DNA from: Thermodesulforhabdus norvegica
GTDB taxonomy: Bacteria > Desulfobacterota > Syntrophobacteria > Syntrophobacterales > Thermodesulforhabdaceae
Assembly: GCF_900114975.1 (NCBI RefSeq)
Contig: NZ_FOUU01000004.1
Span: forward strand, 60,811 to 92,810
Length of the DNA stretch: 32,000 nt
Direction of reading: 5' to 3'
In this document: one piece after another, positions 1-32,000 of the stretch
Layout: each line of letters starts with the position of its first letter
Position numbering within the stretch: position 1 is the stretch's first letter
The notes under the pieces: generated by a model
Told to the model about the DNA's origin: nothing
Databases searched by the model: none
Seen by the model: only the letters and a program-made list of their open reading frames with translations
Made by a program: the position numbers and the translations under genes

Positions 1-170
1 TTCTCGCCCGGGCGAGGCTCCGGACCCTTATACATGTGGCCCTGGATCATATAGATATAGTAAACCTCGCCGCAGTCGGCACACTGGACCTTCCCCTCCC
101 AATTCCAGAAACAATAGGGATCCAGATAATTAACCGTGTTGCACTTCTTGCACCAAATGATATCACACAC
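1..170 (-). CDS. small zinc-ribbon protein, N-terminal part (gene runs off the left edge)
   Basis: Not in the ORF track because it is truncated. Minus-strand GTG at 170-168 lies 6 nt after GGAGG (181-177) and 19 nt after the upstream stop. Translation is (M)CDIIWCKKCNTVNYLDPYCFWNWEGKVQCADCGEVYYIYMIQGHMYKGPEPRPGE with two CxxC pairs, and the frame is open to position 1. Confidence 0.5.
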   Translation of the reverse strand, partial: MCDIIWCKKCNTVNYLDPYCFWNWEGKVQCADCGEVYYIYMIQGHMYKGPEPRPGE

Positions 171-189
171 GGTACACCTCCATGACCGT

Positions 190-1602
190 TTAAATTATGG
201 CTTTCTCATACCATTCCTTAATTTTGCTGATGGGGTAACCCAAAAGCTCATGGTAAATTTTCACATTGTCGGCTCCGACAGGACGGAAATCCCAGAATTT
301 GCGACGAGGAGTTTCGGACATGAGACCACAACTGTAAGTGCTCTGAACCACCATATCTCCAAACATGGGGTCGTCGATCCAGCGTATTGTACCCCTCTGG
401 CGGAAATGCTCGGACTCGTAAACTTCCTTGTCATTCATCACGGGCATGGCCAGAAGACCGGCATCTGTGAGAATCTTTACCACTTCGGAACGGGATTTGT
501 CGGCAGCCCACTTTTCAAGTTCGTGATAAATCTCGACCTGAGCTTCAGCACGGACTCGTTCTTTGTGGGTCTTGTATTTTTCGTAAAGATCGTTCCTCTT
601 GATCACCGAGCAGAGCTCTTTGAAGTCGGGATCATTGAAAGCACTGACCATCACATAGCGGGCTTCATTCCTGAGCTGGGGATTCTTTTCGTCGGGGTAG
701 TCGGACTTACCGCAGATTATAATCCCGTGGACACAGAGCTGGGTGTCCCAATTACCCCAGCGCTGGCGGACAACGCCGAAACGCCCGTAGAGAGGAACAC
801 CGTATCCGCAGCACCTGGTGGCCGCCTGTACCTGGGAGAACTCAATCATCGTGCCGAGCCCGGTCTTACGCCTCCAGTAAAGAGCCGCCAGAATTGCTAC
901 GGTAATCTGAGTCCCTGAATACCAGTCAATGCACCAGTTGGTGTGCTTTACCGGGTGCCCGCCGAAGTCTTCGTGGAACCCCGTGATGCTGGCAAGACCC
1001 GCATGAGACTGTCCCAGAATGTCGTAGGATCCTCCGAATGCCTTCGGGCCGTATCCAAAGCCGCCACCCCATACGTAGATAAAACGAGGGTTCAGCTCCT
1101 GCAGAAACCTGTAACTCTGTTTCCAGCGGTCAAAAGTACCGGGGCGGTAGCACTCTGTGAGACCGTCACTCATTTTTACGAGCCTGTAAAAGATTTCTTT
1201 GGCTTCTTCATGGTGGTAGTCAAGGGAGATGTAATATTCATTTACGTTTGCGTTGAGAACACCAATTCCGGTACCGGAATGAGGACGGGTGTCGTGTAAC
1301 GGGTAAAAGTAGCACTCGTTGAAAGGTGATGTGTGCCTCATGGGGTCGGCAATTCGAGGGAATTCTATCTTTATAATCTCAGCCCCCAATTCCCCGAGGT
1401 TCGCCACCGCATGGGGCGTAAAGATGTACATGGTACAACTCATCCAGCGGATGCCCTCAAGGGCTCCCGGTTTTACGAACTCGTTACCTACATCGAAGAT
1501 TTTTCTGCAGTACTCCTCAAAAGGAGCCTTCATATCCTCAAGTTCTTCCCGACTCTTGGGACCGGGAAGATCTTCAAGCCGGACTTCTCTTGGATCAGCC
1601 AT
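190..1602 (-). CDS. family III (CaiB/BaiF/Frc-type) CoA-transferase, subunit with Asp at the catalytic position
   Basis: 470-aa ORF. N-terminal motif [10 protein letters not shown]...[19 protein letters not shown] is typical of family III CoA-transferases. [19 protein letters not shown] carries the catalytic-type Asp (D194). The start shares 1 nt with the upstream stop (TGATG). Confidence 0.85.
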
Positions 1603-3077
1603 CAGATCACCCCCTTTTCTTTCAATACTTCCTGCATACGAGGACCAATGCCAAAGTACTTCTGGTAAATCTCAGGGTTGTCTTTTCCTAACGGCCTTCC
1701 CAGCCACTTTACCCTTGCAGGAGTTCTCATCTGGAAGGCCTGTGGTGGAACTGCATAAAGCAGGGTACCGTAGTGTTCATCCTCAATGGTGTACACCCAG
1801 GGTCTGTATTTGAAGTGAGGAAATTCGCATACTTCGTCGATGTAGAGCAGTGGTCCTGCGGCGATATCGTATTCCAGAAGTTTCTCTTCGGCTTCAACAC
1901 GGTTAGTATCACGGAGCCACATGGCCGTGAGGGTATATGTCTTTATGAGGGCCTGCAGAGCATTCCGTGCGGCCACTTCCTTCAGGAAGGGATCCTCGTG
2001 GATCAGACGACCGAACTGAGGCAGGTCTCTTTCGATGCACATCCCGATTCGGTACCACAGACGGTCGGTCTGTCCACCGATCATCATGTAACCGTCTTTA
2101 CAGGGGTTCCAGGCATACTGGTTCAGGTTGGGATCCCAGGAACCGGTACGGGCTTTAATGCTCTCGTTGAAACCGTACCAGGCAATGTCAAAGTCGAGAA
2201 TGTCCATCATTGCCTCGGCACCGGTCACCTCAATAAACTGACCTCTGCCGCTCTTTTCTTCACGATAATACAACGCCGCCAGGATGTTCACGGCCGCCTG
2301 TTCACCTGCGACATAGTCACAGAGCCACACTCCCGACCTCGTCGGGTCGCCACCAGAACCTCTGGGCATGAAGTCCTCAGGATAACCCGTGTTATGAATG
2401 TAAGAACAGGCTGCCTGAGCAAAAGGCTCAAGCATCCACTGACCGAACTTGGAGACCCGGTCTTTCATGGGGCCCCATTGACCGAGAATACCTATCCAGC
2501 AGTATATCAGCCTGGGATTGATTTTTGATAGTTGCCTGTAACCTATCCCTCTTTCATCCATGTAGCCCGGCGGATACTCTTCGATGATAATATCCGCCCT
2601 GGCCGCAAGACCTTTATAAAGCTTCTGACCTTCAGGGGTTTCCAGGTTCAACGTAATGGAGTACTTGTTCCGCATCTCATGGATGAACTCCAGACCGCAA
2701 AGCTCCCCCGTCTCGCTGTCGGCCAGCATGTACTCTTCACGCCCAAAGGGTGTGAGTTTCCTCATAGGATCGCCTTCGGGCGGCTCCACTTTAATCACCT
2801 CAGCTCCCAGCTCTGCCAGAAGAGAAGCCGCAAACTTATGGCCCAATCGCCACAGCCCCACCTCAAGGATCCTTACGCCCTGAAGAGCCTCGGGTTTAGA
2901 CCAGGAATCCTGAAACCAGAGGTTGTCCTCACACCACTTTCCAAACTCCTCTGCCTTCCGTTTTGCGTAAACCTTCGCCACCTCTTCCCTCGACGGGGGA
3001 GGCGTCACAGGCCACGGACGCGGTTTTAACGTGTCCGCCCTGCTCTTGATTTCAATTTCTCGTGGTTCCCTCGTCAT
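1602..3077 (-). CDS. family III CoA-transferase paralog (Glu at the position aligned with the catalytic Asp)
   Basis: 491-aa ORF with [10 protein letters not shown]...[21 protein letters not shown]. It is paralogous to the downstream gene. RBS AAGGAGGG lies upstream of the ATG at 3077. Confidence 0.85.
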
Positions 3078-3340
3078 TCTTGCTTCCCTCCTTTACACGG
3101 TTCGGTTTGATACAATCAGGGCATTACCCCGGGAAGTTAGAAACCTGTTAACCTGCCCGAAATTCCATCGAGCCTTACAGAAGCCTGAGAACGGGAAGAT
3201 TGGATTAGCCGAAGCCAACGGAGAAGGCTTAAAAGGGCGAAAGCCAGGAAGTAGATACGCTATTCCATCAGAGAAACTGGCGAGTATTCAGCGGAAAAAC
3301 CCTAACGAAACCCATTCCGGAACAGACACCATCTTTAGTA

Positions 3341-3356
3341 TGCAAAGTCGGTGCCA
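3341..3356 (-). promoter_or_regulatory. sigma-54 (RpoN) -24/-12 promoter driving the CoA-transferase operon
   Basis: The minus strand reads TGGCAC-CGACT-TTGCA, an exact match to the TGGCAC-N5-TTGCW consensus. It lies about 265 nt upstream of the ATG at 3077 and next to a sigma-54 activator gene. Confidence 0.75.
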
Positions 3357-3432
3357 CCAGCCCGAATTCTTTCCGTTCCCCTAAAAGACCCGTTTCCTGA
3401 TGTCTTTGGTATTTGTGATGTTCCCGACACTC

Positions 3433-3540
3433 TGTACAAAATACGACCCAGAGGAGAGGCCTTAATCTGCCCGTAAGCTCATAAACAAGGTACTTAACGG
3501 CATCTGTATAAAATACGACCCTATGTATCTTATACGACCC
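3433..3540 (-). promoter_or_regulatory. candidate upstream activator sites: three 17-nt direct repeats TGTAYNNNATACGACCC
   Basis: Copies at 3433-3449 (TGTACAAAATACGACCC), 3505-3521 (TGTATAAAATACGACCC) and 3524-3540 (TGTATCTTATACGACCC). They lie about 80-185 bp upstream of the sigma-54 promoter, between it and the regulator gene stop (3549). Confidence 0.5.
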
Positions 3541-3548
3541 ATAAGGCC

Positions 3549-5753
3549 TCAGGGATGGAGATTGTACCTCTTTATCTTGCTGTAAAGAGTGCTCCGGGTA
3601 ATCTTCAACCTTCTTGCAGCCTCATGCTTGTTCCAGTTGCACTCCTTGAGAACTTTAGAGATCAGATTTTTCTCATAATCTGCAAGAGACATGGATTGCC
3701 CGTCATCGTATCCGCGGCGGAGAAATCGAGGGAGGTGAACCGGTTTGATTTCATCACCCGTCGCAAGAATTACCGCATGGCTTATCGCATTTTCCAGTTG
3801 TCTTACATTACCGGGCCAGTCGTATTCCATGAGAATCTGGAGCGCTTCCGGCGATAGGGAGGAAATCTCCTTTTTCTCCCGAAGGCTGTACTTTTTGACA
3901 AAGTGTTCACAGAGTAACGGGATATCCTCCTTCCGCTCCCTGAGGGGTGGAAGGTGTATGCTGATGACGTTTAGCCGATAATAGAGATCGTCTCTGAACC
4001 TTCCGGCCCTCACCTCTTCGTAAAGATTTTTATTCGTTGCCGCAAGAATTCGAACATCGGCTTCAAGAGTTTGTTCGCCTCCTACGCGTTCGAATTTTCT
4101 ATCCTGAAGGAATCTCAGAAGAAGCACCTGTGTGGCCGGTGATATGTCACCAATCTCATCTAAAAAAAGGGTTCCCTTCTGAGCCCTTTCGATTCTTCCC
4201 TTTTTCTGCTTTATGGCTCCCGTAAAGGCTCCTTTCTCATGACCGAATAGTTCGGTTTCAAGAAGAGTTGGAGAGTAGGCCGAACAGTGAGCCACAACAA
4301 AGGGACCGTTGGACCTGTTACTTCGGCTGTGGATTTCCAGAGCTACAAGCTCTTTTCCTGTTCCGTTTTCGCCCGTGATCAGCACCGTGGCCTCCGACGG
4401 CGCCACCATTTCGATGAGTTCGTAAACCTCCAGCATCTTTTCGCTTTGTCCTATGATCCGTCCAAAGCGGGTGGGTTTTGTTCCTTCCCACAGAGACGCC
4501 GTTTCAGCTTCCCTCAGCATCAACTGCCTGATGTGGCCGGCCATCTGGGTCAAAAAGGCATGTATCAGGTACATTGCCTCCTTAACCTGAGGAAAGACCT
4601 CAGAAAGGCCCACAAAGACGTAGCCCAGAAGGCGTCTGTGAGTTGCGATGGGGAAGCCGAACCATTCGGGATAATTTGCGGAAAAAGGCAATAGGGGTTT
4701 GGGAAGCAAGCGTGGCTTGCCCGGTGTAGCTATGGCATCGGCCGGAGAAGTTGGCATGGACGCAACGGAATAGAAGTGCTGAAATGCTTCGTCTCTGAAG
4801 GCGGATTCACGAAAGCTTTTTTGAAGAGGCCACTCCTTTTCTTTCTCCTTAAGCCAGAAGAAGGATTTCCGATCTTCGTCAATCAATACAACCAGAGGGT
4901 CCGCATGACCGAGAAAGTGCTTTTTGAGAAGGACGTCTAAATAGTCGAAAAACTCCTTCAAACTTTCCTTGTGGGAGGCCTCTCGGGTCAGTTCAAAGAG
5001 ATATTCCATCTGATAGTGGGGAAAAGACGACGAAAGACTTCTTCCTGCATGAGCAACGGCAAAGCCCACGCAACCGAGGTAGTTTCCGTTGTGAGATACG
5101 GCGTAGAGCTTAAGGTCGCAGAATAAGTCTGGGTGCCGCTTCAGGGTTGTTCTGGAAAAAACGTAAGGTTGAAGGTTCAGCGAGCTTTTTATCGAGGCCA
5201 GATCCAGGTTGATAATGTCGTCTATAGGTCTTCCGAGAAGATGTGAAAAGGGAAGCCTGGCGAACTTTTCAAAGGCTCTGTTCATCTCGGTGATTCTGAA
5301 GTGGTGATCGGTGATAAACATGGGAAGGTTAAAGAGCTCAAAAAACCCCTGTATATAAAGATCTTTTTTTTCGTGCTCTCTCAGCAGGGTAACCTCCTGA
5401 GATATGTCCTTCCACATGTCCACTATGACCGGTCCGCCGGGTATTTCCCACAGGGCAGCATACCTTTCGAAGATACTGGAATGACCGTCGGGTAACATAA
5501 ACTCACCGGTTTGTTTCTGAGGTTTCCTTTCCTGCAGAACTCTGGCAAGCAAACAGTTTTCACAGCCGTTGGTTTTATTTTTTGACTGAGCCAGTATTTC
5601 ACAGGCCTTGAATCTGGTGAGGTCATTGTAGGTTTTAAGGATGTACTTTTTTCCTTTTTCGTTACTACCGGCTATGTGGCAACCAAGATCGTAAAAGATT
5701 GCCGGGACCGGAAGTGATTCCATGAGCGTCCGGAACCATGCCGGAAGGCTCAT
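3549..5753 (-). CDS. sigma-54-dependent transcriptional activator (PAS/GAF-like sensor region, AAA+ domain, Fis-type HTH)
   Basis: 734-aa ORF. Walker A GENGTGKE, the GAFTGA loop (EKGAFTGA), an ESELFGHEKGAFTGA-type core and a C-terminal HTH (AARRLKITRSTLYSKIKRY). Confidence 0.9.
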   Translation of the reverse strand: MSLPAWFRTLMESLPVPAIFYDLGCHIAGSNEKGKKYILKTYNDLTRFKACEILAQSKNKTNGCENCLLARVLQERKPQKQTGEFMLPDGHSSIFERYAALWEIPGGPVIVDMWKDISQEVTLLREHEKKDLYIQGFFELFNLPMFITDHHFRITEMNRAFEKFARLPFSHLLGRPIDDIINLDLASIKSSLNLQPYVFSRTTLKRHPDLFCDLKLYAVSHNGNYLGCVGFAVAHAGRSLSSSFPHYQMEYLFELTREASHKESLKEFFDYLDVLLKKHFLGHADPLVVLIDEDRKSFFWLKEKEKEWPLQKSFRESAFRDEAFQHFYSVASMPTSPADAIATPGKPRLLPKPLLPFSANYPEWFGFPIATHRRLLGYVFVGLSEVFPQVKEAMYLIHAFLTQMAGHIRQLMLREAETASLWEGTKPTRFGRIIGQSEKMLEVYELIEMVAPSEATVLITGENGTGKELVALEIHSRSNRSNGPFVVAHCSAYSPTLLETELFGHEKGAFTGAIKQKKGRIERAQKGTLFLDEIGDISPATQVLLLRFLQDRKFERVGGEQTLEADVRILAATNKNLYEEVRAGRFRDDLYYRLNVISIHLPPLRERKEDIPLLCEHFVKKYSLREKKEISSLSPEALQILMEYDWPGNVRQLENAISHAVILATGDEIKPVHLPRFLRRGYDDGQSMSLADYEKNLISKVLKECNWNKHEAARRLKITRSTLYSKIKRYNLHP

Positions 5754-5975
5754 AGTCGTCTCCTTCCTTCATGTGCTTTGTGTGTTATTGGACACTACCC
5801 TATAAATGATACAGGTTCTTGAGGGTTTTCAGCGGGATCAGCATCTTTTGTGACACACAGAACGATAACAACATCCGGAGCACGCGCCGGGTTCGGACCT
5901 GATACCTCAACATTTACATTGCCTTAATGGCTCAGGGCTTGTCAAGGAGGCATGCGGGAAGGACGGTTTATTGAG

Positions 5976-6515
5976 TTAAAATTTTATAACGGCTATTAGC
6001 ACTGCAAGGAAAGAAAAACCAATGCCCATTGTCCACTGAAGCATCGTGAAGCGCCTTTCCATAGCCTCAAATCGGGTATTCATCTCACGCTGAAGAACTT
6101 CAAAACGCCTTTCCGTAGCCTCAAAGCGGGCGTTCATCTCACGATGCAGCGCTTCAAAGCGGGTATTCATCTCACGATGCAGGGCTTCAAGTCGCTTATC
6201 TACGGCTTCAAAGCGGGCGTTCACTTCATTGTGAAGAGCACTGAGGCGAGCATCTAACTCCCGCTGAAGAGCTTCAAAACGCTTTTCCGTAACCTCAAAC
6301 CGCTCCGTCTCTATAACCCGAAGAGACTTCAGCTCCTCTTCGACGCGAATTACCCGCTCAATCAGCGAAAGCTCCTTTGCTTTAAGCTCGTTATTCCTCA
6401 CGAAATCGGCGATTTTTTCGGCAAAAAGATTCTCCGCCTCCTCGTGCAATATCTTCCTGACAAGCTCGGCAACCTTCTGATAGAATTGCTCATTGTTGGA
6501 AATCTGGGACGGCAC
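5976..6515 (-). CDS. tail-anchored coiled-coil repeat protein (RFE-type 7/11-residue repeats)
   Basis: 179-aa ORF. Residues 72-157 repeat [RK]RFE[AV][LT] at spacings of 7 and 11 residues. A C-terminal hydrophobic helix WTMGIGFSFLAVLIAVIKF follows. No family assigned. Confidence 0.7.
   Translation of the reverse strand: MPSQISNNEQFYQKVAELVRKILHEEAENLFAEKIADFVRNNELKAKELSLIERVIRVEEELKSLRVIETERFEVTEKRFEALQRELDARLSALHNEVNARFEAVDKRLEALHREMNTRFEALHREMNARFEATERRFEVLQREMNTRFEAMERRFTMLQWTMGIGFSFLAVLIAVIKF
6045..6302 (-). repeat. in-frame tandem repeat (21/33-nt periodicity) inside the coiled-coil gene
   Basis: Near-identical DNA units such as cttcaaagcgggtattcatctcacgatgcag recur. They encode RFEALHREMNT/RFEALHREMNA/RFEVLQREMNT. 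Confidence 0.8.
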
Positions 6516-6807
6516 GCGGAAAACCTCCGTTGTTACAGGTGCAATTACCAGCTATTAGATCTAAATTGCTGTTAACATCTTGGATCGGGGAAGTCAATCG
6601 GCGCAACACCGTACCTGACAAACTTCCCTGCATCGACAAGATCGCCGAACAGTTTGATGTAATCTCAAGATCTTGAGAAAAACAGAGCTTTGCAATAAGA
6701 ATCCCTGCCGTCCAAGATTTTCCTTTGTGTTGAAGACCGGCCGCAGCATCACAGTGGTATTCTGATGTGGTGTTCTTGGGCATTAAAAAGCCGCTTTCAC
6801 CGTCCTG

Positions 6808-8076
6808 TTATTCTTCGGTCTCCCCGTTGAGCAATTCTTTCCATTTTTTGTATCTTTCCATGGTCTCTTTGATTGCTTCCGCTCTGGCATCTTCAACGGT
6901 TTTCAGGTTCCGGAGCAGTTTGTCCGAGACTTCACGGCACAGCTTACCTTCTGCTGCCATGTCTCTTACAATCGAAGCGGCATCGGCGGCTCCCACGGCA
7001 GGTCTGTAGGGCCTGACTTCGGTCAGGGCCGTATAGACATCGGATACTGCAATTATGCGAGCTTCCGTTGATATCTCCGAGCCCTGCAGTCTGAAGGGAT
7101 AACCGTCTCCTGAAAGCCTTTCATGATGCTGAGATGCCCAGAGATGTGCGGGGGATATTTCTCCCAGTTCCTTAAGGGCCATGTACGTGAGATAGGCGTG
7201 TTTTCTCATAACGTGGACTTCCTGCGGGGTGAGGGTATCCGGCTTCATAAGAATTTCCAGTGGAATACCCAATTTTCCAAGATCGTGCAGATCGGCTGCC
7301 ACGGAAATCAACGATATTTCGTCATCGGTAAAACCGAACTCCTTTGCGAGCGCTAGTGCAGTGGCCCTTACACTTGCACAGTGAGAAACGGTGAATTTGC
7401 TTCTCCAGTCGATAACTTCACTCAAAATTCGTGCAAACTCCTGGAAATCTTTCCACGTTATAATCCATGTAATGGGATGGGTTCCGTTGAGCCTGGGGGA
7501 TTCGTATTCAAGCCCGAACCAGAAGGCTTCGGGTTCCGTTGCTTCCTTAGCTGCCGAAAGGGTCTCCGGTGGGAAGTCTTTTGAAGCTTTACTTCTCAGA
7601 AAATAGTCCAGGGCTTCTCCGGGTTTTTGAAGGCTTTCATTGGCTTCCGCATTTCCGGGATAAGAGTGCGATAAAAGGTCTATCCGTTCGGCAAGTTCCA
7701 CAATGTCGGACAGGTAGGCTGTGTCACATGATTTGCCGTTCTGTCTTCGACCTATAACTTCTGCGCAGGGGGTCAAAAACCCTGATTGAGCCAGAAAGGC
7801 ATAAGCCCTCTCTCTGTAAAGGGTTGTCTTGATTTCGGGATTTAGGGCCTGCAATCGTTCCTGAAAGGTGAAACAGCCTATGCCGTGCAGGCAGGAAGCC
7901 GCAACAATCTGCCTTATCCGGTCTTCCTCTATCCCGAGAACAGTTCCTATCTTCAGGGCAGTGTACGCAACCCTGAGGTGATGACCCTTAAATTCAGGGC
8001 TAACGTCGTCGATGATTCTGGCGATTTCTATGATGAAATTCATAACGTCCAGGGTCTTATCCGTTCCGGTTTTCAT
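6808..8076 (-). CDS. HD-GYP domain protein (probable c-di-GMP phosphodiesterase) with a degenerate N-terminal HD-like domain
   Basis: 422-aa ORF. The C-terminal domain has HDLGKLGIP and HHERLSGDGYP. The N-terminal domain has HH...LHGIGC, where HD is replaced by HG. GAGGA RBS lies before the ATG at 8076. Confidence 0.85.
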   Translation of the reverse strand: MKTGTDKTLDVMNFIIEIARIIDDVSPEFKGHHLRVAYTALKIGTVLGIEEDRIRQIVAASCLHGIGCFTFQERLQALNPEIKTTLYRERAYAFLAQSGFLTPCAEVIGRRQNGKSCDTAYLSDIVELAERIDLLSHSYPGNAEANESLQKPGEALDYFLRSKASKDFPPETLSAAKEATEPEAFWFGLEYESPRLNGTHPITWIITWKDFQEFARILSEVIDWRSKFTVSHCASVRATALALAKEFGFTDDEISLISVAADLHDLGKLGIPLEILMKPDTLTPQEVHVMRKHAYLTYMALKELGEISPAHLWASQHHERLSGDGYPFRLQGSEISTEARIIAVSDVYTALTEVRPYRPAVGAADAASIVRDMAAEGKLCREVSDKLLRNLKTVEDARAEAIKETMERYKKWKELLNGETEE

Positions 8077-8515
8077 GATTATCGTCCTCGAAATTTTCTT
8101 CTAAAAGGGTTAAGATGCGGTCTGCTATGGGAATGTCGGCAGGGGAAAGTCGAAAGCGTGCAATTTTTTTCGGGTTGACCCATTTGATCGAATCATGATC
8201 TCGAAAGGTTATTTCGCCATCCGTCCATGTGCAGAGGTAGGCTTTGAGCTCAACGGTAATGTCCGGGTAGGAATGTACAAAGGATCCCAGAAAGGTCTTC
8301 ACGGCAACCTGAATGTTGAGTTCCTCAAGGAGTTCCCTTCTCAGGCATTCTTCAGGACTTTCACCGTCTCTGATCTTTCCACCGGGAAATTCCCAGAAAC
8401 CTGCCCGTTTTTTGCCGGGTTTCCTGCGGGCGATGAGAATTTTGCCGTCCCGCACGATTACGGCTGCGGTTACCCCTACTATCCGATTATCCCTGTCCGT
8501 CCTTTGCTTTACCAT
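8057..8515 (-). CDS. Nudix hydrolase, MutT-like (8-oxo-dGTP/CTP pyrophosphohydrolase family)
   Basis: 152-aa ORF with Nudix box GFWEFPGGKIRDGESPEECLRRELLEELNI. Its 3' end overlaps the HD-GYP start by 20 nt. Confidence 0.85.
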   Translation of the reverse strand: MVKQRTDRDNRIVGVTAAVIVRDGKILIARRKPGKKRAGFWEFPGGKIRDGESPEECLRRELLEELNIQVAVKTFLGSFVHSYPDITVELKAYLCTWTDGEITFRDHDSIKWVNPKKIARFRLSPADIPIADRILTLLEENFEDDNHENRNG

Positions 8516-8531
8516 GGCGGAGTTTAGCTTT

Positions 8532-9386
8532 ATGGCACTTATCGGCGCTCACATGTCTATTGTAGGAGGTTACCACCGGGCTATCGAAAGGCTCATCCGG
8601 GTCAACGGAGACGCCCTTCAGATATTTTGCAAAAATCAGCGCCGGTGGGACGGACCCCCCGTTACCCCTGAGGACGTTATCGCATTTAGGTCGGCCTGGC
8701 AAGATCAGGGTTTATTTCCCGTTGCAGTACATGCGGGATACCTGATAAATCTTGCGTCTCCCGATGCTAATCTGGCCGATCTATCTGTAAGGGCCTTTTC
8801 GGACGAGCTGGAACGAACGGCCTCTCTGGGAATTTCCGTGATAGTTCTTCATCCCGGGGCTCACAGGGGATCAGACCCGCGGGAAGCCCAGCGCCGAACG
8901 GCATACAACCTGGACAGAGCTATTTCTGCTGCGTCCCTCAGGCCTCTTTGGGTTCTTCTGGAAACCACGGCAGGTCAGGGTACTTCCATCGGTGCTACTT
9001 TTGAAGAACTTGCCGATATAATGGAGAAATCGGCATACTCCCATTGTCTGGGGATCTGTTTTGATACTGCCCACGTCTTCGCTGCAGGCTACGACATAAG
9101 TAACTCTTACGGGTATGAGAATACCCTGAAAAGGCTTGACGACCTTGTCGGGCTTGACAGAGTGCGGCTACTGCATTTGAACGATTCTCGCACGGATTGC
9201 GGCTCCAGGATCGATAGGCACGAACATATAGGAAAAGGACGCATAGGCCTTGAAGCTTTTCGAAGGATTGTGAACGATCCGACCTTTGCAAAGGTGCCCA
9301 TGATTATAGAAACTCCAAAAGGCGGTGGACTGGAAAGGGATCGAGAGAACATATCTCTTTTGAAAAGCCTTGTGAAGGGCTCCTGA
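8532..9386 (+). CDS. nfo: endonuclease IV (AP endonuclease, xylose-isomerase-like TIM barrel)
   Basis: MALIGAHMSIVGGYHRAIERL...IFCKNQRRW matches the Nfo N-terminus (MKYIGAHVS...TKNQRQW). HPG, ETTAGQG and HLNDS motifs are present. The start could instead be ATG 8514. The track start at 8313 is rejected. Confidence 0.85.
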   Translation: MALIGAHMSIVGGYHRAIERLIRVNGDALQIFCKNQRRWDGPPVTPEDVIAFRSAWQDQGLFPVAVHAGYLINLASPDANLADLSVRAFSDELERTASLGISVIVLHPGAHRGSDPREAQRRTAYNLDRAISAASLRPLWVLLETTAGQGTSIGATFEELADIMEKSAYSHCLGICFDTAHVFAAGYDISNSYGYENTLKRLDDLVGLDRVRLLHLNDSRTDCGSRIDRHEHIGKGRIGLEAFRRIVNDPTFAKVPMIIETPKGGGLERDRENISLLKSLVKGS

Positions 9387-9453
9387 AGGTCCGATTATCG
9401 GGTTGCGTATTTGACTAAGTCCCATTTTTTCGCTAAAGATTTGTATGTGGAAG

Positions 9454-9529
9454 GGGCGACTAGCTCAGTGGAGAGAGCGTTGGTCTCCGGAACCAAAGGT
9501 CCCGGGTTCGATCCCCGGGTCGCCCTCCA
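9454..9529 (+). tRNA. tRNA-Arg (anticodon CCG), CCA encoded
   Basis: Cloverleaf folded by hand: acceptor GGGCGAC/GTCGCCC, D stem GCTC/GAGC, anticodon stem TTGGT/ACCAA with loop CTCCGGA, and T arm CCGGG-TTCGATC-CCCGG. Confidence 0.85.
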
Positions 9530-9766
9530 GAACCTGCCGAAGTACCCTCGTGATTTCTTTACATATCTCCTCGTCTTTAAATTCATCGTATTTAAAGTGC
9601 CTTAACCGGGCAGAACACTTTCCTTTATCACAGGACTTATGGAAAATAGGTTAAAGGGAAACCCTATGCCCTGCATTTTGAATTGTTTTGATACTGAAAA
9701 AAATTTACAAATCAGTATATTCGAGGACTGCCGAGGGAAAAGGCCCTTAAAGTTCAGGGAGGGGTT

Positions 9767-12682
9767 ATGGATAATGTTTTTTCCGGCAACCGCTTCAGTC
9801 GGGTTAAGTGTCTTCTCGGGTTGGTGGGCCTGAGAAAGCTCCTTATTTTAGCGCTTTGTCTGTCGTCGTTCCTTTTATGCCTTTCTTATACTGCCCAAGG
9901 TGCAGGTCCCGATCAAATAAGAGTTGTTATGGACGATGCTTATCCTCCCTATGCCTTCCGGGATGAAAAGGGAAATCTGGTGGGGATTCTTCCCGAATGG
10001 TGGAGGCTCTGGGAAAAAGAAACGGGCATTTCCGTGAAACTTATGGGAACAAACTGGCACAGCGCTCAGGAAATGATCCTTCGCGGTGGAGCCGAAGTGA
10101 TTGATACCATCTTCAAAACGCCGGAAAGGGAGAAAATCTTCCTCTTTTCCAGACCCTACGCAAAGATTCCCGCTGCCGTATTTCACAGCAGAGAAGTTTC
10201 CGGGATCGTTGACATCGAAGCGCTGAAAAAAATCCCTGTTGGAGTAAAGGCCGGAGATGCCGATGCGGCTTACTTGCGGAGTCGGGGACTGACCGACCTC
10301 GTTTACTTTCCCGACTATGCTTCGATAATCAAAGCCGCCGTGAAAGGCGACATACAGGTTTTTTGCATGGACGAACCTCCGGCCCTTTATTACCTGTACC
10401 GGGAGAGGGCCGTACAGAGATTCCGTAAGGCGCTGGTGCTCTTCACAGGAGCATTCCACAGAGCGGTTCTTCGGAGCAATCCCGATGTTTTCCGGATTGT
10501 GGAAGATGGTTTTGAACGGATCCCTGAAGCTAAATTGAAGGCTGTGGAGCAGAAATGGCTTGGAGAACCTGTGGAGAAGTCCGAAGTCCTGAAATATTTA
10601 ATGTGGACTTGTTCAGGCCTGGTATTGCTGATTCTGGTTATCCTGGCCTGGAGTATTTCTCTCAACAGAGCCGTAGCCCGTAAAACAGAAGAATATTTGT
10701 TGCTGATGAAGGAACTCGAAGAAGAAAAAGAGACACTGAGTGTTACCCTTTACAGCATAGGAGAGGGTGTAATTACGACCGACGCCACAGGAAAAATTAC
10801 CCGAATGAATACAATGGCAGAGAAGCTAACGGGATGGACGGAAGAGGACGCTGTCGGCAGGAGTTTCGAAGAGGTTTTTCACGTACTCAACGAGGAAACC
10901 CGTACTCCGGTGTGCAATCCGGTGAAACGGGTGCTGGAGGAAGGTGCCATCGTTGGGCTGGGTAACCACACCCTGCTTATTTCCAGAGACGGAACGGAGC
11001 GCCCCATTGCCGACAGCGCTGCTCCGATACGCGATTCCCAGGGGAATGTGCTTGGGGTGGTGGTAATATTCAGGGATCAAACCGAGGAAAGAGCCTACAG
11101 GACGAGGCTTGAGCGGATGAACAGCGAACTCAATCTTGCTCTGGAAGCCGCAGGATGCTCCATCGTCAGGCTGCACGTGCCGACCGGAACCGTTTTAAGA
11201 GATTCCCGATGGTGTGAGATGTTAGGGTTTACCTCTGAGGAAATATCTCCTGATGTGAGCTTCTGGCTGGGTCTGATTCACGACGGGGATCGTGATAGGG
11301 TCAGGCGGGCTTTTGAAGATCACATCCTCGGAAAGACTCCTTTTTTTGAGCGGGAATATCGCATGAGGCACAAAAAGGGCAAGTGGGTCTGGGTTTATGA
11401 AAGGGGGAGTGTGGTGGACGAAGATCCGGATGGAAATCCACTCTGGTACACGGGCATAGTTATGGACATTACCGAGAGGAAGGAGACGGAAAAACGCCTC
11501 CTTGATCTCGAAGCACAGCTTCAGCAGGCGGCAAAGCTTGAGGCAATAGGCCGCCTTGCTGGAGGAATTGCCCACGATCTGAACAACACGCTACAGGTCA
11601 TAATAGGCTTTGGTGATCTTGGGCTTCGTGAGGCTTCTCCTGATACCCGGGTGAGAGAATACCTTCTAAAAATCAAACGGGCTGCTCAGGGATCCGCTCG
11701 CATCGTAAAGCAGGTTCTGACCTTTGCACGAAGGGACATCATAAGACCGGAAGTTATTCATCTCGGCGCTTATCTCGAAGAGACGGTGCCCATGTATCGC
11801 CGACTTGTCGGGGAAAATATTGATTTCAGGGTCAGTATCGAAGAAGATGTGTGGCCTCTGTGGATGGATCCCGTTCAGCTCGATCAGATGCTGATGAATC
11901 TCATAGTTAACGCAAAAGATGCCATTGAAGGGCATGGGATAATAACTCTTTCCGTGTCCAATGTAACGGTGGGTTCGGAAAGAGAAAAGAACGGTGTTAG
12001 AATCCGGCCCGGAGACTATGTGCTCATCTCCGTGAGCGACACGGGATGTGGGATTGATCCCGAAATTAAAGATCTTATTTTTGAACCTTTCTTTACCACA
12101 AAGGAAGCGGGTAAAGGCACGGGGCTCGGCTTGAGCACCGTGTACGGGATTGTTAAACGGAACGGCGGCTGGATTACCGTGGAAAGTACGCCGGGCAGGG
12201 GAACTAGATTCGATATTTTAATTCCCAGATATACCGGTGACCTGTCAAAGGAACATGTCGACGCGTCCCCGAAGAGCCCCATCGCTCAGCCAGGCAGAAA
12301 AAACCTGCTCCTCGTGGAAGATGACGAGATGATTCTTTCGTACGCCTGGAAAGTTCTTACGATGAACGGGTACCGGGTTGTGTCTTTTTCCAGCCCGAAA
12401 GATGTGCTTTCGTGGGTTTCTCGGGAGGTTGCCGAAGGCCGGGCCGATGTGGATCTGCTGATAACCGATGTTGTGTTGCCTCAGATGAGTGGGGTAGATC
12501 TGTGGAAACGGCTTAAGGACTACTTTCCGGGCCTGAGATGCATTTTCGTTTCCGGTTATCCCGCAGAGGAGCTCAGGCGCTTTGACCTGCCCGGAGAAGG
12601 CATTTCTTTTCTGGAAAAGCCTTTTTCTTCTCGAGATTTGCTTGACAGGGTGGCCCTGATGCTTGCCGGTGTCGAGGGCTAG
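9767..12682 (+). CDS. hybrid sensor histidine kinase (periplasmic SBP_bac_3-like domain, TM, 2 PAS, HisKA, HATPase, receiver)
   Basis: 971-aa ORF. It has a signal/TM segment and a solute-binding-like domain (DDAYPPYAFRDEKGNLVG), followed by a second TM and PAS regions. The H-box is GGIAHDLNNTL and the G-boxes are DTGCGI and GTGLGL. The receiver domain has LLLVEDD...LITDVVLP. Confidence 0.9.
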   Translation: MDNVFSGNRFSRVKCLLGLVGLRKLLILALCLSSFLLCLSYTAQGAGPDQIRVVMDDAYPPYAFRDEKGNLVGILPEWWRLWEKETGISVKLMGTNWHSAQEMILRGGAEVIDTIFKTPEREKIFLFSRPYAKIPAAVFHSREVSGIVDIEALKKIPVGVKAGDADAAYLRSRGLTDLVYFPDYASIIKAAVKGDIQVFCMDEPPALYYLYRERAVQRFRKALVLFTGAFHRAVLRSNPDVFRIVEDGFERIPEAKLKAVEQKWLGEPVEKSEVLKYLMWTCSGLVLLILVILAWSISLNRAVARKTEEYLLLMKELEEEKETLSVTLYSIGEGVITTDATGKITRMNTMAEKLTGWTEEDAVGRSFEEVFHVLNEETRTPVCNPVKRVLEEGAIVGLGNHTLLISRDGTERPIADSAAPIRDSQGNVLGVVVIFRDQTEERAYRTRLERMNSELNLALEAAGCSIVRLHVPTGTVLRDSRWCEMLGFTSEEISPDVSFWLGLIHDGDRDRVRRAFEDHILGKTPFFEREYRMRHKKGKWVWVYERGSVVDEDPDGNPLWYTGIVMDITERKETEKRLLDLEAQLQQAAKLEAIGRLAGGIAHDLNNTLQVIIGFGDLGLREASPDTRVREYLLKIKRAAQGSARIVKQVLTFARRDIIRPEVIHLGAYLEETVPMYRRLVGENIDFRVSIEEDVWPLWMDPVQLDQMLMNLIVNAKDAIEGHGIITLSVSNVTVGSEREKNGVRIRPGDYVLISVSDTGCGIDPEIKDLIFEPFFTTKEAGKGTGLGLSTVYGIVKRNGGWITVESTPGRGTRFDILIPRYTGDLSKEHVDASPKSPIAQPGRKNLLLVEDDEMILSYAWKVLTMNGYRVVSFSSPKDVLSWVSREVAEGRADVDLLITDVVLPQMSGVDLWKRLKDYFPGLRCIFVSGYPAEELRRFDLPGEGISFLEKPFSSRDLLDRVALMLAGVEG

Positions 12683-13578
12683 TTCTTTTTCCCGGCAGAC
12701 AGGGTGGGGCTGTTCTTTTGCAGCTCTTTAATGAGTGCTTCCGTTGAAGCTGGAATTGCCGAAATGAGTTCCCTTATCTGGGATGCAGGGGTCAAATTGG
12801 CGTGGAAACCGGCAAGCCTGTTGATCTTTGCGGCAAGCAGACAGGCTGTGGGGAGGTGGATTCCCGCAAAAATCAGGGCGCCCGCGATCCCCGTTAGCGT
12901 GTCTCCCGTTCCTCCAATAGCTTCCATCACTTCCACGCAGGGCGATTCGACCTTGTGGATTATCTCACCGTTGCTTACGATGTAATCCGGTTGTCCTTTG
13001 ACCATAAGAAATTTTGCGGCGTTTCCCTTTGAATATGCCCTGTATATGAGTTCAGGGACATCGAGATGGGACTGCAGAAGAAAGCCCCGGGTGTAGGAAG
13101 GATGCGGAGCATCTTCATCGGCCAGAAATGCCAGCTCGCCTGCGTCGGGGGTAAAGAGGTCGTAGATTGATGCCTGTCCGCTCATCTTTGCGGCATACAT
13201 GTATCCGGCGTCGGCTATAAGTACAGGTCTCGGAGCTATTTCTTCTATTGCAAAGGCTATTCTTGTATGCCAGTCCACATCGGGGAGCAGATAGTGGAAG
13301 ACCACGACCCCCGGCGAAAGAGAGGGAAGGGCAGAGGTGAGATGGCGGTAGAGTTTTCGACTTCCGCTGCCGGAACCGATATCGCCGGCGATCAGGGCAT
13401 AGGGCTTCGGTAGTCCAAGAACTTCCGACACCACACAGGCAGCAGCCATAAGAGCGGGTGTGCCACGGCATACCTCTACTTCCACGGCGTCAATCTTTAG
13501 GATTCCTGAAGAAAGGGAAACTCTCCCTTCCGTTATGCCCAGCGATTCATCGGGAACGGTTCCGACTATTGCGAGCAC
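12679..13578 (-). CDS. YjeF_C/NnrD-like carbohydrate-kinase-fold protein (ribokinase-like)
   Basis: C-terminal signature GGTGDTLTGIAGALIFAG and LIADAG...LFTPDAGELAFLA resemble NAD(P)HX dehydratase family motifs, but the N-terminal half is divergent. The start is chosen at GTG 13578 (GGGAGG 10 nt upstream, overlaps the upstream stop). The track start is 13623. Confidence 0.6.
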   Translation of the reverse strand: MLAIVGTVPDESLGITEGRVSLSSGILKIDAVEVEVCRGTPALMAAACVVSEVLGLPKPYALIAGDIGSGSGSRKLYRHLTSALPSLSPGVVVFHYLLPDVDWHTRIAFAIEEIAPRPVLIADAGYMYAAKMSGQASIYDLFTPDAGELAFLADEDAPHPSYTRGFLLQSHLDVPELIYRAYSKGNAAKFLMVKGQPDYIVSNGEIIHKVESPCVEVMEAIGGTGDTLTGIAGALIFAGIHLPTACLLAAKINRLAGFHANLTPASQIRELISAIPASTEALIKELQKNSPTLSAGKKN

Positions 13579-14120
13579 AGCCTTTTGGCCTCCCTGAATG
13601 CCAGCCCGAGGGTGTATCCACAAAGCGTGCGTCCGGCTACCATCGGATCCGGTGCTGTATCTACTGGTTTTCCGATGAGGATCTTTGCGAGATAGGGTAC
13701 ATCGGGACAGCCGCCACCCGAGACGTTTACTATGATTCCTGAGTCCTTATCCACCGTGATTTTCATGTTGGCCGCCCGAACCATAAGGTAGTTTCCGAAG
13801 TGCCTTATCTGAAATAGCTCTGTGGGTTTAAGCTCCGCTCCGCCGGTTGTGATAACATCAACGGGGTGGATCTTTGCGACCCTGAGAATCTCAAGTATTT
13901 CGGGCTGTTCCACGGCGGGAATTTCAAGAGCCAGATCGCATCCTTTTCTGAATTGGGCAGGCGGGCCTACGGCTCGCACCGGTTTTGCGCTGGATTTAAG
14001 CAGACTTTCGGCACGAATTACATCCCCGGTATGGGCAAAAATCAGAAGGACCTTCGCTGTGTCCGGCTTTTTGGGACGCCTTTTTCCGGTAAGGCCGAAT
14101 CGGCGTAAAAGAGCTTTCAA
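13566..14120 (-). CDS. DUF3343-like (putative S/Se carrier) domain fused to an unassigned Cys-containing C-terminal domain
   Basis: VLLIFAHTGDVIRAESLLK...GCDLALEI resembles the DUF3343 family. The C-terminal part has GGGCPDVPY and GRTLCGY. The start is chosen at TTG 14120, 2 nt after the TusA-like stop with GGAGG upstream. The track start is 14192. Confidence 0.55.
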   Translation of the reverse strand: MKALLRRFGLTGKRRPKKPDTAKVLLIFAHTGDVIRAESLLKSSAKPVRAVGPPAQFRKGCDLALEIPAVEQPEILEILRVAKIHPVDVITTGGAELKPTELFQIRHFGNYLMVRAANMKITVDKDSGIIVNVSGGGCPDVPYLAKILIGKPVDTAPDPMVAGRTLCGYTLGLAFREAKRLCSQ

Positions 14121-14122
14121 TT

Positions 14123-14347
14123 TCAGGAAGCCTCCCTGACAAGGAGTATTCTGTAGTCCCTGCCGGATTTCATTATGTTCTTTACCTGCCACTTCTCGGT
14201 TCTGGCGGCCCTTGTGACATTTTCACGGGCGGTATCGGTGTCAACGAGAATTTCCAGCTCTCCTCCGGATGCCTTCTTCATTGCCTTAAGAGCCAGTATT
14301 ACCGGTTGAGGGCAACTCAATCCTCTTGCATCTACAACCTCGGACAT
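14123..14347 (-). CDS. TusA/SirA-like sulfur-carrier protein (CPxP motif)
   Basis: MSEVVDARGLSCPQPVILALKAMKK carries the TusA-family CPxP active-site motif. The ATG at 14347 has GAGGAGG 7 nt upstream and lies 2 nt after the YedE-like stop. The track start is 14386. Confidence 0.8.
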   Translation of the reverse strand: MSEVVDARGLSCPQPVILALKAMKKASGGELEILVDTDTARENVTRAARTEKWQVKNIMKSGRDYRILLVREAS

Positions 14348-14349
14348 CT

Positions 14350-15444
14350 TTAAACCTCCTCTTCCCTGGAAGTAAAACCAACCCACAAACAGAACAAAAA
14401 TCCCAGGATCAAAGCTACCACGCTGTGCGGGCCTATTCCCTTCGGCGACGCTGCGAGACCGAAATTATGAGAAAAGGCAGCTCCTACTATCATACCCAGC
14501 ACGAAAACCGCTGCATCTCCGTCGCCTTCCCCGGCAAGGATTAACTGTCTTCCGGGACAGCCACCTGCAAGGGCGAAGGCAAGACCCGCAAGGCTCATAC
14601 CCAGGAAATTCCAGAGGTGCTGATTGTGGGCGATGGGTTGCTGTGCAAAACCGGGATGAAATTGTCCGTAAATCAGGTTCGTCAGAAAAGCCGCAACAAA
14701 AAGGCCCGTAATCCCGAGAAAAAGATGGAAGTGCCTGAAAAGAAAAAGGTCCCTTAAGGCACCCATCGTGCAGAATCTGCTCCTCTGGGCCACAAAACCG
14801 ACGATTAGTCCTGCCGTCACCGAAACCACGAGGGGCGCATGCTGAGACCCCGGACCCTTAAGACTGTAGCGCAAAATGCCGCTCTGTACCTGGTCCTGTA
14901 GAGGCGGGAAAAGGACTCTAAACAGGATCAACAGCAACATGAACGCCGGGAAAATCCAGCCCGCCGTCGGTACCGCCGCTTTGCTTCTGCCCAGCGAATA
15001 ACCCTTTCGGAAGAAGAGGGTGCCGATCCATACGCCGAAGGCCAGCCCGGCAAGGCCCAGAATAGCATTGCCGTCACCGGCAGAAAGCCTGAGCAGTGCC
15101 CGCCAGGGGCATCCGAGAAATACCAGAGCCCCTATCATTGCGAAAACTCCGAGGAAGAACCTGACAACGGGGGTCGAGCCGCACCGGGGACGAAATTCGC
15201 CGGTAAGGAGTGCCGCAACGAGAGAGCCGAGAACGAACCCGGGAATTTCAGGCCGCAGGTATTGAACGACGGCGGCTCCGTGAAGCCCGAGGGCACCGGC
15301 TATGTCTCGTTCAAAACAGGCAACGCAGACACCCATGTTGGGCGGATTGCCCAGTTTCTGGAGGGTTGTGGCCACGACCCCGATAAAAGCTCCCGAGAGA
15401 AGTATGCCCGCCGTCGTCGAAAACAGATGTTTCCACCTGCTCAC
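14350..15444 (-). CDS. YedE/YeeE family sulfur/selenium-compound transporter
   Basis: 364-aa polytopic membrane ORF with conserved Cys motifs GVCVACFERD, FLGCPWR, SRFCTMGA and GGCPGRQ. GTG start with AAGGAGG RBS. Confidence 0.85.
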   Translation of the reverse strand: MSRWKHLFSTTAGILLSGAFIGVVATTLQKLGNPPNMGVCVACFERDIAGALGLHGAAVVQYLRPEIPGFVLGSLVAALLTGEFRPRCGSTPVVRFFLGVFAMIGALVFLGCPWRALLRLSAGDGNAILGLAGLAFGVWIGTLFFRKGYSLGRSKAAVPTAGWIFPAFMLLLILFRVLFPPLQDQVQSGILRYSLKGPGSQHAPLVVSVTAGLIVGFVAQRSRFCTMGALRDLFLFRHFHLFLGITGLFVAAFLTNLIYGQFHPGFAQQPIAHNQHLWNFLGMSLAGLAFALAGGCPGRQLILAGEGDGDAAVFVLGMIVGAAFSHNFGLAASPKGIGPHSVVALILGFLFCLWVGFTSREEEV

Positions 15445-15717
15445 GATAAGGCCTCCTTACCCTTTTCCGGTTTTCTCGCGATGCCTGAGGGAGGTTTGAC
15501 GGCTCTTTTTTAAGAATCGCCGTGAATGGGAGCAAATAGGAAAAAATAATCAAACCAGACACCGGTATCGGCCGATTGCCCCTTGAAGACCTGGGTTTTT
15601 AGATTTTTTCGTGATAAACAATTCATCTTGTTATGAATAAGGAGTTTTGTTATGAGGTGCTGGCTGTGATGGGAAGTTGTGATAACGGTTGAATCTTTTG
15701 AAAAAGGAGGCCTGACC

Positions 15718-16461
15718 ATGAGGAGATTGTTTGGAATACTTTTTCTTGTGATGGTCGTGGGGGTTACGGGGGCTTTTGCGGAGGAAAGGGTTGTCGTAAA
15801 CGGTATTGATCCCAACTTTCCTCCTTTTACCTTCGTGAACGAAAGAGGTGAAGCAAGCGGCTTTGACATTGAGGCGGTCAACTGGATTGCAGAGCAGATG
15901 GGATTTAAGGTCAAGCATCAGCCCATGGACTGGGACAGCATAATTCCCAGTCTAAAAGCCGGAAAGATCGACATGATTGCCTCGGGCCTCAGCGTTACGG
16001 AAGAGCGGGCAAAGGAGGTCGCCTTCACAATTCCCTACTGGGAAATCACGCAGGTACTTGTCGTAAGGAAGGACAGTAACCTGACTGTGGAAGAAGCCTT
16101 TAGTGAGGGAAAGAAAATAGGAGTCCAGCGGGGGACCAGCGAGGCCAAGTGGATTGAAGAAAATCTCATAAAGAAACAGGGTAAGAAGTTCGAACTCGTT
16201 TATTACGACTCCGCACCTCTCGCAATCGAAGACCTCGTGGTTGGCCGTATTGATGCGGCGGCAATGGACGATGCACCGGCCAAAGATGCCGTTTCCAAAA
16301 AACCGGTTAAGATACTGGGCACCTTTGGTATGCCCAGCGAAAAGTTCGCCTATGCGGTGAGAAAGGAAGATACGGAACTTCTTCAGATATTGAACGAAGG
16401 GCTGAAGAAACTTATGAATTCGCCGAAATGGCAGGAATTGATCGAAAAATACAATCCATAG
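15718..16461 (+). CDS. polar amino-acid ABC transporter substrate-binding protein
   Basis: Signal peptide MRRLFGILFLVMVVGVTGAFA. SBP_bac_3-type sequence (GFDIEAVNWIAEQMGFKV...WDSIIPSLKAGKIDMIASGLSVTEER). AGGAGG lies 7 nt upstream of ATG 15718. Confidence 0.85.
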   Translation: MRRLFGILFLVMVVGVTGAFAEERVVVNGIDPNFPPFTFVNERGEASGFDIEAVNWIAEQMGFKVKHQPMDWDSIIPSLKAGKIDMIASGLSVTEERAKEVAFTIPYWEITQVLVVRKDSNLTVEEAFSEGKKIGVQRGTSEAKWIEENLIKKQGKKFELVYYDSAPLAIEDLVVGRIDAAAMDDAPAKDAVSKKPVKILGTFGMPSEKFAYAVRKEDTELLQILNEGLKKLMNSPKWQELIEKYNP

Positions 16462-16531
16462 GAGTGCTGGCGGCCGGATGATTTGCCCAATCGTCCGGCT
16501 TCTTTGATTGAGGTGATGCGGGGGCACATCG

Positions 16532-17212
16532 GTGGCAGATAAAATTCATGTGGTAACGCAGGCTTTGCCTTATGTTCTGGAGGGATCTATTGTAACGATA
16601 GGTGTCGTCTGGGGGGCTCTGTTTCTCGGGATGTTTCTCGGTGTGCCCATTGCCGTGATACAGGTTTACGGAAAACCTTCCTGGAAAAAAGCGGTGGGTC
16701 TTTACGTGTGGTTTTTCCGGGGGATTCCGTTACTGGTTCTACTCTTCCTGTTTTACTTCGGCTTCCTCCCCCTTCTGGGCATTGATCTTCCGCCTTTTGC
16801 GGTAGGTGTGATCGTGCTTGGCCTTATAAGTTCGGCGTACCAATCTCAGATCTTCCGGGGCGCCATTCTGTCCATTCCCGAAGGCCAGTTCAAAGCCGCC
16901 CGGGCGCTTGGGATGAGAGACTCTGCGGCAATCTTCTACATCGTTCTTCCCCAGGCCCTCAGGCTTTCCATCCCCGGGTGGTCAAATGAATATTCGATTA
17001 TCCTCAAGGACTCGGCAGTGACTTATGCCCTGGGGGTTCCGGAAATAATGGCCCGTACACACTTCGTTGCAACCCGAACCTATGAGCATCTGTTGCTTTA
17101 TGCCATGGCCGGTCTGGTATATCTGGTGCTGACCTATGCAGGAACGAAGGGTTTGAGGATGCTGGAAGAAAAAGTCCGGATACCGGGATACGGAAGAAGC
17201 TGGGGTGGTTAG
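16532..17212 (+). CDS. amino-acid ABC transporter permease
   Basis: 226-aa membrane ORF with an EAA-like loop (QFKAARALGMRDSAAIFYIVLPQALRLSIP). Confidence 0.85.
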   Translation: MADKIHVVTQALPYVLEGSIVTIGVVWGALFLGMFLGVPIAVIQVYGKPSWKKAVGLYVWFFRGIPLLVLLFLFYFGFLPLLGIDLPPFAVGVIVLGLISSAYQSQIFRGAILSIPEGQFKAARALGMRDSAAIFYIVLPQALRLSIPGWSNEYSIILKDSAVTYALGVPEIMARTHFVATRTYEHLLLYAMAGLVYLVLTYAGTKGLRMLEEKVRIPGYGRSWGG

Positions 17213-17220
17213 AGGGAGAA

Positions 17221-17982
17221 ATGAGCGGTAATGGTTCCGTTTTGCAGGTGAAAAATCTGGTGAAACGCTACGGTGACAGGGAGATTCTGCAGGGTTTGTC
17301 TCTTGAAATCAGCAAAGGTGCCGTGAAGGTTCTAATAGGTCCTTCGGGAGCAGGAAAGAGCACCCTGCTCCAGTGCATTAACCTGCTGGTTATACCCGAT
17401 GAGGGAGAGATTTTTCTCGAAGGTCAGCCCATTCCTTATCGCAGTAAGAAAAATCTTCATAGGTACAGACAGCAGGTGGGGATGATATTTCAGGAGTTTA
17501 ACCTTTTCGATCACCTTACCGCTCTGGAAAATGTTGCGATTGGGCTCGTCAGGGTTAAGAAAATGCCCCGGGATGAAGCTCGGGCAAGGGCAATGGAAGA
17601 GCTCAGGAGAGTGGGATTGGCAGAGCATGCCCATAAGTATCCTGCACAGCTTTCAGGAGGGCAGAAACAGAGGGTATCCATTGCCAGAGCTCTGGCGATG
17701 GATCCCAAGGTGATGCTTCTGGATGAGCCGACTTCGGCTCTGGATCCAGAGCTCGTCGGAGAGGTTCTTGCCGTTATAAAAGATCTTGTGGAAAGCGGAA
17801 TGACCATGCTGATGGCGACCCACCAGATTGCCTTTGCGGCGGCCATTGCCGATGAAATAATCTTCATGGAGGACGGAGCCATAGTGGAACAGGGGCCTCC
17901 TCAAAAGATCCTTGGAAACCCCGAATGTGAACGAACGCGGGAATTTTGCTCGAGAATAAACGAACTCTACGGTGGGCTGTGA
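17221..17982 (+). CDS. amino-acid ABC transporter ATP-binding protein
   Basis: Walker A GPSGAGKST, signature LSGGQKQRVSIARAL and Walker B LLDEPTSALD. Confidence 0.9.
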   Translation: MSGNGSVLQVKNLVKRYGDREILQGLSLEISKGAVKVLIGPSGAGKSTLLQCINLLVIPDEGEIFLEGQPIPYRSKKNLHRYRQQVGMIFQEFNLFDHLTALENVAIGLVRVKKMPRDEARARAMEELRRVGLAEHAHKYPAQLSGGQKQRVSIARALAMDPKVMLLDEPTSALDPELVGEVLAVIKDLVESGMTMLMATHQIAFAAAIADEIIFMEDGAIVEQGPPQKILGNPECERTREFCSRINELYGGL

Positions 17983-18653
17983 CTGATCTGGCCTATTTCT
18001 ATCGGGATGTTTTTCCCGCCCTGCTGGGCGGTTTGATAATGAGCATAAAGCTCATCGTGCCGTCCGCGATTCTGGGGCTGGCTCTGGGAGTTATTGTCGG
18101 GTCCTTGAGGGTTTACGGGGTCAGGCCTGTAAGGATTATAGCGGATGGGTATGTGGCCCTTTTTCGAGGTGTTCCACTTCTGGTGCAGTTATTTACCTGG
18201 TACTTCGGCCTGCCCCATGTAGGGATCTTCCTTTCGCCCTACGGTGCCTCCGTTATGGGATTTACCCTCTGCAGTGCTGCTTACCACTCGGAGTATGTCA
18301 GAGGAGCTCTTCTCTCTATAAGGCGAGGGCAAATTCTGGCGGCTCAGGCTTTGGGTTTCACGACCTTTGAAATCCTCAGGTCTGTTGTTCTCCCTCAGGC
18401 GCTGAGAAGAGCCCTACCCGGGTGCGGCAATGAGATAATCTACCTCATTAAGTACTCTTCTCTGGCCTACATGATCACCTGCATTGAGCTTACCGGCCGG
18501 GCTAAAGCTCTGGCATCACAGTCCTTTAAATATCTGGAGATATTTCTTATCGTGGGAGCGATATACCTGGCTCTGGTAAGTGTTGCCTCGTGGATACTTC
18601 ATCGCGTTGAAAAGGCTCTCACCATTCCGGGGTTTGATCTTGTGCGGAACTGA
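17979..18653 (+). CDS. amino-acid ABC transporter permease (second)
   Basis: EAA loop QILAAQALGFTTFEILRSVVLPQALRRALP. The start is chosen at GTG 17979, overlapping the ATPase stop (GTGA). The track start is 17946. Confidence 0.85.
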   Translation: MTDLAYFYRDVFPALLGGLIMSIKLIVPSAILGLALGVIVGSLRVYGVRPVRIIADGYVALFRGVPLLVQLFTWYFGLPHVGIFLSPYGASVMGFTLCSAAYHSEYVRGALLSIRRGQILAAQALGFTTFEILRSVVLPQALRRALPGCGNEIIYLIKYSSLAYMITCIELTGRAKALASQSFKYLEIFLIVGAIYLALVSVASWILHRVEKALTIPGFDLVRN

Positions 18654-18654
18654 T

Positions 18655-20049
18655 ATGAGGTATTCGAAAGTAAGCCGGGTTGCGCTTGGCGAACTCAGAA
18701 GCCTTTTTCCCGATGATGAGTACGTCGACGACCCCGATTTGCTGCAACCTTACGGAAGGGACGCATCGACCCTTTTCAGCCTTCCTGAAGCCGTGGTAAA
18801 GCCCCGTTCGGTCGATCAGATCGTTAGACTGGTAAAACTTGCGGAAAAATACCATTTTCCCATAACACCCAGAGGAATGGGAACGGGACTCGCCGGTGGT
18901 GCCGTCCCCGTATGCGGCGGTGTGGTTGTTTCTTTTGAGAAGATGAACCGGGTGCTGGAACTGGACGAGGAGAATTTTTTGATACGCGTTGAACCCGGGA
19001 TTGTAAACGGGGACGTTAAGATCGAAGTTGAAAAACGAGGCCTTTTTTATCCGCCTGATCCTGCAAGCTTTGAAACCTGTTCTATTGGAGGCAATGTAGC
19101 AACCAATGCGGGCGGCCCCAGGTGTGTCAAGTACGGTACCACCCGTGATTACGTTCTTTCTCTTGAGGCCGTACTTCCCTCAGGAGATCTCGTCAAGACT
19201 GGTGCACGCACCAGGAAGAGTGTTGTCGGTTACGACATGACAGGGCTTATAACGGGCTCCGAAGGAACACTGGCAATTATCACCTCGGCCACCCTCAGGT
19301 TAATACACCTGCCGTTTCCTGCCGACACAATTCTGGCCCTGGCTCCCGATCTGGAGTCGGCCATGATGAGTGTGTCGGGAATTCTTGGAAGCAGGATCTT
19401 GCCGTCTGTAATAGAGTTCATGGACGGTCGATGCCTCGAGCTGGTGAAAGAGCCCCTTCCTTTCAGGTTTGAAGAGAATGCTGTGGCATTACTTGTTGAA
19501 ATAGACGACCCGCCCGAACTTCGCCATGGGTTGCTTGAAAGACTTGCAAATATCTTTGAAAAGCACGGTGTAAACGAAATTATTCTGGCGACGGATTCGG
19601 CCAAGAGATCCAGCCTGTGGGAAATACGGCGTATGATCTCGCTAACCATAGAGCGATCTCATGAACTCTATATCCCCGAAGACGTCGTTGTTCCTCTGGC
19701 TTCCATTGCCGCTTTCGTGAAGGAACTGCCCTTTTTCGAAAGAGAATACGACCTCACCATTTACACCTTCGGACATGCGGGAGACGGTAACATTCACTTG
19801 AACATCACGGCTTCGGCTTCTCTGGAAAAAACTCGCCTGGAGGAGGGAATAAGGCACATTCTTAGGAGGGTGGTTGAATTTGGCGGAAGCATATCGGGTG
19901 AGCATGGTATCGGGTACGTGAAGAAAAATTACATCGACCTTGAGGTATCGAAAAGAAGCCTGGAGTTGCAACGAGGGTTAAAGCGTCTTTTCGACCCGAA
20001 GAATATTCTCAACCCCGGAAAGATTTTTCATCAGCATGATCTGGAGTGA
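18655..20049 (+). CDS. FAD-linked oxidase, GlcD/D-lactate dehydrogenase family
   Basis: FAD-binding PCMH-type region (PITPRGMGTGLAGGAVP) and C-terminal HAGDGNIH...GSISGEHGIG. ATG 18655 lies 1 nt after the permease stop. Confidence 0.85.
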   Translation: MRYSKVSRVALGELRSLFPDDEYVDDPDLLQPYGRDASTLFSLPEAVVKPRSVDQIVRLVKLAEKYHFPITPRGMGTGLAGGAVPVCGGVVVSFEKMNRVLELDEENFLIRVEPGIVNGDVKIEVEKRGLFYPPDPASFETCSIGGNVATNAGGPRCVKYGTTRDYVLSLEAVLPSGDLVKTGARTRKSVVGYDMTGLITGSEGTLAIITSATLRLIHLPFPADTILALAPDLESAMMSVSGILGSRILPSVIEFMDGRCLELVKEPLPFRFEENAVALLVEIDDPPELRHGLLERLANIFEKHGVNEIILATDSAKRSSLWEIRRMISLTIERSHELYIPEDVVVPLASIAAFVKELPFFEREYDLTIYTFGHAGDGNIHLNITASASLEKTRLEEGIRHILRRVVEFGGSISGEHGIGYVKKNYIDLEVSKRSLELQRGLKRLFDPKNILNPGKIFHQHDLE

Positions 20050-20052
20050 GCA

Positions 20053-20337
20053 ATGGACTGGAAAGTTTTCTTCACGACTTTTTTCGCAATCTTTATTGCC
20101 GAACTTGGGGACAAGACCCAGCTTGCCACCTTTAGCTTTGCTGCCGGAACGGGTTCAAGATTGGCTGTCTTTCTTGCGGCCTCCCTTGCCCTTGTGTGCA
20201 CTTCCGCACTGGGGGTTGTGGCGGCAGAGGTCGTCCAGAAATGGGTTTCCCCCCGGACTCTTCAACTTGTGTCAGGACTTCTTTTCATTCTTGTGGGCCT
20301 CTGGATGCTGTTGAGCTGGAAAAGTAAGAGTATATAA
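20053..20337 (+). CDS. UPF0016/GDT1 (TMEM165) family half-size cation transporter
   Basis: 94-aa membrane ORF with the family motif ELGDKTQLAT. Confidence 0.8.
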   Translation: MDWKVFFTTFFAIFIAELGDKTQLATFSFAAGTGSRLAVFLAASLALVCTSALGVVAAEVVQKWVSPRTLQLVSGLLFILVGLWMLLSWKSKSI

Positions 20338-20540
20338 TAAAAAGGGAATTTTCGGATAGCTCCTGTTACTTCAAAGCAATTGCAGTGTAAGGCTTTGGGC
20401 TGAGACCTGTCGTGAGGCTCTCGGGTTTCAGGGAAAGAGATCCGTGGAAAAGATGCGCTTATATTCCCGGATTGTCCGGCGGTAATTGAGTATTCAGACC
20501 TTTTGAAAAGTTGAAATATTACAGAAAACTAGGAGGACTT

Positions 20541-20613
20541 ATGCCGGTATTGAATATCACTCCGGAGGAATACATGACCATGAAGGCTGTGGTAATTGAT
20601 GACGACAAGGAGG
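20541..20613 (+). pseudogene. 5' fragment of a 50-codon ORF split by the IS insertion
   Basis: AGGAGG RBS, then MPVLNITPEEYMTMKAVVIDDDKE. The frame then runs into IS sequence (VTTVDF*). Confidence 0.6.
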
Positions 20614-20661
20614 TTACAACAGTTGACTTTTAGCATATAATAGTGCATATTAGTATCAGAA

Positions 20662-21241
20662 ATGAGTCAGGTGTTATTAAGTGCACAAAATATAAAGAGA
20701 CTATATGGAATACATCGCAATACTCTTTTGCTCCGGGAAAAGCGGGGACTATTACATCCGGTCAGAACACCTGGTGGGAGGCGTAGATAAGCGATTGCCG
20801 GGAATGTTTGAGGAAGAAGTTGAAAACAAGACATTAAAAGTAGTGCTTTATGCCAGGGTTTCTACACGAAAGCAGAAGGAATATCTTGAAAGTCAAATAG
20901 AAAGGTTGAAGAAGTATGCTGATGAAAAAGAATGGAACTACGAAGTAATATCGGAGATAGCGAGTGGAGTTAATGAAAAGCGGCGTGGACTCAAGAAACT
21001 TCTTAACCGGGTCAAAAAAGGTACTGTGGAAAAAGTGGTTATTGAGTATCCGGACCGGTTAGCTCGTTTCGGTTTCGAGTATCTTAAAACCTTTTTCGAA
21101 AGCCATGGAGTGGAGCTGATAACAATTAATGGTAAGGAACATGAAGAAGACCGTATGAAGGAGTTAGCAGAGGATTTAATAGCAATAGTAAATTCATTTG
21201 CTGCACGGGTTTATGGTTCTCGTGGGGAAAAAAAGAAGTGA
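20662..21241 (+). pseudogene. tnpA: IS607-type serine recombinase TnpA, interrupted by a +1 frameshift between the HTH and catalytic domains
   Basis: Frame A (20662-20790) encodes MSQVLLSAQNIKRLYGIHRNTLLLREKRGLLHPVRTPGGRRR*, a MerR-like HTH. Frame B (track ORF 20705-21241) carries VVLYARVSTRKQ...DRLARFGFEYL...FAARVYGSRG, the catalytic domain. Confidence 0.8.
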
Positions 21242-22836
21242 TTACAGTTCAGTGTTTATTAGAATTTGAAACAAAGAAAGATAAGCAAAAGGCTCTAAAC
21301 CTTATGCGGAATTTTTCTGCATGTATAAGATATGCCTACAACAGGCTACTTGAAGGGTGGAATAGGAAAGATTTAAAAAAACATTTGCAAAGCGTGTTTC
21401 CTCTTAATTCAAGGTATTGCGATGACGCAATACTGAAGGCAAGGGAGACATTAAATGCCTGCATAGAGAGAAAACAAAATCCGAAAAAACTTATATTTGG
21501 GACCAGGCATCTTTTTGAGAAGCTGAAGAAAAGACATATTACCGGAAAAAGAAGAAAAGAGCTCATAAAAGAGTGGAAAGAAAAAAGGCAGGGGACGGTT
21601 TACTCAAGAGGAGATAAAACAAAGAAAGGTAATCTGAATATCAGATTTGTGTTTTTAGAAAAAACTCTCTATCTCAGGATTAACACCGGTAAAGGCAGGT
21701 ATGTATATACAAAAGTTCATCGAAATGTACAAAAAGGAAGGGCACAAAAGGATAAATGGGTTAATTTTGTTGAAAGTCTGGCCATAGGGGAATCCACAAA
21801 AAAATATATTCCCTATTCAGTGGAGCTCAAAAAAAGAAGCGGTAAAATTTATGCCTTTGTCAGCTTTAATGAAGAGCTTCCCGAAGTCTCAATAACGAAG
21901 GAAAGCGGGATTATTGGTATAGACGTAAATGCCAGTCCATTTCACATAGCCTATGCAGAAGTAAAAAGAGACGGTAACCTCAGGGCCTATGGAAAAATAA
22001 ACCTGAGTAACTTTATAGGCAAAAGCAAAGAAACAAGAGAACTCCTTTCGTGGCAGGTTGCTCATCAAATAGTAAATCTTGCCAGGGAGAGAAAAAGAGC
22101 AATAGCTATAGAGAACCTCAAAAAGCTGCCTAAAGGTAAAAAAGGAGATGGAAGGAGAAAGCTGAGAAGAAGACTTCAGCAGTTTATCTACAAGGGGTTG
22201 CTTCAAAAAATAGAAATTCTGGCAAGGAGAGAAGGAATAGAAGTTGTTAAGGTCAATCCAGCTTTTACCTCGGTAATAGGCCAGCTTAAGTACAGTCCTC
22301 AGTATGGCATAGATAAAGACGTTGCCGGGGCTTTTGTTATAGGCAGAAGAGGAATGGGGTTTAAAGAAGAAATTCCTGAGAATTACCTGAAGCTTCTAAG
22401 CAAAAAAGAAATTCTTGAATATTCTCTGTATATGCTGAAAGAAAAGAAAAGGGAATTAAAAGAAAGGCTGGAAAAAGAAAACAACAACTGGAAAAAGAAC
22501 GCCATAAAAACTGAACTTAGGACTATTAACATAGAGATAAAAATGGCAAACAAACAGCTTAAAGATATACAAAGTCCTGAGAGTAATCCAGCTACCCGAC
22601 AGCAGGCCTCTGGAGGGAACAAGCCTGTGAGGGGTCTATTAGATAAGAGACAAAAAAGCTGGAAAGTTCTCAGGGCAGTCCTCACCTTCCCTATTCTTGG
22701 AAAGTCCTTCGTAAGGGACTTTTCTCCCCTGAAGACAGTTTTAGTTTCAGGGGACTGGAAGAGGGTGGTGAGAAGATCAGTTCCTGTACCTGGTGCAGGG
22801 ACGACTGCACAATACGCTAATGTGCAGTTCTGGTAA
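21238..22836 (+). CDS. tnpB: TnpB-like RuvC nuclease-fold protein lacking the zinc-finger module, with a long C-terminal extension
   Basis: 532-aa ORF. It has a TnpB-like N-terminus, RuvC-I IIGIDVN (D229), RuvC-II AIAIENL (E292), NPAFTS and DKDVAGAFVIGRRG (D361). No Cys occurs after residue 75. Confidence 0.85.
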   Translation: MITVQCLLEFETKKDKQKALNLMRNFSACIRYAYNRLLEGWNRKDLKKHLQSVFPLNSRYCDDAILKARETLNACIERKQNPKKLIFGTRHLFEKLKKRHITGKRRKELIKEWKEKRQGTVYSRGDKTKKGNLNIRFVFLEKTLYLRINTGKGRYVYTKVHRNVQKGRAQKDKWVNFVESLAIGESTKKYIPYSVELKKRSGKIYAFVSFNEELPEVSITKESGIIGIDVNASPFHIAYAEVKRDGNLRAYGKINLSNFIGKSKETRELLSWQVAHQIVNLARERKRAIAIENLKKLPKGKKGDGRRKLRRRLQQFIYKGLLQKIEILARREGIEVVKVNPAFTSVIGQLKYSPQYGIDKDVAGAFVIGRRGMGFKEEIPENYLKLLSKKEILEYSLYMLKEKKRELKERLEKENNNWKKNAIKTELRTINIEIKMANKQLKDIQSPESNPATRQQASGGNKPVRGLLDKRQKSWKVLRAVLTFPILGKSFVRDFSPLKTVLVSGDWKRVVRRSVPVPGAGTTAQYANVQFW

Positions 22837-22841
22837 CCAGG
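22575..22841 (+). ncRNA. candidate omega/right-end RNA scaffold overlapping the tnpB 3' end
   Basis: The region shifts to visibly higher GC than the rest of the IS. Consecutive perfect hairpins lie at 22699-22724 and 22725-22754. Alternative stems are gtgcag/ctgcac/tgtgcag (22793-22827). The region ends at the IS right boundary. Confidence 0.35.
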
Positions 22842-22921
22842 AAGCCCTTAGACTCATAAAAAACTTCCTGAAACGGCTGGAACTGGAAGAACGGAAAGCT
22901 CTTAAATCCCATCTGGACTGA
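22841..22921 (+). pseudogene. 3' fragment of the ORF split by the IS insertion
   Basis: EALRLIKNFLKRLELEERKALKSHLD* is in frame with the 5' fragment once 20614-22841 is removed (gag-gaa junction). Confidence 0.6.
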
Positions 22922-23005
22922 TCTTTTTCGGTTTGCCACACAGCCGATGGGAGTCAGTTTACAGTTGATAATTCCGGGACTTTTGGGCGTGAAAGGATTT
23001 TCGAG

Positions 23006-24370
23006 ATGGCCGGAAGACGCTTTGAAGCCGTACAGTATGTTAGGAAAATATTCGACGGATGCACCGATTGCGATGTTTGCAGATTCCTCATGGAGGATAG
23101 CTGTTTGCTTTTCCCCAGACTTTACGAACTCTACGACAGGTACCTGCAAACGGGCGATTTTCCTGAAGATAAAGAGTTTCTGAACCTCGTTGATTGCTGT
23201 ACGCTTTGTGGGCTCTGTCCTTGCCCGGATGTCAGGACAAATATCCTCTGGGCCAAAGCCGAGAAGGCTCGTGAAGTAGGTTTGAATCCTGCATCTCGAC
23301 TTCTTTCCGATCTTCAGGTCCTGCAAAAACTGGGGAGTGCCGGACGCCTCTTGCTGTCCCTACTTCTGAAAGCACCCTTGTGTAACGGTGCCCTTGAGAT
23401 GCTGGGTATCTGTTCGGAAAGACGAATTCCTTCTCCGGCCGTGGAGGATTTCTTCTCCTGGGCCAGGAAAAAAGGGCTAAAAGAACATTCGGAAACCGGG
23501 CCCAGAGTAGCCTATTTCGTGGGATGCACGGCGGCTTACATTTTCCCCGAAGTTGCCAGAGCCGCCGTGAAAGTGCTCGAAAGTCTCGGAGTGTTTGTAC
23601 ACATACCGGACCAGAACTGTTGTGGCATGCCTCTGGCCGTTGAGGGCGACAAAAAAAGAATGATGGATCGAGTTAATCGGAATATACAGGCGCTGTTGAC
23701 GCTTGCCGATAAGGGTTACGAAATAGTCTGTTCTTGTCCAACCTGTGGATACTTTTTCAAGGCCATCCTTAAAGAAAATGCCTGTTTCAGCGTCGATTGC
23801 GACGACGATGATGCGGTAGTGAGGAGATCTTTTTCGGAGGTACTGTCACTCCCTCTGCGGGGTGCTTCGTCTACCGGCAACAGACGGGCCTACGCTCCTT
23901 ATTACTTCTCCGATGATTTTTTTCAGACTCTGGACGTCGAAGCCCGTTTGAGGATTTCTGCTCTTGTAAAGGACGTGGGAGAATATCTGGTTCGGTTTAA
24001 GGACGCCATTCTTTCTGGATCTCTTAAGCCCCCGGCAGGCAGGTGGGTTTACTTTGCACCCTGCCATCAGAGAGAACAGGGGATGGGTAAGCCCTACTAC
24101 GAAATCCTATCGAAAATTCCGGGATTCTCTGTGGAGCCTGTGGGGAGTACCACCGATTGTTGCGGTATGGGCGGTAGCCTGGGATTTAAAAAGGATTTCA
24201 ACGGCCTGTCCTTAAAGCTGGGACTGCCGCTAATGGAAAAAATAAAGAAACTCAATCCCGCCGGTATAATTACGGATTGCCTCAGTTGCCGCCTCCAGTT
24301 CCAAAATAGCCTTCCGTACCCTGTGCTTCATCCTCTTGAACTATTGGCAGAAGCGATGATTATTTTCTAA
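23006..24370 (+). CDS. (Fe-S)-binding CCG-domain oxidoreductase (GlcF/GlpC/HdrD-like)
   Basis: Ferredoxin-type CTDCDVC...C and CTLCGLCPCP motifs, plus two CCG-type regions (FVGCTAAY...NCCGMP and FAPCHQRE...DCCGMGG). Confidence 0.8.
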   Translation: MAGRRFEAVQYVRKIFDGCTDCDVCRFLMEDSCLLFPRLYELYDRYLQTGDFPEDKEFLNLVDCCTLCGLCPCPDVRTNILWAKAEKAREVGLNPASRLLSDLQVLQKLGSAGRLLLSLLLKAPLCNGALEMLGICSERRIPSPAVEDFFSWARKKGLKEHSETGPRVAYFVGCTAAYIFPEVARAAVKVLESLGVFVHIPDQNCCGMPLAVEGDKKRMMDRVNRNIQALLTLADKGYEIVCSCPTCGYFFKAILKENACFSVDCDDDDAVVRRSFSEVLSLPLRGASSTGNRRAYAPYYFSDDFFQTLDVEARLRISALVKDVGEYLVRFKDAILSGSLKPPAGRWVYFAPCHQREQGMGKPYYEILSKIPGFSVEPVGSTTDCCGMGGSLGFKKDFNGLSLKLGLPLMEKIKKLNPAGIITDCLSCRLQFQNSLPYPVLHPLELLAEAMIIF

Positions 24371-24399
24371 AAACACAAGACCATTCCTGATGTGGTCTT
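24371..24399 (-). terminator. possible intrinsic terminator for the minus-strand ykgJ-like gene
   Basis: The minus-strand transcript forms AAGACCA-CATCAGGAA-TGGTCTT followed by GTGTTTTT. The stem is only 7 bp. Confidence 0.35.
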
Positions 24400-24443
24400 T
24401 CTAACACCGGATCCGGGGTAAAAGGCGGTAAAAATCCCCCCAC

Positions 24444-25352
24444 TTACTCGCCCCCTTCGTTAAGAACTTCCAGATACTTCACGTTGTTTTCGATTCTGAG
24501 CCTGCACCCGAACAAGGGCAGCAGGGACTCAAGGCTTCGCCCGAAGACGAAGTCCAGAACCCCTTCGGGGATGTTCAGTTGGCTGGCCACAAAGTTTCTG
24601 AAATGAGATTCGTAAGACACGAGGTCGATAATTTCCGCGGCCACCTCTTCACCCCGTGAAAGCCTCTGAAACAGAGCGTGTAACCTCTCGAAGCTACATT
24701 TTCTATCGTGTTCCTGCAATAGGTCCATAAGAAGCTCGACATCCCCAAGGACATCTCTTCTCGTCAAATAGGGCTGCTCGCTCAATTCGTTGAAGTATGA
24801 AGGATCCCAGCAGGCCTGAGCACGGCATTGAAGCGGGCGATTTTCGTATATTCCGCAAAGGCAGGAAACGGGATCGAAGAAAACGCACTCATTGCTTCCG
24901 GGTTTCTCCTTGATCTTTATTCGCTCGTCTATCAGGAAGTGAGCCTTGCCCCGTCGTGGATCTCTTACCGGTTCGCCTCTTCTAAGGGTCACGAGCCGAT
25001 CCATGGGGATCTTTTCGGATCTCAGAAGTTCAAGGTCTTCCAGGTAAAGCGAAGGGCTTCCCCCGCGGCAGCATTCACCGCACTGAACACAGGCGGGCAG
25101 GGGATTAAGAGACTCCTTCCGGGTTATTTCGATGAGTTCTTTCCAGAATTGAACCTTCTCGGATGGTGCCGCGCTTTCCCAGTTTCTGAAGATCTGTAAG
25201 GCTTCGGGGTGTGATTCCACCTGTAGTTGCAACCTTCTGACCGGTAGCAGCGACTCAAGGTCGGCCACGATGTTTTTCATCTGCTCTTTCCAGGCTTCAA
25301 GAAGCTGGTCCAGGCTCCATTCCGAAGGGTTTGTGGTGTGTTTCTTGCTCAT
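24444..25352 (-). CDS. YkgJ-family (CxxCxxCC) cysteine-cluster protein with N- and C-terminal extensions
   Basis: CVQCGECCRGG ... ECVFFDPVSCLCGIYENRPLQCR is the UPF0153/YkgJ pattern. The ATG overlaps the mnmA stop by 4 nt. Confidence 0.7.
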   Translation of the reverse strand: MSKKHTTNPSEWSLDQLLEAWKEQMKNIVADLESLLPVRRLQLQVESHPEALQIFRNWESAAPSEKVQFWKELIEITRKESLNPLPACVQCGECCRGGSPSLYLEDLELLRSEKIPMDRLVTLRRGEPVRDPRRGKAHFLIDERIKIKEKPGSNECVFFDPVSCLCGIYENRPLQCRAQACWDPSYFNELSEQPYLTRRDVLGDVELLMDLLQEHDRKCSFERLHALFQRLSRGEEVAAEIIDLVSYESHFRNFVASQLNIPEGVLDFVFGRSLESLLPLFGCRLRIENNVKYLEVLNEGGE

Positions 25353-26419
25353 TGATCTTCTTCTCCGCCCTGAATTATACCGCCTCCCAGTATTACCCCG
25401 TCGGCGTCGTAAAATACCGCGGCCTGCCCGGGAGTTATTGCAGGCTGGGGCTCACGAAATGTTATCCTGACCGTTCCCTGTCCGCAGGGAATGATGTTTC
25501 CTTCGGCGGGGATGTGCTGCTGCCGAATCTTAACGAAAGCCTTGAAGGCCTCCGAAGGTTCCTCAAGAGCCCCCCAGACGACCCGACCCACCGTGCAGTC
25601 TCTGCGATAAACGTCCTTCCTGCGTCCCACGTAAACGGTTCCTGTTGCCCCGTCCAGACGCACGACATAATAGGGCTCCGTAGAGGGGATACCGATTCCC
25701 CTTCTCTGACCTATGGTGAAACGATGGATTCCCCTGTGATAGCCCAACACATTTCCTTCAAGGTCCTTTATGGGGCCACCCTCGTTGCCTTTCTCAAGAC
25801 CGATACTTTCTATGTAATCCACATAGGACCTGTTACCCAGAAAACATATCTCCTGGCTTTCCTTCCCGGCAAGGTCCGGGAAGCCGTATTCTTTAGCCCA
25901 CTTCTTTGCTTCCGATTTTGTTGCCCTGCCCAGAGGAAAAATAGTTCTGACCAGTTGAAGCTGAGAAAGGGCAAATAGAAAGTAAGACTGGTCCTTTTTT
26001 GTATCCCTGCCCCGGGCCACGGCAAAACGGCCATTACGGTACGGGGATGGCACTATCCGGGCATAATGACCCGTGGCAAACCGCTCAATACCGTAAAGGT
26101 TAAATCCGATTTCTGCAAAGAGGCCGAATTTTATAAGCGGATTGCAGTGAACACAGGGATTTGGGGTTATCCCTTTTAAGTATGCTTCTACGAAGGGCCT
26201 TACAATCCGATCGTGAAATTCTGATTGAAGATCGACGGTATAGACCTCGTTAATTCCTATTAAGCGAGCTCTGGAAGCCAGATGCTCTTCCTCCTCACGG
26301 TCTTCACCGTCCTTCCGGATCCTCATGTGAAGCCCTACTACTTCGTGCCCTTCCTCTATAAGGCAATATGCGGCATAGAGGCTGTCCACTCCTCCGCTCA
26401 GAGCAATTCCCACTCTCAA
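25349..26419 (-). CDS. mnmA: tRNA 2-thiouridine(34) synthase MnmA, CxxC (Fe-S-type) variant
   Basis: PP-loop ALSGGVDS, PNPCVHCN (E. coli has PNPDILCN), and ESQEICFL with the second catalytic Cys. TTG start 3 nt after the upstream stop. Confidence 0.9.
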   Translation of the reverse strand: MRVGIALSGGVDSLYAAYCLIEEGHEVVGLHMRIRKDGEDREEEEHLASRARLIGINEVYTVDLQSEFHDRIVRPFVEAYLKGITPNPCVHCNPLIKFGLFAEIGFNLYGIERFATGHYARIVPSPYRNGRFAVARGRDTKKDQSYFLFALSQLQLVRTIFPLGRATKSEAKKWAKEYGFPDLAGKESQEICFLGNRSYVDYIESIGLEKGNEGGPIKDLEGNVLGYHRGIHRFTIGQRRGIGIPSTEPYYVVRLDGATGTVYVGRRKDVYRRDCTVGRVVWGALEEPSEAFKAFVKIRQQHIPAEGNIIPCGQGTVRITFREPQPAITPGQAAVFYDADGVILGGGIIQGGEEDQ

Positions 26420-26422
26420 CGC

Positions 26423-26872
26423 CTACGCCAGCTCCTCCTGAAGTACTTCCTCTTCCATATTGCGGTCGAAGGTGACCCTCATGGCGTGAGCAGGGCAGGC
26501 CTTCACGCACCATTCACAGGCACTGCACCGTTCGGGATCGAACAGAACCTCCATCTCGGGCCGCTTTATGTGGAGCGCTCCCGTCGGGCAAACGGCCGTA
26601 CAGGCACCACACTGAAGGCAGAGCTCCTCATCGCGTCTTATGCTCTGACCGATCGATTCGACCTGTACCCCTATCCGCTTTAAGTACTCGATGCCTCTAT
26701 CGTAATCACTTTTGTTGCCCCGGAGTTCCAGAACCAGAAGGCCTTCTCGTCGGGGGAAAATTTGAGCCTTTAGAATATTGAACGTCAGGTTGTAATTCCT
26801 GACGAGGTTAGTGATTATGGGTTTGTCCACAATTTCGGAAGGGAATCTCAAAACCAGCATCTTTGCATACAT
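26423..26872 (-). CDS. NIL-domain / 2x[4Fe-4S] ferredoxin fusion protein
   Basis: N-terminal NIL-like domain (DKPIITNLVRNYNLTFNILKAQI) followed by CLQCGACTAVCP and CSACEWCVKACP. Confidence 0.8.
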   Translation of the reverse strand: MYAKMLVLRFPSEIVDKPIITNLVRNYNLTFNILKAQIFPRREGLLVLELRGNKSDYDRGIEYLKRIGVQVESIGQSIRRDEELCLQCGACTAVCPTGALHIKRPEMEVLFDPERCSACEWCVKACPAHAMRVTFDRNMEEEVLQEELA

Positions 26873-26924
26873 GCTCTTGTTCCTTTCAACCCTTTGGTAT
26901 TATCTACCGCAGTGAAGTTTTAGC

Positions 26925-26958
26925 GAAAATCGTAGGGCAGGGCAACCTGTTGCCCTAC
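26925..26958 (-). terminator. possible intrinsic terminator after the 114-aa ORF
   Basis: On the minus strand GTAGGGCA...TGCCCTAC forms an 8-bp stem, with an alternative inner stem GGGCAA-CAGG-TTGCCC. It is followed by GATTTTCG and overlaps the TAG stop. Confidence 0.4.
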
Positions 26959-27299
26959 TCATAGTCCTGGATTTTTCTGATGCGAATGGGTCTTTTCGTC
27001 AACGAGTGTTTCATTTTGCCGGTAAGCAGTGATTTGAGGGCGGATTTTGCAAGTCGGGCGTCTTCTTCCGAACAGTAAAACGCCTTAAGGCCCTCGATCT
27101 CCGGATAAACCCTATCCACACGTTCCCACCGGTTTGGCCCCAGTTTCGCTTCCAGAACGTAAAGAGCTTTCAGCTTCTCAACGGCGAGAAGACAGAATCT
27201 GTCACCGAGGTTTTTCTCCAGCTCACGGATTACCCTTACTTCTTCGTCGTTTAATCGGGCAATTCGAATCGAGCAGGACACTTTTGCCCTCCGGATCAC
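26955..27299 (-). CDS. hypothetical protein (114 aa)
   Basis: Its GTG start overlaps the upstream stop (GTGA). No recognisable motif. Supported by its co-directional coupled position only. Confidence 0.5.
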   Translation of the reverse strand: MIRRAKVSCSIRIARLNDEEVRVIRELEKNLGDRFCLLAVEKLKALYVLEAKLGPNRWERVDRVYPEIEGLKAFYCSEEDARLAKSALKSLLTGKMKHSLTKRPIRIRKIQDYE

Positions 27300-27862
27300 T
27301 GTGCTTTGAGTAGTTCAAGACATTCTTTATTGTTGAGTACCTGTAAAAGTGGATGGAGGGGAGTTTTTTTGTAAGCCTTTATTACCGCAAGGTGTGCTTC
27401 CGGGTTGTGGGCGGCACAGCACTGTTCCATAATCACCGCCGAAAAATCATTACTCACCGCATCCAGAGCGGTGGTGAGAACGCAAATGTTCGTTGCAATC
27501 CCTGAAACGAAGATCCTATCCACCCCAAGGGTTCTCAGGGTCTGATCCAGATCCGTCTTGAAAAAGGCACTGAAGCGGCGTTTCTGAACGATGTGGTCTG
27601 ATGGAGATCTGTGAAGCTCGTCAATGGGTTCAGATCCCTCCGTGCCTCTCAAACTGTGAGGTTTTAACCCTGCTCTGAATATGAAATCCTCCGGTAGAAA
27701 ACTATCACAGGCAAACACGACAGGATAATTTTTTGCGTGAAAAAGGTCGATAAAGTCGTTTAGAAAGGGAATGAACTTTTTGCACTCCAGCACAATGGGT
27801 GATTCGGGATGCCTCCTGAAGGTGTCCTTCAGCATGTCCACAATAATAAGGGCCGGTTTCAC
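27296..27862 (-). CDS. isochorismatase-family cysteine hydrolase (nicotinamidase-like)
   Basis: KPALIIVDMLKDTF, the catalytic-type region GIATNICVLTTALDA, and size typical of the family. Confidence 0.8.
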   Translation of the reverse strand: MKPALIIVDMLKDTFRRHPESPIVLECKKFIPFLNDFIDLFHAKNYPVVFACDSFLPEDFIFRAGLKPHSLRGTEGSEPIDELHRSPSDHIVQKRRFSAFFKTDLDQTLRTLGVDRIFVSGIATNICVLTTALDAVSNDFSAVIMEQCCAAHNPEAHLAVIKAYKKTPLHPLLQVLNNKECLELLKAQ

Positions 27863-27873
27863 TTTTTAACTCC

Positions 27874-28476
27874 TTACTGAAAAACTCTTCGGCTTTCTAT
27901 TGCCTGTTTAAGGGTCAGCGGATCGGCGTATTTAATGTCCCCGCCTGCCGGTATGCCGACGCCTATACGGGTCAGTTTTATACCCCGATCTTTCAGAAGA
28001 TCGTAAAGATAACGGGCCGTGGCTTCACCCTGAGATGTGGGATTGGTGGCAATGATGATTTCTTCAACACCTCCGCGCTCGATTCTCTTTAGAAGGGGTT
28101 CTATGTTAAGTCGTTCCGGTCCGACGTTTTCAAGAGGGTTTATAACTCCTCCGAGCACGTGGTATCGTCCGCCATAAATCCCTGATTGCTCGATGGCAAT
28201 CACATCCGTTGTGGTTTCCACCACGCAAATCTGATCACTCCTTCTTTTTGGATCCTGGCATATGGCACAGAGATCGTCGTCGGCCAGATGAAAGCATTCT
28301 TTGCAGAGGGTCACACTTTTTTTCATCTTTATGATGGCTTCGGCCAGGGCGAGGACCTCTTTTTCGGGCTTCTGGATGAGATACATGGCTATGCGGGTTG
28401 CACTCTTTTCTCCCAGTCCGGGAAGAGAGCCGAGCAGGCGGATGACCGTTCTTACCGAGGATGGGAAGGCTTTCAT
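27874..28476 (-). CDS. recR: recombination protein RecR
   Basis: HhH N-terminus (LPGLGEKSATRIAMYL), C4 zinc motif CKECFHL...CAIC and Toprim ICVVETTTDVIAIE. Confidence 0.9.
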   Translation of the reverse strand: MKAFPSSVRTVIRLLGSLPGLGEKSATRIAMYLIQKPEKEVLALAEAIIKMKKSVTLCKECFHLADDDLCAICQDPKRRSDQICVVETTTDVIAIEQSGIYGGRYHVLGGVINPLENVGPERLNIEPLLKRIERGGVEEIIIATNPTSQGEATARYLYDLLKDRGIKLTRIGVGIPAGGDIKYADPLTLKQAIESRRVFQ

Positions 28477-28496
28477 ACCGGTTACTCCGAATTATT

Positions 28497-28826
28497 TTAG
28501 AACAGTCCGGGTATTTTTAATCCCGGGATGTTAAGGCCTCCTGCCAGTTTTGCCATTTCCTGAGCCATTAGCTCCTGGGATCGCTTTATGGCTTCGTTTA
28601 CCGCCGCAACGATAAGATCCTGTAACATTTCCACATCATCGGGGTTTACCACCTGAGGATCAATTCTTATCTCAACGATTTCCTGCTTTCCGTTAGCAAC
28701 AACCGTTACCATACCTCCACCGGCCGAAGCTTCCACCGTCTTGAGCTCCAGTTCCTGTTGAAGTTGTTCGACCTTTTCCTGAAGCTGTTTCAGGTTGCCC
28801 AGAGAATTAAAGATCTTCATCCACAC
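28497..28826 (-). CDS. ybaB: YbaB/EbfC nucleoid-associated protein
   Basis: [17 protein letters not shown]...[25 protein letters not shown]...[13 protein letters not shown] aligns to YbaB. The true start may be ATG 28820. Confidence 0.85.
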
Positions 28827-30510
28827 CTCCCGTTATAAGGGAATCACCTTTTTCCTCATCGTCATGGTTCATCATACCGGGCCTTTGAGCCGGCTTCTTC
28901 AGTGGCCTTACCGCTACTATGCGGCCTCCGAATATTTCCAGAACCTCTTTGACGGCTGGATGGTTTAGAGCTCTTCTTTCTATTTCCTTTTTATCGTTAA
29001 AGGACCCTTTACCGTTGTCCGCCCGATTGTTGCCGTCATGGGCTTCCAGAAGGATTTTCTCCGGAGGGCTTGAAAAGAAACGACTTAACAGCTCCAGTAT
29101 GTTGTTTTCTTTGCGTTTCAAAACCTCTGCGTAGGCAGAAAGCACATGGATTGTCCATATCGTTTCCTTTGATGTGTCAACGTAGCTTCCCTTTAGCTGG
29201 GTTTCCAGTAAAGGGTCCTGCTTTGCCGCCCATGAAACGAACTTGTGCCAGTCTTTTTCGGGGTTCCCGGAGGGAGACTCGGGCCGGATGTCCAGAACCT
29301 TTTTTGATTCTGATTCCGCCGATTCCGCTAGGGCAGGGTGTTTTTCCCGAAAAGCGCCGGGCTGAGGCTTTTCAGCTCCGGGGCGGCGTGTTTCCAGATT
29401 TTTTATGATTTCGGGAAGCATAACGAAGTGAGGTACCTGGGCGAGTCTGAGGAGAGCCGCCTCCAGCACCAGATGAGGTTGAGACGATCGGCGTATCTGG
29501 TCCATGGCCCGAATCAGGAGTTCGTAATAAATCTGGACGGTTTGAAGAGATGTCCTGTCTGTCCACTTTTGCAAAATCGGGGTCATCTCGTCTGATGTTA
29601 CCCTTCCACTTCTGCCTGCAATTATGAAACAGGCCAGATGGTGGCACAGATCGACGAGGCGCTGACAGAATTTTGCGCAGTCCAGCCCTCTTTCGTAAAC
29701 GTCCGAAGCGACGGCAATGCACTCCTCAAAGTTTGCCGAAATAACGGCATCCATTGCCCGGATAAGTGTGGATCGATCGACGATACCCAGAAGGTTGAGG
29801 ATCTCTTCGGGTCTGAGGTTTTCGTCCTGAAATGAGACCACCTGCTCCAGCAGGGTTTCGGCATCACGCATGCTACCGTCCGCCTCACCGGCTATCGCTT
29901 CTATGACGTCAGAGGCGACATCGTAGCCTTCGGTGCGGCATATAGAGCTCAGATGCTCCGTTATATCTCTCACAGGGATTCGCCTGAAATCAAATCGCTG
30001 ACAACGGCTTACGACGGTGGAAGGTATCCTGTGCGGTTCCGTCGTGGCAAAGATAAATCGAACGTGAGACGGTGGTTCTTCAAGGGTTTTGAGGAGGGCA
30101 TTGAAGGCTTCGGGGGTTAGCATGTGTACTTCGTCGATTATGTAGACCTTATATTTTCCGGTGATGGGCCTGTAGGCCACCGTCTCCTGCAGTGATCTTA
30201 TGCTGTCTATACCCCGATTGGATGCACCGTCTATTTCGATCACGTCCGGCGATTTCCCTGCCGTTATGGACCGACAGGAAGGACAGCTATTGCAGGGTTC
30301 TGATCCGTTTCTTTCGGTGCAGTTAAGGGCCTTGGCGAGAATCCTTGCAACGGAAGTCTTTCCCACTCCCCGGGGACCCGCAAATATGTATGCATGAGCT
30401 ATCCGTCCGGTCGATAAGGCATTTTGAAGAATCCTCGTTACGTGGGATTGACCTACAACCTCTTTAAAGCTCTGAGGTCTCCACCTGCGGGCGAGTACGA
30501 TGTAGGACAT
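28807..30510 (-). CDS. dnaX: DNA polymerase III subunit gamma/tau
   Basis: [21 protein letters not shown] start, Walker [10 protein letters not shown], zinc module [10 protein letters not shown] and DEVHML. The track ORF extends spuriously through two tRNA genes. Confidence 0.9.
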
Positions 30511-30544
30511 ACAATCGGTTTGCCTCTCCTGAAAAAATAAAAAA

Positions 30545-30637
30545 TGGCGGAGAGAGAGGGATTCGAACCCTCGGTACGCCTTGTGGGCGTACACACGATT
30601 TCCAGTCGTGCCCCTTCGTCCACTCGGGCATCTCTCC
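30545..30637 (-). tRNA. tRNA-Ser (anticodon GGA), long variable arm, CCA encoded
   Basis: Hand fold: acceptor GGAGAGA/TCTCTCC, anticodon stem CACGA/TCGTG with loop CTGGAAA, variable arm GTACGCC-CACAA-GGCGTAC, T arm GAGGG-TTCGAAT-CCCTC, discriminator G. Confidence 0.85.
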
Positions 30638-30660
30638 GCAATGCGTCCTATGCAGACATG

Positions 30661-30756
30661 TGGCGGAGAGGGTGGGATTCGAACCCACGTGCCCGGCTCA
30701 TCACCGGACAAGTCGATTTCGAGTCGACCCCGTTACGACCACTTCGGTACCTCTCC
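30661..30756 (-). tRNA. tRNA-Ser (anticodon CGA), long variable arm, CCA encoded
   Basis: Hand fold: acceptor GGAGAGG/CCTCTCC, anticodon stem GTCGA/TCGAC with loop CTCGAAA, variable arm with a CCGG/CCGG stem, T arm GTGGG-TTCGAAT-CCCAC. Confidence 0.85.
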
Positions 30757-30761
30757 GCCCT

Positions 30762-31259
30762 CTATCGAGCTCTACGGCGTTCCAGAAAAAAGCCTCGCAG
30801 AATTTCCGCCGCTTCTGTGCCGAGAACTCCTTCACGAACCTCCATATAATGATTAAAAAACCCCCGTGTTGTCAAGTCAAGGCCGACATGAAAGGCCCCG
30901 GCTCTTGGATCCGGTGCTCCGTAGACCAGGCATTTGATCCTGGCATGAATCATCGCACCGAAGCACATGACGCAGGGTTCAAGGGTTGTGTACAGAATGC
31001 ATCCCTCCAGCCGATAGTTTCCCAGTCGTTGCGCCGCCTTGCGTATGACCAGTATTTCGGCATGAGCGGAAGGATCGCAAAGCTCTATCGGACGGTTATG
31101 ATCTGCCGCAACGAGCCTCCCTTCGCCGTCGATTATAACGGCCCCCACGGGGACTTCTCCCCTCTCGGCAGCCTTTCTGGCATAAGCCAGAGCAAGCCTC
31201 ATGAAGTGCTCGTCATCTTTTGACAACCCACTGACTTCAAGCATTCCGATACTCTGCAT
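30762..31259 (-). CDS. tadA: tRNA adenosine(34) deaminase TadA
   Basis: DEHFMRLALAYARKA...EVPVGAVI, HAEILVIR and TLEPCVMCFGAM (CDA zinc motifs). The start is uncertain (31259 or 31244) and overlaps the upstream gene end. Confidence 0.85.
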   Translation of the reverse strand: MQSIGMLEVSGLSKDDEHFMRLALAYARKAAERGEVPVGAVIIDGEGRLVAADHNRPIELCDPSAHAEILVIRKAAQRLGNYRLEGCILYTTLEPCVMCFGAMIHARIKCLVYGAPDPRAGAFHVGLDLTTRGFFNHYMEVREGVLGTEAAEILRGFFLERRRAR

Positions 31260-31909
31260 CTGTGTATTGCGCCCTGCCAGTAGAAATCGATAATCCGGTC
31301 GTCTCTTTTCGTTTCTTCAACGGCCATCTCAACGAGTTTGCTTTCTCCGGAAAAGCACAGCATCAGCCCGGCACAGACCCTGATGTACGGTCGGTCCTTC
31401 TGAACGTAGGCGACGGAAATATCAATTGCCCTTTTGCACAATTCCGGCCGAACACTGCAAAGCCTTGCCGTTCCCCACATTGCACCTTCGAGAAGCGGTT
31501 CATGTTCCAGAAGGTTCCCTTCGGGATCAATGTAAGAAATCAATATCCGGTGATATTCTTCGGCGAGCCAGTCACACCGGGCAAGGATTTCTCCCATCGC
31601 TTCGGCACATCCCCAGCCAATCCCGCCGGACTCATCGTTAAGCTGCCACATGAGACGCCTTACGACCGTCCGGGCCTGTTCGGCCTGACTTTTTGCAATT
31701 GCGGAAACCACAACCCCCAGTGCGGTTACGGCGTGCCATCTGACCAGAAGATCGGAAGAACAAAAAAAAGAAAACAGGGGGCTTATTAAAACCCCCGGGT
31801 TCTCGAATTGCTCCAGTAACTTCTCTTCTTTAAAAGGAACCTCTTTCAGAAGCTGATGCAGTTTCCGCTTAACGCTCCTGTAGCTTTCCCGTCTTTTTTC
31901 CACCCACAC
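31199..31909 (-). CDS. HEAT-like repeat protein (resembles the family I recall as DVU0298-type)
   Basis: 236-aa ORF with a GTG start. Helical-repeat-like sequence (VRWHAVTALGVVVSAIA...GGIGWGCAEAMGEILAR). The family name is from memory only. Confidence 0.5.
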   Translation of the reverse strand: MWVEKRRESYRSVKRKLHQLLKEVPFKEEKLLEQFENPGVLISPLFSFFCSSDLLVRWHAVTALGVVVSAIAKSQAEQARTVVRRLMWQLNDESGGIGWGCAEAMGEILARCDWLAEEYHRILISYIDPEGNLLEHEPLLEGAMWGTARLCSVRPELCKRAIDISVAYVQKDRPYIRVCAGLMLCFSGESKLVEMAVEETKRDDRIIDFYWQGAIHRCRVSECLKSVGCQKMTSTS

Positions 31910-31912
31910 CGC

Positions 31913-32000
31913 TCAGTTCTTTTTTACGGCAGATTTTGGCAGTACCGAGATGGTACCGTAGCGGTCGTAGGTCACGTACTTTCCTTCAAGCTGAGACAGG
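31913..32000 (-). CDS. 3' end of an unidentified gene (continues beyond the right edge)
   Basis: Open minus-strand frame ...LSQLEGKYVTYDRYGTISVLPKSAVKKN* with its stop at 31915-31913, 3 nt before the next gene start. Too short to assign. Confidence 0.35.
   Translation of the reverse strand, partial: LSQLEGKYVTYDRYGTISVLPKSAVKKN

Follow-up and report, generated by a model that had tools for sequence, protein, structure and literature searches.

The window analysed here, a stretch of 32,000 nucleotides from the genome of Thermodesulforhabdus norvegica, carries an insertion sequence of the IS607 family that splits a small host gene and encodes a broken transposase (tnpA) together with a TnpB protein without a zinc finger. 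The last part of tnpB coincides with a conserved structured RNA. The features of the locus are as follows.

20541-20613, + strand: 5' part of a split 50-aa host gene (reconstructed ORF)
20610-20613, + strand: GAGG target-site motif, candidate TAM, directly 5' of the left end
20614-22841, + strand: IS607-family insertion sequence, 2,228 bp, delimited by the limits of similarity to relatives and by the restored host gene
20614-20661, + strand: left end, with the conserved motif AACAGTTG (20618-20625) and promoter-like hexamers
20662-20790, + strand: 5' fragment of tnpA, a MerR-like HTH in its own frame with a premature stop (translation MSQVLLSAQNIKRLYGIHRNTLLLREKRGLLHPVRTPGGRRR, then stop)
20791-21241, + strand: 3' part of tnpA, the serine-recombinase catalytic domain, out of the HTH frame and within the ORF 20705-21241
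21238-22836, + strand: tnpB, 532 aa, without zinc finger, GTG start
22267-22317, + strand: TS motif and short helix/loop at the place of the zinc finger (residues 344-360; AF2 model)
22360-22572, + strand: predicted K/E/L-rich helical hairpin (residues 375-445; helices 389-413 and 417-445)
22574-22841, + strand: putative ωRNA scaffold of about 268 nt, overlapping the final ~88 codons of tnpB and extending to the right end
22842-22861, + strand: predicted guide segment, AAGCCCTTAGACTCATAAAA, in host DNA adjoining the right end
22842-22921, + strand: 3' part of the split 50-aa host gene (reconstructed ORF)

The left end of the element was set by the onset of similarity to its relatives and the right end by ...ACCAGG, past which conservation among relatives drops sharply; the sequence beyond ACCAGG is different in 65 of 66 loci. 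Joining the flanks gives a 50-aa ORF whose gap-free alignment with proteins of equal length from Desulfacinum hydrothermale and Thermodesulforhabdaceae shows 72-82% identity, and because a conserved host gene is restored in this way, the borders of the element are proven. G+C is 0.37-0.44 within them versus about 0.50 in the flanks. The motif AACAGTTG is kept at the left end in more than 50 loci, and the promoter-like sites nearby (20613-20641 and 20623-20651) are no more numerous than expected by chance. As in the IS607 family, GG is present at both junctions (20612-20613 and 22840-22841), with neither terminal inverted repeats nor a target duplication. A crossover core longer than GG was ruled out, in that the variants GTGG (left flank) and CCTGG (right end) do not covary within loci.

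The four bases before the element follow a GAGG consensus in 52 unique left junctions (G in 50, A in 44, G in 47 and G in all 52), and the bases upstream of them are random. The element itself cannot begin with GAGG, since the 50-aa host gene needs these bases. We regard this motif as a candidate TAM, although it could reflect a preference of TnpA alone, which counts against a role as TAM. Relatives occupy more than 50 different insertion sites, and multi-copy cases include six proteins in Ammonifex degensii and two pairs of loci on shared contigs (L030/L058 and L060/L063).

The earlier note on this DNA had linked tnpB to IS607, and the link holds. An IS607 TnpA lies directly upstream, and its catalytic part matches NF033518 transpos_IS607 (1e-54, profile positions 46-187 only) and Pfam Resolvase (8e-28). 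The arrangement is that of the IS607 family: tnpA precedes tnpB, the ORF map shows the tnpA stop and the 5' end of tnpB sharing 4 nt, and TnpA of intact relatives consists of a MerR-like HTH and a resolvase domain. The 5' fragment matches the N-termini of those intact proteins. As a departure from the IS607 pattern, tnpA is inactivated here by a deletion of 17 nt that are found in nine of nine relatives, a gap that rules out a homopolymer sequencing error as the source of the frameshift. Because tnpA is broken, this copy is non-autonomous. The family also departs from IS607 in that most of its members are solo tnpB elements, tnpA being found in about 11 of 87 loci of relatives.

The split tnpA and the lack of a second copy in the 32-kb window could be read as signs of a non-functional relic in decay within the T. 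norvegica genome. We think this improbable: tnpB has kept every family-invariant column, the putative ωRNA folds like that of relatives, both ends of the element are intact, and most relatives are solo tnpB anyway.

The GTG at 21238 is the right start of tnpB because homologs begin with MIT(L/V)QC at the same position; the public gene call for the contig (P0001, 510 aa) begins 22 residues too late. Thirty relatives with 52-73% identity align over 98-100% of the protein, so the ORF is neither a fusion nor the product of sequencing errors, an artefact that the earlier note had named as refuting its view. An assembly or sequencing artefact joining tnpB to downstream sequence has next to no chance of being the explanation, and we regard it as already refuted: the same layout from end to end recurs in over 100 independent homologs 520-560 aa long, taken from genomes and from metagenomes, and no point in favour of an artefact was found.

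The AF2 model (pLDDT 77, with residues 1-445 confident) indicates a TnpB/Cas12 fold in which WED and REC are followed by a split RuvC. Its best Foldseek match is AsCas12f (E 4e-9 to 3e-8), and Cas12k, Cas12g, Cas12m and ISFba1 TnpB are matched as well (E 4e-9 to 2e-4 over the whole range), which bears out the TnpB layout first recognized from the letters alone. Viral TnpB-like proteins also match by structure. The WED-REC-RuvC fold, the D-E-D triad and the DxD-type RuvC-III motif are shared with ISDra2 TnpB, ISFba1 TnpB and Cas12f. In profile searches the protein exceeds the cut-offs of TIGR01765 (65.0; cut-off 47.25) and TIGR01766 (58.2; cut-off 32) and stays under those of Pfam Cas12f1-like_TNB (17.3; cut-off 26.3) and, as a difference from typical TnpB, NF040570 guided_TnpB (66.8; cut-off 100). 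Residues 358-436 match Pfam DUF2192 past its cut-off (2.3e-7). A PDB search with the single sequence returned only a chance coiled-coil match, and PHROGs only generic "transposase" matches.

The putative catalytic residues D229 (gac, 21922-21924), E292 (gag, 22111-22113) and D361 (gac, 22318-22320) are encoded where the earlier note had placed them, and a survey of homologs found them unchanged in 30 of 30 relatives at 52-73% identity. They lie in GIDVN (residues 227-231), AIENL (290-294) and DKDVAGAFVIGRRG (359-372), and are assigned to the D-E-D catalytic triad of RuvC. When the family profile is aligned with Cas12f, AIAIENL and NPAYTS fall on a stretch that we take to hold the Glu of RuvC-II and the TSQ motif. 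A TldR-like exapted regulator, that is, an immobile protein with a mutated RuvC and a fixed neighbour, was considered for this TnpB and rejected on every count, since the triad is intact, the insertion sites are many and the neighbouring genes vary.

A C4 zinc finger between RuvC-II and RuvC-III is typical of TnpB, if not universal. Unlike typical TnpB, the protein studied here has no CxxC...CxxC module, as had been reported: its only cysteines are at residues 6, 29, 61 and 75, leaving none after residue 75. NPAFTS (340-345) is followed by the 15 residues VIGQLKYSPQYGIDK (346-360), whose sequence had been given correctly, but at 22267-22311 instead of 22273-22317. In all 80 cluster representatives the spacer from TS to RuvC-III is about 18 residues long and free of CxxC. 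In the AF2 model the RuvC-III helix (360-373) comes straight after a helix at 344-356, and a single helix appears to stand in place of the zinc finger. The usual role of the zinc-finger (TNB) module is left without a demonstrated substitute, which counts against a nuclease.

Behind D361 come 171 residues, and the ~150-aa C-terminal extension described earlier survives only in part. It is not a single protein module; it has two parts, a helical hairpin at about 375-445, which typical TnpB lacks after RuvC-III, and a tail (446-532) that lies over the RNA. The K/E-rich stretch at residues 375-445 (15 K, 12 E and 10 L out of 71) and the compositionally different tail behind it had both been recognized correctly; G+C of the DNA falls from 0.38 in the core to 0.30 in the coiled coil and rises to 0.50 in the tail. 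The hairpin is modelled with mean pLDDT of 68-91 in 10-residue blocks over 371-440, and third-codon positions in its DNA resemble those of ordinary coding DNA. Residues 446-532 have pLDDT below 50 and are modelled as disordered, and third-codon identity goes from 0.34-0.51 to 0.52-0.59 on entering the RNA region. The frame of tnpB is nevertheless kept open across that region (1.2 stops on average, whereas the two alternative frames have 6.9 and 4.2). In 72% of loci the distance between stop codon and right end is at most 15 nt; negative values of right end minus stop in a few loci probably reflect mis-called right ends. Here the ORF spans the whole scaffold, in contrast to typical TnpB, and ends 5 nt short of the transposon end.

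Some relatives carry an insertion of about 60-70 nt that, by eye, has self-complementary arms (CCGCC...GGCGG and CTGGGG...CCCCAG) and is translated into the peptide PPAGALSYSEEAEYKYPSQNC. Because a hairpin-like DNA insertion appears as a peptide, these cases suggest that the RNA drives the sequence of the tail. The view that all ~150 aa are a new folded domain replacing the zinc finger, essentially that of the earlier note, would accommodate the confidently modelled hairpin (389-445) with its match to DUF2192, a tail maintained in frame, and a W-x-V-(L/V) motif in the extension that is found again in relatives as distant as 30-40% identity. We nonetheless consider it quite unlikely, given the low pLDDT of residues 446-532, the conservation of the tail DNA at third-codon positions, the compensatory pairs in its helices (below) and the insertion that reads as a peptide. 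Our preferred reading is a basic tail (446-532) that stays in frame and is probably shaped mainly by the overlapping RNA.

Positions 22574-22841 form a conserved structured RNA with covariation. RNAalifold on the alignment of relatives gives 66 pairs, of which 42 are compensatory. In a pair count over 72 pairs, 96% of cells are paired, versus 40-53% when the partners are slid, and compensatory pairs number 45, versus 15-21 in the slid-partner control; none of 500 shuffles comes as high. The single-sequence fold has an MFE of -119 kcal/mol (z = -5.8), and invariant G-U pairs assign the RNA to the + strand. A search of Rfam with this RNA found no family. Its place at the 3' end of tnpB marks it as the presumed ωRNA scaffold. 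TnpB derives ωRNA by processing the mRNA that encodes it, as has also been seen for an RIIIr-4 ortholog (PMC10278001). In typical TnpB systems the ωRNA extends over the 3' end of the gene to the right end and takes its guide from the flank (PMC10278001), and the same layout is seen here with a predicted guide; by analogy, the guide would have the length of the segment 22842-22861 and be used in the same way.

The earlier note had called the protein atypical and suggested that it could be an uncharacterised branch, and the implied rarity did not stand. It has at least 901 full-length homologs, which occur in thermophiles (Aquificota, Ammonifex, Thermosulfurimonas, Caldisericum and Thermofilum), and an alignment-based scan confirmed at least 550 metagenome stretches; a single-protein scan of genome contigs found four loci. 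The family is already modelled by curated HMMs (NCBIfam TIGR01765 and TIGR01766; Pfam PF27229 SSO2105_N and DUF2192) that together cover both ends and the centre of the protein, assign it no function and do not mention the RNA overlap. In addition, Altae-Tran et al. (2023, PNAS; PMC10691335) recognized a major clade of TnpB without the zinc finger, RIIIr-4, and defined it by loss of the C4 zinc finger and replacement of the RuvC-III Asp by His (PMC10691335).

This TnpB and RIIIr-4 have in common the missing C4 zinc finger, the pattern (N/D)PA(Y/F)TS-x-x-G, about 18 residues, x-(K/R)-(H/D)-x-A-A-x-x-V-I-(G/A)-R-R, a length of about 430-560 aa, the association with a serine recombinase and a long ωRNA that begins inside the coding region. 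They differ at the clade-defining RuvC-III His, where this protein and its subclade have Asp; among the 80 cluster representatives, 60 have His and 12 have Asp. In a rough neighbour-joining tree (limited sample, two typical TnpB outgroups, no support values) the Asp group falls among His types as one nearly monophyletic branch. We suspect from these comparisons that this TnpB belongs to a minority, Asp-keeping subclade within an RIIIr-4-type zinc-finger-less assemblage. We found no paper in the literature on the biochemistry of the Asp-retaining subclade, no characterisation of SSO2105, DUF2192 or a TnpB of the host genera, and no demonstration of DNA cleavage by a family member, the last of which counts against a nuclease.

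In canonical systems, cutting of the empty donor site by TnpB favours retention or homing of the element. We propose that tnpB of this 2.2-kb IS607-family element probably encodes a zinc-finger-less, ωRNA-guided RuvC nuclease of this kind. The mRNA of tnpB would be the precursor of its own ωRNA, with the last ~268 nt (22574-22841) forming a scaffold of several helices whose end coincides exactly with the right end, and transcription past that end into host DNA would add the guide, AAGCCCTTAGAC.... The complex of protein and ωRNA would then recognise GAGG followed by a match to the guide, which is the empty donor site, and the D229/E292/D361 centre would cut it, so that retention or homing of the element is favoured. 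Structurally, a single helix would replace the zinc finger and the 375-445 hairpin would be added after RuvC-III. By analogy, we assign to this TnpB the processing of its RNA, the use of a guide, a functional TAM and the cutting of DNA.

A different substrate would be expected if loss of the zinc finger had changed what the protein acts on. It would then bind and process its ωRNA without being a dsDNA nuclease, and would target ssDNA or RNA or only bind DNA. Nety et al. (2023) assayed one RIIIr-4 protein, ortholog 39 of Nocardiopsis dassonvillei (PMC10278001). This only tested zinc-finger-less member processed a 466-nt ωRNA and gave no TAM in a screen based on dsDNA cleavage, and its authors suggested alternative substrates for such orthologs (PMC10278001); the wider clade, moreover, mostly has His at RuvC-III (60 of the 80 representatives). 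The negative assay, however, was done at mesophilic temperature with a different, His-type protein, the invariant Asp of the subclade stands in DKD(V/I)A, close to the typical DRDxN, and target-site-specific, multi-copy mobility suits the canonical role in retention. We therefore see a substrate other than dsDNA as unlikely for this TnpB and retain the guided nuclease as the preferred reading. That the Asp-retaining, zinc-finger-less subclade is a fully active, thermostable RNA-guided dsDNA nuclease is a more tentative idea, which we put forward as possible although somewhat doubtful.

This TnpB is not conceptually new, as its clade is part of a published census (PMC10691335). For annotation, the analyses presented here indicate that the odd tail of TnpB-related proteins of 520-560 aa, and probably much of DUF2192, reflects an ωRNA that overlaps the gene, and what reads as an inserted peptide in relatives looks like the insertion of an RNA hairpin (arms seen by eye). 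Should the protein be active, it would offer a cysteine-poor RNA-guided nuclease from a thermophile, with a 268-nt scaffold, a defined guide start and GAGG as candidate TAM; at 532 aa it is not compact.

From the perspective of TnpB biology, the split between Asp and His in proteins without a zinc finger provides a natural pair for separating the effects of the RuvC-III change and of zinc-finger loss on the substrate. If the Asp-retaining subclade does cut dsDNA, the zinc finger (TNB) would be dispensable for TnpB catalysis, given a hairpin after RuvC and a basic tail overlapping the RNA, and the Asp group among the His types would either have kept the residue ancestral to the RIIIr-4 assemblage or have regained Asp by reversion from His.

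The tnpB product of the window is intact and ordinary for the large, already catalogued lineage to which it belongs. Its ORF has a GTG start and a 4-nt overlap with the stop of the upstream serine-recombinase ORF. The features on which the reading of the protein depends, numbered from that start, are:

21238-22836, + strand, tnpB ORF, 532 aa
21922-21924, + strand, catalytic codon D229 (gac)
22111-22113, + strand, catalytic codon E292 (gag)
22273-22317, + strand, linker VIGQLKYSPQYGIDK (residues 346-360, read from the codons)
22318-22320, + strand, catalytic codon D361 (gac)

The catalytic codons lie where the earlier note had placed them; the linker lies 6 nt downstream of the position it had given. 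The only cysteines are residues 6, 29, 61 and 75, in agreement with its statement that none follows residue 75. The GTG at 21238 agrees with the conserved N-terminus MIT(L/V)QC, so the public gene call P0001 (510 aa; from a 36.5-kb contig of the Logan assembly) begins 22 residues past the true start.

A word-indexed search returned 901 homologs. The best 120 of these are 467-588 aa long and 51-100% identical (the 100% match being P0001, the window's own gene call), nearly all with 96-100% query coverage. Sources include Desulfurobacterium, Persephonella, Sulfurihydrogenibium, Hydrogenobacter, Hydrogenobaculum and Thermocrinis, as well as Ammonifex, Thermosulfurimonas, Caldisericum and Thermofilum, and the NCBI name is "IS200/IS605 family accessory protein TnpB-related protein". 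Representatives at 50% identity, searched exhaustively, yielded 98 clusters at E<=1e-30; relaxing the limit to E<=1e-10 raised this to 943. Across 30 aligned sequences D229, E292 and D361 never vary, nor do R465, W475, R493-D494, S496-P497-L498 and P516 in the tail, and no Cys beyond C6 is conserved. Together with the lengths and coverage of the homologs, this alignment shows the ORF to be genuine, complete and representative of its family. Four IMG/VR contigs classed as viral (L088-L091) carry relatives of 38-49% identity, L088 and metagenome locus L047 being one contig, and one relative (P0223) has 1,208 aa.

A structure search bears out the TnpB layout seen in the first reading. The protein scores above the cut-offs of NCBIfam TIGR01765 (N-terminal domain; 65.0 bits vs 47.25) and TIGR01766 (TnpB-related; 58.2 vs 32), and below that of NF040570 guided_TnpB (66.8 vs 100); Pfam PF27229 SSO2105_N is a precomputed match to the N-terminal region of relatives. 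The AlphaFold2 model made from the 30-sequence alignment (mean pLDDT 77) is confident over residues 1-445, and its best Foldseek matches in the PDB are AsCas12f structures (8j3r, 7wju, 8j12; E 4e-9 to 3e-8), followed by Cas12k, Cas12g, Cas12m and ISFba1 TnpB (8iaz). Viral TnpB-like proteins are also among the matches. In the family profile AIAIENL pairs with TIQIENL and NPAYTS with NPQYTS of Cas12f, the part of Cas12f that holds its RuvC-II Glu and TSQ motif, and the alignment ends where the zinc finger of Cas12f starts. Pfam DUF2192 ("uncharacterised protein conserved in archaea"; 31.1 bits, 2.3e-7, cut-off 21) spans the RuvC-III helix and helical hairpin at residues 358-436 (22309-22545), and a full-length relative, P0088, is named a DUF2192 protein in UniRef. 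It looks as if DUF2192 covers the C-terminal portion of this TnpB family and is not a family of its own.

The missing zinc finger is a trait of the clade. Of 80 representatives of at least 330 aa, almost every one has a spacer of exactly 18 residues, free of CxxC, from the TS motif to RuvC-III; the triad is D-E-H in 60/80 and D-E-D in 12/80. Most wider relatives have His at RuvC-III (for example P0134, P0139, P0142, P0145, P0174, P0177, P0203, P0210 and P0215), P0182 has Gln there, and in P0142 and P0146 the RuvC-II Glu is Asp. Some large TnpB branches have lost their zinc fingers, and the major clade RIIIr-4 is devoid of the C4 zinc finger and has His in place of the RuvC-III Asp (Altae-Tran et al. 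2023, PMC10691335). One RIIIr-4 member, ortholog no. 39 from Nocardiopsis (529 aa), was assayed by Nety et al. 2023 (PMC10278001): its 466-nt ωRNA was processed, and a dsDNA screen gave no TAM. Its printed RNA translates to DPAYTSRWG...SRHDAASIAVGRRAQG, which lays out the motifs as NPAFTSVIG...DKDVAGAFVIGRRGMG does in the window protein. Given this layout and the shared spacer, the window protein appears, by sequence, to belong to the zinc-finger-less assemblage; it keeps Asp where RIIIr-4 is defined by His. It is one of the minority that retain Asp in a clade mainly of His type. In a rough neighbour-joining tree without support values, 11 of 12 Asp-type clusters fall on one branch amid His types. 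The observation of the earlier note stands and its interpretation stands in part: with 901 homologs and a published clade, the rarity and novelty it implied are not supported.

Its description of the C-terminus, a K/E-rich stretch and a distinct tail, is borne out by composition. K, E and L abound in residues 375-445, residues 446-532 are unlike the rest, and the DNA has a G+C of 0.38 for the core, 0.30 for the coiled coil and 0.50 for the tail. As a protein extension of ~150 aa, only part of it holds: the hairpin at 389-445 would be the sole confidently folded addition in the model, and the tail (446-532) has pLDDT <50 and overlaps a covarying RNA.

From ~22570 to 22841, 69 loci share 80-99% nucleotide identity without third-position wobble. 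Among 14 sequences of <75% protein identity, third codon positions agree at 0.34-0.51 for residues 1-440 and at 0.52-0.59 for 441-520, where amino-acid identity does not exceed that of the core. RNAalifold on 28 sequences gave 66 pairs, 42 with compensatory changes. With the terminal hairpin added (72 pairs), the structure was compared with slid partners and 500 shuffles.

Support for the predicted RNA structure: observed value; value with partners slid; shuffles as high
Cells paired: 96%; 40-53%; 0/500
Pairs with compensatory change: 45/72; 15-21; 0/500
Covariation score: 0.48; ~0.1; 0/500

Invariant G-U pairs place the RNA on the + strand, and the sequence from the window, folded by itself, gives -119 kcal/mol (z = -5.8); Rfam has no model matching this scaffold. 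Some relatives (L005 4318-4673, L008 3818-4173, L039, L016; alignment A2 columns 301-370) have an extra insertion of ~60-70 nt, with arms CCGCC...GGCGG and CTGGGG...CCCCAG self-complementary by eye, which translates into a ~21-aa peptide …PPAGALSYSEEAEYKYPSQNC…. The reading frame is kept open: it averages 1.2 stops here, the two alternative frames 6.9 and 4.2. In 72% of loci the tnpB stop comes <=15 nt from the right end, frequently within T(A/G)ACCAGG, and a W-x-V-(L/V) motif is kept down to relatives of 30-40% identity. Covariation, open frame and motif together indicate that the tail is dual-coded: translated, yet with a sequence largely dictated by the RNA.

The gene lies in an IS607-type element whose borders fall at conserved ends:

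20614-22841, + strand, IS607-type element, 2,228 bp, host ORF restored on joining the flanks
20662-20790, + strand, MerR-like HTH of tnpA, in a separate frame ending at a stop
20705-21241, + strand, ORF carrying the tnpA resolvase domain, with the HTH out of frame

On the left, similarity among relatives starts at ...GAGG|(T/C)xxxxAACAGTTG; the four bases that flank it read G in 50, A in 44, G in 47 and G in 52 of 52 unique junctions, with random sequence further upstream. On the right, conservation drops abruptly past ...T(A/G)ACCAGG, at 22841, and the next 20 nt differ in 65/66 loci. Joining 20541-20613 to 22842-22921 restores a 50-aa ORF (MPVLN...KALKSHLD) that lines up gap-free, at 72-82% identity, with proteins of 50 aa from Desulfacinum hydrothermale and Thermodesulforhabdaceae, where this conserved gene is intact. 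These rejoined flanks fix the element, identify GAGG as target sequence and rule out a target duplication; they also point to a sulfate-reducing thermophile as host. G+C is 0.37-0.44 in the element and ~0.50 in the flanks. A minus-strand ORF (22817-23326, 169 aa) is probably spurious; it runs across the right end and the split host gene and into the beginning of the following + gene (23006-24370).

The IS607 transposase model aligns to the upstream ORF (1e-54) only from profile position 46 on. Where the HTH frame breaks, tnpA has 17 nt fewer than all nine intact relatives; since this deletion leaves its two domains in different frames, tnpA (20662-21241) is a pseudogene here. It is present in only ~11/87 related loci. 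The conserved left end (20613-20651) contains two sigma-70-like hexamer pairs (GTTACA-17-TATAAT and TTGACT-17-CATATT), in numbers not above chance, and its conserved AACAGTTGAC motif might also serve as a -35 box. One subfamily (L034, L035, L053, L061, L062, L076, L078, L087 and others) has a second conserved block (…TTTTCGATAGTTTTAAGATGGAGATAGTTGTAGTCAATAGGTGTAGGCAGAAT) ~84 nt before tnpB, with a AACAGTTG-type left end further upstream; the block looks like a tnpA 3'-end remnant or an internal regulatory region.

By analogy with established TnpB biology (PMC10278001) and with work on ISDra2, the tnpB transcript would be processed to an ωRNA with its scaffold at 22574-22841, and the predicted guide would be the host sequence adjoining the right end, AAGCCCTTAGAC.... 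The complex may then aim at GAGG, as candidate TAM, followed by a guide match, that is, at the empty site, where the D229/E292/D361 centre would cut and so favour retention of the element; in the model, one helix (344-356) would occupy the place of the zinc finger. Beyond the first reading, the analysis places the protein among the few that retain Asp, and suggests that its "different tail" is the overlap of the gene with its own guide-RNA scaffold.
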